Shown here: piece after piece, positions 1-64,000 of the stretch | How positions within the stretch are numbered: position 1 is the first letter of the stretch | How the letters are laid out: the number at the start of each line of letters is the position of its first letter | Assembly (NCBI RefSeq): GCF_003018235.1 | Contig: NZ_CP027437.1 | DNA from: Escherichia coli | GTDB lineage: Bacteria > Pseudomonadota > Gammaproteobacteria > Enterobacterales > Enterobacteriaceae | Direction: 5' to 3' (one strand) | Length of the DNA stretch: 64,000 bases | The notes under the pieces: model-generated | Told to the model about the DNA's origin: nothing | The model's database searches: none | The model's input: only the letters and a program-made list of their open reading frames with translations | Translations under genes and position numbers: made by a program

Positions 1-12915: not shown

Positions 12916-14277
12916 ATGTTTGATAATTTAACCGATCGTTTGTCGCGCACGCTGCGCAATATCAGTGGCCGTGGACGCCTCACTGAAGACAACGTAAAAG
13001 ATACGCTGCGCGAAGTGCGCATGGCGCTGCTGGAGGCGGACGTCGCTCTGCCGGTAGTGCGTGAGTTTATCAATCGCGTAAAAGAGAAAGCGGTTGGTCA
13101 TGAAGTTAATAAGAGCCTGACGCCGGGGCAGGAGTTCGTCAAAATCGTCCGTAACGAACTGGTTGCGGCGATGGGCGAAGAGAACCAGACCCTGAATCTG
13201 GCTGCGCAACCGCCTGCGGTCGTGCTGATGGCAGGCCTGCAAGGTGCCGGTAAAACAACCAGCGTTGGTAAACTCGGTAAATTCCTGCGCGAGAAGCACA
13301 AGAAGAAAGTGCTGGTGGTTTCTGCTGACGTCTATCGCCCGGCGGCAATCAAACAGCTTGAGACGCTGGCAGAGCAGGTGGGCGTTGATTTCTTCCCTTC
13401 TGATGTTGGTCAGAAGCCGGTTGATATTGTTAACGCGGCGCTGAAAGAAGCCAAACTGAAATTCTACGACGTGCTGCTGGTGGATACCGCTGGTCGTCTG
13501 CACGTTGACGAAGCGATGATGGACGAGATCAAACAAGTCCATGCGTCGATTAACCCGGTTGAAACCCTGTTTGTGGTTGACGCCATGACCGGTCAGGATG
13601 CGGCCAATACGGCAAAAGCATTCAATGAAGCGTTACCGCTTACCGGCGTAGTGTTGACCAAAGTGGACGGCGATGCCCGCGGCGGTGCGGCGCTCTCTAT
13701 TCGTCACATCACTGGCAAACCGATCAAGTTCCTCGGTGTTGGCGAGAAAACTGAGGCGCTGGAGCCGTTCCATCCGGACCGCATCGCGTCGCGTATTCTC
13801 GGTATGGGCGACGTACTGTCACTGATCGAAGATATCGAAAGCAAAGTTGACCGCGCGCAGGCAGAGAAATTAGCCAGCAAGTTGAAAAAAGGCGACGGCT
13901 TCGATCTCAACGACTTCCTTGAGCAACTGCGCCAGATGAAAAATATGGGCGGCATGGCCAGCCTGATGGGCAAACTGCCGGGCATGGGGCAGATCCCGGA
14001 TAACGTCAAGTCGCAGATGGACGATAAAGTGCTGGTGCGTATGGAAGCCATCATCAACTCGATGACGATGAAAGAGCGCGCTAAGCCAGAAATCATCAAA
14101 GGTTCACGTAAGCGTCGTATCGCTGCCGGTTGCGGTATGCAGGTGCAGGACGTTAACCGCCTTCTGAAACAGTTCGACGACATGCAGCGCATGATGAAGA
14201 AAATGAAGAAGGGCGGAATGGCGAAGATGATGAGAAGCATGAAGGGTATGATGCCGCCGGGATTTCCTGGTCGCTAA
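12916..14277 (+). CDS. ffh: Signal recognition particle protein Ffh
   Basis: 453 aa; GLQGAGKTT P-loop; Met-rich M-domain C-terminus. Confidence 0.97.
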   Translation: MFDNLTDRLSRTLRNISGRGRLTEDNVKDTLREVRMALLEADVALPVVREFINRVKEKAVGHEVNKSLTPGQEFVKIVRNELVAAMGEENQTLNLAAQPPAVVLMAGLQGAGKTTSVGKLGKFLREKHKKKVLVVSADVYRPAAIKQLETLAEQVGVDFFPSDVGQKPVDIVNAALKEAKLKFYDVLLVDTAGRLHVDEAMMDEIKQVHASINPVETLFVVDAMTGQDAANTAKAFNEALPLTGVVLTKVDGDARGGAALSIRHITGKPIKFLGVGEKTEALEPFHPDRIASRILGMGDVLSLIEDIESKVDRAQAEKLASKLKKGDGFDLNDFLEQLRQMKNMGGMASLMGKLPGMGQIPDNVKSQMDDKVLVRMEAIINSMTMKERAKPEIIKGSRKRRIAAGCGMQVQDVNRLLKQFDDMQRMMKKMKKGGMAKMMRSMKGMMPPGFPGR

Positions 14278-14335
14278 ATGACCTTATGCGACAGAGTTAT
14301 TAACTGCTGATTGCATTTTCTCCAGAAATCAGTAA

Positions 14336-14662
<327 letters not shown>

Positions 14663-14680
14663 TCTGTCACGGTGGTCATG

Positions 14681-15229
14681 ATGAGCAAACAACTCACCGC
14701 GCAAGCACCTGTTGATCCCATCGTTTTGGGAAAAATGGGTTCGTCTTACGGTATTCGTGGGTGGCTCAGAGTGTTTTCTTCCACCGAAGACGCCGAAAGC
14801 ATTTTTGACTATCAGCCCTGGTTTATCCAGAAGGCGGGTCAGTGGCAGCAAGTCCAACTGGAAAGCTGGAAGCACCACAATCAGGACATGATCATCAAGC
14901 TGAAAGGCGTTGACGATCGTGATGCGGCGAACCTGCTGACGAATTGTGAAATTGTCGTAGATTCATCGCAGCTGCCTCAGCTTGAAGAGGGTGACTACTA
15001 CTGGAAAGACCTGATGGGCTGCCAGGTAGTAACCACTGAAGGCTACGATCTCGGTAAAGTCGTTGATATGATGGAAACCGGATCTAATGACGTTCTCGTC
15101 ATTAAGGCAAACCTGAAAGATGCGTTTGGTATCAAGGAACGTCTCGTACCGTTCCTCGATGGGCAGGTTATCAAGAAAGTCGATCTCACTACTCGTTCAA
15201 TTGAAGTAGATTGGGATCCTGGTTTTTAA
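14681..15229 (+). CDS. rimM: Ribosome maturation factor RimM
   Basis: [33 protein letters not shown]...; rpsP-rimM-trmD-rplS operon order. Confidence 0.95.
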
Positions 15230-15259
15230 ACCACCGGATAAACGGTAAAAGACGGCGCT

Positions 15260-16027
15260 ATGTGGATTGGCATAATTAGCCTGTTTCCTGAAATGTTCCG
15301 CGCAATTACCGATTACGGGGTAACTGGCCGGGCAGTTAAAAATGGCCTGCTGAGCATCCAGAGCTGGAGTCCTCGCGACTTCACGCATGACCGGCACCGT
15401 ACCGTGGACGATCGTCCTTACGGCGGCGGACCGGGGATGTTAATGATGGTGCAACCCTTGCGGGACGCCATTCATGCAGCAAAAGCCGCGGCGGGTGAAG
15501 GCGCAAAGGTGATTTATCTGTCACCACAGGGACGCAAGCTTGATCAAGCGGGCGTCAGCGAACTGGCAACGAATCAAAAATTGATTCTGGTGTGCGGTCG
15601 CTACGAAGGTATAGATGAGCGCGTGATCCAAACCGAAATTGACGAAGAATGGTCAATCGGCGATTACGTTCTCAGTGGTGGTGAGTTACCAGCAATGACG
15701 CTGATTGACTCCGTTTCCCGGTTTATTCCGGGAGTACTGGGACATGAAGCTTCGGCAACGGAAGATTCCTTTGCTGAAGGATTGCTGGATTGCCCGCACT
15801 ATACGCGGCCTGAGGTGTTAGAAGGAATGGAAGTTCCGCCAGTGTTACTGTCGGGCAACCATGCCGAGATACGTCGCTGGCGTTTGAAACAGTCGCTGGG
15901 CCGTACCTGGCTTAGAAGACCTGAACTTCTGGAAAACCTGGCTCTGACTGAAGAGCAAGCAAGGTTGCTGGCGGAGTTCAAAAAGGAACACGCACAACAG
16001 CAACATAAACATGATGGGATGGCGTAA
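15260..16027 (+). CDS. trmD: tRNA (guanine37-N1)-methyltransferase TrmD
   Basis: 255 aa, SPOUT-fold motifs. Confidence 0.97.
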
Positions 16028-16065
16028 GCCCCCGAGATATCAGTTTACCCAGGATAAGAGATTAA

Positions 16066-16416
<351 letters not shown>

Positions 16417-16444
16417 GATTTCGCTTAAGCGACATCCTGTTAAG

Positions 16445-16474
16445 AAGGGCTGGCCAATTGGCTGGCCCTTTTTT
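16445..16474 (+). terminator. Rho-independent terminator after rplS (bidirectional, also ends yfiB)
   Basis: AAGGGCTGGCCAATTGGCTGGCCCTT hairpin followed by T-run. Confidence 0.6.
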
Positions 16475-16490
16475 ATCTGTTTGCTCGTGT

Positions 16491-16973
16491 TTAAGGGGTA
16501 GTAATCACCACTGCGACGCGGCGGTTCTCGGCGCGGCCCTGGGCGGTCTTGTTACTGGCTATGGGATATTTTTTTCCTAACCCCTGTGTGGTGAGATTGC
16601 TGCGCGGAATTTGTCCACCCATAGCCCATGCATCGGCCACGACATTCGCCCGTTTCAATGATAAGCCTTCGTTGTAACTGTCTTCACCATAGTTATCGGT
16701 GTGTCCATCCATACGGGCATGTGTTAGCCCTGTCGAGGCCAATTTGGCTGCCATGGTTTGGATCTGTTGCTGGCTTTCCGGGAGCAATTTGTAGTCATTT
16801 TTTGCGAACAGAATGGCATCTGATAAGCCCAGCGACCAGTCGCCGGCGGATTCAGTAAATCCATAAGATTGCATAGCGGCAACTTGCTCAGGAGTAAACT
16901 TTCCCTGAGGGGACTGGCAGCCAGTCAGTATTAGCGAGGTGAAAATCAGGGGTACTACCAGGTGCTTTATCAT
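16491..16973 (-). CDS. yfiB: OmpA-family lipoprotein YfiB
   Basis: 160 aa; lipobox LTGC; OmpA-like C-terminal domain; yfiRNB operon. Confidence 0.9.
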   Translation of the reverse strand: MIKHLVVPLIFTSLILTGCQSPQGKFTPEQVAAMQSYGFTESAGDWSLGLSDAILFAKNDYKLLPESQQQIQTMAAKLASTGLTHARMDGHTDNYGEDSYNEGLSLKRANVVADAWAMGGQIPRSNLTTQGLGKKYPIASNKTAQGRAENRRVAVVITTP

Positions 16974-16988
16974 ATCGATATATCCTTG

Positions 16989-18215
16989 TTATCTCACCAG
17001 CTTTTCGGCACGCTGGTGTTTGGCCTGATACATATTGTGATCGGCCAGCTCTTGTAATTTTTCCGCAGAGGCATGCTCAATGGTCATCGCGTAACCAATG
17101 CTTAATGTCATGGTGGTCTGATGACCATTATGAAGATCAAACGGGCGATTAAAGATTTGTGTCAGTGCTGAGCAAATCCGCTGAACTTCGGATTCCGACT
17201 GTACACCAAAGAGGACCATCGCAAATTCATCGCCGCCTATGCGGTATGCTTTATGTTGCAGCCCGCCAAATTCAGCTAACCGTTTTGCTACCTCAATCAA
17301 GACACGATCGCCCGTCGCATGACCCCAGGTATCATTGATATATTTGAAATTATCGCCATCAAGAAATAGTAACGCCGACGTTTTTCGGGCGTCGGAACTG
17401 CTCATCAACGTGTTGATGCCGCTACGAAACGCTGCGCGGTTAGCCAGCCCGGTTAATGGGTCATGTAGCGCGGTACGTAGAAGCTGCGCATTTTTGGCCT
17501 GTAAACGAAGCTGCCACTCTTCCATTTCATCCAGCAGACTGTTGAAGTCGAGTGCGAAGCGGTGAAATTCTGCAATGCGTTCTTCCGAAACTCGTCGGGA
17601 AAAATTGCGGTTGGAACGTACGTCATGCACGACATCGGTGATATTTTTCAATGCTTCCACCAGGCCATTGTGCAAATGGCGGGTGAGGGTAATTGCGATG
17701 CCTGATGCCAGCAGAATACAACCGGTCAGTACAGCGAGCGAAAACCAGATAAAATGGCTGATTGAACTGTCGCGAGCGGTTAAGCGTACTTCGCCAATGG
17801 TTTCACCATTGTGACGAATCGGCTGAATGATGGGGGCAGGGAAGAGCCAGTGGCTTATGAAATTGCTTAAAGTATCGCCTGGATCCTTACGGGTGTAATG
17901 CCAGGATGCCAGAATATTTTGCTGCTTATCACGTACTTCTGCAGTTGAAAATTGCCCTTGCTGGCCCAGCGCTGCCAGTGTTTCAGTTGCTGCAGGGCCA
18001 TCGGCAAAAACGACAGCTGCTTCCAGACTGTAAGTCATTGTTGCTGCTGTCAGTGCCAGGTTTTTTTGCGCGTACTGTTTCAGGGTCAGCACCGAGGTCA
18101 CGGAAAGCAGCAACCAGATCAGCATCATAGTGATAAATATGCTGGTCATACTGATGTTGCGTAATGCTCTTTTAAACGTGGGGCGCTTATTAAGAGAATT
18201 ATCGTTATCCATCAT
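16989..18215 (-). CDS. dgcN: Diguanylate cyclase DgcN (YfiN)
   Basis: 408 aa; two TM segments, HAMP, GGDEF domain (RIGGDEF motif). Confidence 0.9.
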
Positions 18216-18723
18216 TTTTCTTCCGTGCGAGCATCAAGACATCCGGGTTGACCTTTACACCGCTACGCGATAAGGCATCCAGGTTTACGGCAAATCTGAC
18301 GTCATTATTGTGGATGATCAGACAAAAGGCGCTACCAATAATGCACTCGGTATTTTGTTCGGCAATTAATAATAACGCCTTTGACGGATATTGTTCGGTT
18401 AATTCCATCTGGAATGTCGGTGACTCGTTGCCAAAATAAAAACCATTGCAGCCTGAAATCATCGCCTCTTGTTGAGTGTGAATGATGACAGGCAGATAAG
18501 GCAAAGATGTCGCGGCATTCTCTTGTAGGGCGGTACTAAAACGTGAAGATGAAAAGATACATAACTTTGGTGGCCCTGATAGCGCAGGCCAGCGGGTGTA
18601 ACTGACAATACCGGAAACCATCATACGCACGTTTTTCGCAACGTCAGAAGGCTCCTGAGCGAGTATTGGTGCTCCCGTCAGCAGGAGAATCAGAAGTAAG
18701 AACAGTCGGTGAGAAAAACGCAT
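18205..18723 (-). CDS. yfiR: Periplasmic repressor of DgcN, YfiR
   Basis: 172 aa with signal peptide; first gene of the yfiRNB operon. Confidence 0.9.
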
Positions 18724-18872
18724 TCAGGGATCCTCACCATCTTCGCTCGAAATGCATCGATATTTTTTCAGAATGCTCATTAAAATATCATTCTTTCATG
18801 CGGTCGTCATCAATGTGAGAAATAAAACACAATGAGTAAAATCTCATGCTTAATTTATTTGCGGGGGTTTAA

Positions 18873-19238
18873 TTAATTTAATCGTATTGTGCTGGCATTT
18901 TCATCAGCCCCTTTTTGCCATACTTCATGCAGTTGACTGGCATTTTCAACATTGTTGCAGCTGGCAGGAAAGCTTTTACCGGAAAGGCCCCGGGCATAAG
19001 TAAAATCGGTCTGGCAAGTTTTCTTTTGTCCTTCGGCATATCCTTTAAGGTATAGACCGCGATCCGCCTGTGAATCGCTAAATGCATCGTCATCTTTTAT
19101 GGTGCTGCCCGATATCGCATCTTCCATACCGACATCATACCAGTCGGTGCTGGTCAAGGTTGGCGCGTGAGTATAAGGATCAATCTGACATCCGCTAACC
19201 AGTAAAGCCAACAAGGGGGCGATAAACTTTTTCATCAT
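18873..19238 (-). CDS. yfiL: Lipoprotein YfiL
   Basis: MMKKFIAPLLALLVSGCQ lipobox; ~121 aa from internal Met. Confidence 0.8.
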   Translation of the reverse strand: MMKKFIAPLLALLVSGCQIDPYTHAPTLTSTDWYDVGMEDAISGSTIKDDDAFSDSQADRGLYLKGYAEGQKKTCQTDFTYARGLSGKSFPASCNNVENASQLHEVWQKGADENASTIRLN

Positions 19239-19283
19239 TTCTTTCTCCTTTTTCAAAGCATAGCTGATTGTTTTTAAAGGAGG

Positions 19284-19375
19284 TGTAAATTTATTTGTAC
19301 GAAATAAACATCAAAAGCGCGAGTAAATTGTTCATGTAAAGAAAAATGTACGAAATATGGATTGAAAACTTTACT
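19284..19375 (+). promoter_or_regulatory. Three TyrR boxes upstream of aroF
   Basis: TGTAAATTTATTTGTACG (19284-19301), TGTAAAGAAAAATGTACG (19335-19352), TGGATTGAAAACTTTACT (19358-19375); TGTAAA-N6-TTTACA-like. Confidence 0.5.
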
Positions 19376-19446
19376 TTATGTGTTATCGTTACGTCATCCT
19401 CGCTGAGGATCAACTATCGCAAACGAGCATAAACAGGATCGCCATC

Positions 19447-20517
19447 ATGCAAAAAGACGCGCTGAATAACGTACATATTACCGACGAACAGGTTTTAATG
19501 ACTCCGGAACAACTGAAGGCCGCTTTTCCATTGAGCCTGCAACAAGAAGCCCAGATTGCTGACTCGCGTAAAACCATTTCAGATATTATCGCCGGGCGCG
19601 ATCCTCGTCTGTTGGTAGTATGTGGTCCTTGTTCCATTCATGATCCGGAAACTGCTCTGGAATATGCTCGTCGATTTAAAGCCCTTGCCGCAGAGGTCAG
19701 CGATAGCCTCTATCTGGTAATGCGCGTCTATTTTGAAAAACCCCGTACCACTGTCGGCTGGAAAGGGTTAATTAACGATCCCCATATGGATGGCTCTTTT
19801 GATGTAGAAGCCGGGCTGCAGATCGCGCGTAAATTGCTGCTTGAGCTGGTGAATATGGGACTGCCACTGGCGACGGAAGCGTTAGATCCGAATAGCCCGC
19901 AATACCTGGGCGATCTGTTTAGCTGGTCAGCCATTGGTGCTCGTACAACGGAATCGCAAACTCACCGTGAAATGGCCTCCGGGCTTTCCATGCCGGTTGG
20001 TTTTAAAAACGGCACCGACGGCAGTCTGGCAACAGCAATTAACGCTATGCGCGCCGCCGCCCAGCCGCACCGTTTTGTTGGCATTAACCAGGCAGGGCAG
20101 GTGGCGTTGCTACAAACTCAGGGGAATCCGGATGGGCATGTGATCCTGCGCGGTGGTAAAGCGCCGAACTATAGCCCTGCGGATGTTGCGCAATGTGAAA
20201 AAGAGATGGAACAGGCGGGACTGCGCCCGTCTCTGATGGTAGATTGCAGCCACGGTAATTCCAATAAAGATTATCGCCGTCAGCCTGCGGTGGCAGAATC
20301 CGTGGTTGCTCAAATCAAAGATGGCAATCGCTCAATTATTGGTCTGATGATCGAAAGTAATATCCACGAGGGCAATCAGTCTTCCGAGCAACCGCGCAGT
20401 GAAATGAAATACGGTGTATCCGTAACCGATGCCTGCATTAGTTGGGAAATGACCGATGCCTTGCTGCGTGAAATTCATCAGGATCTGAACGGGCAGCTGA
20501 CGGCTCGCGTGGCTTAA
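19447..20517 (+). CDS. aroF: DAHP synthase, Tyr-sensitive
   Basis: 356 aa from [25 protein letters not shown]... Confidence 0.95.
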
Positions 20518-20527
20518 GAGGTTTATT

Positions 20528-21649
20528 ATGGTTGCTGAATTGACCGCATTACGCGATCAAATTGATGAAGTCGATAAAGCGCTGCTGAATTTATTAGCGA
20601 AGCGTCTGGAACTGGTTGCTGAAGTGGGAGAGGTGAAAAGCCGCTTTGGACTGCCTATTTATGTTCCGGAGCGAGAGGCATCTATGCTGGCCTCGCGTCG
20701 TGCAGAGGCGGAAGCTCTGGGTGTACCGCCAGATCTGATTGAGGATGTTTTGCGTCGGGTGATGCGTGAATCTTACTCCAGTGAAAACGACAAAGGATTT
20801 AAAACGCTTTGTCCGTCACTGCGTCCGGTGGTTATCGTCGGTGGTGGCGGTCAGATGGGACGTCTGTTCGAGAAGATGCTGGCACTCTCGGGTTATCAGG
20901 TGCGGATTCTGGAGCAACATGACTGGGATCGAGCGGCTGATATTGTTGCCGATGCCGGAATGGTGATTGTTAGTGTGCCCATCCACGTTACTGAACAAGT
21001 TATTGGCAAATTACCGCCTTTACCGAAAGATTGTATTCTGGTTGATCTGGCATCGGTGAAAAATGGACCATTACAGGCCATGCTGGCGGCGCATGATGGT
21101 CCGGTGCTGGGGTTACACCCGATGTTCGGCCCGGACAGCGGTAGCCTGGCAAAGCAAGTTGTGGTCTGGTGTGATGGACGTAAGCCGGAAGCATACCAAT
21201 GGTTTCTGGAGCAAATTCAGGTCTGGGGCGCTCGGCTGCATCGTATTAGCGCCGTCGAGCACGATCAGAATATGGCGTTTATTCAGGCTCTGCGCCACTT
21301 TGCTACTTTTGCTTATGGGCTGCACCTGGCAGAAGAAAATGTTCAGCTTGAGCAACTTCTGGCACTTTCTTCGCCGATTTACCGCCTTGAGCTGGCGATG
21401 GTCGGGCGACTGTTTGCTCAGGATCCGCAGCTTTATGCCGACATCATTATGTCGTCAGAGCGTAATCTGGCGTTGATCAAACGTTATTATAAGCGTTTCG
21501 GCGAGGCGATTGAGTTGCTGGAGCAGGGCGATAAGCAGGCGTTTATTGACAGTTTCCGCAAGGTGGAGCACTGGTTCGGCGATTACGCACAGCGTTTTCA
21601 GAGTGAAAGCCGCGTGTTATTGCGTCAGGCGAATGACAGTCGCCAGTAA
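20528..21649 (+). CDS. tyrA: Chorismate mutase / prephenate dehydrogenase (T-protein)
   Basis: 373 aa [34 protein letters not shown]... Confidence 0.95.
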
Positions 21650-21691
21650 TAATCCAGTGCCGGGTGGCGTGTTTCACCCGGCACGATTTCA

Positions 21692-22852
21692 TTATGCCGG
21701 ATCGACTGGTACCACATTCTCGCTTGGGTAACAGCCCAGGACTTTCATCGAGCGAGTGATTTCACCTAGCTCTTTCAACGCCTGTTGCATTTCCGCTGAT
21801 TCCAGATTGGCCTGAATATCCAGATAAAACATCTCTTCCCACGGGTTTCCGTGAATCGGGCGTGATTCCAGACGGGTCATAATCAGATTGTGGTTGCGCA
21901 GTACCAGCAACGCTTCAACCAGCGCACCAGCTTGTTGGCCGGTCGCCATTAACAACGTCGTTTTCGCCGGAACCTGGTCAGAAACGTTAATGGCTTTACG
22001 TGCCAACACCACAAATCGGGTGAAGTTTTGTCGCTGATTCGCTTCAATACGCTCCAGTACCTGCAAACCGTACAAAGTGCCGCCAGCTTCGCTTCCCAAC
22101 GCAGCAATATGCGGTGATTTTGCCTGTGCAACCTTTTCCATTGCCGCAGACGTACTTTCGGTATATTCAATCTTCCAGTGTGGATAACGATTAAGGAATT
22201 TGCTGCATTGCTGGAATGGCTGCGGATGGCTGTAGACCGTATTAATGGTGGATAAATCAGTAGTGCCGGAGACCAACAAACAATGGTCGATAGTTAACGT
22301 CATCTCGCCAACAATCGACAAACTGGTATGTTGCAGCAGATCGTAAACGTCGTTTATGGCACCGGAGCTGGTATTTTCAATCGGTACGACGGCATAGTCG
22401 GCCTGGCCGGTTTCCACCTGATTAAAAATATCGGCAAATTTGGCGCAGCCACTTTCAATGAATTGCTCAAAGTGACGGGCAGCGTACTGACGAGCGGCAA
22501 GATGTGAATAGGAGCCTTTGGGGCCGAGAAAAGCAATGCGGGCAGAGTGTGGATTAATTTTATTGAGATGTTGCTGGAGCAAAGCCTGCTGAGTTAATAC
22601 GGAATCTTCAATGATGAGCTGGAACAGGCGAGTAATGTAATGGGCGTCCAGATGGTGCGCTTTACCGAGCGTAATTAATCTTTCCAGTAAATCGCGTTCA
22701 CGATCAATATCACGTACCGGGCGATGCGAGAGCAGTTTGGCTTTTCCCACCTCGACGGCCAGTTCGCGCCGCTCTGCGAGTAATGCTAATAATTTTTCAT
22801 CCAGCGCGCTGATTTTCTCTCGCAGCGCCAGTAACGGGTTTTCCGATGTCAT
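21692..22852 (-). CDS. pheA: Chorismate mutase / prephenate dehydratase (P-protein)
   Basis: 386 aa [36 protein letters not shown]... Confidence 0.95.
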
Positions 22853-22874
22853 AGTGTTGCCTTTTTGTTATCAA

Positions 22875-22903
22875 TAAAAAAGGCCCCCCGATTTGGGAGG
22901 CCT
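22875..22903 (-). terminator. pheA attenuator terminator
   Basis: On the minus strand AGGCCTCCCAAATCGGGGGGCCT hairpin followed by TTTTTT, between the pheL stop and pheA start. Confidence 0.6.
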
Positions 22904-22950
22904 TATTGTTCGTCTTCGCATTCTGTTTCACACGACGAAACGCCTCCCAT

Positions 22951-22998
22951 TCAGGGGAAGGTAAAAAAGAATGCGAAGAAAAACGGTGTGTGTTTCAT
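22951..22998 (-). CDS. pheL: pheA leader peptide
   Basis: Encodes MKHTPFFFAFFFTFP* (Phe-rich 15-aa leader). Confidence 0.9.
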   Translation of the reverse strand: MKHTPFFFAFFFTFP

Positions 22999-23163
22999 GT
23001 TTGTTTCCTTAAGTGACTTCAGTACAGTACCCGTACTGTTTTCACGCTGTCAACAAAAAACGCGCCCGAAGGTGCTTTAATGAGGAGTGCCGCTTCTTTA
23101 TGTCTGTGAATTATCAACAACTTACGGGGAAACATAACCGCAAGAAGCGACAAGAAATTACAA

Positions 23164-24168
23164 CTATATGGACAGATTATGGACGCTTTCAGCCAGTGGA
23201 TTAAAGCTTATAGCATCCTGTAAAAAATCCGGTGCAAAATGCGCATATGTCATTGTTTGCTGGATAGTTGAATGTCCAAGAATCCGTTGAAGTGTTACTA
23301 TATTTCCTCCATTCATCATAAAGTGTGTTGCAAACGTATGCCGCATAACATGAGTTGCCTGTCCTTTGGGCAGATCTGGTTTTACTTCCTTTAGTGCTCG
23401 TCGAAAGTTTGTGTAATTAACATTAAACAATGCACCAGATTGTTTTATCTTGATGAGCTTTATAACTTCTTCGGATATAGGTATGGCGCGGGGTTTATTG
23501 GTTTTTGTCTGATTAAACATAACTCTGTTTCCCACAATATTTTCTCCCCGTAGTTTTGTTGCCTCTCCCCACCTTGCTCCTGTCGAAAGACACAGAATCG
23601 CTATTCGTTTGTTATCTCCAGTAAGATGATTGAGCAAGCGATCAATCTCTTCGTTTGATAAAAACGACATATCTGATGGTACAATCCTCAACTTCCTCAG
23701 ACCATGTAGCGGATTTGCATGGTGGAATTCTTCAGCATTAATCAGCACTGAAAACATGGCTGAAAGTACGCAGAGATCCCTGTTTACCGTGTTGGGTGTC
23801 AGTCCTGCACTGAGTTTGTTTGCACGATAACTCAGAAGGAACTTTCTGGTTACACCGTTGGCTCTGGGATCTCCCATTTCTCTGATCACTTTATTCAGCC
23901 TTTGCAGGTATGTCTCACCATAAGGCTGATTTTGCCCGTCGAGCATCCACCACATTTCGGCAAGTTCGGAAAGATGGCGTTTGTCTGCGGGTTTTTCCAG
24001 CCATGGTTTGTTATGCATGTTCTGAAGAACATATTTTTCATAATCCTGCGCTTTCGACTTCAGGGTGAAAATTTTTCGAATCCGCTTCCCTTCCGCACCC
24101 TGAGGTCTGACATCAACCTGATAACGTCCGTCTTTGAGCTGCTTAATCGACATGATTAGCACCTCCAA
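23164..24168 (-). CDS. int: Tyrosine-recombinase integrase, P2-family-like
   Basis: C-terminal catalytic region ...ATHVMRHTFATHFMMNGGNIVTLQRILGHSTIQQTMTYAHFAP...; ILCLSTGARWGEA and TKTNKPR motifs as I recall in P2 Int; true start may be the Met at 24153. Confidence 0.9.
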   Translation of the reverse strand: MEVLIMSIKQLKDGRYQVDVRPQGAEGKRIRKIFTLKSKAQDYEKYVLQNMHNKPWLEKPADKRHLSELAEMWWMLDGQNQPYGETYLQRLNKVIREMGDPRANGVTRKFLLSYRANKLSAGLTPNTVNRDLCVLSAMFSVLINAEEFHHANPLHGLRKLRIVPSDMSFLSNEEIDRLLNHLTGDNKRIAILCLSTGARWGEATKLRGENIVGNRVMFNQTKTNKPRAIPISEEVIKLIKIKQSGALFNVNYTNFRRALKEVKPDLPKGQATHVMRHTFATHFMMNGGNIVTLQRILGHSTIQQTMTYAHFAPDFLQDAISFNPLAESVHNLSI

Positions 24169-24243
24169 CGGTATTTTGTTGCTTTAATACATTTCTGTAC
24201 CTTGTAATGTATTCAATATGCAGGCCAAACCAGCATCCTGGTG

Positions 24244-24567
24244 TTATTGGTGTGATTTTGAGTTTGTTGTAGTTGAATCCTGAGCGGCCTCCGATTCTCC
24301 AGAGCCATCAAGAGAGAGAGCCGGGGCGATCTGCCCGGCCTGAGGGAAGGTTTTGCCGTGCAGGAGCCACATTGTGTATTTTTCGAACAGTGAGCACTGT
24401 AATACACGGAGGGCGATATCTGCCCGGGCAGGTTGATGTCCTGTTTCATAACTCTTAACAGAACCAAGAGCTATACCTGTTATCTCGCTAAACTTTTGCT
24501 GGGTTATTTTTTCAGCACGTCTGATCGCTCGTAGTTTTTGAGCAAAATCCATTGACAAGGTATTCAT
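24244..24567 (-). CDS. Immunity repressor, P2 C-like (HTH)
   Basis: HTH FSEITGIALGSVKSYETG; C-terminal KYTMWLLHGK..GQIAPAL resembles P2 C (KYTLWFMTN..GQIAPAL) from memory; same strand as int. Confidence 0.7.
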   Translation of the reverse strand: MNTLSMDFAQKLRAIRRAEKITQQKFSEITGIALGSVKSYETGHQPARADIALRVLQCSLFEKYTMWLLHGKTFPQAGQIAPALSLDGSGESEAAQDSTTTNSKSHQ

Positions 24568-24668
24568 ATAACGACTATCCTTCTTTTGGTTGTTGATTAA
24601 CGACGTTTGCAATAGCTGACTATAGTCGACAGTAGCCAGCAAACGCACCAACGATGGAGGATAACAAA
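24568..24668. promoter_or_regulatory. Divergent promoter/operator region between repressor and cox-like gene
   Basis: 100-bp intergenic region with perfect palindrome GACTATAGTC (24618-24627) and a GACTAT half-site at 24573-24578. Confidence 0.4.
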
Positions 24669-25127
24669 ATGCAGGAAACTATTGCAGAGGGGGGGATATT
24701 CAACGCTGGTGGGGATGACACGCAGTTACAGGAAAAGGAAGTCAGAAATAAATTATCACTGAGACTTGATGGACCTGTAGCGGATTTAGTTTTTCTGGAT
24801 AAAGGAGCAGCATACGTTGGGCTGACCAGGAAAGCGCTTGCAACAGCTTTACGTAGAGGCGAAATGCCTGGACATAAGAAAAGAAAAAATCCTGAAGATG
24901 AAACATCGCGTGGAGTGTGGATTTTTAACGTCAAGGCATGGAATGAACTTGCTGATATTTTGCCTGAAATTGAGCCACCAGAATGGCATCACTGGAAAGA
25001 TTACTGGTTATACAACCGAAACACTCGGAAATTTCAAAAGATTGATAAACAAGATTGTACACAGATTAATGGTAAACGTGTTTACAGGCCGCGTCAGAGC
25101 AGACTGGAAAAAGCACGTCAGTCATGA
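24669..25127 (+). CDS. Hypothetical DNA-binding protein in cox/apl position (possible excisionase or lytic-switch regulator)
   Basis: GGAGG SD 9 nt upstream; segment LVFLDKGAAYVGLTRKALATALRRGEMP resembles excisionase/AlpA-type HTH; divergent from repressor. Confidence 0.35.
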   Translation: MQETIAEGGIFNAGGDDTQLQEKEVRNKLSLRLDGPVADLVFLDKGAAYVGLTRKALATALRRGEMPGHKKRKNPEDETSRGVWIFNVKAWNELADILPEIEPPEWHHWKDYWLYNRNTRKFQKIDKQDCTQINGKRVYRPRQSRLEKARQS

Positions 25128-25299
25128 AACGGTATTTATTAGTAAGCAACAAGAAAGTGAATTAAACTCATCGGCAATAACTCGTTATTAAATTGTCATA
25201 CTGTCTGAAACTATTTCCTTCTATTACTGATGTGTGAGGCACGGAAAGGGAATTCCGTTTTTTTAGTGGTGCGATGAGAAAATAACAGAGGTGTCAGAA

Positions 25300-25485
25300 A
25301 TGGAAAAAGAAAAACTGAGACATTTTCGTAAAGAATTAAAAGCTTCTCAGCGTGTAATGACTTTGGCTATTAAGCGATTAGAGGAAGGACGTTATAAGTC
25401 TGCAGTGGAACTCATGCGTGCAGAAGCAGCGGATATATTTAAACTGGCAGATGAATTAAGTGATGTAACAGAACAACAATCCTGA
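25300..25485 (+). CDS. Hypothetical small protein (61 aa)
   Basis: ATG with AGAGGTG SD; helical MEKEKLRHFRKELKASQRVMTLAIKRLEEG... Confidence 0.3.
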   Translation: MEKEKLRHFRKELKASQRVMTLAIKRLEEGRYKSAVELMRAEAADIFKLADELSDVTEQQS

Positions 25486-26281
25486 ACACAGGAAAGTTAT
25501 GGGCTTGTGTGATTCAGAAAGTGTGAGGTTACGTGCAAAATGGCCAGACATGTAAAAAAGAACTTGAATGCAGTGTCGGCATGGTGGTATTTTTCATCTG
25601 CTGCCACAGTGCTGGCAGTCGGGAATACCACCCCGTATGTGTCAACGGCGACATCAGACGCCGCAAGCGTCTTTTTTGTTGTCGTAACCTTATACGCCAT
25701 GAAGCTCCATTTTATGGTGCGGTGTTATCCATTAAGAGCCGTTGCAAGCGCCTCTACCGGAAGGGGCTGGATAACATCCACCACCATGTCAATGGTAGCT
25801 CAGGCGGGGCCGACTTCGGTCGGGCCGGTTTCCGTTGGCACCGGTAGTGGTATCCCCGTCTGGGCTATCGCCAGTGAGCATACCACCTCCTGCGATAGCA
25901 GTATGTTATGTCAACGGAGGCTGCCTGAATGGCTACAATCCCAACCCAAAAGCGCCCAAAATCCGCGCTCCCCCAGCTCAGCAGTGACTGTCGTCGCCGG
26001 ATACACCGTGTGCAGATGGTTACGCTCCATTATTACATTCAGTGTCTCGCTGATAATCCGTGTTCAGTTGATTTTTGTTTTCCGTACTTATTGTCTTACA
26101 TCCACGATGATATTAAGGCTATAGATAATGAGTTAATTTCTCTTGGCCTGTTTGAACAGGCGATGGGAAAGAAAAAACGACGATAGTTTTCATCGTTATT
26201 AATTAACGTTGTCAGGAAGTATTAAACACACCGCTCACGCGGCGGGAATCTTACATCTTAAATATCTGACGAGGTGGAAAC

Positions 26282-26437
26282 ATGAAGCTGTTTTCATTAC
26301 GTAAAAATAAAAAAACGGAAAAAAAGAAACGCACTTATCCGGCAAATAATAACGTCCGTCTGTTACGTTATTACCAGAAATTACAGGAATTAAGTTGTGA
26401 ACCGGATAAAAAGTTCAGCCTGGATGTGTGGATGTAA
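26282..26437 (+). CDS. Hypothetical small basic protein (51 aa)
   Basis: Strong SD GAGGTGG 6 nt upstream; immediately precedes the exonuclease gene; preceded by the conserved 19-nt motif at 26228-26246. Confidence 0.3.
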   Translation: MKLFSLRKNKKTEKKKRTYPANNNVRLLRYYQKLQELSCEPDKKFSLDVWM

Positions 26438-26448
26438 TGGGGGAATAA

Positions 26449-27024
26449 ATGAACGATCTGATGATTGATACTGAAACAACAGGAACATCCCATCATTCAG
26501 GGATTATTTCCTTTGCCGCAGCATTTTTTAATCCAGATACCGGAGATAAAGGTGACCACATTTATCTTCGCCTGGACTGGGTGAGTGCGACACGTAATGG
26601 CGCAGTGATTGATCCGGAGACATTCTGTTTCTGGTTAGAGCAATCGACAGAAGTAAGAATGGAAGCCGTCAGGAAAGACGAAAGTATTTCTGAACGTGAC
26701 GCCACATATGCGCTGATTAATTTTATTGAGCAGCGTGCTGATATCAGACGGGTGCGTGTCTGGGCGAAGTCACCCACGTTTGACTGCTCACTTCTTCGTG
26801 ACATGTGTGATCGGAGTATTGGGTCAAATACCAGCGTAGAAATGTTGTGGCCGTTCTGGAATGAGAGAGATGTCAGGACTGTTGAAGGGCTTGCCGCGCA
26901 TCTTGGCATTCCGTTGCCTTACTCCAGAAAGGAAGTCACTCATCATGCTCTTAATGACGTTATGGGGCAGATAAAAAATGTGGCTACCGTATTTGCAGCA
27001 CTGCGTGGCGTGATGGAGGTGTGA
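26449..27024 (+). CDS. DEDDh-type 3'-5' exonuclease (DnaQ-like)
   Basis: Exo I motif MIDTETTGT at N-terminus; later acidic/His residues (HHALNDV) consistent with Exo III. Confidence 0.65.
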   Translation: MNDLMIDTETTGTSHHSGIISFAAAFFNPDTGDKGDHIYLRLDWVSATRNGAVIDPETFCFWLEQSTEVRMEAVRKDESISERDATYALINFIEQRADIRRVRVWAKSPTFDCSLLRDMCDRSIGSNTSVEMLWPFWNERDVRTVEGLAAHLGIPLPYSRKEVTHHALNDVMGQIKNVATVFAALRGVMEV

Positions 27025-27025
27025 T

Positions 27026-27244
27026 GTGAATAAAGCACAACGTAATGCTGCAGCGGCAGCGAATCGTCACAGGGTCTCGCCGGAACAGGTGCTCATCTGG
27101 TGTGAGCAACTGAAACGCATTGTGGACACAGCAAACCAGAATACGCGGCACAACGAAAAGAGCAGGGCGCTTGAGCCGATTATTGCGTGGATTGAGCAGC
27201 AGAAGAAACAGGCAATGGAAGAAATCAGAAAACGGGGTGAATGA
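27026..27244 (+). CDS. Hypothetical protein (72 aa)
   Basis: GTG start with GGAGGTG SD overlapping exonuclease stop; translationally coupled to the next gene (ATGA overlap). Confidence 0.4.
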   Translation: MNKAQRNAAAAANRHRVSPEQVLIWCEQLKRIVDTANQNTRHNEKSRALEPIIAWIEQQKKQAMEEIRKRGE

Positions 27245-29283
27245 AAATGGCAGAAGAAAAGAATCAGGAATATGCATATGTATTTCCGGTAAAAAACGAA
27301 GCCGCCAGAAAACGCCTGGGTTTTGCGCATGGCTTTTACTGGAAGAGTGATTGCTCACAGGCGAGAGTGTTGCTTCGGGCGAATGTTGCCATGCTGGATG
27401 CGGGTTTTGAACCGGAGGATTTCAAAAAGCCTGTACGTGTTAATTTCCCGGTGGTGAACGAACTCCCAGCGGAAGGTGTTTTTGATACGGAATTTTGCCA
27501 CCTGTATGTACCGGGCGGTGAAGACGGCAAGACGATGGTGTATATCGACGCTGTAAAACAGGAGGCAGACAAGGAAAAAAACAACGTAGCCAGTAACACC
27601 AACGTCAACGGCGAAGATATGACTGAGATTGAGGAGAGCATGCTTCTGCCGATTTCCGCTCAGGAGTTGCCAGTTCGCTGGCTGGCGCAACACGGGAAGG
27701 AGAACCCCGTTACTCACGTTTCCAGAGACGAACTTCAGGCTTTACATGTTGCACGGGCGGAAGAATTACCGGCAGTTACTGCACTGGCGGTTTCCCACAA
27801 AACAGGCCTGCTCGACCCGCTGGAGATCCGCGACCTTCACAAACTGGTGCGTGATACTGACAAAGTTTTCCCTCATCCTGGCAATTCAGACCTGGGGCTC
27901 TTGACTGCTTTTTTTGAAGCATACCTGAATGCTGACTACACCGATCGCGGTCTGCTGACAAAAGAATGGTGCAAAGGAAATCACATATCCCGCCTGGAAC
28001 GTAAAAAAATACAACCAGAGAGCGCAGAACCGCTACGTGCAACCAGGGAAAGACCGCGGCGTAGTGAAAAACCAACCTTCAGAACGATTAATTATGAAAT
28101 CGCCTGTGCTTTATGCCCGGGTGCGGACTGTCATGATTTACGTCCGGTGGTGAATTCAGCGAAGAAACTGATGGCTGACGGGGATGAAAGATGGCGGGCA
28201 TGGTCGACATCTCTTGGCATTACTGAAGGGATTAAAAACTGGGACAGAAAAACGATTTTTGACATGGTCAGTCAGGCTCCGTCACATGTCACAACGGGGT
28301 CAGCAGAGGCGCGCAGGGAGTGGATTGAAAACTTTCTGATTGCACGTGGTGTGCGTGATCCGGAGTGGGCTGAGCCGCTTGTATGCGTTTCCGTACCGGA
28401 ACATGAAGATAATCTGGAAAGAGTTCGCGGTGCAGGAAAACGTCTGCGGAAGCTTGAGAATAGTGATTGCACATTTCAGGCAGACAACGGTTCTGGGGAG
28501 GCTGAGGTGGTTGAAGCGGACGAAAGCAAAGCAACGTCATCTGCTGAAATTCAGGATGCCGATAAATTACTGGCCGCTTACCGTGGTGAATATGTTGAAG
28601 GGATTAGCGACCCGAATGATCCGAAGTGGGTGAAGGGGATCCAGAGACGCGATGATGAGGACCAGGATCAGGCTGAAGCGGAACAAGACGACCAACACGT
28701 GGAACGGAACAGCCCAGATGCGAGACAAAACGAGCCTGATACGGAACAGAATGAGCAAGGAGCACTGCAGGGACCGGAAAAAGTCTGCGACACCTGCGGA
28801 CAGGACGGAGGTGGAAAATGTCCGGATTGCGGTTCTGTCATGGGGGATAGCACATACAGTGCCGTTTATGGCGGGGATCGAGAGGAGTCAGCGTATGTGG
28901 CAGAGCATGGTGCTTTGAATAATCAGAGCAAAGTTACAGTTGGCGAGGTCATGGAGATCATGAAAGCGGTTAAGCCAGCCGTTCATGTTGATGCTGAAGG
29001 GGAAACGGAAGAGATAAACGGTGATCAACTATCACTGCAGACTGAAAATAAGGATGACCGGTCATCACGGAAAGCGTCAGAAGATGTGCCCATGTTTATC
29101 AGTGAGACCGTTCTCCATAAGGAGGATGGTGAGGCAAATATGAATATCTGTGAGTTGGTGAACATGTTGCATCAGCAACAGGAAATGCTGAAAGAAATCC
29201 GCTCAACTCAGGCCCGCTTTATGGGCGCGATTGTAGCCATGCTTTCGGTTATTTCAGGGGGAGAGCAGGTAGGACATGAGTAA
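27241..29283 (+). CDS. Hypothetical 680-aa protein with acidic tract and CxxC-x9-CxxC zinc ribbon
   Basis: Long ORF with balanced composition; CDTCGQDGGGKCPDCGS motif; D/E/Q-rich segment; no NTPase motif seen. Confidence 0.6.
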   Translation: MKMAEEKNQEYAYVFPVKNEAARKRLGFAHGFYWKSDCSQARVLLRANVAMLDAGFEPEDFKKPVRVNFPVVNELPAEGVFDTEFCHLYVPGGEDGKTMVYIDAVKQEADKEKNNVASNTNVNGEDMTEIEESMLLPISAQELPVRWLAQHGKENPVTHVSRDELQALHVARAEELPAVTALAVSHKTGLLDPLEIRDLHKLVRDTDKVFPHPGNSDLGLLTAFFEAYLNADYTDRGLLTKEWCKGNHISRLERKKIQPESAEPLRATRERPRRSEKPTFRTINYEIACALCPGADCHDLRPVVNSAKKLMADGDERWRAWSTSLGITEGIKNWDRKTIFDMVSQAPSHVTTGSAEARREWIENFLIARGVRDPEWAEPLVCVSVPEHEDNLERVRGAGKRLRKLENSDCTFQADNGSGEAEVVEADESKATSSAEIQDADKLLAAYRGEYVEGISDPNDPKWVKGIQRRDDEDQDQAEAEQDDQHVERNSPDARQNEPDTEQNEQGALQGPEKVCDTCGQDGGGKCPDCGSVMGDSTYSAVYGGDREESAYVAEHGALNNQSKVTVGEVMEIMKAVKPAVHVDAEGETEEINGDQLSLQTENKDDRSSRKASEDVPMFISETVLHKEDGEANMNICELVNMLHQQQEMLKEIRSTQARFMGAIVAMLSVISGGEQVGHE

Positions 29284-29497
29284 GTTAAGTGATGAAGCGT
29301 GTGATGTTTTTGAATGTCTGCTGGCATCAGAACGGAATACAGCACGGGGTGTGGCAAAAGAGTTACAGATATCTCCGGCAACTGCGGTTGAAATACTGAA
29401 ACGGCTGGAGGAAGAAGGGCTGGTAACACAACTGAATGGCTTCTGGTCTGTGCAGGAAAAGAAAAGCAACGGGAGTAAAAATGGAAAACATAGTTGA
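29276..29497 (+). CDS. Small winged-helix-like protein (paralog 1)
   Basis: TARGVAKELQISPATAVEILKRLEEEGLV pattern shared with 29481, 30300 and 37514 ORFs. Confidence 0.5.
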   Translation: MSKLSDEACDVFECLLASERNTARGVAKELQISPATAVEILKRLEEEGLVTQLNGFWSVQEKKSNGSKNGKHS

Positions 29498-30284
29498 TGC
29501 CCTGAAAGCGATGGGTAAAGCCACGTCAGTGGAACTGGCTGCGCGTCTCCAGATCAGCCGTGAGGAAGTACTGAATGAACTCTGGGAATTGCGGCGCAGT
29601 GGTGTTGTGGATCAAAACTTACAGGTCTGGACACTGGCCAGCGATGGTGCGCAACGGGAACAAAAAACGCCTGCTGCGGTGTATCAGCGTGATAACAAGG
29701 AGGAGCGTAAATTACGTGAGGTCGTCAGTCGCCAGGAGCGAGCGCCACTGAATCGCAGTGATATTCTGTCCGCGTTTGCTCATTGTGAGGAAATGACCAC
29801 CGCGGAGATAGCAACAGCAGTGGGGCGCGCTGATAGTGTCAGGTCGTTGGTTTCCGCAATGGAAAAACTTTGTCGTACTGGTCTGGTAATCAAAATGGGG
29901 CAGGGTAAGGGGTGTAAGTGGAAACTGGTAAAAAAATCCGGTGAAAATTTACCAACAGTGCCAGAAACAGAGCCGGTAGCGCTGTCCGGTGGTAAATCTG
30001 AGTCTGCCGCTGTGGTGGTCGATTTGCCACAGCAGAAAACGCAGACCAAAACCAAACAAGAGACTGTGACGGACATTGTGCAGTCGCTGCCATCGTTTAC
30101 CGCAACGCGGTATGATGACCTGATTTTACCATCGCTGCATATGGCAAACCGCGAACTGCGTCGGGCGAAAAGTCATGTCCAGAAGTGGGAGCGAGTCTGC
30201 GCCGCGCTGCGGGAGCTGAACAAGCACCGGGATATTGTTCGACAGATTACTGATTCTTCCCGCCGGGTTGCATCGGAAAAGTGA
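29481..30284 (+). CDS. Tandem winged-helix-like protein (paralogs 2a/2b)
   Basis: Two internal copies of the same ~50-aa pattern (ATSVELAARLQISREEVLNELWELRRSGVV and MTTAEIATAVGRADSVRSLVSAMEKLCRTGLV); GGGAG SD. Confidence 0.5.
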   Translation: MENIVDALKAMGKATSVELAARLQISREEVLNELWELRRSGVVDQNLQVWTLASDGAQREQKTPAAVYQRDNKEERKLREVVSRQERAPLNRSDILSAFAHCEEMTTAEIATAVGRADSVRSLVSAMEKLCRTGLVIKMGQGKGCKWKLVKKSGENLPTVPETEPVALSGGKSESAAVVVDLPQQKTQTKTKQETVTDIVQSLPSFTATRYDDLILPSLHMANRELRRAKSHVQKWERVCAALRELNKHRDIVRQITDSSRRVASEK

Positions 30285-30299
30285 TTGCCGGAGGCGCTT

Positions 30300-30722
30300 A
30301 TGGCAAAAGTATTTACACAAGAAGAGCGGGAAAAAATTAAAGGGCAGGTTGTTGAGCTAGTACGCCGGAGTGGGCGCGAGACGTTACGGCAACTGGAAGC
30401 CAAGACAGGTGTGACAAGATATCTGATGAGCGTTCTCGCCAGAGAGCTGGTTGCCAGTGGCGATGTATACAACTCTGGTTACGGGTTATTCCCCTCTGAA
30501 CAGGCTCGTAAGGACTGGCAAAACGCCCGTAAAAAACTATCTAGGGCAAAGGTAAAAAAAACGGTTGTGGTTGATCCTGACCTTATCTGGTCATTACCTG
30601 ATGGAGAAATACGCCGCTACGACAGGAGCCTGAATATAATCTGTCGCGAGTGCCGGAAGAGCGAAGCTATGCAGCGTGTACCGGCTTTCTATCAGGGCAA
30701 TTTTCAGGAGGCGGTACTGTGA
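30300..30722 (+). CDS. Winged-helix-like protein (paralog 3)
   Basis: VVELVRRSGRETLRQLEAKTGVTRYLMSVLARELVASGDV; GGAGG SD. Confidence 0.5.
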   Translation: MAKVFTQEEREKIKGQVVELVRRSGRETLRQLEAKTGVTRYLMSVLARELVASGDVYNSGYGLFPSEQARKDWQNARKKLSRAKVKKTVVVDPDLIWSLPDGEIRRYDRSLNIICRECRKSEAMQRVPAFYQGNFQEAVL

Positions 30723-30779
30723 GTGAAATTAGCTATCAGGCTTCAATTACCGCTGGCATTCGCATCAAAGGAGAGGAGC

Positions 30780-31136
30780 ATGGAAATAAAACCAGAAGAT
30801 GAGTTAAGCAATATCGTTTTATTCCCGGTAAAAGAGGATGACCCTCGTAATCGGGTTAATTTTCTTTATGAGCCATCGGAAAGACCATATTGCCATCACG
30901 CTTCTGTCCGGGTTGACGAAAAAGAGCGTCAGGTCCGCTGTAAAATCTGCGGCGCAGTTGTGGAGCCATTTGACTGGATGCTCTCTGTGGCGAAAAGAGA
31001 AACCAGACTGGCAGATGATGTAAGGCTCTTGCGCCAGGAGGAACGGGAAAGGCGAAAAAATATAGAAAAGCTAATTCAGATTGAGCGTAACGCGAAAGCG
31101 CGGATACGCAGGGTGACAAAATACAGAACTGAATAA
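30780..31136 (+). CDS. Hypothetical protein with Cys/His cluster
   Basis: AGGAGAGGAG SD; YCHHASVRVDEKERQVRCKICG; basic C-terminus. Confidence 0.45.
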   Translation: MEIKPEDELSNIVLFPVKEDDPRNRVNFLYEPSERPYCHHASVRVDEKERQVRCKICGAVVEPFDWMLSVAKRETRLADDVRLLRQEERERRKNIEKLIQIERNAKARIRRVTKYRTE

Positions 31137-31187
31137 TTAAATTCAGCACTGCAAATAAAAATTAAATCCTTAACTTGAGGTATATCT

Positions 31188-31400
31188 ATGTTAAATACAC
31201 AGAAAACAATTAACGCGGAAAAATATAACGAGTGGGTGAGAAAATTCTCTGAGCAGATTTTTAAAATTACTGGCGACGAGAATGTGGCAAAAAATGAATT
31301 AGAGCCGTGGACACCTGAAGGAACCGACCCAAATTATTGTTGGTGGGAGGTTGATCCGGTTGATGCTGCAAATGAAGCCATGAGTTACTACAACGATTAA
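31188..31400 (+). CDS. Hypothetical protein (70 aa)
   Basis: ORF with upstream GAGG; no recognisable motif. Confidence 0.35.
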   Translation: MLNTQKTINAEKYNEWVRKFSEQIFKITGDENVAKNELEPWTPEGTDPNYCWWEVDPVDAANEAMSYYND

Positions 31401-31435
31401 TGCCGGAAGACTACCCGAAAGAGAGGTAATGAAAA

Positions 31436-32065
31436 ATGGCTGAATTAACCAAAGAATGGCTAAAAAACATGATTACCGGAATTGAGTCGGTAATAGACGA
31501 TAAATCGTTTGTATGTGATGAAATAGTATTCAAAATAGGTGAGGTTAAAAACATACTTACCGCATTTAAAGTCGCGCTGGCATCGCTGGAAGCAGAGCCG
31601 GTGGCTGAGATTAGAGCGCACTACCCATTAGGGATTAACGGCGGTAAACAAAAGTTCGTCCAGGCCATTGGAGATCTTCCTGACTTTGGCGGACATCTGT
31701 ACGCCGCTCCGCCAGCGCCTGTAGTGCCGGATGAGGGGCGCGACAAGTTTGAAGCAATTATCAGGTTTCATGTCGGTGATGAAAACCATGAAACATTATT
31801 GCTGCGGGCCAACGAAGGGATGAATTACCGGGACCCAAATGTTGATTTTGCATGGATATTCTGGAAGTCCAGTCGTGAGCATCTGCTTCGGAATAATGAC
31901 GGCAGTCTGCCAGAATCGGGTCATCAGGTACGCGGATTAACACTGCTGGTTAAGCGACTGGCCAGTTCATTAAAAAGCGTCAATAAATCCAGCAAGCTGC
32001 CTGATAAGGCGCTGGAGTATCTGAAGCAGAACGGACTGATAAGCGTGGAGGATATTTTACGATGA
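31436..32065 (+). CDS. Hypothetical protein (209 aa)
   Basis: ORF with SD AGAGAGG; no recognisable motif. Confidence 0.45.
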   Translation: MAELTKEWLKNMITGIESVIDDKSFVCDEIVFKIGEVKNILTAFKVALASLEAEPVAEIRAHYPLGINGGKQKFVQAIGDLPDFGGHLYAAPPAPVVPDEGRDKFEAIIRFHVGDENHETLLLRANEGMNYRDPNVDFAWIFWKSSREHLLRNNDGSLPESGHQVRGLTLLVKRLASSLKSVNKSSKLPDKALEYLKQNGLISVEDILR

Positions 32066-32149
32066 CCTGGCCTGAAGCATTCACCACGGCAGGAATTGCG
32101 ATGGCGGTGGCACTGGTTGTGTATTCTATTTGTCGTTGGGGGTAAACAC

Positions 32150-32401
32150 ATGTTCTCTCTGATTCAGCGTGGTCAGCGGTATGTTGATGCAGCTGGTTAT
32201 CCTGTGGAGATTTGTTTTTGTTCTGCTGAGAAAGTGGTGTATCGCCGCCAGGACAATCAGACCCGTTCTGCAAGTATTGTTGACTTTAATCAGAATTTTG
32301 AACGTCTGGATTATCACGAATATATACGGATTAAATCAGATATGGAGCAGACAGAACATCTGCGGAAATTAAGACGATTACACAAAAGAGGTGGGGAATA
32401 A
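32150..32401 (+). CDS. Hypothetical protein (83 aa)
   Basis: Internal ATG with GGGGG SD; MFSLIQRGQRYVDAAGYPVEICF... Confidence 0.35.
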   Translation: MFSLIQRGQRYVDAAGYPVEICFCSAEKVVYRRQDNQTRSASIVDFNQNFERLDYHEYIRIKSDMEQTEHLRKLRRLHKRGGE

Positions 32402-32894
32402 CCACGGATAAAGAGAACTAAATTTCGTCAGAATTAACAGGAAATAACTGGAACGAAAAATACACCGCTTACGCGGCGGGGTTTCTGCAACCTTAAAACA
32501 GGGTAAGAGAAATGGCAGAGATGATGAACAATAAACTCTTCATAACCAGTCTCTTTAAGTTGACTGGCCGGGAGTAACGACCAGTGGCAATACAAAAAAA
32601 CCGCTTGCCAGCGTTTGTCTGGTCGGGTTACATTTCCCGTGCACCTCATAAAACGGGTGCCGGGATTCTCAACCCGCAGAAGAACAGAGCGCATAACCGC
32701 GCCAGCGGTTTTTTTATGCGTGCCGTATCGTCACACCTTTTTCGCACACGAATTATGGCGGGGCGTACGGGGCCGACTTCGGTCGGGCCGGATCCTCTGT
32801 TCTCCGGTGTTGAGAACCCCGTACGTCTCGCCACCCCGAGATTCTCAACTCTGGATGGTGAGTTATGTCTATCACTGAACAGAGGTTACCCCTT

Positions 32895-33125
32895 ATGGCA
32901 AACCGTAAACAACAGCGCGCCCGCACTGAGCGTCGTCACATCCAGACCGAAATCAACCGCAGACTGTACCGGGCTATCACTGTCGCCAGAGTCATGTACT
33001 TCAATATGCTGTGTGATCAGGGATGCCAGATTGCACCTGATTACATTGCCTCCACGTTCAGTTACCTGGCAGACGATCTGCGGGATATGCAACGCCTGGT
33101 TAACGATCAGGCGCATAACCTGTAA
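32895..33125 (+). CDS. Hypothetical small basic protein immediately upstream of repA
   Basis: MANRKQQRARTERRHIQTEINRRLY...; alternative start at 32865. Confidence 0.35.
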   Translation: MANRKQQRARTERRHIQTEINRRLYRAITVARVMYFNMLCDQGCQIAPDYIASTFSYLADDLRDMQRLVNDQAHNL

Positions 33126-33203
33126 CGCACTTTTTCCTGAAATCATGAAACGGCACTCCGCTATCTGGCGGGGTGTCTGGCTGCCCGTTATCCGGGAGGA
33201 CAT

Positions 33204-35126
33204 ATGACCGTGTATTCAGCGGGAGGTCCGCGCATGCCTGAGCCGGAAGAAGAACAGGCATTCACTGAAGAGGTGAACAGCGCCTTTTCCGGGCTGCCTC
33301 GTTTTGTGTCTGTAAAGCTGGGGCGCAGGATCAGCAGCGCATGGCAGACAAAGGGTTTTGCCGGTGCACGGGAAAAATTTGCGCTGATGGTTCAGAAGGA
33401 TTTGCCGTTCATTACCGGGGTGAATAAACGTTATGCCATTAATCCGGATGAATTACCGGGGTGGCTGTTTGGTGGGCTGGCATCTGATCAGGCATACGGT
33501 GCGGTTCATTCCATGACCTGGCGATTTAATGCCATGGTGGATGGTGACGACGGGGATGCGCATTTACTGGCTCAGGATCTGTCCGTGTTTCTTATTGCTG
33601 AAATGCAGCACCTGAGTGTTCTTCTTGCGGATGAAGATGCGGATGCGGCGGCAGATGCCATTTATGCCATGGTTGCCGGGCTTGTTGAGCATTTCCGGAT
33701 GGAGCCACCGGACTGGAAGCGTTTTATTGGCAGAAAGCTGACACTGGAGCAACTGACTGTTGCCATCAGCCGGATGCTGAGTGTTCGCTGGTGGCAGGGA
33801 AAACTCAGGGCATTCTCCCGTCGCTGGCGTGAACATCTGCTTATAGCTATGGGTGTCGTTCGTCGGCAGTCTTCACCGCACTGCAGTTATGAATGGGTGC
33901 AGAGGTGGCTGGCGGGGCGTAAGCACGGTCGAAGGCTGATGGCGGAAACGGACGTTGAGGATGAAGAAACAGGAGAAAGATTTTCACTTCTCGATTTGGT
34001 TGACAGCAGCATTTCAGATGCGGAGAAACGCCGCGCAGAGCTGATGACCAGGGTTAAGGGGCTGGAAGATTTAGCCCGTTTTGAAGGTGTGGCGCAGGAG
34101 CAGGGGTATATCGGGCTTTTTTTCACGATGACCGCGCCATCAAAATATCATGCCTGGCTGGAGACAGGATATCGCAATCGTCGTTATAACGGCGCAAGCC
34201 CGAAAGACACACAAAATTATTTCTCCGGACTCTGGCGTCAGATCAGTGCAACGCTGAGGCGCAGGGGGATCGGGATTTTTGGATTAAGAAGTGCCGAACC
34301 GCATCATGACGGAACGCCGCACTGGCATGGTGTTCTCTATGTGCATCAGGAGCATGCTGCCGCCTTACAGGACATTCTTGAGTATTACGCCAACCGCGAT
34401 GATGACGCGGGAAAAACGCCCATCCGCAAAGCAGGAAGAAAATCCCACCTGGAAATAAAACCGGTTCTTGATGATCTGGGGAGTGCCTCTGCCTATATCG
34501 CCAAGCATATTGGAATGAATCTTGACGGTTGTGCGCCAGGCGGAATGAATCATGAAACGGGCCATACACTGGTGGTCACTGCCCGCCACGCCTCGGCGTG
34601 GGCGTCATTATGGGGGATCAAGCAGTTTCAGTTTATAGGCAGCACACCGGTAAGTGTATGGCGTGAGCTGCGTCGCTTTAACAATCAGGCTCATGCTGAC
34701 CGGATAAGCCCGGCGCTGGGTGAGTTACACCGTGCAGCCAGTGAGGGTGACTGGAAAACCTATACCAGGCTGCAGGGTGGACCGTTTGTGGCACGAAGAG
34801 ATCTGGTCCTTCGCACATGGTATCAGCGTTCGGAGGAGCCGGATGAGTGTGGGCTACACACCAGTGCGATCAAAGGTGTTTATATGCCGGGGCGTGATAC
34901 GCCACCGGTAGTGACGCGTTCACGTAACTGGAGGATCACCCGGAACGTTACAACAGGCGCTCTCAATGTTAACCGGGGGTCTGCTTTAACGCCCTGGACT
35001 TGTGTCAATAACTGCATTTCGGGCAGAAAACGACCAGATGGTCATCCTCCGGATCCAGGTATAAGGATCCCTGTTCAACTGGAACTGAACTTCGGGGAAG
35101 AGAATAAAGGGAAAAGTGAGCAGTAA
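33204..35126 (+). CDS. Rolling-circle replication initiation endonuclease (HUH family; P2 gpA-like)
   Basis: GGGAGGA SD; HUH-type motif GTPHWHGVLYV; 640 aa in the position of gene A relative to int-C-cox. Confidence 0.75.
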   Translation: MTVYSAGGPRMPEPEEEQAFTEEVNSAFSGLPRFVSVKLGRRISSAWQTKGFAGAREKFALMVQKDLPFITGVNKRYAINPDELPGWLFGGLASDQAYGAVHSMTWRFNAMVDGDDGDAHLLAQDLSVFLIAEMQHLSVLLADEDADAAADAIYAMVAGLVEHFRMEPPDWKRFIGRKLTLEQLTVAISRMLSVRWWQGKLRAFSRRWREHLLIAMGVVRRQSSPHCSYEWVQRWLAGRKHGRRLMAETDVEDEETGERFSLLDLVDSSISDAEKRRAELMTRVKGLEDLARFEGVAQEQGYIGLFFTMTAPSKYHAWLETGYRNRRYNGASPKDTQNYFSGLWRQISATLRRRGIGIFGLRSAEPHHDGTPHWHGVLYVHQEHAAALQDILEYYANRDDDAGKTPIRKAGRKSHLEIKPVLDDLGSASAYIAKHIGMNLDGCAPGGMNHETGHTLVVTARHASAWASLWGIKQFQFIGSTPVSVWRELRRFNNQAHADRISPALGELHRAASEGDWKTYTRLQGGPFVARRDLVLRTWYQRSEEPDECGLHTSAIKGVYMPGRDTPPVVTRSRNWRITRNVTTGALNVNRGSALTPWTCVNNCISGRKRPDGHPPDPGIRIPVQLELNFGEENKGKSEQ

Positions 35127-35253
35127 ATTTTCCGGTTAAGTCAGCGGAAGAAACTGGACTTGTCCGGAGAATAAAAATACCGGTTTTACCTGGGCATGGT
35201 TTTATATACAGTGTCGCTGTATGGCGACAGTTAAGTGAAAAATGAGGTGGAAC

Positions 35254-35523
35254 ATGAGAGGACTGGAGCTTGAACGAATGACGCCGGAAAAAATGCATGC
35301 AATTGGTATGGAGTTCATCAGGAGATCTGAGGCCATGACGCAGGCGGGGATGACAAAAGACGCTGTCAGAAAAAATCTGCTTCCGGCGATACAGCGCCTG
35401 AACCGTGCAAAACATGAGCTTCAGATGGTGGTTGATCAGATGATCGATAAGGCAGCAGAGCTGGAAAAGTATAGCAGTGCGCTTGAAAAAATCATTCAGG
35501 ATATTGTGGGCACTGAGCAGTAA
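35254..35523 (+). CDS. Hypothetical coiled-coil protein
   Basis: GAGGTGG SD; 89 aa. Confidence 0.4.
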   Translation: MRGLELERMTPEKMHAIGMEFIRRSEAMTQAGMTKDAVRKNLLPAIQRLNRAKHELQMVVDQMIDKAAELEKYSSALEKIIQDIVGTEQ

Positions 35524-35533
35524 GAGGTGGGGT

Positions 35534-36613
35534 ATGCAGGCGATCCTGACGGTATTCCCGCAGCGTAATGCCGGGATAACACTGATGAAAACAGGTAATC
35601 TGACAGCGCGGTTCAGGGACGGGCAGAGAATAATGATAAGGGATGTTCCGTCTGTGATGGCTGGGATGCCATCAGGAGAAATTCCGTCATCAGGACAGAG
35701 GCTGGCGGAAGAGGAAGGACTGACGGCTTTCTTTGCTGACGGAAGGGTAATAAAGCGTGCTGGTGGCAGTGATGCCATGGCGCGTTGGGTGAGCAGGATT
35801 GCAGGCTGCCAGTGTGAGAATGGTGATCACGTGGAGAACATGACAACAGCGCGGACAATGCAGGGAGAGGCGCTTCGGTTATGCCATGCCTGTGATAATC
35901 ATCATTATATGAAAGGATATCGGGCGCTGGCAGATGTGGCAGCCAGAAATCGTGCAGAATGGCTGATGGATTATATCAGGATGAGTCTGGGGCTGGGGGA
36001 AGATCATCAGGTGACCATTCCTGAGTTGTTTTGCTGGGCAGTGCTGAATGATGTGGCAGATGCTGTTCCGGTTATGATCGTAAGGCGTATCAGACAATTG
36101 CCGGAAGAGGAAAAGCTGAGCGGCACGATGAAAGAAGCAGATATTAATCCCTGGCAGACATCAGCAGGCACAGTGGTGAAGAAACTGGCAGATAATGCGA
36201 AGAGCGTTAATGTGTGCAATGTGCGGGTCAGACATGCAGTACGCCAGGAAGAACACAAAGAAATGGAAAAACCGGTGCTGAAACTTGTTGCAGACAGTGA
36301 TCCGGCTGCGGGCTATATGAGGAAGCCCAGAATGCAGCGGCTGTCTCTGCCGGGTTATACCTCGTGGGTGAAGCGTCAGCGATGCTGTGGATGCGGGAAA
36401 CCTGCAGATGATCCGCATCACATCACCGGGCACGGTTTTGGTGGTGCAGGGATAAAAGCCAGTGATTTGTTTGTGATCCCGCTGTGTCGGCAATGTCATC
36501 AGGAATTACACAATGACAGCAAGGCATGGGAGGAGAAAAACGGCAGTCAGTTGCTGTGGGTGATAAGGACGCTGGACAGGGCAGCGGGCATTGGCGCTTT
36601 AGTTGGGGGGTAA
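35534..36613 (+). CDS. Hypothetical protein with C-terminal HNH-like Cys/His nuclease motif
   Basis: CCGCGKPADDPHHITGHGFGGAGIKASDLFVIPLCRQCHQELHND; translationally coupled to upstream gene. Confidence 0.55.
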   Translation: MQAILTVFPQRNAGITLMKTGNLTARFRDGQRIMIRDVPSVMAGMPSGEIPSSGQRLAEEEGLTAFFADGRVIKRAGGSDAMARWVSRIAGCQCENGDHVENMTTARTMQGEALRLCHACDNHHYMKGYRALADVAARNRAEWLMDYIRMSLGLGEDHQVTIPELFCWAVLNDVADAVPVMIVRRIRQLPEEEKLSGTMKEADINPWQTSAGTVVKKLADNAKSVNVCNVRVRHAVRQEEHKEMEKPVLKLVADSDPAAGYMRKPRMQRLSLPGYTSWVKRQRCCGCGKPADDPHHITGHGFGGAGIKASDLFVIPLCRQCHQELHNDSKAWEEKNGSQLLWVIRTLDRAAGIGALVGG

Positions 36614-36614
36614 C

Positions 36615-37319
36615 ATGACACCGCAACAGATGGTATGGGCGAGAGAGCAGGTTATTTTTGCACTGAATCCACCGGATAAACGTCAGAAGGGGCAACTGGA
36701 GGCATTTGGTGATTTTGCCAGGTCAGACACCAGGCGTTACGGGAGGCAGAGAAACAGGACACTGAACATTGATGGCCGGTGGTATTGTCAGGATGGTGAT
36801 CCGGTACATGCTGCGGCAACAGCCTGTTATGCAATACAACCGGATATGATCACCAGGGAAGCGTTCAGAACGGCACAACTGAGGAGGAGGATTTATTGTC
36901 TGGAGGATTATCATCGGGCCTGGGTGTTATTCAGTTACAGCTTGCAGAAAAAACGAATACACCATCTTCTGGTCAGTGAGTACATCTGGATGAGGATGTT
37001 CGAGCGGTTGCAGGGGAAACGGGTTACGGACAGGATGACAGGAAATCTGATTGAAATAGCGAGGATGGCTGCATGGAATGCTGCAGTGACAGCCGGTGGG
37101 ATTGTTGCAGGTAAGGTTCTGATTGCTCCTTCATGTGCGGCGCAGATTGCAGGTGTAAAACCAAACACATGGAGTCAGCATTACAAGGCTCACTGGTGTT
37201 TTATGCATGAAGTATGCGATGAACTGGATCATGAGGCGCTGGTGACCATTACAGGAATAAAAAATCACCAAAAAAACGGCGAAAAATATAAATTTGCTAA
37301 AGTGAATATTTTAAGGTAG
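36615..37319 (+). CDS. Hypothetical protein (234 aa); a late-gene antiterminator role is possible by position only
   Basis: Last long ORF before a terminator and the late region; no motif recognised with confidence. Confidence 0.4.
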   Translation: MTPQQMVWAREQVIFALNPPDKRQKGQLEAFGDFARSDTRRYGRQRNRTLNIDGRWYCQDGDPVHAAATACYAIQPDMITREAFRTAQLRRRIYCLEDYHRAWVLFSYSLQKKRIHHLLVSEYIWMRMFERLQGKRVTDRMTGNLIEIARMAAWNAAVTAGGIVAGKVLIAPSCAAQIAGVKPNTWSQHYKAHWCFMHEVCDELDHEALVTITGIKNHQKNGEKYKFAKVNILR

Positions 37320-37365
37320 ATTTGAGGCAAATTTGATAGTCTGCCGTATTTGTAAGCAGAGCATA

Positions 37366-37389
37366 AACCCGCATATTGCGGGTTTTTTT
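37366..37389 (+). terminator. Rho-independent terminator
   Basis: ACCCGC-atatt-GCGGGT hairpin followed by TTTTTTT. Confidence 0.55.
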
Positions 37390-37513
37390 ATGCCCGAAAT
37401 TTTCCCTCAGCGCAATAAATACGCTGGTGGTTGTGAGTACCGGTCTTTCAGCTTGCTGGCTTTTTCGACAAGAGTTATTGGTATGCCACGTTAACCGGAC
37501 AGGGGGAAAAGAC

Positions 37514-37711
37514 ATGCTGAAACAGCAGGATATGACAGAAACCGCCAGGGTGGTGTTTAATGAATTAAGCATTACCGAACCGGCGACCGTCGGGGAAATA
37601 GCGCAGAATACCTGCCTTTCACGTGAACGCTGCCAGTTAATACTGACTCAGCTTGTTATGGCGGGTCTGGCTGACTATCAGTTCGGTTGTTACAGACGCC
37701 TTCAGCAATGA
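37514..37711 (+). CDS. Small winged-helix-like protein (paralog 4)
   Basis: TARVVFNELSITEPATVGEIAQNTCLSRERCQLILTQLVMAGL; GGGGG SD; precedes the methyltransferase. Confidence 0.5.
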   Translation: MLKQQDMTETARVVFNELSITEPATVGEIAQNTCLSRERCQLILTQLVMAGLADYQFGCYRRLQQ

Positions 37712-37862
37712 AGGCATTCTTTTATTGTGAAGATGGGCGACTGGTTAGGTGTTACAGCACCCAACCAGTCATTCGCTCATGCTTGAAGGTCACAAGCGAA
37801 CCCAGGCCCACCGCTTTTGCACAAAAGCCCGGAGAGCCTACCGGAGATGAGTTTGTTGATCT

Positions 37863-38930
37863 ATGACGCATGTTGTAAAAATATCAGAAAGTGAACTGGT
37901 CAATGCTGACTGCCTGGAATTTATACACACGTTGCCAGATGACAGTATTGACCTGATCGTTACCGATCCACCGTACTTTAAAGTGAAACCCAATGGCTGG
38001 GATAACCAGTGGAAGGGTGATGAAGATTACCTGAAGTGGCTGGATCAGTGTCTTGCGCAGTTCTGGCGGGTGCTGAAACCTGCCGGAAGTCTTTACCTGT
38101 TCTGTGGCCATCGCCTGGCATCTGACATCGAAATCATGATGCGTGAACGCTTTAATGTGCTGAACCATATTATCTGGGCGAAGCCGTCCGGACGCTGGAA
38201 CGGATGCAACAAGGAAAGCCTGAGGGCGTATTTCCCGGCCACAGAGCGCATTCTGTTCGCGGAACACTATCTGGAGCCGTATCGCCCGAAAGATGATGGT
38301 TATGAGGCGAAGGGCAGGGCACTGAAACAGCATGTGATGGCACCGCTGATTTCTTACTTTCGTGATGCGCGTGCCGCCCTTGGGATAACGGCAAAACAGA
38401 TTGCTGATGTCACAGGAAAGAAAAACATGGTGTCGCACTGGTTCAGTGCCAGTCAGTGGCAGCTGCCGAACGAAAGCGATTATCTGAAATTACAGGCGCT
38501 GTTTGCCCGGGTGGCAGAAGAGAAGCATCAGCGCGGAGAACTGGAAAAGCCACACCACCAGCTGGTGGTAACGTATACCTCACTGAACCGGCAGTATGCG
38601 GAGTTGCTGAGTGAATACAAAAATCTGCGCCGGTATTTTGGCGTGACGGCGCGGGTCCCGTACACCGATGTGTGGACGCACAAGCCGGTCCAGTTTTACC
38701 CGGGTAAACACCCCTGTGAAAAACCGGCGGAGATGCTGCGGCAGATAATTTGTGCGAGCAGCCGTCCTGGTGACATGGTGGCGGATTTCTTTATGGGGTC
38801 GGGCTCAACCATAAAAGCCGCTATGGCGCTGGGGCGTCGTGCAATTGGTGTTGAACTGGAAGAGGAACGTTTTGCGCAGACCGTGAAAGAGATTAGTCAT
38901 ATCCTGACAGGCTCAATTGATGACGGATAA
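37863..38930 (+). CDS. DNA methyltransferase, beta-class N6-adenine/N4-cytosine
   Basis: Motif IV DPPY (IVTDPPYF) precedes motif I FMGSGST; 355 aa. Confidence 0.85.
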   Translation: MTHVVKISESELVNADCLEFIHTLPDDSIDLIVTDPPYFKVKPNGWDNQWKGDEDYLKWLDQCLAQFWRVLKPAGSLYLFCGHRLASDIEIMMRERFNVLNHIIWAKPSGRWNGCNKESLRAYFPATERILFAEHYLEPYRPKDDGYEAKGRALKQHVMAPLISYFRDARAALGITAKQIADVTGKKNMVSHWFSASQWQLPNESDYLKLQALFARVAEEKHQRGELEKPHHQLVVTYTSLNRQYAELLSEYKNLRRYFGVTARVPYTDVWTHKPVQFYPGKHPCEKPAEMLRQIICASSRPGDMVADFFMGSGSTIKAAMALGRRAIGVELEEERFAQTVKEISHILTGSIDDG

Positions 38931-39381
38931 GGATGGATAAAGACATGGTCAGTTCAGGATGCGAAGCAAGTAAACAGATAAGGCTATAAAAAAAACTGAC
39001 AGTAGAAAAATAGCTTTTTCCCAGGTATTCATGAACACAATCTCTTAAAAGCGCCCGCTGATACCAGCGGGCAATACATACTGGCATTGATGTTAAGTTT
39101 ACAGGTTTCATTTATCGTATCGTGCGACACGACGTTGTTATGTTAATAAGTGTGATTTTTGATGTGAAATGTTTGTTGCGTGTTTTTTGATGGGTTTCTC
39201 ATTTTTCAGGCATCATCTCGTCACTGATGTGCAGCACAGCGATGAGGTGCTACTACTTCCACGGAGCGGATTTTGTCTTTTTTGTGGGTGGTAAAAATCT
39301 CCTTATAGCAGGATGTGATAATTATTTATCAGTATAATCTTATGAGATTGACGCGATTTCTCCGGATTTGTTAGAAGATCA

Positions 39382-39456
39382 TGCATGGTGAATCCACCTC
39401 AGCGGTGGGTCATAATGACCGCCTGTTCGCCGGTTCAATCCCTGCGGGGGCCACCA
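39382..39456 (+). pseudogene. tRNA-Ile(CAU)-like remnant: intact-looking anticodon loop/T-arm/acceptor-CCA 3' half joined to a non-tRNA 5' half
   Basis: 3' part ...GTCATAATGACCGCCTGTTCGCCGGTTCAATCCCTGCGGGGGCCACCA resembles an ileX-type tRNA; no complementary 5' acceptor strand, so no cloverleaf. Confidence 0.3.
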
Positions 39457-39457
39457 T

Positions 39458-39534
39458 GCGCCGTTAGCTCAGCTGGACAGAGCAATTGCCTTCTAAGCAA
39501 TCGGTCACTGGTTCGAATCCAGTATGGCGCACCA
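39458..39534 (+). tRNA. tRNA-Arg (anticodon UCU)
   Basis: Manual cloverleaf: acceptor GCGCCGT/ATGGCGC, D-arm GCTC..GAGC, anticodon loop CTTCTAA, T-arm ACTGG-TTCGAAT-CCAGT, CCA end. Confidence 0.85.
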
Positions 39535-39535
39535 T

Positions 39536-39610
39536 GCGGTCATCGTATAATGGCTATTACCTCGGCCTTCCAGGCTGATGATGCGGGTTCGATTCCAGCT
39601 GGCCGCTCCA
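39536..39610 (+). tRNA. tRNA-Gly (anticodon UCC)
   Basis: Manual cloverleaf: acceptor GCGGTCA/TGGCCGC, anticodon loop CTTCCAG, T-loop TTCGATT, CCA end; close to glyT tRNA as I recall it. Confidence 0.8.
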
Positions 39611-39630
39611 TAGAGGATTATGGGGACTGT

Positions 39631-39768
39631 ATGTTGAGTATTTTTCTGCGTTACCTTTCATCGGTAAAAATAAACACACAACAACTATTTATGCTGGCAT
39701 TAGCAATGATAGTTATTGGTTTTCTCGGAACTTGTTTATTTATTTACTATATTTTTGTCGATAATTAA
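39631..39768 (+). CDS. Hypothetical small hydrophobic peptide (45 aa) in moron position
   Basis: MLSIFLRYLSSVKINTQQLFMLALAMIVIGFLGTCLFIYYIFVDN; weak SD; lies between tRNAs and the esterase gene. Confidence 0.25.
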   Translation: MLSIFLRYLSSVKINTQQLFMLALAMIVIGFLGTCLFIYYIFVDN

Positions 39769-40321
39769 TATTTTTAGTATTTAGCCAGAGTGGCCCAAAC
39801 AGAAAATAAAGTTACTGTGAAACAGGGGGGCCTAATAAAAATAATCACCACTAAATTCGGGGCTTTAAAAATGCTAAGAACATCACATTTCATTATGCCG
39901 GGTACTGGAGAATAACATGATGTTTTGTTAAAAATGATTTTGCATGGTGAATCCCCCTGTGCGGCGGGGCATAATGACAGATGTTTGGTTGCGTATTGTA
40001 TAGGCAAGTTGCGGATTCTGTCTGGTCATTGCAGAATTCACCGGGAGGCACCCGGCACCATGCAGATAATTGTTTTGTGGATGATAATACCAGCCCCTCT
40101 CCGGAGGGGCTTTCTTATGGGCGAAAAAAAGCCCGGGGAGCCGGGCAATAGCATGAGATATACGTTTTTATAGACGTACAGATTTTAATCAGAATTTATG
40201 GGGCTGCGCAACTGCGTGGCCTTTTTTGTTTTGTGGGCTAAGGTTTTCCCCTTTGATTCGCCATGTGGCTGAACCTGTAGCCCGCCACTGTTCAGACGCA
40301 ATCCCGGCAAGGGGAGGAATA

Positions 40322-42349
40322 ATGGCATTTAAACACTACGATCTGGTCTCTGCCAGCAGCGGTGATGAACTGCAAAAGAAACTGACAGAAAAAATAAATG
40401 AAGGGTGGCAGCCATACGGTTCGCCGCTTGTTTCGTATGACGATAACGGGATGAAAATTATTCAGGCCATTGCAGCAGAGGGTGATGTCAGGATCCCGGT
40501 TGAAACGCCTGATGATGGTGGTGATTCACCGGTCACAATGACCTCCGGTGCACCTGATTATTATTATGTTGTTGTGCTTGCCGGACAGTCCAACGGCATG
40601 GCCTACGGTGAGGGGCTTCCGTTACCGGACTCTTATGACCGCCCGGACCCGCGCATTAAACAGCTGGCACGCCGCAGTACAGTGACGCCGGGTGGGGACG
40701 CCTGTGCATACAATGATGTGATTCCGGCTGACCATTGTCTGCATGATGTACAGGATATGAGCGGTGTTAATCATCCGAAAGCGGACCTGAATAAGGGGCA
40801 GTATGGCTGTGTCAGTCAGGGGCTGCATATTGCCAAAAAACTGCTGTCGTATATCCCGCAGAATGCAGGGATACTTCTGGTGCCCTGCTGCCGTGGTGGT
40901 TCTGCATTCACCACCGGGGCTGACGGCACATTCAGTGAGGTCACCGGCGCATCCGCTGACGCTGCACGCTGGGGTGCCGGTAAACCCCTGTATCAGGACA
41001 TGGTCAGCCGGACAAAAGCGGCGCTGGCCAAGAACCCGAAAAACAGGCTGCTGGCGGTGGTATGGATGCAGGGCGAGGCAGACCTTGCGTCAGGCAGTCA
41101 GCAGCATAACGGGTTATTCACGGCCATGGTTCAGCAGTTCCGGACTGACCTGTCCTCACTTGCTGCGCAGTGCGTGAGTGGCAATGCTGCCACGGTGCCG
41201 TGGATTTGTGGTGATACCACGTATTACTGGAAGGCCACTTATGGCACACAGTATGAAGCCATTTATGGAGCCTATAAGAATCTGTCCGCACAGAATATTT
41301 TCTTTGTACCGTTCCTGACAGATGAAAACGGCGCAAACACGCCAACGAACCAGCCAGCGGAAGACCCGGATATTGTGGCTGTGGGGTATTACGGTGCGGC
41401 ATCACGAACACAGGCGAACTGGACGACAGCGCAACGTGACAGCCATTTCAGCACCTGGGCGCGTCGCGGCATCATTTCTGACCGCCTTGCGTCAGCTATT
41501 CTGGTGCACGCGGGACGTACGTCAGGTTTCATTACCGGTGAAGTTTCTTCTCCGGACACTGCATCCGGTGACGGTGGTTCGTCCACTGATGCGGGTACGG
41601 ATGCGGGGACCGGCACTTCCGGAACAGGAAGTGATGACGCTACCGGAACGACACCAGCCACCGCTGCCATTATTCTGAGTGCAGACGGAGGGGATGTTTC
41701 GGCACAGGGCTGGACGGTGGAAGGCACCACGGTGACCACCACGGCAAACACGGTGACTTCATCGGGTGAGGCGCTGGCGCAGAATGTGCTGAGTGTTCCG
41801 AAACAGAGCGGGGCAGCATGGAAGCTTGTTCATACCACCACAGATGAGCCAGCGGAACTGCTGAACAATGGCGGTGAGTTCCTGTGTCGTTTCCGTATCA
41901 CGGATACTGCCATTGCTGAGGGGCGTTATGCCTTTGGTCTTTACTGGCTTCCGGACGCACAGAAGATACCAGCCGGTGCGACATTCAATAAAACAGGAAG
42001 CGGGATGTCCCCGTCCATGCTCAACTTCTATGTCCAGACGGATGGCAGCAACATAAACCTGTTATCACACTGCAGTACGAAGAGTGCAGGGAATCTGAAG
42101 ATTGGCTCATTCGGTGCATTTAACAATGAATGGCATACCTTCCGTCTTCGCTACCATGGTGGCAATACGGCAAGAGCAACGGTGACGCTGGACAGTCAGG
42201 TGGTGGGAGATATAACGCTGTTATGTGCGCCGTCAGCGGCCAGTGCCGGTGACACTCTGTCGATGATAAGTATCACATCGGGTGATACATACAGTATTGA
42301 AGTGGAAAGCCTGAGTGTGACGGTGAACGGGGCTGCGGCAGCGGCGTGA
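40322..42349 (+). CDS. Prophage-type sialate O-acetylesterase-like protein (nanS-p-like)
   Basis: GGGGAGG SD; N-terminal MAFKHYDLV... domain then VVLAGQSNGMAYGEG esterase-like segment; located between tRNAs and holin as in Stx-type lambdoid prophages (recollection). Confidence 0.55.
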   Translation: MAFKHYDLVSASSGDELQKKLTEKINEGWQPYGSPLVSYDDNGMKIIQAIAAEGDVRIPVETPDDGGDSPVTMTSGAPDYYYVVVLAGQSNGMAYGEGLPLPDSYDRPDPRIKQLARRSTVTPGGDACAYNDVIPADHCLHDVQDMSGVNHPKADLNKGQYGCVSQGLHIAKKLLSYIPQNAGILLVPCCRGGSAFTTGADGTFSEVTGASADAARWGAGKPLYQDMVSRTKAALAKNPKNRLLAVVWMQGEADLASGSQQHNGLFTAMVQQFRTDLSSLAAQCVSGNAATVPWICGDTTYYWKATYGTQYEAIYGAYKNLSAQNIFFVPFLTDENGANTPTNQPAEDPDIVAVGYYGAASRTQANWTTAQRDSHFSTWARRGIISDRLASAILVHAGRTSGFITGEVSSPDTASGDGGSSTDAGTDAGTGTSGTGSDDATGTTPATAAIILSADGGDVSAQGWTVEGTTVTTTANTVTSSGEALAQNVLSVPKQSGAAWKLVHTTTDEPAELLNNGGEFLCRFRITDTAIAEGRYAFGLYWLPDAQKIPAGATFNKTGSGMSPSMLNFYVQTDGSNINLLSHCSTKSAGNLKIGSFGAFNNEWHTFRLRYHGGNTARATVTLDSQVVGDITLLCAPSAASAGDTLSMISITSGDTYSIEVESLSVTVNGAAAAA

Positions 42350-42689
42350 GGATAAAAAAAGCTGCCGTGGAAAGTGTCCTGAACCGGCAGCAAGGTCAAA
42401 TGATGGATATACCAATAAGGTTTAATAGGCGCAGATATTTCTAACCGGAAGGCACTTAACGGTCAATAATGGAGGTTGGTAATGACATTTATACAACTGA
42501 TACTGCTATATTTCTGCACGGTGGTCTGTGCGTTATATCTGGTGAGCGGTGGCTATAAAGCCATCAGAAATTATGTCCGCCGAAAAATTGATGATGCAGC
42601 GGCTGAGAAGCTCAGCAGAACAACACAGGCTGCCTCATCCCCGAACGAACCAACCCTTCCACAGTAACGTCTCTCAGCGGGAAAATACC

Positions 42690-43025
42690 ATGACAGAACT
42701 GAACAAACTGGTCACTGCAGATGCAGTGAAGGCCGCACTGCGCTCTGAAGAAGTGCGGGGAAAACTGAAGGAAACCATCCGCAAAACGTTTGAGGCACAG
42801 ATTGATGCGGATGTGGAAGCGGTGCTGGATGAGCTTATCGGGCCTGCGGAAGCTCAGCCGGGAGCACCGGCCGGAGAGGATGCGCAGGCGGATGACACGT
42901 CAGCGGAAAACGGTGCGGCACAACCGGAACCTGAATCAGGAACCGAAGCTCAACCGGACGCTGCTTCCGGAACAGGAACGCAACCGGAGGGTACCCCGGA
43001 GCCGGAACCGGCGACGTTGCTGTAA
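42690..43025 (+). CDS. Hypothetical acidic protein
   Basis: [32 protein letters not shown]...; Ala/Glu/Pro-rich tail. Confidence 0.4.
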
Positions 43026-43038
43026 CACCTCATACTCA

Positions 43039-43066
43039 GGCCACCAGCATACAGCGGTGGCCTTTT
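43039..43066 (+). terminator. Rho-independent terminator upstream of lysis genes
   Basis: GGCCACC-N10-GGTGGCC followed by TTTT. Confidence 0.5.
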
Positions 43067-43102
43067 GTTATCGTGCGCTTCCGGAGAACGGGAGACGGGG
43101 AT

Positions 43103-43318
43103 ATGTACCAGATGGAAAAAATCACAACAGGGGTGTCATACACCACGTCAGCGGCGGGAACGGGATACTGGTTACTGCAGCTGCTGGACAGGGTCTCCCC
43201 GTCCCAGTGGGCGGCGATAGGCGTGCTGGGGAGTCTGCTGTTTGGTCTGCTGACGTACCTGACGAACCTGTATTTTAAAATCAGAGAGGACCGTCGTAAG
43301 GCGGCGCGGGGAGAATAA
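43103..43318 (+). CDS. S: Holin, phage-21 S-type (pinholin-like), dual-start motif
   Basis: [71 protein letters not shown]; two TM segments; Met1 and Met4 starts. Confidence 0.85.
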
Positions 43319-43321
43319 ATA

Positions 43322-43953
43322 ATGAACCATGAAGAAATGAATCAGCGCTTCAGTCGCCTGGAAAATGAAATTGCCGGACTGAATAAAAAACTGTCGGCGC
43401 TGGTGACTTCTGAAGATGAAAAAAAAAACGCCGCGATGAACAGGAGGCGGCGTTTTATGATTATTGCATCAAAGTTGCCCGCAGGACCTTTGCGAATTTT
43501 TTGCAGGAAAAGCTATCACCGACCACATCGTCAGAAAAGTACTCCATTACGGTTGAAAGTGCCGGAGAGGAAGGCAATAAACGTTATTTTATTGCGTCTG
43601 CACCGGATAAAGACGAGGAACCCCGTCGGCCTTTCAGGGTTTCCTATGAAGAGGGGGAGTTCGTCGTTTATGAGAACGGAAAACCTGTCCGGGCATCGCA
43701 TCATCACTGCCTGAAAATTATTGATCTCGCTATTGGATGCCTGAAAGACGAAAACACCAGGGTTATGAAACGCATTGGCCGTTGCATGGGGTATCTGCAG
43801 GTGGCGGCAGAGATTGAAGCACTTGACAGTGGTGCTGACAGGGATACAGCGGTGCGGGAGTTCCTTCTTCGTGATTTCAATACCACGCCCTTTAAAAAAG
43901 TGCCTTATGACTGGATCCAGCCGGGCCTGACTTATCTCAAAGGGCGTATATGA
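43322..43953 (+). CDS. Hypothetical protein interrupted by a frameshift at an A10 tract (43419-43428)
   Basis: Frame 2 (43322-) and frame 1 (-43953) both look coding and would fuse into one ~210-aa protein with one extra A; starts 4 nt after the holin stop. Confidence 0.4.
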
Positions 43954-43995
43954 GTTGGCATGTTATCTGTGGCCGATAAATCCTGATAAATATCC

Positions 43996-44529
43996 ATGAA
44001 CGCAAAAATCAGATACGGCCTGTCGGCTGCCGTTCTGGCGCTGATTGCCGCAGGGGCTTCTGCGCCAGAAATCCTTGACCAGTTTCTGAATGAAAAAGAA
44101 GGTAATCACACCACGGCATACCGTGATGGTGCGGGTATCTGGACCATCTGCCGTGGTGCCATTCTGGTGGACGGTAAGCCTGTTGTTCCCGGCATGAAGT
44201 TGTCGAGGGAAAAATGCGACCAGGTTAACGCCATCGAACGTGACAGGGCGCTGGCATGGGTGGAGAAAAACATCAAAGTGCCGCTGACCGAACCGCAGAA
44301 AGCGGGGATTGCGTCATTCTGCCCGTACAACATCGGTCCTTCGAAATGCTTCACCTCAACGTTTTACCGGAGACTGAACGCCGGAGACCGTAAGGGGGCA
44401 TGTGCTGAAATCCGTCGGTGGATATATGACGGTGGCAGGGACTGCCGTATCCGCTCAAACAACTGCTACGGTCAGGTATCCCGGCGTGACCAGGAGAGTG
44501 CGCTGGCGTGCTGGGGTATCGACAGATAA
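43996..44529 (+). CDS. R: SAR endolysin (T4-lysozyme-like muramidase)
   Basis: Gly/Ala-rich N-terminal SAR segment GLSAAVLALIAAGASA; catalytic E-x8-D-x5-T (EGNHTTAYRDGAGIWT). Confidence 0.9.
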   Translation: MNAKIRYGLSAAVLALIAAGASAPEILDQFLNEKEGNHTTAYRDGAGIWTICRGAILVDGKPVVPGMKLSREKCDQVNAIERDRALAWVEKNIKVPLTEPQKAGIASFCPYNIGPSKCFTSTFYRRLNAGDRKGACAEIRRWIYDGGRDCRIRSNNCYGQVSRRDQESALACWGIDR

Positions 44530-44864
44530 GCAGAATATTTTGCTGAAAAATGAGATTTTCCCACGCGTCCGGAAAACACAAAATCCTTCATAAAGGTATT
44601 TCAGTAGTGAATAAAAGTAAAAACCCCGATTGCGCTAACAGTCGGGGTTTTGTGTTTCTGACCTTGAATAAGGCAAGGGAGAAATTATCAGGTAGGGAGG
44701 TGCTTTCCCTGTGAGGAAGTATAAAAGATTCTTTCTGAGGTTGTCCATTATGAAAGGCATTGAAGTGGAGACGCCAGCCAGTCTGGATTTAACAAGAGCA
44801 GCAGCCTTTGCCATTCGTATTGTGGCAATTGCCATACTGGTCTGGGCAATCCGCTGGTGGTGAT

Positions 44865-45332
44865 ATGAACCGTGTTCTGTATGTGTTGATTATTGTCCTG
44901 CTGGTGGCCTGCGGTGCGCTGTGGCTGGCAACAGACCATTACCGCGATAATGCCATCACTTACAAAGCGCAGCGCGATAAAAAAGTCAGAGAACTGAAGC
45001 TGGCTGACGCCACCATTACTGACATGCAGCAGCGCCAGCGTGATGTTGCTGCACTCGATGCAAAATACACAAAGGAGTTAGCCGATGCGAGAGCTGAAAA
45101 TGAAACTCTGCGCGCTGATGTTGCTGCTGGTCGTAAGCGCCTGCGTGTCAACGCCACCTGTGTGTCCGCCACAGACAAAGCCACCGGCACCGCCCGCGTG
45201 GGTAATGCTGCCCGCCCCAGACTGGCAGACGCCGCTCAACGGTATTATTTCACCCTCAGAGAGCGGCTGATGACGATGCAGAAGCAACTGGAAGGGGCAC
45301 AGGAATATATCAGGACGCAATGCGTGAAATAG
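44865..45332 (+). CDS. Rz: i-spanin Rz
   Basis: N-terminal TM then coiled coil; close to lambda Rz as I recall ([16 protein letters not shown]..). Confidence 0.85.
45085..45270 (+). CDS. Rz1: o-spanin Rz1 lipoprotein, embedded in Rz in another frame
   Basis: AAGGAG SD; lipobox LLLVVSAC; Pro-rich; ends ...[10 protein letters not shown] like lambda Rz1. Confidence 0.85.
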
Positions 45333-45764
45333 GTTTTCTCAGTGCGTTGTATCGTCGCCGTATTCCCGCATTAACAGAGACCGCAGCCCGACGGGGAGAC
45401 TCCTCTGCGCGAGTGTGCGGGAATAATCAGAAACGATGCACACCGGGTTTTGCCGCGTAAACAGGACGCGGACTGCACCCACATGGTCGCCTGTCCGGTG
45501 CGATGGTGGAAGAAACCGGAACACTCAGTACTCACCTGGAATAAAAAAAGCCGCAGGTGGTATGCGGCATAAAATGGCACGAATTAGTGGATGTTTCTTT
45601 TTTCGTTTGTATTTTTATCTGATTTCCTGAGGTGTAATCAATTCGAAAAATACGTGAGAACAGAGCGTGTATTTTCGACCTTTTTTTGCTGGAAGAAACC
45701 TGATGTAAACACAATTGATAATTATTATCATTTGTGGGGTCCTCCTGGCGGGGTTGGCCTGTCC

Positions 45765-45785
45765 ACGGGGCGGGTCGGCGCGGAA
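45765..45785. other. Putative cosN (cohesive-end site)
   Basis: ACGGGGCGGGTCGGCGCGG resembles lambda cosN ACGGGGCGGCGACCTCGCGG; about 200 bp upstream of the small terminase start, as in lambda. Confidence 0.35.
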
Positions 45786-45970
45786 AAAGGCGCATTTTTG
45801 TGATTTTATCGTCATCATCATCATGTGTTTAACGTATTGATTTTAAGTGAATTCATCCTGAAAAGATGATGATTGTGGTTAATTTTTGTTCGACATCTTT
45901 GTGTGGCGCTGTTTCTTTACAAAAAAAACAGAGTCACTTCTGTTTTGCGGTATTTGTGGAGGAGGAATAA

Positions 45971-46447
45971 ATGGACGGCGAGCTGAAAAATATGAAGTTC
46001 AATATTAATCAACTGGCATTCCTTTCAGGCCTGCACCGGCAGACTGTTGCCGCCAGAATGGCGGATGTTCCTCTTGCGCCAGGCAGTAATGAAAAGAAAA
46101 AACTTTATCTCCTGACGGATTTGATTAGTTCGTTACTGGAAAAACCACCCTCTTCCGAAGATGAGGAGATGGATCCACACGATCGCAAGGCATGGTATCA
46201 GTCCGAGCGCGAGCGCCTTAAATTTCAGCATGAAACTGTTCAGCTTGTGCCCGTCAGTGATGTCAGGCGGTCGTTTTCCGTCGTGGTGAAAGCCATTGTG
46301 CAGATACTGGAAACCTGGCCTGACAGGCTGGAAAGGGACAGGGGGTGGACTGCATCACAACTGAACGAAGTGCAGATCGTTGTTGATGAGATCCGTGACA
46401 CGCTGGAAAAGGCAGTGATTGCCTGCTGTGATGAGGCCGATATGTGA
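45971..46447 (+). CDS. Terminase small subunit (Nu1-like, N-terminal wHTH)
   Basis: GGAGGAGG SD; MKFNINQLAFLSGLHRQTVAARM resembles the lambda Nu1 N-terminus; precedes large terminase. Confidence 0.7.
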   Translation: MDGELKNMKFNINQLAFLSGLHRQTVAARMADVPLAPGSNEKKKLYLLTDLISSLLEKPPSSEDEEMDPHDRKAWYQSERERLKFQHETVQLVPVSDVRRSFSVVVKAIVQILETWPDRLERDRGWTASQLNEVQIVVDEIRDTLEKAVIACCDEADM

Positions 46448-48567
46448 ATCAGGTGAACGAGAGCCACAGCCGCGCATCAGATATCTGGCGCGAAGTGGCC
46501 TCACTGTTTCGCCCACCAGGCCGGTTACCTGTGGCGGAAGCCATCAGGCGTTACATGCGGGTACCACGGGGAGCCAATACTTCCGGTCCGTGGGAGTCAT
46601 CGCTGACGCCCTACATGATTGACCCCATTAATACATTATCAGCCCGTGAATATGACGCGGTGGTGTTTGTGGGACCGGCGCGAACCGGGAAAACCGAAGG
46701 GCTGATTGATGGCTGGATTGTGTATGGCATTATCTGCGATCCGGCGGATATGCTGGTGGTGCAGATGACCGAAACAAAGGCGCGGGAGCATTCCAGAACG
46801 CGTCTTTCCAGGACATTTCGTCACAGTCCGGAGGTCAGTAAACGCCTCAGCCCTTCCCGTAATGACAACAACGTCCACGATAAAATGTTTCTTGACGGCT
46901 CCTTTCTGAAAATTGGCTGGCCGTCGATCACCGTATTTTCCTCCTCAGATTACCGCCGGGTGGCGCTGACGGACTATGACCGTTTTCCTGAGAACGTCGA
47001 CGGTGAAGGGGATGCCTTCACGCTGGCATCAAAGCGTACCACCACCTTTATGTCCTCAGGGATGACCCTGGTCGAAAGTTCACCCGGGCGGGATATCACC
47101 GACACCAAATGGCGATGTGGTGGTGCACATGAGGCTCCGCCAACAACGGGGATCCTGTCGCTGTATAACCGGGGAGACCGCCGCCGGTGGTACTGGCCGT
47201 GTCCGCACTGCGGGGAATATTTTCAGCCGGTGATGGATAACATGACCGGTTACCGTAATAACCCAGATTTTGTGGCTGCGGGTCAGGCTGCCCGTCTGAT
47301 GTGTCCGCACTGTCGCGGGCTGATTGCTCCGGAACAGAAACGCGAACTGAATAACAGGGGGATCTGGCTGCGGGAAGGTGAACGGGCGGCGGCGGACGGC
47401 AGCATCACCGGAACGCCACGAAATTCCAGGATTGCGTCATTCTGGATGGAGGGTCCGGCTGCGGCGTTTCAGACCTGGGAACAACTGATTTTTAAGCTGC
47501 TGGCGGCAGAAGAAGAGTATGAGCGAACCGGCAGTGAAGAGACCCTGAAAGCGGTGGTGAATACCGATATCGGACGGCCTTATCTGCCCCGTTCAGCCAC
47601 GGAACAGCGTAAAAGTGAACTGCTTGAACAGCGTGCTGAGCCGGTTCCCCGGCGGTGTGTGCCGGATGGGGTGCGCTTCATTGAGGCAACGGTTGACGTA
47701 CAGGGCGGTAAAAACCGCCGGTTTGTGGTGCAGATCACCGGATATGGAGAGCAGGGGGAACGCTGGATTGTTGATCGCTACAACATCCGGCAATCACTGC
47801 GATGCAGTCCCGGTGGTGAGAGCCTGCCGGTTGATCCGGCGGCCTATCCGGAAGACTGGGAACTGTTGCTGACAGATGTGTTTCACAAAACCTGGCCGCT
47901 GGCGTCTGATCCGGATGTGCATATGCGGCTCATGGCGATGGCCGTGGATACGGGCGGTGAAGCCGGGGTGACGGATAACGCCTATCGTTTCTGGCGGCAG
48001 TGCCGCCGGGAAGGGCTGGGTAACCGGGTGTTTCTGTTCAAGGGGGATGGTCTTCGTCGCGACAGACTGATTAACCGGACATTCCCGGATAACACCGGCA
48101 GAAGCGCCCGCCGGGCCAGGGCGAGCGGTGACGTTGCCCTGTGGCTGGTACAGACCGATGCGTTTAAGGACCGGGTGAATAATGCGCTGTGGCGTGACAC
48201 ACCGGGGCCGAACTATATCCACTTTCCTGACTGGCTGGGACGGTGGTTTTTCGATGAGCTGACCTATGAGGAGCGCGGCAGTGACGGAAAATGGCGAAAA
48301 CCGGGCAGAGGCGCTAACGAAGCGTTTGACCTGCTGGTCTATGCGGATGCGCTTGCCGTTCTGCATGGCTACGAGAAGATACGCTGGCCGTCTGCACCGG
48401 ACTGGGCGCAGCGGGAAACATGGCTTGTCGGTCCGGAGGAGCGTTCAGGGCTGACAACATCACGGGCGCTGCCGGAAAGGAAAGAAAAACGCCGTCGCAG
48501 GCAGGAAAAACTGCGCGCAGAGCGGGCAGAGGATAATCCGTGGATAACATCAGGAGGCTGGTTGTGA
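46444..48567 (+). CDS. Terminase large subunit (lambda gpA family)
   Basis: 707 aa; Walker A-like GPARTGKT; CPHCGEYF zinc motif as in lambda A. Confidence 0.9.
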   Translation: MNQVNESHSRASDIWREVASLFRPPGRLPVAEAIRRYMRVPRGANTSGPWESSLTPYMIDPINTLSAREYDAVVFVGPARTGKTEGLIDGWIVYGIICDPADMLVVQMTETKAREHSRTRLSRTFRHSPEVSKRLSPSRNDNNVHDKMFLDGSFLKIGWPSITVFSSSDYRRVALTDYDRFPENVDGEGDAFTLASKRTTTFMSSGMTLVESSPGRDITDTKWRCGGAHEAPPTTGILSLYNRGDRRRWYWPCPHCGEYFQPVMDNMTGYRNNPDFVAAGQAARLMCPHCRGLIAPEQKRELNNRGIWLREGERAAADGSITGTPRNSRIASFWMEGPAAAFQTWEQLIFKLLAAEEEYERTGSEETLKAVVNTDIGRPYLPRSATEQRKSELLEQRAEPVPRRCVPDGVRFIEATVDVQGGKNRRFVVQITGYGEQGERWIVDRYNIRQSLRCSPGGESLPVDPAAYPEDWELLLTDVFHKTWPLASDPDVHMRLMAMAVDTGGEAGVTDNAYRFWRQCRREGLGNRVFLFKGDGLRRDRLINRTFPDNTGRSARRARASGDVALWLVQTDAFKDRVNNALWRDTPGPNYIHFPDWLGRWFFDELTYEERGSDGKWRKPGRGANEAFDLLVYADALAVLHGYEKIRWPSAPDWAQRETWLVGPEERSGLTTSRALPERKEKRRRRQEKLRAERAEDNPWITSGGWL

Positions 48568-48776
48568 GTATTGATGATGTCAGGAACATGATACAGCGGT
48601 ACCGCGATGCGGAAATGGCGGTACTGGAAGGAAAATCCGTCACATTTAACGGGCAGCAACTGACGCTGGAAAGTCTGTCCCAGATCCGCGCCGGTCGGCA
48701 GGAGTGGGAGCGAAGACTTACGGCGATGGAGAACCGCAGACGGGGGAGTCCGGGGTTTAAACTGGTGAGGTTCTGA
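48564..48776 (+). CDS. W: Head-tail joining protein gpW-like
   Basis: ~70 aa ending ...RRRGSPGF, similar to the lambda W C-terminus; GTG start overlapping terminase stop. Confidence 0.7.
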   Translation: MSIDDVRNMIQRYRDAEMAVLEGKSVTFNGQQLTLESLSQIRAGRQEWERRLTAMENRRRGSPGFKLVRF

Positions 48777-50278
48777 TGGCGATTAGTGATGATGTGATTG
48801 GTTTTTTCTCGCCCGGCTGGAAAGCGGCGCGATTACGCTCAAGGGCGTTAATTATGGCCTATGAGGCCGTGAAACCCACCCGCACGCACAAAGCCCGGCG
48901 GGAAAACCGTTCTGCCGATCAGCTCAGTAAATACGGTGCGGTTTCCCTGCGCGAGCAGGCCCGCTTTCTGGATATCAATCATGACCTGGTGATAGGCGTG
49001 TTTGACAAGCTGGAGGAGCGGGTGATTGGCGCCAGGGGGATCACCGTTGAACCTCATCCGGTGCTGAAAAACGGGAAGATTGCGGCGGAGCTGGCAGCGG
49101 ATATCCGGCGGCTGTGGGCGGAATGGTCTGTCAGTCCGGATGTGACCGGACAGTACACCCGTCCCATGCTTGAACGTCTGCTGCTGCGCACCTGGCTGCG
49201 GGACGGGGAAGTGTTTGCGCAGATGGTCAGTGGTGCGGCAGGCGGTCTTAAGCGGTCTGCCGGTGTGCCTTTCTGGCTTGAGGCGATGGAGCCGGATTTT
49301 GTGCCCATGCGCAGTGATGAATCTGCCGGACTGAATCAGGGCGTTTTTCTGGATGAGTGGGGCAGGCCGAAAAAATATCTGGTTTACAAAAATTATCCGG
49401 TTTCCGGGATACAGAGTGATACCAAAGAGATCGCCGCAGACAATATGGTGCACCTGAAGTTCACCCGTCGCCTGCACCAGACGCGTGGCACATCCATGCT
49501 GTCAGGGGTGCTGATGCGGATCAGTGCGCTTAAGGAATATGAAGACGCCGAGCTGACTTCGGCACGTGTTGCGGCGGCGCTGGGGCTGTATATCCGTAAA
49601 GGGGACGGACAGGACTATGAAGATCCGGGGGTGAAAGACAACGAACGTGAAGTGCATATCACCCCGGGCATTATCTATGACGATTTGCGCAAGGGTGAGG
49701 ATATCGGCATGGTCAAATCAGACCGTCCGAATCCCAATCTTGAGAATTTTCGTAACGGCCAGCTGCGTGCGGTGGCGGCAGGCAGTCGTCTGAGCTTTTC
49801 CAGTGCGGCGCGCAACTACAACGGCACCTACAGTGCCCAGCGGCAGGAGCTGGTGGAGTCCACCGATGGTTATTTTATCCTTCAGGACTGCTTTATTGGC
49901 GCGGTAACCCGTCCGGTATACCGGGCATGGCTGAATATGGCGGTTGCGGCAGGTCTGCTGAAAATCCCGACTGGCCTGGATATGAAGACGTTATATAACG
50001 CGACGTATTCCGGTCCGGTGATGCCGTGGATTGACCCGGTTAAGGAAGCTGAAGCCTGGCGGATACAGATCAGGGGTGGTGCCGCGACGGAATCCGACTG
50101 GATCCGCGCAAGCGGGCGCAACCCGGATGAGGTCAAACGTCGCCGTAAGGCTGAAACTGATGAAAACCGCAGGCTGGGGCTGGTCTTTGATACTGACCCC
50201 GTCAACGACAAAGGAGGCAACAGTGCCGGAACTGAACAACAGCGTCAGCAGGCCACCGACAGCCAGCATGAAGAATAA
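48776..50278 (+). CDS. B: Portal protein (lambda B family)
   Basis: 500 aa; position between W and the protease/capsid gene. Confidence 0.85.
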   Translation: MAISDDVIGFFSPGWKAARLRSRALIMAYEAVKPTRTHKARRENRSADQLSKYGAVSLREQARFLDINHDLVIGVFDKLEERVIGARGITVEPHPVLKNGKIAAELAADIRRLWAEWSVSPDVTGQYTRPMLERLLLRTWLRDGEVFAQMVSGAAGGLKRSAGVPFWLEAMEPDFVPMRSDESAGLNQGVFLDEWGRPKKYLVYKNYPVSGIQSDTKEIAADNMVHLKFTRRLHQTRGTSMLSGVLMRISALKEYEDAELTSARVAAALGLYIRKGDGQDYEDPGVKDNEREVHITPGIIYDDLRKGEDIGMVKSDRPNPNLENFRNGQLRAVAAGSRLSFSSAARNYNGTYSAQRQELVESTDGYFILQDCFIGAVTRPVYRAWLNMAVAAGLLKIPTGLDMKTLYNATYSGPVMPWIDPVKEAEAWRIQIRGGAATESDWIRASGRNPDEVKRRRKAETDENRRLGLVFDTDPVNDKGGNSAGTEQQRQQATDSQHEE

Positions 50279-52238
50279 ATCCTGGTTCAGGATGCAGGCG
50301 GGTGGTCAGGGTGAGGCGGATATTTATATTTATGACGAGATTGGTTTCTGGGGGGTTACGGCGAAGCAGTTTATCAGTGATCTGAATGCGCTTGGCGACA
50401 TCACCCACATTAATCTCCATATCAATTCACCGGGTGGCGAGGTCTTTGAAGGCATCGCCATTTTTAATACCCTCAGAAATCACGGTGCAGGCATTACCGT
50501 GTATGTGGACGGGGTTGCCGCGTCGATGGCATCCCTGATTGCGATGGCCGGTGACACGGTCATTATGCCGGAAAATGCCTTCATGATGATCCATAAGCCC
50601 TGGGGGATCAGCGGTGGTGACGCGGAGAAAATGCGCACTTATGCCGATCGCCTCGACAAACTTGAGTCGGTTATGGTGCCGGTATATGCGCAGAAAACCG
50701 GGAAAACCACCGATGAAATTGCTGCCATGCTGGCGGATGAGACCTGGATGTCCGGTGCGGAATGTCTGGCACACGGATTTGCAGACCAGGTGACGCCAGC
50801 CGTTAAGGCAATGGCATGTATTCAGTCAAAACGTACAGAGGAATTTAAAAAGATGCCGGAATCCATCAGAAATATGATCACACAACCGTCTGACCGTACC
50901 CCGCGTGAGGCGACCACCACACAGGCAGTCACAGAACCCGCCCCGGCACCGGCAGCGCCAGATGAGGAGACCATCCGGGCCAGTGTACTGGCGGAGCAGA
51001 AGGCCCGTATGTCAGGCATTAACGATCTGTTTGCCATGTTTGGTGGTCGTTATCAGGCACTTCATGCGCAGTGTGTGGCCGATCCCGGCTGCTCGCTGGA
51101 GATGGCCCGAGAGCGTCTGCTGAATGAAATGGGTAAGGAGTCCTCGCCGACTAACAAAACCACACCGGCACATATTTATGCCGGAAACGGTAATTTTGTG
51201 GGTGACGGGATCCGTCAGGCGCTGATGGCCCGCGCCGGATTTGAGACTACGGAGAAGGATAATGCCTATAACGGGATGACCCTGCGTGAATGCGCCCGCA
51301 TGTCACTGACGGAGCGGGGGATCGGGGTGGCCAGTTACAACCCCATGCAGATGGTGGGGCTGGCGCTGACGCACAGCACCTCGGATTTTGGCAATATCCT
51401 GCTGGATGTGTCGAATAAGGGACTGATTCAGGGCTGGGAGGAATCAGAGGAAACCTTCCAGAAATGGACCCGCAAAGGTCGCCTGTCTGACTTCAAAACG
51501 GCATACCGTGTGGGGATGGGGGGCTTTGGTTCACTGCGTCAGGTGCGCGAAGGGGCAGAGTACAAGTACATCACCACCTCAGACCGCAGGGAAACCATCG
51601 CGCTGGCGACCTACGGGGAAATTTTCTCCATCACCCGTCAGGCCATTATCAATGATGACCTGAATATGCTGGTGGATGTCCCGATGAAGATGGGGCGTGC
51701 CGCGAAGGCAACGATTGGTGACCTGGTGTATGACGTGCTGACAAAAAATCCGAAACTGTCAGACGGCAAGGCGCTGTTCCATGCCGATCACCAGAATATT
51801 GCCACCGGCGGGATCTCCGTTTCCGGTCTGGATGCGGCACGTCAGATGATGCGTCTGCAGAAGGAGGGGAATCGTGCACTGAATATCCGTCCGGCCTTCA
51901 TGCTGGTACCGGTGGCGCTGGAGACGGTGGCAAACCAGACCATCAAATCGGCCAGTGTGAAAGGGGCGGATGCGAATGCCGGTGTCATTAACCCGATTCA
52001 GAACTTTGCCGAAGTGATTGCGGAAGCGCGTCTTGATGCGGCAGATCCGAAAACCTGGTATCTGGCGGCGGCACAGGGGACCGATACGATAGAAGTGGCC
52101 TGGCTGGATGGTGTGGACACGCCGTATATTGATCAGCAGGAAGGCTTCACCACTGACGGTATCGCCACAAAAATCCGTATTGATGCCGGTGTGGCACCGC
52201 TTGACTGGCGCGGACTGGTACGATCATCTGCTGCCTGA
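50268..52238 (+). CDS. Prohead protease (ClpP/S14-like) fused to major capsid protein
   Basis: N-terminal INSPGGEVFEGIAIFNTLR...MASLIAMAGD ClpP-like; ~400-aa C-terminal capsid domain; start at internal ATG 50268 overlapping portal stop. Confidence 0.8.
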   Translation: MKNKSWFRMQAGGQGEADIYIYDEIGFWGVTAKQFISDLNALGDITHINLHINSPGGEVFEGIAIFNTLRNHGAGITVYVDGVAASMASLIAMAGDTVIMPENAFMMIHKPWGISGGDAEKMRTYADRLDKLESVMVPVYAQKTGKTTDEIAAMLADETWMSGAECLAHGFADQVTPAVKAMACIQSKRTEEFKKMPESIRNMITQPSDRTPREATTTQAVTEPAPAPAAPDEETIRASVLAEQKARMSGINDLFAMFGGRYQALHAQCVADPGCSLEMARERLLNEMGKESSPTNKTTPAHIYAGNGNFVGDGIRQALMARAGFETTEKDNAYNGMTLRECARMSLTERGIGVASYNPMQMVGLALTHSTSDFGNILLDVSNKGLIQGWEESEETFQKWTRKGRLSDFKTAYRVGMGGFGSLRQVREGAEYKYITTSDRRETIALATYGEIFSITRQAIINDDLNMLVDVPMKMGRAAKATIGDLVYDVLTKNPKLSDGKALFHADHQNIATGGISVSGLDAARQMMRLQKEGNRALNIRPAFMLVPVALETVANQTIKSASVKGADANAGVINPIQNFAEVIAEARLDAADPKTWYLAAAQGTDTIEVAWLDGVDTPYIDQQEGFTTDGIATKIRIDAGVAPLDWRGLVRSSAA

Positions 52239-52325
52239 TAACCGGCCCGACACAATCACTGCCCGTAAGGGCTTTTTTTATGCCTGAAAACAGCCCCGCC
52301 GGGGGCTGTCCGGAGATACAGCATT

Positions 52326-52652
52326 ATGGCGAAAAATTTTGTACAGGACGGCACCACCATTGAACTGGTGAATGCCGGGGATCAGACCATTCTGAGCGGT
52401 GCCGCTGTGGTGGTCGGCAGCATGGTGGCGGTGGCCATTACCGATATTCCTGCCGGGGAAACCGGTGACGGGTTCGCAGAAGGCGTGTTCCTGCTGCCAA
52501 AACAGTCAGTTGATGATATTCCGCAGGGGACGGTGGTTTATCTGAAGGATGGCCTTGTGCAGCCTGCGGCGGATGGTGCAGTGGCGGCAGGGGTGGCATG
52601 GGAACATGCGACGGCAGGCAGCGACACAGTGGCGGTCAGAATCAATGCCTGA
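52326..52652 (+). CDS. Small head protein (FI/decoration position)
   Basis: 108 aa, Ala/Gly/Val-rich; directly after capsid gene. Confidence 0.5.
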   Translation: MAKNFVQDGTTIELVNAGDQTILSGAAVVVGSMVAVAITDIPAGETGDGFAEGVFLLPKQSVDDIPQGTVVYLKDGLVQPAADGAVAAGVAWEHATAGSDTVAVRINA

Positions 52653-52926
52653 TTTGCTTTCACGGATGTGCCGCCATATGGATCTGGCGACGGTGCGCAT
52701 GATGGGAAAAACGGCGGAGATTAACGGCGTCAGTTATGACGTGATACCGGAGTATGAGTCCGCTGATATGGGGGCGCTTTCCGGCAGTCAGTTGTCACTG
52801 GTGGTGTTTTCAGCGCAGTACCGGCCTGCCCGCGATGATGTGGTTGTGTTTGACGGTCGCTCACTGGTGGTGACCCGTTATGACACTTACAACGGTAAAC
52901 CCCGGATTTTTGTCGAACAGGAGTAA
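52645..52926 (+). CDS. Head-tail connector protein, gpFII-like
   Basis: Internal ATG overlapping previous stop; 93 aa; position before Z. Confidence 0.5.
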   Translation: MPDLLSRMCRHMDLATVRMMGKTAEINGVSYDVIPEYESADMGALSGSQLSLVVFSAQYRPARDDVVVFDGRSLVVTRYDTYNGKPRIFVEQE

Positions 52927-52928
52927 GT

Positions 52929-53552
52929 ATGGCGATAAAAGGTCTGGCGCAGGCCATGAAAAATCTGGATGCCATTGATCGCCGTGCCGTTCCCCGTGCT
53001 GCTGCCACGACGCTTAACCGTGTGGCGGCGTCCGTTATTGCGAAAACAGCCTCTTCGGTTGCCCGGGAGCTGGCGGTCCCACGACGTCTTATCCGTGAGC
53101 GTATCCGCCTGCAACAGGCCAGCGCAGACAGGGTTTATGCGAAGGTCATCATCAACACCGGTAATCTGCCCGCCATAAAACTGGGGACGGCCAGCGTGCG
53201 GCTTTCCCGCAGAAAGCGGCGAAAGAAAGGCGAGCGATCGGTCACGAAAGGCGGTGGCAGCGTGCTGATTGTCGGGAAACGGCGGATCCCGAATGCCTTT
53301 ATTACCCGGCTGGAAAATGGCCGGTGGCATGTGATGCAGCGTATGCCGTGGGCGTCGTCGTCAACCGGTGTTGACCGTAAGGGCAGGCCTGCGCGTTATC
53401 GTCTGCCGATTGATGTGGTGAAAATCCCGACGGTAAAACCGCTGACAGAAACCTTTGAGCGTGAACGTGAGCGAATGTACCGGGAGAAATTACCGGAACA
53501 GATGATGAAAGCCATGACGCAGCAGTTGCGTCTGGTCATGAAACGAAAATGA
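52929..53552 (+). CDS. Z: Tail completion protein gpZ
   Basis: MAIKGL...RRKRRKKG..GGGSV..NGRWHVMQR.. matches lambda Z pattern. Confidence 0.8.
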   Translation: MAIKGLAQAMKNLDAIDRRAVPRAAATTLNRVAASVIAKTASSVARELAVPRRLIRERIRLQQASADRVYAKVIINTGNLPAIKLGTASVRLSRRKRRKKGERSVTKGGGSVLIVGKRRIPNAFITRLENGRWHVMQRMPWASSSTGVDRKGRPARYRLPIDVVKIPTVKPLTETFERERERMYREKLPEQMMKAMTQQLRLVMKRK

Positions 53553-53563
53553 CAGGGGGTGGC

Positions 53564-53962
53564 ATGAAACACCGTGAGATACGGGCGGCAATACTGTCTG
53601 CCCTGAAGGCAAATATTGCTGAGCGGGTGACCTGGTTTGACGGGCGACCTGTTTTTATTGACGAGCAGGAGCTTCCGGCAGTGGCGGTCTACCTGACTGA
53701 CGCGTCAGCGGCTGACGAGTTTGTGGATGAGGATACCTGGGAGGCGGTACTGCATGTCGAAGTGTTTCTCAGGGCAAAAGAGACGGACTCCGTACTGGAT
53801 ACATGGATGGAAGAAAAAATTTTTCCGGCGCTGGAAGGCGTTCCCGGTCTCAGTGCACTGCTGCTGAAAATGAATCTTCAGGGGTACGACTACAGCCGTG
53901 ATGATGAATTCATGATGTGGGGATCGGCAGATCTCCGGTGGAACATTACCTACGAAATGTGA
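53564..53962 (+). CDS. U: Tail terminator protein gpU
   Basis: [14 protein letters not shown]...AVAVYLT...[13 protein letters not shown] matches lambda U. Confidence 0.85.
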
Positions 53963-53969
53963 GGACGAT

Positions 53970-54728
53970 ATGTCAACACCTAATCCTCTTGAGCCGGTAA
54001 AAGGCTCCGGCACCACACTCTGGCTTTATTCCGGAAATGGTGATGCTTATGCAAATCCACTGTCTGATGATGACTGGACGCGACTGGCAAAAATCAAGGA
54101 ACTGACGCCGGGCGATATGACGGCAGAATCCTATGACGATAACTACCTGGATGATGAGGATGCCGACTGGGTTTCCACCGGGCAGGGACAGAAATCGGCG
54201 GGTGATACCAGTTTCACCCTGGCCTGGAAGCCCGGTGAGGCAGGCCAGCAGGCGCTGTTGCGGTGGTTTGATGAGGGCGATACCCGTGCCTATAAAATCC
54301 GTTTTCCCAATGGCACGGTCGATGTGTTCCGTGGCTGGGTGAGCAGTATTGGCAAGGCCGTCACCGCAAAAGAAGTGATCACCCGTACGATAAAAGTCAC
54401 CAATATTGGTCGTCCGTCGCTGGCGGAAGACAGCGGAACCATCACGCCGGTGACGGGGATCACCGTCACACCGGCCACGGCTTCTGTTGAGGCGGGGAAA
54501 ACGGTGGAACTGACGGTGGCCGTTCAGCCGGATACGGCATCGGACAAAACCTTCCGGGTGTCATCTGACCACAACAATGTGGCGACGGTGACCGTGAAGG
54601 ATAACGTCATCACGGTGAAAGGGGTGGCAAAAGGTACCGCGCTTATCCCGGTCATGAGTAATGGTGGCGCTTTCGCTGCCGTGGCCACCGTAACGGTCAC
54701 AACACCTGCAGCACAGCCTGCCACTTAA
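53970..54728 (+). CDS. V: Major tail protein gpV with C-terminal Ig-like domain
   Basis: Near-identical stretches to lambda V ([59 protein letters not shown]). Confidence 0.9.
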
Positions 54729-54746
54729 TTTTCCGGGAGTGAATTC

Positions 54747-55163
54747 ATGTTTCTGAAAACGGAACCGTTTGAATATAACGGGCAGACTGTCACGCTCAGC
54801 GAACTGTCCGCCCTGCAGCGCCTCGAGTATCTGGCCTGGGTGAAGGAGAAGGAAGAACAGCGGGGGGAGGGTGTCAGTGAACAGCAGGCGCTCACTGACA
54901 TCATCAGCGAAGGTGCCCTGCTGGTGGCCATGTCGCTCTGGCATCACCATGAGCTGAACGGAGCGTCATCCTCACTGCGTGAAGAGACGGACAGGCTCAT
55001 GCAGGAAGTCCTGACCTCCTGGCCGGTGGAAGCCATCGCCGCAGGCCGGAACGTGGTGGCACGTCTGAGTGGTATGTCGGCTCCGGCAGGTGAAAAATCC
55101 CCCGCTCAGGGGGGTAAAACAGACGAACCGGTAACGGCAAAAAAGCGTACGAAGGGGAGCTGA
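54747..55163 (+). CDS. G: Tail assembly chaperone gpG
   Basis: MFLKTEPFEYNGQTVTLSELSALQRLEYLA... like lambda G. Confidence 0.85.
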   Translation: MFLKTEPFEYNGQTVTLSELSALQRLEYLAWVKEKEEQRGEGVSEQQALTDIISEGALLVAMSLWHHHELNGASSSLREETDRLMQEVLTSWPVEAIAAGRNVVARLSGMSAPAGEKSPAQGGKTDEPVTAKKRTKGS

Positions 55164-55471
55164 TTTTTGCCCTGCAACTGGCGCGCGAGATGGGCCGTCC
55201 TGACTGGCGTGCCATGCTGGCCGGGATGTCATCAACCGAGTATTCCGACTGGCGTCATTTTTACCGCACGCATTATTTTCAGGATGCACAACTGGATATG
55301 CATTTTGCCGGGCTGACGTATGCCGTACTCAGCCTGTTTTTTGCCGATCCTGATATGAGTCCGTCTGATTTCAGCCTGCTGAACCGGCGTGGTGCTGAAG
55401 AAGAGCCTGAAGATGATGTGCTGATGTCGGTATCAGAAGGTATAGCAGGAGGTGTCCGCTATGGCGGGTAA
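54747..55471 (+). CDS. T: Tail assembly chaperone gpG-T fusion via programmed -1 ribosomal frameshift at A_AAA_AAG (55139-55145)
   Basis: Slippery heptamer in G frame near G 3' end; T reading frame (frame 2) open from the site to 55471. Confidence 0.75.
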
Positions 55472-58058
55472 CTTTGCAGATCTGACAGCAATTCTGACCC
55501 TGGATTCCACCCGCTTTTCTGAAGAAATGGGGCGGGTGAAAAAAGAGCTTGGCGAAACCAGCTCACTGGCAGACACGATGTCAGGCAAGGTCAGCCAGTC
55601 CCTGAATAAATCCGCAGAGGCCATTGAGCAGAGTCTGAGCCGTCAGGCGCTGGCCGCACAGAAAGCGGGGATTTCCGTCGGGCAGTATAAAGCCGCCATG
55701 CGTATGCTGCCTGCACAGTTCACGGATGTCGCCACGCAGCTTGCAGGCGGGCAAAGTCCGTGGCTGATCATGCTGCAACAGGGGGGCCAGGTGAAGGACT
55801 CCTTTGGCGGGATAATCCCTATGTTCAGGAGCCTTGCCGGTGCTGTCACCCTGCCGATGGCCGGGCTCACCTCGCTGGCGGTGGCGACAGGTGCGCTGGT
55901 GTATGCCTGGTACAAGGGTGATACCGTCCTGTCTGAATTTAATAAAACGCTGGTTCTTTCCGGTAATCAGTCGGGACTGACGGCAGATCGTATGTTGTCC
56001 CTGACCAGAGCCGGGCAGGCGGCAGGGCTGACGTTTAACCAGACCAGTGAGGCACTGACGGCGCTGGTGAATGCCGGTGTGCGTGGTGGTGAGCAGTTTG
56101 AAGCCATCAGCCAGAGTGTGGCACGTTTCTCCGCCGCATCGGGTGTGGAGGTGGACAAGGTTGCTGAAGCCTTCGGGAAGCTGACCACCGACCCGACGTC
56201 GGGGCTGACGGCGATGGCGCACCAGTTCCATAACGTGACGGCGGAGCAGATTGCGTATGTTGCTCAGTTGCAGCGTTCCGGCGATGAAGCCGGGGCATTG
56301 CAGGCGGCGAACGAGGCCGCAACGAAAGGGTTTGATGACCAGACCCGCCGCCTGAAAGAAAACATGGGGACACTGGAGACCTGGGCAGACAGGACAGCAC
56401 GGGCATTCAAATCCATGTGGGATGCGGTGCTGGATATTGGTCGTCCTGATACCGCGCAGGAGATGCTGATTAAGGCAGAGGCCGCGTTTAAGAAAGCGGA
56501 CGATATCTGGAATCTGCGCAAGGATGATTATTTTGTTAACGATGAAGCGCGGGCGCGTTACTGGGATGATCGTGAAAAGGCCCGTCTTGCGCTTGAAGCC
56601 GCCAGAAAGAAGGCAGAACAGCAGAGTCAACAGGACAAAAATGCGCAGCAGCAGAGCGATACCGAAGCGTCACGGCTGAAATATACCGAAGAGGCGCAGA
56701 AGGCTTACGAACGGCTGCAGACGCCGCTGGAAAAATACACCGCCCGTCAGGAGGAGCTGAATAAAGCCCTGAAGGCCGGGAAAATCCTGCAGGCGGACTA
56801 CAACACGCTGATGGCGGCGGCGAAAAAGGACTATGAGTCGACGCTGAAAAAGCCGAAACAGTCAGGCGTGAAAGTGTCAGCAGGCGATCGTCAGGAGGAC
56901 AACACCCGTACAGCGCTGCTGGCGCTGCAGACTGAGCTGCGGACACTTCAGGCCCACGCCGGGGCGAATGAAAAAATCAGCCAGCAGCGTCGGGAACTGT
57001 GGAAGGCGGAAAGTCAGTATGCGGTACTGGCGGAGGCGGCACAACGTCGCCAGTTATCCGCACAGGAGAAATCCCTGCTGGCGCATAAAGACGAGACGCT
57101 GGAGTACAGACGCCAGCTGGCTGACCTGGGCGACAAGGTTGAATACCAGAAACGGCTGAACGAGCTGGCAGACCAGGCGGAGAAATTTGCACAGCAGCAG
57201 CGGGCAAAACAGGCTGCCATCAGTGCAAAAGGCAGGGGGCTGACTGACAGGCAGGCGCAGCGGGAGTCAGAAGAGCAGCGGTTGCGCGAGGTGTATGGTG
57301 ATAATCCGCAGGCGCTGGTGAAGGCAACAGGTGCGCTGAAACAGACATGGGCTTCGGAAGACCAGCTGAATGGCAGCTGGATGGCCGGGCTTCAGTCGGG
57401 CTGGAGCCAGTGGGCTGAGAGTGCGATGGACAGTTTTTCGCAGGTGAAAAGTGTGTCCATGCAGACCTTTGACGGGATTGCGCAGAATATGGCAGCAATG
57501 CTGACCGGCAGTGAACAGAACTGGCGCAGCTTCACCCGTTCGGTGTTGTCGATGCTGACAGAAATTCTGCTGAAGCAGGCCATGGCCGGAATGGTCGGAA
57601 GTGCGATCAGTGCCATTGGCAGCGCTTTCGGCGGTGGTGCGTCGGCTTCAGCCGGTACGGCCATTCAGGCTGCGGCGGCGAACTTCCATTTTGCGACCGG
57701 AGGATTTACGGGCACGGGTGGCAAATATGAGCCTGCGGGGATTGTTCACCGCGGGGAGTTTGTCTTCACGAAGGAGGCAACCAGCCGGATTGGTGTCGGT
57801 AACCTGTACCGCCTGATGCGGGGCTATGCGGAAGGTGGTTATGTGGGCGGTGCCGGAAGTCCGGCGCAGATGCGGCGGGCGGAAGGTATCCGGTTTGAGC
57901 AGAACAACAGCGTGGTGATTCAGAACGACGGTACCAACGGGCAGGCGGGACCGCAACTGATGAAGGCGGTGTATGACATGGCCCGCAAAGGGGCGCAGGA
58001 TGAGATTCAGGCGCAGATGCGTGATGGCGGCGTATTTTCCGGAGGAGGTGGACGATGA
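55461..58058 (+). CDS. H: Tail tape measure protein gpH
   Basis: AGGAGGTG SD; long stretches matching lambda H (LSRQALAAQKAGISVGQYKAAMRMLPAQFTDVATQLAGGQSPWLI). Confidence 0.9.
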   Translation: MAGNFADLTAILTLDSTRFSEEMGRVKKELGETSSLADTMSGKVSQSLNKSAEAIEQSLSRQALAAQKAGISVGQYKAAMRMLPAQFTDVATQLAGGQSPWLIMLQQGGQVKDSFGGIIPMFRSLAGAVTLPMAGLTSLAVATGALVYAWYKGDTVLSEFNKTLVLSGNQSGLTADRMLSLTRAGQAAGLTFNQTSEALTALVNAGVRGGEQFEAISQSVARFSAASGVEVDKVAEAFGKLTTDPTSGLTAMAHQFHNVTAEQIAYVAQLQRSGDEAGALQAANEAATKGFDDQTRRLKENMGTLETWADRTARAFKSMWDAVLDIGRPDTAQEMLIKAEAAFKKADDIWNLRKDDYFVNDEARARYWDDREKARLALEAARKKAEQQSQQDKNAQQQSDTEASRLKYTEEAQKAYERLQTPLEKYTARQEELNKALKAGKILQADYNTLMAAAKKDYESTLKKPKQSGVKVSAGDRQEDNTRTALLALQTELRTLQAHAGANEKISQQRRELWKAESQYAVLAEAAQRRQLSAQEKSLLAHKDETLEYRRQLADLGDKVEYQKRLNELADQAEKFAQQQRAKQAAISAKGRGLTDRQAQRESEEQRLREVYGDNPQALVKATGALKQTWASEDQLNGSWMAGLQSGWSQWAESAMDSFSQVKSVSMQTFDGIAQNMAAMLTGSEQNWRSFTRSVLSMLTEILLKQAMAGMVGSAISAIGSAFGGGASASAGTAIQAAAANFHFATGGFTGTGGKYEPAGIVHRGEFVFTKEATSRIGVGNLYRLMRGYAEGGYVGGAGSPAQMRRAEGIRFEQNNSVVIQNDGTNGQAGPQLMKAVYDMARKGAQDEIQAQMRDGGVFSGGGGR

Positions 58059-58384
58059 AAACCTTCCGCTGGAAAGTGAAGCCGGATATGGAGGTCAGTT
58101 CGCAGCCATCGGTACGGGAGGTGCGCTTTGGTGATGGTTATTCCCAGCGTGCGCCTGCCGGGCTGAATGCCGACCTGAAAACGTACAGCGTGACGCTTTC
58201 TGTCTCCCGGGAGGAGGCCCGGTATCTGGAAGCATTCCTGGCAGAGCACGGAGGCTGGAAGGCGTTTCTGTGGACGCCGCCTTATGGTTACAGGCAGATA
58301 AAGGTGACCTGCGCCAGGTGGTCATCCCGGGTGGGAATGCTGCGAGTGGAATTCAGCGCGGAGTTTAAACAGGTGGTGAACTGA
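58055..58384 (+). CDS. M: Minor tail protein gpM
   Basis: MKTFRWKVKPDMEVSSQPSVREVRFGDGYSQRAPAGLNADLKTYSVTLSV... like lambda M. Confidence 0.9.
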   Translation: MKTFRWKVKPDMEVSSQPSVREVRFGDGYSQRAPAGLNADLKTYSVTLSVSREEARYLEAFLAEHGGWKAFLWTPPYGYRQIKVTCARWSSRVGMLRVEFSAEFKQVVN

Positions 58385-59082
58385 TGCAGGAAATTCACGA
58401 AGAGAGCCTGAACGAGTCGGTAAAATCAGAGCAGTCAGCCCGCGTGGTGCTGTGGGAAATCGACCTGACAGCGGTCGGTGGTGAACGGTATTTTTTCTGT
58501 AATGAGCTGAATGAAAAAGGGGAGCCTGTGACCTGGCAGGGCAGGGAGTATCAGGCATACCCGATTGACGGCAGCGGTTTTGAGATGAACGGAAAGGGCA
58601 GCAGTGCCCGCCCGTCACTGACGGTGTCCAATCTTTTCGGGCTGGTCACCGGCATGGCGGAGGACCTGCAGAGCCTGGTGGGGGCCACAGTGGTCCGCCG
58701 CCGGGTGTATGCCCGTTTTCTGGATGCGGTGAATTTTGTGGCGGGAAATCCGGAGGCTGACCCGGAGCAGGAGCTGACGGACCGCTGGGTGGTGGAGCAG
58801 ATGTCAGAGCTCACAGCCATGAAGGCCTCGTTTGTGCTGGCGACACCGACGGAGACGGACGGGGCGCTGTTTCCCGGTCGCATCATGCTGGCGAACACCT
58901 GCACCTGGGATTACCGGGGGGAGGAGTGCGGTTATGACGGTCCGGCAGTCGCAGATGAATATGACCAGCCCACATCTGATATCGCGAAGGACAAGTGCAG
59001 TAAATGCCTGCGCGGGTGTGAGCTGCGCGGGAATGTGGCAAACGGCGGTTTTTTCCTTTCCATCAATAAGCTTTCGCAGTGA
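58384..59082 (+). CDS. L: Minor tail protein gpL
   Basis: 232 aa; conserved position and C-terminal Cys cluster. Confidence 0.9.
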   Translation: MQEIHEESLNESVKSEQSARVVLWEIDLTAVGGERYFFCNELNEKGEPVTWQGREYQAYPIDGSGFEMNGKGSSARPSLTVSNLFGLVTGMAEDLQSLVGATVVRRRVYARFLDAVNFVAGNPEADPEQELTDRWVVEQMSELTAMKASFVLATPTETDGALFPGRIMLANTCTWDYRGEECGYDGPAVADEYDQPTSDIAKDKCSKCLRGCELRGNVANGGFFLSINKLSQ

Positions 59083-59087
59083 TTATC

Positions 59088-59831
59088 ATGAAACAGACAG
59101 AATCAGACATTCTGGCGCATGCCCGGCGGTGTGCGCCAGCGGAGTCGTGCGGCTTCGTGATAACCACGCCGGAGGGTGAACGGTACCAGCCGTGTGTGAA
59201 TATTTCCGCAGAGCCGGAGGCGTATTTTCGTATTGCTCCGGAAGACTGGCTGCGGGCGAAGATGTCGGGGGAGATTGTGGCGCTGGTCCACAGTCATCCC
59301 GGCGGCCTGGCCTGGCTGAGTGAGGCAGACCGGCGTCTGCAGATAAAAAGCGCACTGTCCTGGTGGCTGGTCTGCCGGGGAGACATTCATAAATTCCGCT
59401 GTGTTCCACACCTGACCGGGCGGCGTTTTGAGCACGGGGTGACGGACTGTTACACGCTGTTCCGGGATGCATACCATCTGGCGGGGATTGAGATGCCGGA
59501 TTTTCACCGCGAGGATGAGTGGTGGCGAAACGGTCAGAACCTGTACCTGGACAATATGGAGGCAACGGGCTTTTACCGGGTGCCCCTGTCCTCTGCACAG
59601 GCGGGCGATATTCTGCTGTGCTGCTTTGGTTCATCGGTACCGAACCATGCCGCGGTTTACTGTGGCAACGGCGAGCTGCTTCACCATATACCTGAACAAC
59701 TGAGTAAACGGGAGAGGTATTCCGAAAAATGGCAACGACGAACGCATTCAGTCTGGCGTCACCGCCACTGGCACGCATCTGCCTTCACGGGGATTTACAA
59801 CGATTTGGCCGCCGCATCAGCCTGTATGTGA
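59088..59831 (+). CDS. K: Tail assembly protein gpK (NlpC/P60-MPN)
   Basis: HSHP motif (LVHSHPGG); position between L and I. Confidence 0.85.
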   Translation: MKQTESDILAHARRCAPAESCGFVITTPEGERYQPCVNISAEPEAYFRIAPEDWLRAKMSGEIVALVHSHPGGLAWLSEADRRLQIKSALSWWLVCRGDIHKFRCVPHLTGRRFEHGVTDCYTLFRDAYHLAGIEMPDFHREDEWWRNGQNLYLDNMEATGFYRVPLSSAQAGDILLCCFGSSVPNHAAVYCGNGELLHHIPEQLSKRERYSEKWQRRTHSVWRHRHWHASAFTGIYNDLAAASACM

Positions 59832-60373
59832 ACACGGCAGCGGAGGCCATCCGTGCCCTGTCGTTACAGGTGCCCGGTTTTCGCCGTCAGATGAACGAAG
59901 GCTGGTACCGGGTGCGTATTGCCGGTGAGGATACCTCGCCGGAACAGATAATGACACGACTGCATGAGCCGTTGAGCCACGGGGATATCATTCATCTGAT
60001 CCCCCGGACCGAAGGTGCCAAAAGCGGTGGTGTTTTTCAGGCGGTGCTGGGAGCTGCACTGGTTGTTGCCTCCATCTGGATGCCGGGTATCGGTATTGCT
60101 GCCAGCAACATTATGTTTTCCATGGGGGCAGCAATGGCGCTGGGGGGTGTCGCACAACTGCTGGCCCCGAAGGCAAAGACGCCGGAGTACAGAAGCACGG
60201 ATAACGGTAAACAGAACACGTATTTCTCCTCACTGGACAACATGATTGCCCAGGGCAACCCGATGCCGGTGCCTTATGGTGAGATGCTGGTGGGTTCACG
60301 ACGGATATCCCAGGACATCAGCACCCGGGATGAAGGCGGTGACGGAAAAGTGGTGGTTATCGGTCGGGGGTGA
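59729..60373 (+). CDS. I: Tail assembly protein gpI
   Basis: MATTNAFSLASPPLARICLHGDLQRFGRRISL... like lambda I; overlaps K 3' end. Confidence 0.85.
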   Translation: MATTNAFSLASPPLARICLHGDLQRFGRRISLYVNTAAEAIRALSLQVPGFRRQMNEGWYRVRIAGEDTSPEQIMTRLHEPLSHGDIIHLIPRTEGAKSGGVFQAVLGAALVVASIWMPGIGIAASNIMFSMGAAMALGGVAQLLAPKAKTPEYRSTDNGKQNTYFSSLDNMIAQGNPMPVPYGEMLVGSRRISQDISTRDEGGDGKVVVIGRG

Positions 60374-60546
60374 GAATAAAAAAATACCCACAGTGTTGGC
60401 CAGGCTGTGGGGAATACGATGAAAAACCATGTGAAGGAGTTATTTTTATGTACGGTGAAACTGTAACGCTGTGCAATTATCAGCGCCACAGGTATTTTGC
60501 AGAAATGTGAAGAAATTCAGAATTTTTATTCAGTCAGTCAACAGAC

Positions 60547-60575
60547 AGGCACCCCACGGGGTGCCTGTTGTTTTT
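60547..60575 (+). terminator. Rho-independent terminator-like hairpin upstream of J
   Basis: AGGCACCCC-ac-GGGGTGCCT followed by GTTGTTTTT; 44 nt before the J start. Confidence 0.45.
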
Positions 60576-60618
60576 GGGTATAAACAGATTCAGGCATCAG
60601 GCTGGACAGGGGGACAGA

Positions 60619-64000: not shown

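Follow-up and report, generated by a model that had tools for sequence, protein, structure and literature searches.

A predicted lambda-type cos site upstream of a DUF1441-type terminase in an Escherichia coli prophage

Genes around the site

The site described here lies in a 390-bp non-coding gap of the window (the whole 64,000-nucleotide stretch of E. coli DNA that was analysed), with the Rz lysis gene on one side and the terminase genes on the other. Genes for lysozyme and Rz are followed by the predicted cos and then by genes for TerS, TerL, a W-like adaptor and a lambda-family portal, and the site thus has the position of a cos, directly upstream of terS and a gpA-family terL. The presumed left end at 45768 stands 203 nt upstream of the small-terminase ATG (45971), which places the ATG at bp 204; the earlier note on this DNA had called this distance equivalent to that in lambda, and it is indeed similar although not equal, the lambda Nu1 ATG being at bp 191. 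The features of the locus are listed in Table 1. A scan of 44800-46200 against Rfam returned a single match, CyaR-like, which at 21 bits fell below the gathering score of 47.

Table 1. Predicted cos sub-sites, an adjacent palindrome and terminase genes, in window coordinates (^ marks a presumed nick; bp are counted from the left nick)
Feature	Position	Strand	Remarks
Fur-box-like palindrome TGATAATTATTATCA (7-1-7)	45716-45730		Exact match; inverted repeat I2; 6 nt upstream of cosQ
cosQ GGGTCCT, packaging-termination signal	45737-45743	+	Identical 7-mer at lambda 48473-48479
cosN CG^GGGCGGGTCGG^CG	45766-45780	+	Top-strand nick predicted between 45767 and 45768
Left nick site CG^GGGCGG	45766-45773	+	Identical to lambda
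I2-like A/T-tract spacer GAAAAAGGCGCATTTTTGTGATTTTAT, cosN to R3	45783-45809	+	A5 and T5/T4 tracts; bp 16-42
R3 candidate CGTCATCATCATCAT, main predicted small-terminase binding site of cosB	45810-45824	+	bp 43-57
I1-like IHF site AATCAATACGTTA, matching WATCAANNNNTTR	45830-45842	-	Exact consensus; the gap from R3 to R2 that holds it is 38 bp long
R2 candidate, opposite in orientation to R3 (+ strand reads AAGATGATGATTG)	45863-45875	-	Inverted repeats I3 and I5
R1 candidate TTCGACATCTTTGTG, in R3 orientation	45889-45903	+	Tentative; weakest R element
TerS, 158 aa, Pfam DUF1441 / PHROG 141	45971-46447	+	DUF1441 E=6.1e-48
TerL, 707 aa, lambda gpA family	46444-48567	+	GpA_ATPase E=3.7e-81; GpA_nuclease E=3.1e-84

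The large terminase aligns with lambda gpA at 24% identity over 674 columns (E=1e-17), and the gpA-type family is the one tied to 5'-extended cos ends (PMC12315714, citing Casjens). The small subunit had been described in the earlier note as Nu1-like, a term that holds only loosely. BLASTP found no similarity between TerS and lambda Nu1 (E=2.0), and the sequence belongs not to the Nu1 family (Phage_Nu1; PHROG 57) but, by Pfam, to DUF1441 only, with PHROG 141 as its best PHROG. The profiles of the two families nevertheless cross-match reciprocally, TerS matching phrog_141 ('terminase small subunit') at E=2.4e-63 and phrog_57 at 3.5e-9, and Nu1 matching phrog_57 at 1.3e-76 and phrog_141 at 5.6e-8, which suggests that TerS is a remote homologue of Nu1. 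In the structural model of TerS (mean pLDDT 73.9) an N-terminal strand-helix-helix-wing-helix is followed by long helices. The best Foldseek matches were MerR-family/RacA winged helix-turn-helix proteins and an Rpp/TerS-study chain, all at E>=0.1 and none significant, and a profile search of PDB sequences gave weak helix-turn-helix matches only (E>=0.07). The predicted MerR-like winged helix-turn-helix thus agrees weakly with a relation between TerS and Nu1.

Sub-sites of the predicted cos

The cosN-like string of 19 nt that had first drawn attention to the locus, ACGGGGCGGGTCGGCGCGG, occupies 45765-45783 on the + strand, exactly where it had been reported. The corresponding lambda string, ACGGGGCGGCGACCTCGCGG, is 20 nt long and has ACGGGGCGG and the terminal GCGG in common with this 19-mer; the likeness to lambda cosN claimed earlier is sound, although it includes a 1-nt deletion that went unmentioned. 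Because the two strings differ in length by 1 nt, an ungapped search of the window with the lambda 20-mer gave no match at up to 3 mismatches. In natural lambda-like phages the left half of cosN is conserved and the right half variable, and the left half-site follows a rule in which a CG flank precedes GGGCGG, with positions 1-6 of the cohesive end under selection (PMC4669245). The window conforms to this rule, CACG^GGGCGG at 45764-45773 being the same in lambda and invariant in relatives, as is CACGGGGCGG of cosN. The predicted cohesive end is, as the earlier note had proposed, unlike that of lambda, since GGGCGG (positions 1-6) is equal and every difference falls from position 7 on; the difference fits the pattern of natural variation described by Feiss and colleagues. 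The left end is likely to start at 45768, a position that the deposited record of phage cdtI matches, since as linearised it starts with GGGCGG and ends with CCACG, which corresponds to a cut at CG^GGGCGG. The records of mEp460, mEp213 and Ayreon, by contrast, are uninformative on the ends, as they are linearised just 5' of terS and not at cos. A search of the literature for the overhang sequences, those of relatives included, gave only unrelated papers, for example on G-quadruplexes and miRNA.

Upstream of cosN the window carries GGGTCCT, the 7-mer that we take to be the cosQ of Wieczorek & Feiss 2001. It is unchanged in all 18 aligned relatives and lies 24 nt from the left nick site, against 23 nt in lambda, in line with the ~23 bp by which a 7-bp cosQ is expected to precede the left nick of a lambda-like cos. 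High conservation of the 7-bp cosQ has been described (PMC4669245); a literature search for cosQ together with GGGTCCT yielded irrelevant papers only. The position of this motif bears on the A/T-rich segment at 45700-45730 (77% A+T), which had been put forward as a possible cosQ or IHF site. Neither assignment survives: cosQ lies instead at 45737-45743, and an IHF site was rejected here as the segment contains no match to the consensus, the nearest being at 45830-45842. The A/T-rich stretch is instead a Fur-box-like palindrome (45716-45730), for which 0.11 matches are expected at up to 2 mismatches. It is present in lambda too, where its counterpart, TGATAATCATTATCA, keeps the same 6-nt spacing from cosQ, and of the 43 unique flanks compared upstream of cos, 24 carry the palindrome at up to 2 mismatches.

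To the right of cosN the elements of a complex cosB can be recognized, namely an AT-rich I2, R3, an IHF site, an inverted R2 and, tentatively, R1. In lambda, I2 occupies bp 18-50 and is AT-rich, containing runs of poly-dA and of poly-dT (PMC4856287), and R3 lies at bp 50-65 (PMC9026076), slightly to the right of the position of R3 in the window. The portion GTCATCATCATCAT of the R3 candidate does not vary among 18 unique cos sequences, even though some come from relatives with a TerL only ~70% identical. Strict co-variation was seen between the R3 sequence and the helix-turn-helix/wing type found at the N-terminus of the neighbouring TerS. Over both strands of the 64 kb the IHF consensus, WATCAANNNNTTR, is matched exactly at only five places, one of them 45830-45842. 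Placement of an IHF site between R3 and R2 is the arrangement of the complex cosB of lambda (PMC4669245). R2 pairs with R3 through inverted repeats of 9 nt at 100% (I3) and 13 nt at 85% (I5), and AAGATGATGAT of R2 is kept in close relatives. The R1 candidate has TCGNCATC...TGTG in common with R3; its GTTCGACATCTTT is kept in close relatives, and GTTCACCATCATGG stands at the same place in mEp213-like relatives. In phage N15 cosQ and cosN are lambda-like, with variation in the right half (PMC4669245), but cosB is of the 'simple' type: it has one R3 and lacks an IHF site, and its rR2 lies far off within the TerS gene. The cosB of the window follows the complex arrangement of lambda and Monarch.

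Compared with lambda, the locus has the same order of sub-sites at similar spacing, an identical cosQ and an identical ACG^GGGCGG, an A/T-tract spacer, an R2 that runs opposite to R3 and R1, an IHF site in the interval from R3 to R2, and a cos ~200 bp upstream of terS that is followed by a gpA-family terL. It differs from lambda in its R sequences, which are unrelated (CATCAT repeats against the CGTTTCC type of lambda), in its R3 position, in a DUF1441-type TerS that BLAST does not relate to Nu1, and in the low identity of its TerL to gpA. It can be argued that a short GC-rich motif in an intergenic region is a product of chance, or that packaging in this phage is of the headful (pac) type and uses no cos. 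Consistent with this view, the window holds three copies of the 8-mer core CGGGGCGG, where 2.64 would be expected by chance, and the core is not significant on its own. The composite GGGTCCT-N(18-30)-ACGGGGCGG, however, is found once in the window and in none of 100 shuffles, the multi-part layout is conserved, in position as in spacing, among phages with diverged flanking sequence, and TerL is of the gpA and not of the headful type. The hallmarks of headful packaging were not found at the locus, which combines a gpA-type TerL with a complete cos architecture. A site that is no cos at all is thus very improbable. The proposal of a cos with a lambda-like cosN receives strong support from the anatomy and the comparison, and we are highly confident that the segment is the packaging site of this lambdoid prophage in the E. 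coli chromosome.

Relatives and the length of the overhang

The framework of the site, GGGTCCT, 22-26 nt, CG^GGGC..., CGCGG, A/T tracts and R3, recurs across phages that include lambda, cdtI, mEp460, mEp213, Fels-1, VT1-Sakai, Kp4865-4, Cr-LKS3 and dozens of IMG/VR prophages. The family proper of the window site is that of lambdoid phages with a DUF1441-type TerS and Gifsy-2-like head genes (cdtI, mEp460, mEp213/LLS, Fels-1, VT1-Sakai and long-tailed Stx2a prophages), in which a CGCGG(A/G)AA..GGC block follows cosN. Relatives of the mEp460/mEp213 type (IMG/VR loci) possess the same TerS/TerL lineage, with TerL ~70% identical, and VT1-Sakai-type prophages are ~88% identical to the window in nucleotide sequence over the region. 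The R3 core of the window is common to mEp213-like and VT1-Sakai-like phages, whereas the inner cosN differs, VT1-Sakai having GCGGG and the window GTCGG.

Many E. coli lambdoid prophages are defective, and the site may be a cos by descent that has become a relic of a cryptic prophage, no longer cut or used. Rearrangement of related loci, one of which (L082) has a truncated TerL and tandem cos sites, would agree with such decay. In the window, however, every cos sub-site fits its consensus, and the TerS, TerL, adaptor, portal and protease-capsid open reading frames are full length. Furthermore, the exact 19-mer accompanies a TerL that is at least 96% identical in 13 IMG/VR contigs, and the cos region is present at >=80% nucleotide identity in ~570 complete E. 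coli genomes. A relic is therefore improbable, and a lambda-style cos served by the terminase of a sister lineage is very likely the best explanation overall.

The length of the cohesive end is less certain than its start. The earlier note spoke of a 12-nt end, which stays among the possible lengths, but the CG flanks in the window enclose just 11 nt (13 nt to the second CG), so that the overhang might be 11, 12 or 13 nt long. We consider the chances about even that it is 11 nt, 5'-GGGCGGGTCGG, with the bottom-strand nick opposite 45778/45779, in which case both nicks would lie against conserved CG flanks. Three further observations support this length: CGCGGAAAAAGGC is homologous to the block that comes right after the 12-nt overhang in mEp460 and cdtI; the yong2 record, as linearised in its deposit, begins at the first C of CGCGG; and the distance from cosQ to CGCGG stays at 34-35 nt throughout the ten sites compared, with 9, 10, 11 or 12 nt inside.

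The stagger of lambda terminase is 12 nt, and fixed enzyme geometry would predict the same here. On this account the site is a functional cos whose stagger is set by the nuclease dimer, giving an overhang of lambda length, 5'-GGGCGGGTCGGC, with the bottom-strand nick opposite 45779/45780 and a right flank of GC. Lambda and other characterised lambda-like phages do have 12-nt ends (PMC4669245, PMC9026076), the TerL of the window is in the same gpA family as that of lambda, and an altered right flank might be tolerated, since base changes in the right half barely affect cleavage of lambda cos (PMC4669245). A 12-nt stagger would, however, place the right nick within GC^GC and not before the conserved CG, although the CG dinucleotides that flank the nicks are highly conserved (PMC4669245), and the two-fold symmetry of the window in that register is just 2/16. 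A length of 12 nt is, moreover, not universal in the gpA family, as the Cylindrospermopsis phage Cr-LKS3, with a gpA-type terminase and a related TerS, has a measured 9-nt 5' overhang, GGGCTCGCG (PMC9303873). The two sites are alike in several respects, for Cr-LKS3 has a gpA-type TerL, a TerS (a DUF1441 relative) 32% identical to that of the window, a cosQ-like GGGTCCC, CG^GGGC on the left, ^CGCGG on the right and, as in the window, 35 nt from cosQ to CGCGG; it differs in coming from a distant host and phage, in the 9-nt length of its overhang and in a cosB that is not comparable. By analogy, Cr-LKS3 indicates that the terminase family of the window can make overhangs shorter than 12 nt.

The relatives bear on the same point. 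Between the cosN flanks there are 12 nt in mEp460, mEp213, cdtI and Fels-1, 11 in the window and VT1-Sakai, and 10 in many O157-type prophages; for LLS and mEp213 a 12-nt end, GGGCGGCGCGCT, has been inferred in print (PMC12315714). Arranged by terminase, prophages with TerL at least 96% identical to that of the window carry 10 nt in some cases and 11 in others, including the window, and those with TerL ~70% identical carry 12. With 10 or 11 nt inside, the right nicks of these close relatives would fall in differing contexts if the stagger were fixed at 12 nt. We thus regard a 12-nt overhang as possible, although unlikely.

The remaining share of probability, a small one, falls to an overhang of 13 nt (bottom-strand nick opposite 45780/45781) or of some other length. 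Were the functional cos nicked before the second CG of CGCGG, the overhang would be 5'-GGGCGGGTCGGCG and the CG right flank would be kept, with the highest two-fold symmetry of the three registers (10/17, against 6/15 for 11 nt); the same shift of +2 would give relatives with 10 nt between the flanks a 12-nt overhang, a CG flank and a symmetry of 10/16, which is also the score of lambda cosN. The same logic, however, fails for lambda, since it predicts 14 nt (10/18) wherever the flanks enclose 12 nt; the CGCG repeat thus inflates the score. Symmetry is in any case a weak guide, as it does not pick the measured register of Cr-LKS3, and it was rejected as a decisive means of choosing between registers. 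The start of the yong2 record at the first C of CGCGG likewise speaks against 13 nt, which we consider an improbable length. The 11-nt overhang remains the reading that we favour.

Proposed packaging and possible variation of the stagger

That the site is cut, and where, we infer from sequence anatomy, gene families, conservation and co-variation. In the proposed mechanism the DUF1441-type TerS would bind cosB at R3 and R2, the two repeats being brought together by a bend that IHF induces at 45830-45842, and TerS so bound would position the gpA-type TerL on cosN, ~45 bp leftward. TerL would then nick the top strand at 45767/45768 (CG^GGGCGG) and, a few bases farther right, the bottom strand, leaving a 5'-protruding cohesive end that begins 5'-GGGCGGGTCGG. 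Packaging would proceed rightward into the head genes and stop at the next cos, where cosQ (45737-45743) would be needed for the bottom-strand nick.

It should be stressed that the site is, on the sequence comparison, an ordinary lambda-type cos, of a kind already well studied, with a sticky end that differs and is possibly one base shorter. The only point beyond routine is the series of 10-, 11- and 12-nt spacings between the flanks, and the 2017 study of the natural history of cosN by Vahanian et al. may already describe the 10- and 11-nt variants. It is conceivable, if rather doubtful, that near-identical terminases yield cohesive ends of different lengths, the stagger then not being fixed by the nuclease dimer. 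The left nick would in this case be placed by CG^GGGCGG and the right nick by its distance from R3/CGCGG, and the constant interval from cosQ to CGCGG would be the conserved measure. If the series is real at the DNA ends, these prophages would offer natural substrates for the question of what determines, in a lambda-type terminase, the stagger between the two nicks.

The predicted site would fix the genome ends and the direction of packaging for a widespread group of E. coli prophages (the relatives of VT1-Sakai and long-tailed Stx2a phages), which may be of use in annotation, in the calling of prophage boundaries and in the reading of virome reads. As cosQ and cosN are shared while the specificity of cosB and TerS differs, the site may also help to predict which phages and satellites can exchange or hijack packaging.

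Putative sub-sites of the cos region

A lambdoid E. coli prophage very probably has its cos site in the stretch 45737-45903, a reading based on sequence comparison in which putative sub-sites can be annotated one by one. An earlier note on this DNA had proposed a cos site with a lambda-like cosN, which is borne out by the sub-site anatomy and by the relatives; its 19-mer, ACGGGGCGGGTCGGCGCGG, lies exactly at 45765-45783 on the + strand, in a non-coding gap of 390 bp. It is the cosQ-cosN composite, not the GC-rich core, that exceeds chance: the core CGGGGCGG is unremarkable alone (3 copies in the window against 2.64 expected), while GGGTCCT-(18-30 nt)-ACGGGGCGG occurs once in the window and in 0 of 100 shuffles. 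The likeness to lambda holds for the shared flanks and GGGCGG, but the note overlooked a one-base deletion; because the window is one base shorter than lambda between GGGCGG and CGCGG, the lambda 20-mer has no ungapped match in the window at ≤3 mismatches. A 14-nt direct repeat (79% identity, start-to-start 22 nt) places GTCCTCCTGGCGGG after cosQ (45739-45752) and GTCCACGGGGCGGG over the left nick site (45761-45774), and could be a coincidence of GC-rich sequence or mark an additional point of contact for terminase.

Features of the putative cos region and its surroundings (window coordinates; bp 1 = 45768)
Feature	Position	Remarks
tmRNA (ssrA) gene	4756-5118, minus strand	tag peptide ANDENYALAA; beside recN-nadK-grpE-bamE
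tRNA-Arg(UCU) and tRNA-Gly(UCC) genes	39458-39610	
707-aa ORF, phrog_143	40226-42349	~600 bp past the two tRNA genes
Phage lysozyme	43996-44529	upstream of cos
Rz gene	44808-45332	upstream of cos
CyaR-like Rfam match	45543-45622	sub-threshold: 21 bits vs gathering score 47, E=0.67
Terminator-like hairpin and T run	45550-45568, minus strand	non-coding gap left of cos
Palindrome TGATAATTATTATCA	45716-45730	
Putative cosQ, GGGTCCT	45737-45743	6 bases past palindrome
cosN, CG/GGGCGGGTCGG/CGCGG	first G of GGGCGG = 45768	24 nt past GGGTCCT
A5/T5-tract spacer	bp 16-42	
R3 candidate CGTCATCATCATCAT	bp 43-57	
Exact IHF consensus	bp 63-75 (45830-45842), minus strand	1 of 5 in the whole 64 kb
Inverted copy AAGATGATGATTG	bp 96-108	pairs with CGTCATCATCATCAT: inverted repeat, 9 nt perfect, 13 nt 85%
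Weaker direct copy TTCGACATCTTTGTG	bp 122-136	
TerS ATG	bp 204	preceded by a Shine-Dalgarno sequence
Small terminase (TerS) ORF, 158 aa	45971-46447	downstream; Pfam DUF1441, E=6.1e-48
Large terminase (TerL), 707 aa		downstream; GpA_ATPase 3.7e-81, GpA_nuclease 3.1e-84
Head-tail adaptor, lambda-family portal, protease-capsid fusion		downstream of large terminase

The order of these parts is that of lambda, whose junction was assembled from both ends of NC_001416. The 7-bp GGGTCCT, which we take to be the cosQ of Wieczorek & Feiss 2001, occupies lambda positions 48473-48479 and precedes the nick there by 23 nt, compared with 24 nt in the window, and lambda Nu1 starts at bp 191, slightly nearer the nick than TerS. 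Lambda cosQ is a highly conserved 7-bp element within bp 48446-48502 (PMC4669245, PMC4856287), followed across the nick by the AT-rich I2 at bp 18-50 (PMC4856287), R3 at bp 50-65 (PMC9026076), the IHF site I1 between R3 and R2, and an R2 whose orientation is opposite to that of R3 and R1 (PMC4669245).

Upstream palindrome and gene neighbourhood

The A/T-rich segment 45700-45730 (77% A+T) had been suggested as cosQ or an IHF site, a candidate that we reject: it contains no IHF consensus, the exact consensus lies downstream, and cosQ is assigned to GGGTCCT. Its core, TGATAATTATTATCA (TGATAATnATTATCA), forms an inverted repeat of perfect 7-1-7 structure, and the E. coli Fur box GATAATGATAATCATTATC is built of such repeats (PMC11353095); 0.11 Fur-box-like matches at ≤2 mismatches would be expected in the window. 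Lambda carries TGATAATCATTATCA at 48452-48466, also 6 nt from cosQ, and of 43 unique flanks upstream of cos, 24 contain the palindrome at ≤2 mismatches, all but one of these with 5-7 nt between it and cosQ. Cos regions of the mEp460 type, and some others, lack the palindrome, which is thus conserved without being required for cos. It may reflect common descent or have a regulatory function, and we know of no described function for a palindrome next to cosQ. The stretch of the gap that holds the hairpin, which the CyaR-like match overlaps, is kept in the closest E. coli relatives only, and may correspond to a short transcript from the minus strand that begins close to the palindrome.

The host DNA in the window is that of E. 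coli, the recN-nadK-grpE-bamE region being matched at 99.2% identity. The phrog_143 ORF falls within a stretch that aligns to prophages of the Stx2a-converting kind, whose annotated features there include a yjhS gene for 9-O-acetyl-N-acetylneuraminic acid deacetylase. The layout of tRNA genes and ORF appears to resemble a Stx phage late region; the gap after the tRNA genes looks too short for stxAB.

Relatives, the small terminase and cosB

The region is shared at 96% identity with an E. coli O158:H23 prophage, and in prophages of ~570 complete E. coli genomes the region is 80-90% identical, with the downstream gene annotated 'DUF1441 family protein'. The nearest phage records, with ~88% identity across the late region, belong to VT1-Sakai and to long-tailed Stx2a-converting prophages; mEp460, mEp213/mEp043/LLS, Fels-1, cdtI, Klebsiella Kp4865-4, Hafnia yong2 and cyanophage Cr-LKS3 are more distant, and a pattern scan of IMG/VR added >70 cos regions of the same framework. 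Aligning 18 unique sequences revealed the invariant blocks GGGTCCTCC, CACGGGGCGG and GTCATCATCATCAT amid varying sequence. In Fels-1 cosN is normal (CCACG/GGGCGGCAGCGG/CGCGG) and AGGTACT replaces GGGTCCT at the cosQ position, which could impair packaging termination. Two related loci, L082 (4190-4209 and 6727-6745) and L105 (8016 and 10552), each carry two complete cosQ-cosN sites on the same strand, ~2.5 kb apart and of different cosB types. The paired sites flank one ~630-aa ORF, by appearance a protease-capsid fusion, with an SSB-like ORF ahead of the first site and a 93-95-aa ORF past the second, where L082 also has a 5'-truncated TerL; these loci may be rearranged prophages or satellite-like elements.

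The description of the small terminase as Nu1-like stands only in part. Window TerS is assigned to PHROG 141 ('terminase small subunit', 2.4e-63) with a second match to PHROG 57 (3.5e-9), while lambda Nu1 belongs to PHROG 57 (1.3e-76) and also matches PHROG 141 (5.6e-8); against this reciprocal relationship, BLASTP detected no similarity between the two proteins (E=2.0) and their Pfam families differ. An AlphaFold model of TerS (14 sequences; mean pLDDT 73.9, pTM 0.33) has strand-helix-helix-wing-helix at the N-terminus, then long helices. Foldseek found nothing significant for this model, the best matches, all at E >= 0.1, being MerR-family winged HTH proteins, RacA-DNA (probability 0.99, 1.8 A over 47 columns) and one chain of the PICI Rpp/TerS study. 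We conclude that window TerS is probably a remote Nu1 homologue, a positional and functional analogue outside the Nu1 family.

Across IMG/VR prophage loci and phage records, the putative R3 changes together with the N-terminal region of the TerS encoded next to it: ...GSN.K.KLY types accompany GTCATCATCATCAT, ...GGHESNLKLY types CACCATCACCAC or GTCATCACCAC, the ...GGHDKLKLY type (L057/L059) GGCCACCATCATC and the cdtI type GGCGGCGGCA. A cosB and TerS that form a specificity pair are expected to co-vary in this way. Four loci (L051, L071, L072, L076) encode chimeric TerS proteins that differ from those of L001, L002 and the window in the N-terminal, predicted DNA-binding domain only, residues ~66 to 158 being near-identical to window TerS, and have R3 GGCACCATCACCACC in place of CGTCATCATCATCAT. 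These chimeras appear to represent a natural swap of packaging specificity.

Nick positions and the cosN spacing series

The predicted left nick (CG/GGGCGG, 45767/45768) is well anchored. The window is identical to lambda here, selection within cosN falls on positions 1-6 and on the CG beside them (PMC4669245), and the cdtI record begins with GGGCGG and ends with CCACG. The distance from the left CG to CGCGG is variable, being 12 nt in lambda, mEp213, mEp460, cdtI and Fels-1, 11 nt in the window and VT1-Sakai, and 10 nt in many O157-type prophages (GGGCGGGCGG). The record of mEp460_4F5 (LR595868.1; L011/L012) starts CCACGGGGCGGGAGCGCGG and has 9 nt between the flanks versus 12 in mEp460 (GGGCGGGAGCGG), either because the cohesive ends were misassembled or through a real 3-nt deletion in cosN.

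The position of the right nick is uncertain. There is roughly an even chance that it falls just before CGCGG, giving an 11-nt overhang, 5'-GGGCGGGTCGG. The conserved CG-flank rule for cosN nicks favours this register (PMC4669245), as does Cr-LKS3, whose measured 9-nt overhang, GGGCTCGCG (PMC9303873), lies exactly between CG and CGCGG; the yong2 record begins with CGCGG. A 12-nt overhang would match the stagger of the lambda enzyme but scores poorly for symmetry (2/16), and is a less probable, tentative alternative. Symmetry prefers a 13-nt register (10/17, against 6/15 for 11 nt and the value just given for 12 nt); the score, however, puts the measured Cr-LKS3 site in the wrong register and is therefore given little weight. 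An overhang of 13 nt or some other length is unlikely. A nick just before CGCGG is further favoured by the spacing of cosQ and CGCGG, which are 34 or 35 nt apart in 10/10 sites compared, with 9, 10, 11 or 12 nt inside cosN, the spacer between cosQ and the left nick compensating (26, 24, 24 and 22-23 nt, respectively). A constant distance from cosQ to the bottom nick is plausible because nicking of the bottom strand when packaging terminates depends on cosQ (PMC4856287). Whichever overhang length applies, the cohesive end differs from that of lambda, as the note had anticipated, and does so from position 7 on.

TerL proteins beside 10-nt sites (for example at L042, L051 and L067) and 11-nt sites (L002, L063, L108, L115) are 96-99% identical to window TerL, and those beside 12-nt sites (L003, L007, L045) ~70%. 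The exact window 19-mer recurs in 13 IMG/VR contigs, which together with the 96-99% identity indicates a length polymorphism within one enzyme lineage; the 10/11-nt difference is not a sequencing accident of a single record. Besides correcting the earlier note on cosQ, the IHF site, the small-terminase family and the hidden one-base deletion, the analysis holds nothing that would surprise a specialist, save possibly the 10/11/12-nt spacing series, the 10/11-nt part of which may have been dealt with already by Vahanian et al. 2017. If the cosN length variants give different overhang lengths, this would be the sole point of above-routine interest.

Follow-up and report, generated by a model that had tools for sequence, protein, structure and literature searches.

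A predicted protease-scaffold-capsid fusion gene in an Escherichia coli prophage and its candidate internal start

The head genes of this Escherichia coli prophage raise the question of how a prohead protease and a major capsid protein can occupy one continuous frame, and of how many proteins such a gene makes. In lambda, as an earlier note on this DNA stated and as our comparison bears out, C/Nu3 and E are separate genes. The note described a single 656-aa ORF in the window (the whole stretch of 64,000 nucleotides analyzed here), and this ORF is confirmed: it runs unbroken from ATG 50268 to the stop codon at 52236-52238, its translation contains both INSPGGEVFEGIAIFNT and MASLIAMAGD, and RefSeq annotates the same start and stop in an E. 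coli copy with 98.3% identity. Neither a frameshift nor a stop codon separates the protease and capsid domains, and the same frame is found in relatives. The features discussed below are collected in Table 1.

Table 1. Features of the fusion gene and its surroundings (positions in the window; residues in the 656-aa numbering unless stated otherwise)
Feature	Position	Strand	Basis and remarks
Large terminase, GpA type	46444..48567	+	PF05876, PF20454; 67% identity to Gifsy-2, 24% to lambda A
Portal protein, lambda family	48776..50278	+	PF05136, E 6e-80; 63% identity to Gifsy-2 portal, 23% to lambda B
Shine-Dalgarno AAAGGAGG for GTG 50223	50210..50217	+	Read from the sequence; conserved in relatives
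Probable full gene, protease-scaffold-capsid protein	50223..52238	+	671 aa, 72.8 kDa; frame open upstream, start GTG 50223
ORF of the earlier note	50268..52238	+	Uninterrupted, 656 aa, 71.2 kDa; NF045540, 996 bits; PGAP call in near-identical genomes
ClpP-like (S14) prohead protease domain	50316..50807	+	aa 17-180; Pfam CLP_protease, NF045542, AF2 with Foldseek
Predicted catalytic Ser86	50523-50525	+	Ser in GVAASMA; PDB ClpP alignments
Predicted catalytic His109	50592-50594	+	His in MIHKP; PDB ClpP alignments
Disordered Pro/Thr/Ala-rich linker	50808..50960	+	aa 181-231; AF2 pLDDT, variability
Candidate internal Shine-Dalgarno core GAGGA	50838..50842	+	Codons Glu191-Glu192
Invariant in-frame ATG, candidate internal start	50853..50855	+	Met196 (Met211 of 671); protease/linker boundary
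Helical scaffold-like segment	50964..51140	+	aa 233-291; distant similarity to lambda Nu3
Major capsid domain, HK97 fold, Mu gpT-like	51180..52235	+	aa 305-656; Pfam core 358-653
Terminator-like GC hairpin GCCC-GUAA-GGGC, then U7	52261..52279	+	RNA fold; just past the stop
Head decoration (cement) protein	52326..52652	+	PF09956 Phage_cement_2; 51% identity to Gifsy-2 homologue

Whereas the frame and stop given earlier are right, the start probably lies upstream, at GTG 50223 rather than ATG 50268, because, among the 62 distinct upstream regions compared from relatives, about 55 keep this GTG and its ribosome-binding site (spacer of 5 nt), and phage mEp460 has CCG in place of ATG 50268, that is, no equivalent start. 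The equivalent of GTG 50223 in Gifsy-2 is the annotated start, an ATG. From the GTG, the gene shares 56 nt with the end of the portal gene. At the other end, a rho-independent terminator is annotated in mEp460 at the position matching the hairpin just past the stop; the terminator consensus scan did not detect this hairpin, and inside the gene the promoter and terminator consensus scan yielded nothing exceeding the shuffled expectation.

The N-terminal domain matches Pfam CLP_protease over aa 31-176 (E 1.8e-36) and NF045542 with 221 bits, and in Foldseek its AF2 model matches ClpP (E 1e-12, TM about 0.7). Alignment with ClpP predicts Ser86 and His109 as catalytic residues; the catalytic Asp of ClpP aligns to Glu159, not to an Asp, with Asp158 adjoining, which leaves the third position of the triad uncertain. 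Searches with the whole protein were dominated by this domain: the full-length AF2 model returned only ClpP matches in Foldseek, the capsid domain being masked, and a PDB search with the single sequence likewise reached ClpP only. The part from Met196 to the end was modeled separately, and capsid structures were reached with a profile, which matched the solved Mu-GpT-domain capsid proteins 8rkx and 8rkc at E 8e-10. The Foldseek matches listed for the Met196-end model are HK97-fold shell proteins with probability 1.0, and Pfam Phage_capsid_4 covers aa 358-653 (E 5.2e-57), with Mu-like_gpT also matched. Between the two domains lies a stretch with AF2 pLDDT below 50 (residues 196-246 of the 671-aa model) whose sequence differs among relatives, followed by AF2 helices at residues 248-306 in the same numbering; the family profile aligned to aa 19-194 of Nu3 with 20 bits.

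Profile matches and modeled folds together show that one frame encodes a predicted ClpP-like serine protease, a disordered linker, a Nu3-related helical scaffold and a Mu gpT-like HK97-fold capsid protein. The protease-scaffold part is a predicted distant homologue of lambda C/Nu3; the central segment shows a weak alignment to Nu3, as does the capsid domain to Mu T. The ClpP/S14-type protease and HK97-fold capsid domain previously proposed from the letters are thereby found in one chain by Pfam, NF045540 and fold matches; the two-domain reading overlooked the central scaffold segment, as well as the published and named architecture.

Indeed, the protease-scaffold-capsid fusion is already known from a curated family, a PHROG and the literature. 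The protein matches NF045540 (ClpP-like prohead protease/major capsid protein fusion protein) with 996.3 bits (E 7.7e-300) at a curated cutoff of 475 bits, profile positions 2-651 of 652 covering aa 17-654, which by sequence comparison is far beyond chance; the PHROG 133 score is 1137 bits. Relatives are present in 2070 of 5426 complete E. coli genomes and in at least 576 viral contigs. Members of NF045540/PHROG 133 in E. coli prophages and phages (CP-1639, Stx2 phages, mEp460, LLS, mEp213) have identical product name and gene order and differ in nothing of substance; protein identity is 94% with CP-1639, and DNA identity is 98% with a prophage of E. coli O158:H23. The PGAP product name, that of the NF045540 fusion, is the same among all listed E. 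coli records. Two ORFs inserted beside truncated copies of the gene in L063 gave no match in Pfam and PADLOC scans.

Across 668 aligned positions the protein shares 61% identity with the product of the Gifsy-2 gene STM1034.3n, which has the same ClpP-like protease, central segment of about 200 aa and capsid protein; the present gene is an allelic variant of it, carried by a prophage of Escherichia. We take it with high confidence for a 'tripartite' capsid gene of the Gifsy-2 type in a lambdoid prophage of enterobacteria; a Gifsy-2 'tripartite capsid gene' was reportedly described by Effantin et al. in 2010 (Virology 402:355). PMC12315714, citing Effantin 2010, describes the Gifsy-2 protease and coat genes as fused, and for Gifsy-2 the proteolytic removal of the protease/scaffold parts is known from published work. 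The Gifsy-2 capsid has T=7 symmetry (PMC8814770) and its cement protein is trimeric (PMC8538268). The cement protein of lambda, too, is trimeric. Outside the enterobacteria, gp5 of Pseudomonas phage MD8 (693 aa) and its counterparts in F10-like phages, at about 57-60% identity, are read as protease, scaffold and major capsid protein from a single gene (PMC8508860); these phages differ in host and GC content.

The neighboring genes follow the same pattern. The head module is collinear with that of Gifsy-2, from the GpA terminase through a W-like protein (56% identity) and the lambda-family portal to the fusion and the cement protein, and the best match of each head protein is Gifsy-2, at 51-67% identity. 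The description of portal and terminase as lambda-like holds for their families, PF05136 and GpA type, but their identity to lambda B and A is only about 23%. Nor are the marks of a lambda head module proper (a separate E-type capsid protein, an S49 protease, close similarity) found here: the protease is of the S14 type, the capsid protein is fused whereas lambda and Mu make it from a separate gene, and the capsid domain has no sequence similarity to lambda E (E 0.98). The portal-fusion-decoration block occurs in phages of E. coli, Salmonella, Pseudomonas, Rhodobacter and Bordetella, and because of this distribution the head module is, on the comparative evidence, old and co-inherited, without a new junction. 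Relative to Gifsy-2, the mosaic joint is the head/tail boundary and the lambda-like part is the tail genes, which are nearer to lambda: for Z, U, V and G, identity to lambda is 50-72%, versus 29-55% to Gifsy-2.

Three other accounts of the locus can be weighed on these data. It was previously proposed that the head module is a mosaic, and a recent recombination of a foreign ClpP-capsid cassette into a lambda head module, beside a lambda-type portal and terminase, would agree with the lambda Pfam families of these two proteins and with the lambda-like tail genes. Such an event appears very improbable, since portal and terminase are level with the fusion gene in their identity to Gifsy-2 (63-67% against 61%) and far from lambda, and since the terminase-W-portal-fusion-decoration order is preserved in Pseudomonas and Rhodobacter phages, a Bordetella phage likewise having the portal next to the fusion gene; the proposal of a mosaic head module is therefore not supported. 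The names 'protease/scaffold protein' and 'Nu3' in many GenBank records, among them annotations of CP-1639, Stx2 phages and PhiR phages, would suggest a gene for protease and scaffold alone, with the capsid protein encoded elsewhere, yet this is hardly tenable: it is refuted by the C-terminal 350 aa, an HK97-fold, Mu gpT-like capsid protein, and there is no further capsid-like ORF in the interval from the portal to the tail genes. Scarcely conceivable is an artefact or pseudogene in which two originally separate genes became one in this single genome through a sequencing frameshift or a lost stop codon; apart from the unusual length nothing speaks for it, and it is refuted by conservation, with the uninterrupted frame present at 80% coverage or more in 1936 E. 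coli genomes, in 80 phage records and in hundreds of viral contigs, and with curated HMMs covering the fusion at its full length.

How many products the gene makes is a separate matter. In lambda C/Nu3 and Mu I/Z, protease and scaffold share a frame, and translation from a second start inside that frame also yields the scaffold; here, an equivalent start may lie at Met196, from which a 461-aa, 50.0-kDa scaffold-capsid protein would be translated. The codon is ATG in all 74 unique family members, each of which also has an SD core upstream (background 9%), and the local MFE fold leaves the bases around the start unpaired. Gifsy-2 has the conserved internal ATG with an SD (AGGAG, 9 nt), and the MD8 and F10-like phages share the internal Met-Pro with AGGAG upstream, which is still formed where the first Glu of EEF is replaced by Gln (CAG). 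The Glu191 codon is GAG in 66 of 66 relatives, and CAG in the 8 with Gln; together with AAA188, fixed in 72 of 72, it makes up the only 2 monomorphic choices among 118 conserved two-fold-degenerate columns, and synonymous entropy reaches its minimum for the gene at aa 185-197. A second family of fusions, NF045541 (Rhodobacter RcBaka gp10 and relatives), shares the portal-fusion-decoration order and has a homologous scaffold and capsid (a match of 421 bits at aa 206-654, with about 34% identity), whereas its N-terminal protease is not ClpP-like. In the alignment of both families (A2) Met196 is invariant; in the RcBaka-type family the aligned Met lies within a variable linker, its column has the strongest mean anti-SD pairing among 638 columns, and the SD is much stronger (e.g., AAAGGAGG or ACGAGGA at 5 nt).

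The invariant ATG, the SD core in both families and the minimum of synonymous variation suggest a second, scaffold-capsid product, and we lean somewhat towards a nested gene that would yield the full-length chain and, from nt 50853, a protease-less protein resembling HK97 gp5. The competing reading is a polyprotein with a single product, in which all subunits are full-length and the ATG and purine stretch reflect protein constraint (the last protease helix, a cleavage motif). This is somewhat less likely. The peptide SKRxEEFxxMP is conserved in the family of the window, and part of the conservation at Met196 can be attributed to such protein-level constraint; moreover, the internal SD of this family is weak (GAGGA) and 10 nt from the ATG, another conserved Met, Met122, equals Met196 in SD-like score, and published descriptions give one product only (PMC8508860, PMC12315714). 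Protein constraint alone would not be expected to freeze the synonymous sites of GAG191 and AAA188 or to place the entropy minimum of the gene at this site, and in the second family the SD core and ATG are kept in 76 of 76 members despite 38 different upstream peptides. In the literature, with Effantin et al. 2010 outside the coverage, we found no report of an internal start or second product from protease-capsid fusion genes. Stand-alone scaffold-capsid genes starting at the conserved Met, which would be natural splits, were also sought; the two candidates inspected, from Bordetella PBb002 and Pseudomonas Solano, proved to be full fusions. We also considered -1 frameshifting at TTTAAAAAG, before the internal ATG, and rejected it: the heptamer does not fit the frame of an X XXY YYZ slip site, nor is it conserved, GAAAAG standing here in most relatives.

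If the nested reading holds, it implies that fusion of the capsid gene left in place the internal start seen in lambda C/Nu3 and Mu I/Z, because the signal is kept in two fusion families with unrelated proteases. In HK97 gp5, the scaffold (delta domain) forms the N-terminal part of a chain whose remainder is the HK97-fold capsid protein; it is cut off by a protease packed into the capsid, gp4, which is encoded by a separate gene and belongs to another family (S78/U35). The putative 461-aa product would resemble this layout; the HK97 shell is cross-linked and has no cement protein, a contrast drawn in PMC8538268. To judge by Gifsy-2, HK97, lambda and Mu, a T=7 procapsid would be built from the capsid domains, starting on the lambda-family portal, with the scaffold and protease parts facing its interior. 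There the enclosed protease would remove everything N-terminal of the capsid domain, and the mature N-terminus would be expected within aa 290-320. DNA packaging would then be accompanied by shell expansion, and the 108-aa cement protein would bind and stabilize the shell. Autoproteolytic maturation, which the earlier note took the fusion to imply, is the accepted reading for the fusion family. Probably two products would take part, the full-length chain from GTG 50223 and the scaffold-capsid protein from ATG 50853, so that only a fraction of subunits would carry the protease, as with the nested genes of lambda and Mu.

The fusion as such is of little import: a structural paper dates back to 2010, a curated NCBI family and a PHROG cover the architecture, and over a third of complete E. 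coli genomes carry the gene. The practical use of the analysis lies in annotation: public annotations of NF045540 members disagree on the start codon, which is probably wrong in most records, and inconsistently name the gene protease, scaffold or protease/scaffold, Nu3, or (major) capsid protein. The only new lead is the conserved internal start, which may give a protease-less scaffold-capsid protein. If real, it would explain how the phage avoids some 415 proteases per procapsid despite the fusion of shell protein and protease; the protease-to-shell ratio would be set translationally, and the gene would be a simple case in which nested translation controls the stoichiometry of an assembling capsid.

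Between ATG 50268 and the stop codon ending at 52238, a single open reading frame (656 aa) runs without interruption and contains the motifs quoted in the earlier note, which had described it as a protease fused to a capsid protein. Such a fusion is indeed present in one chain, with Pfam matches to CLP_protease (aa 31-176) and Phage_capsid_4 (aa 358-653), a weaker additional match to Mu-like gpT, and a whole-length match to NCBIfam NF045540, 'ClpP-like prohead protease/major capsid protein fusion protein' (996 bits; cutoff 475); PHROG 133 is matched with 1137 bits. The gene was found by megablast in 2070 of 5426 complete Escherichia coli genomes, with coverage of at least 80% of the gene in 1936 of these, and a scan of viral contigs yielded at least 576 relatives. 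In every record listed, the PGAP product name is exactly that of NF045540, and a 98.3%-identical copy is annotated with the same coordinates. Homologs are also found in phage CP-1639 (94% protein identity), Stx2 phages, mEp460, LLS/mEp213-like phages and Pseudomonas F10/MD8-like phages. The prohead protease and coat protein are fused in Gifsy-2, according to PMC12315714, which cites Effantin et al., and in Pseudomonas phage MD8 protease, scaffold and major capsid protein lie within one gene, that of the 693-aa homolog gp5 (PMC8508860). The fusion gene is thus real but ordinary: the gene type is well populated, curated and published, and therefore already known.

The start codon can be refined. 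The frame stays open 5' of ATG 50268, which has no ribosome-binding site; farther upstream, GTG 50223 is preceded at a spacer of 5 nt by AAAGGAGG, a near-perfect Shine-Dalgarno (SD) sequence (window 50210-50225). Of 62 distinct upstream regions from relatives, about 55 have an equivalent start placed 5-6 nt after AAGGAGG, AGGAGG or AAGGAG, and mEp460 retains the GTG and its SD and has CCG at the position of ATG 50268. Given this conservation and the lack of a ribosome-binding site at ATG 50268, the true start is likely GTG 50223, 45 nt 5' of the ATG used in the earlier note and by PGAP, and the product probably comprises 671 aa (72.8 kDa). Across public records of the family, the start is annotated at four or more different positions.

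An AlphaFold2 model of the 671-aa chain from GTG 50223 was built with 43 homologs (subtract 15 for the 656-aa numbering, used in the text below). The N-terminal domain model matches ClpP structures (Foldseek E 1e-12, TM about 0.7), and alignment to solved ClpP chains predicts Ser86 (GVAASMA) and His109 (MIHKP) as catalytic, with Glu159 aligned to the ClpP Asp. When the part from Met196 to the end was modeled separately, all Foldseek hits listed were HK97-fold shells, including encapsulins, the JBD30 procapsid, NF5 and P4; its sequence profile matches solved Mu-GpT-domain capsid proteins (E 8e-10). The whole-family profile aligns weakly with Mu T and with lambda Nu3 (20 bits); on the latter basis the central helices are predicted to be a Nu3-like scaffold, in agreement with the role proposed for the central part by the MD8 authors (PMC8508860).

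From its homology to Gifsy-2, HK97, lambda and Mu, we infer that in this prophage the capsid domains would form a T=7 procapsid on the portal, enclosing the scaffold and protease parts. The protease would then cut off the whole chain up to the capsid domain, and the shell would expand and bind cement trimers; Gifsy-2 has a T=7 capsid (PMC8814770) and trimers of cement protein (PMC8538268). The self-processing suggested in the earlier note is accepted on the same grounds.

Features of the window, the fusion protein and viral contig L063
Feature	Position	Identity to Gifsy-2 (%)	Identity to lambda (%)
tmRNA (ssrA), tag peptide ANDENYALAA	4756-5118, minus strand
Phage-borne tRNA-Arg(tct) and tRNA-Gly(tcc)	39458-39610
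707-aa ORF	40226-42349, just downstream of the tRNAs
DUF1441 protein, small-terminase position	upstream of fusion gene
GpA-type large terminase	upstream of fusion gene	67	24
Small W-like ORF	upstream of fusion gene
Lambda-family portal	upstream of fusion gene	63	23
Fusion protein		61, end to end	not applicable
ClpP-like domain, confident	residues 20-195 (671-aa model)
Pro/Thr/Ala-rich linker, disordered	residues 196-246 (671-aa model)
Helices	residues 248-306 (671-aa model)
Capsid domain	residues about 320 to end (671-aa model)
Short GC hairpin with U7	52261-52279, directly 3' of capsid gene stop
Second, stronger hairpin	about 52290-52309
Phage_cement_2 decoration protein	downstream of fusion gene	51	no match
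Gifsy-2-family adaptor	downstream of fusion gene
Z homolog	downstream of fusion gene	29	54
U homolog	downstream of fusion gene	55	54
V homolog	downstream of fusion gene	54	72
G homolog	downstream of fusion gene	34	50
Example features in L063	13-258, 994-2267, 2501-4156

The earlier note had also proposed a mosaic head module with lambda-like portal and terminase. The likeness to lambda holds at the level of Pfam families only, with identities of just 23% and 24%, respectively, and the mosaic does not stand: because the head proteins are 51-67% identical to those of Gifsy-2, the module is a coherent Gifsy-2-type block, a type that also occurs in Pseudomonas, Rhodobacter and Bordetella phages, and it is where head meets tail, rather than beside the fusion gene, that the module boundary falls. 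The small ORF that follows the cement protein (52645-52926) is named 'Gifsy-2' in Pfam (PF13856), described as 'ATP-binding sugar transporter from pro-phage', and 'DNA breaking-rejoining protein' by PGAP in a near-identical E. coli genome; both names look like misnomers because by position this is the head-tail adaptor. At 54747-55471, a lambda G-like tail chaperone ORF precedes a T-like ORF that overlaps it, as is usual for G/GT frameshifting; PGAP flags the T part as a pseudogene in a related E. coli genome, probably for lack of a modeled frameshift.

The hairpins after the capsid gene, at the first of which mEp460 carries an annotated rho-independent terminator, may reduce the transcription that continues into the decoration and tail genes. 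A DUF6645 protein comes after the tRNAs in a near-identical E. coli prophage; the site of the tRNAs is presumably the late-region position of tRNAs and toxin genes in Stx phages. The ssrA gene marks the window's left part as enterobacterial chromosome.

In six viral contigs (L061, L063, L068, L075, L077 and L078), a copy of the fusion gene is truncated inside the protease domain. The L063 copy begins at MMIHKP, so that the catalytic Ser is lost, whereas the internal Met described below and its SD are retained. Four of these contigs (L061, L063, L075 and L077) carry, about 2 kb upstream of the truncated copy, the 3' end of a second, divergent capsid gene; in L063 the gap contains a 237-aa and a 119-aa ORF on the reverse strand, neither of them matched in Pfam or PADLOC. 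A rearranged or tandem prophage might account for this arrangement, which might also be functional.

In the window's gene, an in-frame ATG (Met196, nt 50853) with GAGGA 10 nt upstream falls exactly where the protease meets the linker; the same ATG, with AGGA or AGGAG 9-10 nt upstream, is also present in Gifsy-2, CP-1639, mEp460 and one Pseudomonas phage. Across 74 unique coding sequences of this family, which are related, so that the counts are not independent events, the Met196 codon is ATG in 74/74. An SD core precedes it by 4-12 nt in 74/74, vs 9% of in-frame positions. Glu191 is encoded by GAG in 66/66 (CAG in the 8 sequences with Gln) and Lys188 by AAA in 72/72, and no other of the 118 conserved two-fold-degenerate columns is monomorphic in codon choice; each of the 15 remaining conserved Glu columns contains both GAA and GAG. 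Synonymous-site entropy reaches its whole-gene minimum at aa 185-197 (0.31 vs a mean of 0.73). The candidate SD in this family is weak and distant, the peptide neighboring Met196 is also conserved, and a similar SD score is reached by one further Met, Met122.

The second fusion family (NF045541 type) was represented by gp10 of Rhodobacter phage RcBaka (ATG at L007:2896-2898) and 75 further unique sequences (family entries L088-L167); its N-terminal protease is not similar to ClpP. In these likewise related, non-independent sequences, 76/76 have the aligned Met, and an SD core precedes it by 4-12 nt in 76/76; the joint alignment shows the Met invariant across both families. The linker around it in the second family is otherwise variable, with 38 different peptides upstream of the Met, which follows AAAGGAGG, ACGAGGA, AAAGGAA or CGGAGG, mostly at a distance of 5-8 nt, and whose column has the strongest mean anti-SD pairing of 638 columns. 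The simplest reading, offered as a hypothesis, is an internal start yielding a candidate scaffold-capsid protein of 461 aa (50.0 kDa), and the invariant ATG with its strong SD suggests a nested scaffold-capsid product in the RcBaka gp10 family too. The proposed start would have analogs in lambda, where Nu3 lies within C, and in Mu, where Z lies within I. Literature searches, the scope of which did not extend to the 2010 Gifsy-2 paper, found no report of an internal start or second product of the fusion gene. The refined start codon and the probable nested second product are the only additions to what is known of this gene type.

Follow-up and report, generated by a model that had tools for sequence, protein, structure and literature searches.

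A predicted lambda-type G-T frameshift site with the heptamer A_AAA_AAG in an Escherichia coli prophage

Results

Genes G and T overlap between the major tail protein and tape measure genes

The window, a 64,000-nucleotide stretch of the Escherichia coli contig NZ_CP027437.1 (assembly GCF_003018235.1), carries a lambda-like prophage whose tail genes follow the order V-G-T-H, with two overlapping open reading frames (ORFs) between the major tail protein and tape measure genes. The features at the site are listed here.

53970 to 54728, plus strand: major tail protein (lambda V-like), directly upstream of G (phrog_41, E 1.2e-116; RefSeq "phage tail protein")
54747 to 55163, plus strand: gene G, tail assembly chaperone, the zero-frame product of 138 aa and 15.1 kDa (TIGR01674, phrog_42; RefSeq gpG)
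55118 to 55471, plus strand: open stretch in the −1 frame encoding T (TIGR01715)
55139 to 55145, plus strand: slippery heptamer A_AAA_AAG, in which X is the wobble base of Ala131 (GCA), followed by Lys132 (AAA) and Lys133 (AAG)
55461 to 58058, plus strand: tape measure gene (lambda H-like; phrog_24 tail length tape measure protein, 1108 bits; RefSeq CDS)

Gene G has a GGGAG Shine-Dalgarno (SD) sequence upstream, and its product belongs to the NCBIfam equivalog TIGR01674 phage_lambda_G (133.5 bits against a cut-off of 74.45). The −1 frame matches the equivalog TIGR01715 phage_lam_T (162.2 bits against a cut-off of 77.35) over positions 1 to 108 of the 111 in that profile. This match begins at residue 14 of the open frame, and the first ATG is residue 25, that is, 11 residues later. 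The tape measure gene has its SD sequence and ATG within the last codons of T. All tail genes around G-T are intact ORFs, and the G-T stretch is identical to that of a prophage in E. coli O158:H23 strain CFIAFB20140388.

In RefSeq, no slippage is annotated at this G-T pair, and T is labeled a pseudogene. Two minus-strand ORFs that run across the site (54972 to 55289 and 54997 to 55215) had no support and were treated as spurious. In the head region, positions 50031 to 52238 hold a 735-aa ORF that fuses a ClpP-like prohead protease to a major capsid protein (the CDS in RefSeq is a little shorter); the head module of the prophage is thus not of lambda type, although the tail module is.

The heptamer lies in slip phase within gene G

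Positions 55139 to 55145 on the plus strand read AAAAAAG. The codons of gene G at this point are GCA (55137), AAA (55140), and AAG (55143), so that the heptamer is phased A_AAA_AAG, and its 3′ neighbor is a C. Fifteen nucleotides separate the end of the heptamer from the G stop codon, TGA 55161-55163. The −1 frame has no stop from 55118 (it is preceded by TAA 55115-55117) until TAA 55469-55471. The initial annotation of this DNA had placed the heptamer A AAA AAG within G, with the T frame open from there to 55471, and both statements hold, the heptamer being in slip phase and the open stretch spanning 55118 to 55471.

The same annotation had found no plausible start for T with an SD sequence. 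Indeed, the first start codon in the −1 frame is ATG 55190 ('gcgcgcgagATG'), before which there is no spaced SD sequence (the preceding bases are 'gcgcgcgag'), and homology to T begins 11 residues earlier. The T-frame peptide AYEGELIFALQLAR lies upstream of this first ATG and is therefore diagnostic for read-through from G.

After a −1 slip, reading would resume at GCG 55145 and take in 108 codons before TAA 55469-55471. The conceptual GT protein, G residues 1 to 133 followed by these 108 aa, would be 241 aa long (26.8 kDa). It aligned without a break to phrog_32165, whose members are annotated as GT fusions, with residues 1 to 241 matched to positions 1 to 250 of the 290 in the profile (327.9 bits, E 1e-97). 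The proposal that G and T are joined by a tail-chaperone programmed −1 frameshift is thus supported by lambda G/T orthology, the homologous position of the heptamer, and the continuous GT match, all of them read from sequence.

AAAAAAG is frequent in the window but rarely so placed

Across both strands of the window, AAAAAAG occurs 29 times, where dinucleotide shuffling leads one to expect 12.1 copies; all 100 shuffled versions had fewer than 29. AT-rich segments in other parts of the window are the probable cause of this excess. Within the overlap of the 0 and −1 frames (55118 to 55160), which offers 13 in-phase positions, about 0.003 AAAAAAG would be expected at the window's own frequency, by an arithmetic estimate. 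Among the AAAAAAG copies within stop-to-stop ORFs of at least 100 codons, the one at 55139 is the only copy that combines slip phase, a zero-frame remainder of 8 codons, and a −1 extension of 110 codons. A second AAAAAAG, at 55539 to 55545, lies 78 nt inside the tape measure gene in the phase AAA_AAA_G, which is not slip-prone.

Only two heptamers occur at the G-T site among relatives

We searched IMG/VR with T peptide motifs only, a search blind to the heptamer, and confirmed 440 relatives, of which the best 80 were examined. Among 84 sites (those best 80 of 440, together with lambda, the window, and three E. coli loci), 76 had GGGAAAG and 8 had AAAAAAG, and there was no other heptamer. An arbitrary sample of 120 contigs, drawn by downstream context, yielded 93 with GGGAAAG, 18 with AAAAAAG, and 9 unrelated sequences. 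After dereplication, 128 unique G-T sequences remained: 109 carried GGGAAAG, 19 carried AAAAAAG, and none carried anything else. A complete scan found the AAAAAAG form in 74 IMG/VR contigs.

None of the six purine intermediates (GGA, GAA, AGG, AAG, GAG, or AGA followed by AAAG) was found at a G-T site with the conserved downstream context in scans of IMG/VR, a database with about 440 T relatives. Nine matches to the context pattern with a triplet other than GGG or AAA proved to be in unrelated genes and not at G-T, as did a single GRAAAAG match and three GAGAAAG matches.

The wobble base before the slip codons is A in every AAAAAAG locus, though the codon itself specifies Ala, Val, or Ser, and is G (GCG) in every GGGAAAG locus. 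Since this base tracks the heptamer across Ala, Val, and Ser codons, selection acts on the nucleotides, for re-pairing in the P site, and not on the amino acids. The 3′ C is present in all 19 unique AAAAAAG loci.

The AAAAAAG form spans two lineages of G whose N-terminal regions are about 50% different. The G-T type of the window is rare, being present in 7 of 5426 complete E. coli genomes at a coverage of at least 80%. The type found in VT1-Sakai is present in 643 of the 5426 and also in Stx phages, including VT1-Sakai itself (Stx1). AAAAAAG is a common, long-sequenced allele of the lambda-type G-T site.

Candidate stimulatory elements near the heptamer

No SD-like stimulator (GGAG, GAGG, AGGA, GGTG, or similar) is present in the 25 nt upstream of the heptamer, 'GTAAAACAGACGAACCGGTAACGGC'. 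Downstream, one candidate structure lies close to the heptamer.

55153 to 55173, plus strand: weak predicted hairpin (AGGG.AG / UU.CCCU), 7 to 8 nt downstream of the heptamer, minimum free energy −5.5 kcal/mol

This hairpin is weaker than the stem-loop criterion of 7.6 kcal/mol (PMC4066793). Among 41 unique relatives it showed only one-sided changes (G-C/G-U or C-G/U-G) and no double compensatory pairs, and each base in it is under constraint from the conserved T residues GELxFAL. Because it is weak, lacks compensatory changes, and sits in conserved T codons, we rejected it as a demonstrated stimulator. Further on, 33 nt past the heptamer, a stronger hairpin starts (GGCGCGCGAG...CGUGCC); the 70-nt downstream segment that contains it has a z score of −0.89 against shuffles in the window sequence. 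It too was rejected as a stimulator, being beyond the usual spacing of 4 to 10 nt in a segment that folds no better than its shuffles. An Rfam scan of positions 54700 to 55600 (E ≤ 10) detected no frameshift element; its three matches, all at chance level, were to RNA families of eukaryotes and archaea.

Where G encodes its variable C-terminal tail, at 55099 to 55114, the sequence CCCCCGCTCAGGGGGG forms a perfect hairpin of five G-C pairs, 24 nt before the heptamer. Terminator-like on the minus strand, it is shared with SCU-111 but not with lambda or M3 and is probably incidental. The two minus-strand terminator-like matches were within shuffle expectation.

T is shortened by an in-frame deletion

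DNA and protein alignments showed that T of the window has an in-frame deletion of 111 nt (37 codons) relative to its nearest relatives, SCU-111 and M3, and to lambda. The alignments also located a microhomology at the junction.

55419 to 55426, plus strand: 8-nt microhomology TGCTGATG at the deletion junction in T

The missing segment lies between two repeat copies, ..DDVLM-QKAAGLAGGVRFG.. and ..DDxMLM-[ST]VSEGIAGGVRYG, the second of which holds the start signals of the tape measure gene, its SD sequence and ATG. In T, the C-terminal repeat G[IL]AGGVR[YF]G includes the SD sequence and ATG of H (GGAGGTGTCCGCTATG) and is found at 55440 to 55463 in the window and at 1000 to 1140 in the lambda sequence (L001). 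Since the repeat contains these start signals, the long forms of T look as if the T/H junction had been duplicated. Forms of T with a single repeat, 110 to 121 residues when counted from the heptamer, occur in several lineages, including VT1-Sakai, and the same short T allele is present in a second prophage (IMG/VR locus L005) whose G differs at 8 positions.

RefSeq gives T of the window as a pseudogene "missing C-terminus", a call that is a consequence of the 37-codon deletion. Judged by its sequence, this call is probably too harsh. A GT protein made from the shorter T might nonetheless be less than fully functional.

Discussion

Very probably, the site is a programmed −1 ribosomal frameshift that makes the GT tail assembly chaperone of a lambda-like prophage. 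Most ribosomes would translate G to its stop codon and produce the 138-aa chaperone. In a small fraction, peptidyl-tRNA-Lys would sit on AAA 55140-55142 and Lys-tRNA on AAG 55143-55145, and both tRNAs would move back by one base and re-pair with AAA/AAA at 55139 to 55144. We infer that slippage occurs at this heptamer, and ribosomes that have slipped would continue in the T frame from GCG 55145 to 55471, giving the 241-aa GT fusion. If the proteins act as in lambda, the tape measure protein would be coated by G and by the G portion of GT, and the T portion would recruit the major tail protein.

The overlap could be read differently if T were made as a product of its own from ATG 55190, the heptamer then being incidental. 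RefSeq (PGAP) does start T at the conserved equivalent of this ATG in SCU-111 and M3, and the Met is invariant in four aligned T sequences. However, no spaced SD sequence precedes 55190, and both position 1 of the TIGR01715 profile and the phrog_32165 match reach upstream of the ATG, the latter extending into G. The heptamer and its preceding wobble base are, moreover, conserved at the nucleotide level in all 128 unique relatives, and the lambda T sequence is expressed as a GT fusion (PMC5009743). We regard independent synthesis of T as extremely unlikely. Just as unlikely is transcriptional slippage, in which RNA polymerase would add one A in the run of six; poly-A runs can realign (PMC3711429), and six consecutive A's are present here, but the documented runs have about 8 or more A's or T's (PMC3711429). 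The majority of orthologous sites read GGGAAAG; with a run of just three A's they could not slip in this way, yet they have the same role, and the phase-specific conservation of X_XXY_YYZ is a requirement of ribosomal re-pairing.

A ribosomal frameshift could still be a relic if the truncated T had left the tail module defective, so that the slip no longer served a function. The RefSeq pseudogene label and the 111-nt deletion relative to the nearest relatives are in keeping with such decay. The deletion, however, is in frame and retains the ribosome-binding site and start codon of H; T still covers nearly all of TIGR01715; and all adjacent tail genes are intact ORFs. The same allele is found in the second prophage, despite the 8 differences in G, and single-repeat T recurs elsewhere, including the VT1-Sakai type carried by 643 of the 5426 complete E. 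coli genomes. We therefore consider a relic site improbable, if somewhat less so than the two preceding explanations, and retain the programmed ribosomal frameshift as our reading.

A further idea concerns the two heptamers themselves. GGGAAAG and AAAAAAG might be two stable states across a fitness valley, with the ratio of GT to G tuned differently to the tRNA thiolation and sulfur state of the host, and not a neutral swap. It stems from the finding that no one- or two-step purine intermediate occurs at IMG/VR G-T sites with conserved downstream context, and we think it unlikely, although not so improbable as a relic site. If it were true, the all-lysine heptamer would put tRNA-Lys(mnm5s2U34) in both the P and A sites, and the response of the GT:G ratio to tRNA thiolation or sulfur would perhaps be steeper than that of lambda, which would amount to a tuning of assembly stoichiometry.

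How often ribosomes would shift can be gauged from published work. E. coli reads both AAA and AAG with a single tRNA-Lys (mnm5s2UUU), the pairing with AAG being weaker (PMC5009743), and X_XXA_AAG sites are slippery because this tRNA pairs better with AAA than with AAG. In E. coli reporters, AAAAAAG gave 0.29% frameshifting with no stimulator, 4.3% with the IS911 stimulators, and 39% with the IS3 pseudoknot, and the corresponding values for GGGAAAG were 0.28%, 3.8%, and 43% (PMC4066793, supplement). The two heptamers are thus functionally near-equivalent in E. coli reporters. The 3′ context can lift such motifs to about 3.7% (PMC4066793), and a 3′ C after A_AAA_AAG is generally more shift-prone than a U (PMC5009743). 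In lambda, GT accounts for about 4% of translations (PMC3296357), and the G:GT ratio of roughly 30:1 is needed for tail assembly (PMC5009743). Among other tail chaperones, Antonov et al. reported 6 to 7% frameshifting for two genes of an HK97-like cluster (PMC3711429). Because the intrinsic efficiencies of the heptamers are equal and the site has no strong stimulators, we expect its efficiency to be low and lambda-like, roughly 1 to 5%.

As a discovery the site carries little weight, since G-T frameshifting is textbook knowledge and the A_AAA_AAG allele occurs widely. It is an ordinary lambda-type G-T frameshift with a common, near-equivalent heptamer allele. Three points are of practical use. 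Automatic annotation of this genome misses the recoding and calls T a pseudogene, and an apparently intact tail module could thereby look defective. The strict choice between two heptamers, together with the wobble base that tracks them, shows cleanly, in natural sequences, how selection acts on the nucleotides of a slippery site. The natural pair of alleles also offers an easy test of how the identity of the P-site tRNA affects G:GT stoichiometry.

Comparison with known frameshift sites

The closest well-studied counterpart is the −1 frameshift of lambda G/GT (Levin, Hendrix & Casjens 1993; Xu, Hendrix & Duda 2004, 2013, 2014; works listed as citations in PMC5009743). Lambda G-T is 72% identical in DNA to the window stretch, and in a four-way DNA alignment the lambda GGGAAAG occupies the same columns as AAAAAAG, base for base. 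G GGA AAG had been given as the lambda heptamer in the initial annotation, correctly so according to this alignment and to Table 1 of PMC3296357. Lambda and the window share the V-G-T-H gene order, the −1 direction, a distance of five codons from the heptamer to TGA, and the A-site codon AAG read by the single tRNA-Lys. They differ in the first three bases of the heptamer (AAA in the window and GGG in lambda), so that the P-site codon is Lys AAA in the one and Gly GGA in the other, and in the 3′ neighbor of the heptamer, which is C in the window and U in lambda. With T shorter by 37 codons, GT of the window has 241 aa, compared with 279 aa in lambda.

The same heptamer is found at the same site ('acatcAAAAAAGcattcgaaggcgagctga') in VT1-Sakai (AP000400) and related Stx1 and Stx2 prophages, which have lambda-family G and T genes. 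The VT1-Sakai genes are annotated as "similar to bacteriophage lambda G/T", and the site reads acatcAAAAAAGcattcg. As in the window, T of VT1-Sakai is the single-repeat short form. The two G proteins, in contrast, differ by about 50% over the N-terminal 118 alignment columns, and the codon before the heptamer is Ser TCA in VT1-Sakai and Ala GCA in the window.

Use of A_AAA_AAG by an E. coli prophage tail chaperone was already known from ECs1801 of the Sakai prophage Sp9, which Sharma et al. (2014) placed in cluster A_AAA_AAG_25, marked "true", alongside G_GGA_AAG_4 (gpG) (PMC4066793). Like G of the window, ECs1801 is a tail chaperone of an E. coli prophage, and its −1 frameshift uses this heptamer. 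We rejected it as a homologue of G, the BLASTP match having an E value of 0.99 over 34 residues; it belongs to a different chaperone family. The ECs1801 heptamer abuts the stop codon (AAAAAAG TAG), whereas that of the window lies 15 nt before the stop. At the ECs_1801/ECs_1802 locus (Sakai Sp9, L205 20002 to 20700), the chaperone gene ends GCC AGA AAA AAG TAG and is followed by a −1 ORF; RefSeq lists ECs_1802 (20472 to 20681), which is part of the latter, as a "minor tail protein" in its own right and marks no slippage.

The identity of the heptamer with that of dnaX, also pointed out in the initial annotation, is borne out, the dnaX sequence being A_AAA_AAG (PMC3711429, PMC4344849). Slippage there involves the same tRNA-Lys (PMC5009743, PMC4344849). 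In dnaX, an upstream SD-like sequence and a downstream stem-loop accompany the heptamer, and the efficiency is about 50% (PMC3711429); the present site has no SD-like sequence within 25 nt upstream and, downstream, only the hairpin of −5.5 kcal/mol. The product of frameshifting is also the shorter one in dnaX (gamma/tau) and would be the longer one here. The site is therefore not a cassette of the dnaX type: the heptamer alone is shared, and a search for the two defining stimulators found neither. By its sequence, it is instead a member of the lambda G/GT frameshift family, every testable defining feature of which is present.

Follow-up and report, generated by a model that had tools for sequence, protein, structure and literature searches.

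The I-J gap and its relatives

The last 9 kb of the window (the whole stretch of 64,000 nucleotides of Escherichia coli DNA analysed here) form a lambda-like tail module with genes H (55452-58058), M, L, K, I and J, and in E. coli O158:H23 CFIAFB20140388 (RefSeq), which is 100% identical, the tail module is annotated alike. Gene I overlaps K, as it does in lambda; RefSeq labels I in NZ_CP076709 as 'tail assembly protein' and starts it later than the ORF list does. The spacer of 245 bp described in the original prediction is confirmed: the TGA of I ends at 60373 and the GTG of J stands at 60619, with the same J start in NZ_CP076709, so that the gap covers 60374-60618. The GTG start of J and the AGGGGGA Shine-Dalgarno (SD) sequence before it are also present as described. 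The first 150 amino acids of J are 75-76% identical to J of the lambda group; the open reading frame comprises 1098 codons and its C-terminal part is divergent. In the identical genome, RefSeq treats J as a pseudogene that lacks its C-terminus. The features of the gap and its surroundings are as follows.

59729-60373, plus strand: tail assembly gene I, from the ORF list (stop codon TGA at 60371-60373)
about 60453 to 60378, minus strand: sRNA gene of about 76 nt, assigned to the PasB/EcOnc22 family by position, strand, a covariance model and about 71% identity
60387-60411, minus strand: predicted terminator hairpin of the sRNA, CCCACAG / 11-nt loop / CUGUGGG (7-pair stem, predicted on 45 sequences)
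60460-60465, minus strand: putative -10 box of the sRNA, TACAGT (each of the 45 unique spacers has a TAnnnT hexamer aligned here)
60503-60524: CRP-like site AAATGTGAagaaatTCAGAATT, TGTGA-N6-TCAGA (core 60506-60521, centre 60513.5)
60544-60575, plus strand: probable sense intrinsic terminator, GACAGGCACCC-CACG-GGGTGCCTGTT, 44 nt upstream of J
60576-60618, plus strand: GTG-type leader of J, in which a 7-mer occurs twice (CAGGCAT/CAGGCTG) and the SD sequence AGGGGGA stands at 60608-60614
60619-63915, plus strand: host-specificity or tail-tip gene J (GTG start; ORF and RefSeq starts identical)
63953-63978, plus strand: second strong sense terminator found by the terminator scan, GGGCACCAGAAATGGTGCCT TTTTTATT

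Outside the tail module, and upstream of the late genes, there are two tRNA genes (39458-39531 and 39536-39607) and an STnc100 sRNA (39912-40122, 145.6 bits). C4 antisense RNA is matched twice (in the regions 25788-25875 and 32641-32838; 74 and 77 bits) and isrK once (65 bits), immediately before the second C4 match, which points to P1/P7-type immunity RNAs belonging to one or two additional prophage or satellite elements. The presence of the tmRNA gene ssrA (minus strand, 295 bits) and of a Phe leader (minus strand, 132 bits), at 4756-5118 and 22874-22999, indicates that the window includes landmarks of the chromosome in addition to prophage DNA; prophages and islands classically integrate at ssrA.

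The 245-bp gap matches 1840 of 5426 complete E. coli genomes, in up to 10 places per genome, and is unannotated among the matches listed. The version found in the window is rare, with five genomes carrying it at 90% identity or more. A further 147 phage records, mostly of Stx-converting phages, match at 74-78% identity. For comparative analysis we collected 80 IMG/VR loci by the N-terminus of J and 25 by motif, which yielded 100 I-J gaps, 55 of them unique. Most gaps measure 237-263 nt, one 298 nt, and ten about 854 nt. The alignments comprise 45 unique short gaps. Because the 80 loci were selected at 94-96% identity of the J N-terminus, the 45 spacers are related to one another, and the covariation seen in them reflects few events. 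Mean pairwise identity among the 45 spacers differs from segment to segment:

sRNA body: 0.49-0.67
sRNA terminator arms: 0.94-0.96 (loop 0.51)
CRP-like 22-mer, 60503-60524: 0.92
19 nt after the CRP-like 22-mer: 0.91
sense hairpin arms: 0.86-0.90
sense T-run: 0.93
J leader: 0.63

A probable antisense sRNA gene and its putative promoter

The original prediction was made on the sense strand only, and for this reason the main content of the gap, an sRNA gene on the opposite strand, was overlooked. Part of the gene had been noticed as a CCCACAG/CTGTGGG hairpin. The hairpin exists, with its arms at 60387-60393 and 60405-60411, about 9 nt away from the position given for it (60396-60420). The T-run that belongs to it is on the minus strand, where it corresponds to a plus-strand A-run at 60378-60384, and the hairpin is therefore a minus-strand terminator. 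On that strand UAUUUUUUUA (60386-60377) comes after it, the terminator being made up of the seven-pair stem and UAUUUUUUU. We predict that the sRNA starts 7 nt past the -10 box; its 3' end falls within the U-run, a few nucleotides from the stop codon of I.

We place the sRNA gene on the basis of comparative evidence, namely the terminator stem, the TAnnnT hexamer and a covariance model. In the stem, three pairs are changed on both sides among the 45 sequences, including a change from G:C to A:U in the window itself. The covariance model (R1), built from 30 distinct RNAs of the family with the window excluded, scores 55.7 bits (E about 9e-8) at 60457-60377 on the minus strand and has no other match in the 64 kb. 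As a whole, the sRNA shows no unusual folding stability (z = -0.85). With Rfam release 15, neither E-value nor gathering thresholds gave a family in the I-J gap; the nearest match, to IRES_Bip, lies inside gene I and was judged to be due to chance.

Two sets of published RNAs come from the same locus. PasB is an RNA of 83 nt encoded at NC_011601 1466343..1466261(-), between E2348C_1436 and E2348C_1437 and in opposite orientation to them (Pearl Mizrahi et al., 2021; PMC8550237, table S6). It was confirmed by Northern blotting, has log2 fold changes of -6.8 and -2.4 without Hfq, and takes part in 37 RIL-seq interactions (PMC8550237); it is also treated in a preprint (Zhu, Shabalina and Storz, 2026). 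The two flanking genes are I (ending at 1466255) and J (starting at 1466496) of prophage PP6 of EPEC E2348/69, and the PasB gap aligns over its full length with the gap in the window. PasB and the RNA of the window share the I-J slot, the antisense orientation, a 3' end that abuts the stop codon of I, the position of the -10 box, the CRP-like site, the downstream sense terminator and the stretch AACUCCUUCACAU. They differ in sequence (about 71% identity), in the 5' end, which is different and shorter in the window, in the compensatory exchange of G:C for A:U in the stem, in the replacement of GAUCUUCAU by GUUUUUCAU, and in the J leader, which is of the GTG type in the window and of the ATG type next to PasB. 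The published survey of PasB used megablast with a word size of 28 nt and a query coverage above 75%, settings with which divergent variants like that of the window probably fell outside the survey.

EcOnc22, EcOnc23 and EcOnc24, from prophages Sp15, Sp14 and Sp11 of EHEC O157:H7 Sakai, were found as Hfq-CRAC peaks, measure about 85 nt on Northern blots, and are destabilised in an hfq deletion (Tree et al., 2014; PMC4104026). The probe used for them begins GGGAGAGAACGATGAAGATTAAC, a sequence found on the tail-sense strand in the I-J gap of Sp15, beside the CCCGCAG/CTGCGGG hairpin; the RNA detected is therefore antisense to the tail genes. In NC_002695.2 the homologous RNA is displaced by about 128 nt from the published coordinates of EcOnc22 (2902714-2902774), presumably owing to a shift between genome versions, and we relied on the probe sequence instead. 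Locus and strand are common to EcOnc22-24, which are Hfq-bound and Hfq-stabilised, and to the window, whose J leader is of the GTG type seen in Sp15. The middle of the RNA differs (AACUCCAUAACGUUAAUCUUC in EcOnc22-24, AACUCCUUCACAUGGUUUUUC in the window), and the identity of the window RNA to EcOnc22 is again about 71%. PasB and EcOnc22 are 75% identical to each other. From their position, the probe sequence and this identity we infer that they are equivalent, a relation that is not noted in the PasB row of table S6 (PMC8550237).

Judged by sequence, the gene in the window is a divergent member of this known Hfq-dependent PasB/EcOnc22 family. Its divergence extends to the proposed seed, UUAAUCUUC / GAUCUUC, a stretch that is conserved in the family, unpaired and located upstream of the terminator. 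The window does not retain it and carries GGUUUUUC in place of UUAAUCUUC, alone among 31 distinct RNAs, so the targets of its RNA, and possibly its activity, may differ. The AACUCCUU stretch is retained. A conserved 3' end combined with a variable 5' end and middle is also found in the short prophage sRNAs AgvB/AsxR, which belong to the pR' moron site, outside the tail operon; identity with AgvB/AsxR was ruled out by that location and by the different sequences.

The promoter of the sRNA is deduced from conservation and from one RNA-seq 5' end. Among the 45 spacers the -10 hexamer is TACAGT, TAGTGT, TACTTT or TAATGT, and the 5' end seen by RNA-seq in E2348/69 follows the TAnnnT hexamer by 6 nt. 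The promoter scan gave no sigma-70-like site and no recognisable -35 box for the sRNA. The lack of a sigma-70-like site is compatible with an activator-dependent promoter, and the lack of a -35 box with a class I arrangement of the CRP-like site described below. We also considered GATAAT/TATAAT at 60476-60481 as the -10 box and rejected it: the hexamer is not TAnnnT in all variants, the RNA would be longer than that observed, and the CRP site would come to lie about 3 bp off class II spacing.

The core of the CRP-like site, TGTGAagaaatTCAGA, matches TGTGA-N6-TCACA at nine of ten positions, is flanked by AAA and ATT, and is the only match to TGTGA-N6-TCA[C/G]A in the 64-kb window. Both half-sites are retained in all 45 unique spacers, while the 6 nt between them vary. 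The distance from the centre of the site to the edge of the -10 box is 53.5 bp in 43 spacers and 54.5 bp in the other two; in lac, the corresponding distance is 54.5 bp. The 37 bp between the CRP-like site and the -10 box have an identity of 0.66 and fall into seven sequence types. Relative to the 5' end estimated by RNA-seq in E2348/69, the site is centred at -59.5, with the class I reference near -61.5 (or at -71.5, -82.5 and so on), and it would be at -60.5 to -61.5 if transcription started 7-8 nt after the -10 box.

Expression of the relatives bears circumstantially on the same question. PasB reaches a higher level in LB after overnight growth than in DMEM during exponential growth, two conditions that differ in growth phase too. 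Spot 42 (Spf) behaves in the opposite way, being about 5-fold higher in DMEM. Spf is CRP-repressed, and its lower level in LB therefore fits a high CRP activity in that medium. CRP is not mentioned, and no promoter is discussed, in either of the PasB papers.

We propose that a weak sigma-70 promoter with the -10 box TACAGT would start transcription near 60453 on the minus strand and give a body of about 76 nt that contains an unpaired stretch with CUCCUU. The CRP-like site would be centred some 60-61 bp ahead of this start, so that cAMP-CRP probably activates the promoter in a class I-like manner; were this so, the sRNA would be tied to carbon status and stationary phase. The 7-bp hairpin and U7 would end transcription a few nucleotides short of gene I. 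The sRNA would be made in lysogens, where the late operon is silent, and, by analogy with the characterised relatives, it would bind Hfq and pair in trans with mRNAs of the host or of prophages.

The probable sense terminator upstream of J

The strong sense hairpin with a T-run that had been reported 44 nt before J proved sound. It has a 9-bp core (C60546-G60567) that can be extended to 11 pairs (60544-60569), with seven G-C pairs, a 4-nt CACG loop and the tail TTGTTTTT, which reaches 60575. The folding energy is -23.4 kcal/mol (z = -4.5), and none of 200 shuffled sequences was as stable. In terminator scans the hairpin is the top terminator-like site of the 20-kb late region, and the structural operon in the window contains no other strong sense terminator. 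Nine pairs are conserved in the 45 sequences, the T-run is retained, and one pair is C:G in 23 of them and U:A in 17. The same hairpin was considered as a terminator of the minus strand and discarded; its stability there is equal, but no U-run follows on that strand.

A sense promoter within the gap that would feed this terminator was sought by scanning and by manual inspection, and no conserved -10 was found; nor is there a conserved -10 box in the gap for a rightward start with CRP class I or class II geometry. Late transcription in lambdoid phages is Q-antiterminated, and the terminators of the lambda late operon do not stop Q-modified polymerase. The hairpin with its T-run at 60544-60575 is probably an intrinsic terminator that is passed only by Q-modified polymerase. 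We picture it as a separate and older element than the sRNA gene: Q-modified RNA polymerase should pass it in lytic growth, and in the lysogen it should block unmodified sense transcription from J. Given that Q-modified polymerase is terminator-resistant, such a gate, open in lytic growth and closed to stray transcription in the lysogen, is the simplest reading. Together with the terminator directly after the J stop (63953-63978), it means that J is bracketed by terminators.

Upstream of the hairpin, the 19 nt at 60525-60543 (TTTTTATTCAGTCA..., AUUUUUAUUCAGUC...) are conserved to the same degree as the CRP-like site. In this linker a second ATTCAG occurs 13 nt after the first, and the window has a 4-nt CAGT duplication. 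Neither the CRP-like site nor the terminator accounts for the conservation of the linker.

It had also been assumed that J follows I directly in lambda. This is incorrect, because in lambda I extends to 15444 and J begins only at 15505, leaving a gap of 60 nt (15445-15504) with a hairpin and T-run of its own: CCGCCtgcGGGCGG is followed by TTTTGTCATTT, with aaaCCGCCtgcGGGCGGttttgtcattt standing about 27 nt before the ATG of J. Since lambda carries an analogous hairpin, the contrast with lambda is weaker than first stated. Lambda and HK106 both resemble the window in having a GC-rich sense hairpin and then a T-run, 14-44 nt ahead of the J start. They differ from it in that no homology between the hairpins is detectable, in the length of the gaps (60 and about 52 nt), and in having no antisense gene. 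Unrelated hairpins with T-runs thus lie 14-60 nt before J in lambda, in HK106 and in one variant among the collected loci (L015). Erwinia phage Eho49 has no such hairpin before J, and in mEp515 a different gene sits before J. A rho-independent terminator is annotated before I in HK106 (172-192 of locus L113), and an equally good one at 830-855 (GGCCACCttcgGGTGGC + TTTTTT), between I and J, is unannotated. Our literature search did not find a description of a hairpin or terminator between I and J of lambda (or HK106). Sense terminators inside the tail operons of lambdoid phages seem to be common and under-annotated.

Mosaicism of the gap and interpretation

The variable segments of the gap reassort. 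At least nine types of sRNA body and five types of J leader can be told apart in the 45 spacers; the leaders L0, L3 and L4 have GTG and L1 and L2 have ATG. Leaders L0 and L1 are each found together with body type B1 as well as B3, which makes all four combinations, and the promoter-proximal 'mid' types reassort with the body types too. In the window, a unique sRNA body and hairpin variant is joined to the GTG leader of the Sakai Sp15 type. The leader contains a 7-nt tandem unit (CAGACAT / CAGGCAT), of which the window has two copies and loci L076 and L082 have more; with the copy number differing, leader length varies through repeat slippage. The conserved flanks (the sRNA terminator, the CRP site and the sense terminator) may provide the sites where crossover swaps sRNA bodies and J leaders between prophages.

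In ten of the fetched loci the slot also holds a sodC cassette (L039, with a gap of 851 nt, and L045, L048, L049, L059, L062, L086, L089, L095 and L100); the ten gaps are about 854 nt long. These variants keep the sRNA, its terminator and its -10 box, and an antisense SodC gene replaces the CRP site and the sense terminator. The gene encodes a Cu,Zn superoxide dismutase (SodC equivalog NF007628, 218 bits) and has its own terminator. As the sodC variants are without the CRP site and the sense hairpin, neither of the two is indispensable. With sodC in the same place, the I-J junction emerges as a slot that has repeatedly taken up cargo expressed in the lysogen.

The gap has the features of a moron: it is extra DNA at a gene boundary, 245 nt where lambda has 60 nt, with its own promoter and terminator; the predicted promoter, the sRNA and the terminator make up the additional part. 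Morons such as sodC likewise are additional DNA with promoter and terminator between late genes and are expressed in the prophage; the window is unlike them in that its cargo is a non-coding RNA directed against the operon. We consider it likely that the I-J gap is a compact moron-type insert in the late tail operon, composed of an antisense sRNA gene, a CRP-like site, a sense terminator and flanks that act in crossover.

The original prediction had suggested a recombination scar at a mosaic junction. The junction is indeed mosaic, as the reassortment of bodies and leaders demonstrates, and the notion of a scar does not hold, because the gap is a conserved structured module present in 1840 of 5426 genomes. 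In its strict form this explanation would make the spacer a non-functional scar or linker, kept because exchange of tail modules occurs there. The clear reassortment of segments across the gap, a conserved 75-bp block between variable segments, and the acceptance of a sodC cassette in the same slot would all be expected of such a linker, yet we find it improbable: relatives yield an Hfq-bound RNA that is confirmed by Northern blotting, both stems have compensatory changes, the -10 box and the CRP-like half-sites keep a fixed spacing amid varying neighbours, and the module recurs in a third of the complete E. coli genomes, with up to 10 copies in each. The I-J gap is a functional module boundary and not a scar. 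A still less credible proposal is a sense micro-gene that starts with the ATG at 60448, encodes 20 amino acids (MYGETVTLCNYQRHRYFAEM) and is ended by the sense terminator. It would account for an AAGGAG SD sequence 8 nt before the ATG and for the terminator downstream, but most other variants, E2348/69 and Sp15 among them, are without the ATG and the reading frame, the CUCCUU stretch of the sRNA has AAGGAG as its complement, and the promoter scan found no sense promoter.

Other explanations accept the elements and assign them a different role. The original prediction also proposed a device that lowers J expression. In favour of such a device there is a conserved sense terminator; against it, late transcription in lambdoid phages is Q-antiterminated, the spacer variant with sodC is devoid of the hairpin, and lambda has an analogous hairpin. 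The sense hairpin might act in lytic growth and not in the lysogen, either as a partial attenuator or 3'-exonuclease barrier that sets the ratio of upstream tail mRNA to J mRNA and, with the GTG start, keeps J low, or as the source of a sense RNA derived from a 3' end and carrying a U-rich Hfq module. That hairpins with T-runs stand immediately before J in several unrelated sequences, that the 19-nt linker AUUUUUAUUCAGUC... is so well conserved, and that the leader types after the hairpin include those with a GTG start are in keeping with such a function, which we nevertheless regard as unlikely. It is established that Q-modified polymerase is terminator-resistant across the late operon of lambda, there is no conserved sense promoter in the gap, and the sodC variant lives without the hairpin. 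Moreover, no sense-strand Hfq peak is listed in the gap in Sakai (PMC4104026), and there is no IGR RNA for the gap among the entries listed in the EPEC RIL-seq supplements. Somewhat more doubtful is a role of the antisense RNA mainly in cis, in which it would pair with the I-J stretch of the late mRNA and cause cleavage or a block, or in which the late mRNA would soak up the sRNA on induction. In favour of this, the sense transcript just past the stop codon of I is a perfect complement of the sRNA, and the two transcription units are convergent. The body of the sRNA, however, is the least conserved part of the gap, which fits diversifying targets in trans better, although a target in cis would co-vary automatically.

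Our preferred reading, a moron-type insert with an sRNA that acts in trans, can be extended to a more speculative one. It is conceivable, though we advance it tentatively, that the gap is an sRNA cassette in which seeds are swapped by recombination, with a cAMP-CRP promoter, neutralisation of the sRNA by the late mRNA and a Q-dependent gate before J that holds this gene silent in the lysogen.

Recognition of the module explains an odd-looking gap in tail operons. The module occurs in about a third of complete E. coli genomes, often in several copies, and carries no annotation among the matches listed. PasB and EcOnc22-24, two published names that were apparently not linked before, come together in it, and the PasB family extends well beyond the near-identical copies surveyed so far. 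Nothing unusual is implied for the phage itself, whose sense terminator resembles that of lambda. The analysis offers a regulatory hypothesis, the control of a prophage sRNA by cAMP-CRP, and indicates that the I-J junction is a preferred slot for lysogen-expressed cargo, whether sRNA or sodC. If the gap were indeed an exchangeable cassette, an invariant promoter and two invariant terminators would frame a body that prophages exchange and diversify; the late mRNA produced by read-through, perfectly complementary to the sRNAs, would neutralise them on induction; and polylysogens with up to 10 copies would carry differently targeted regulators that respond to carbon status.
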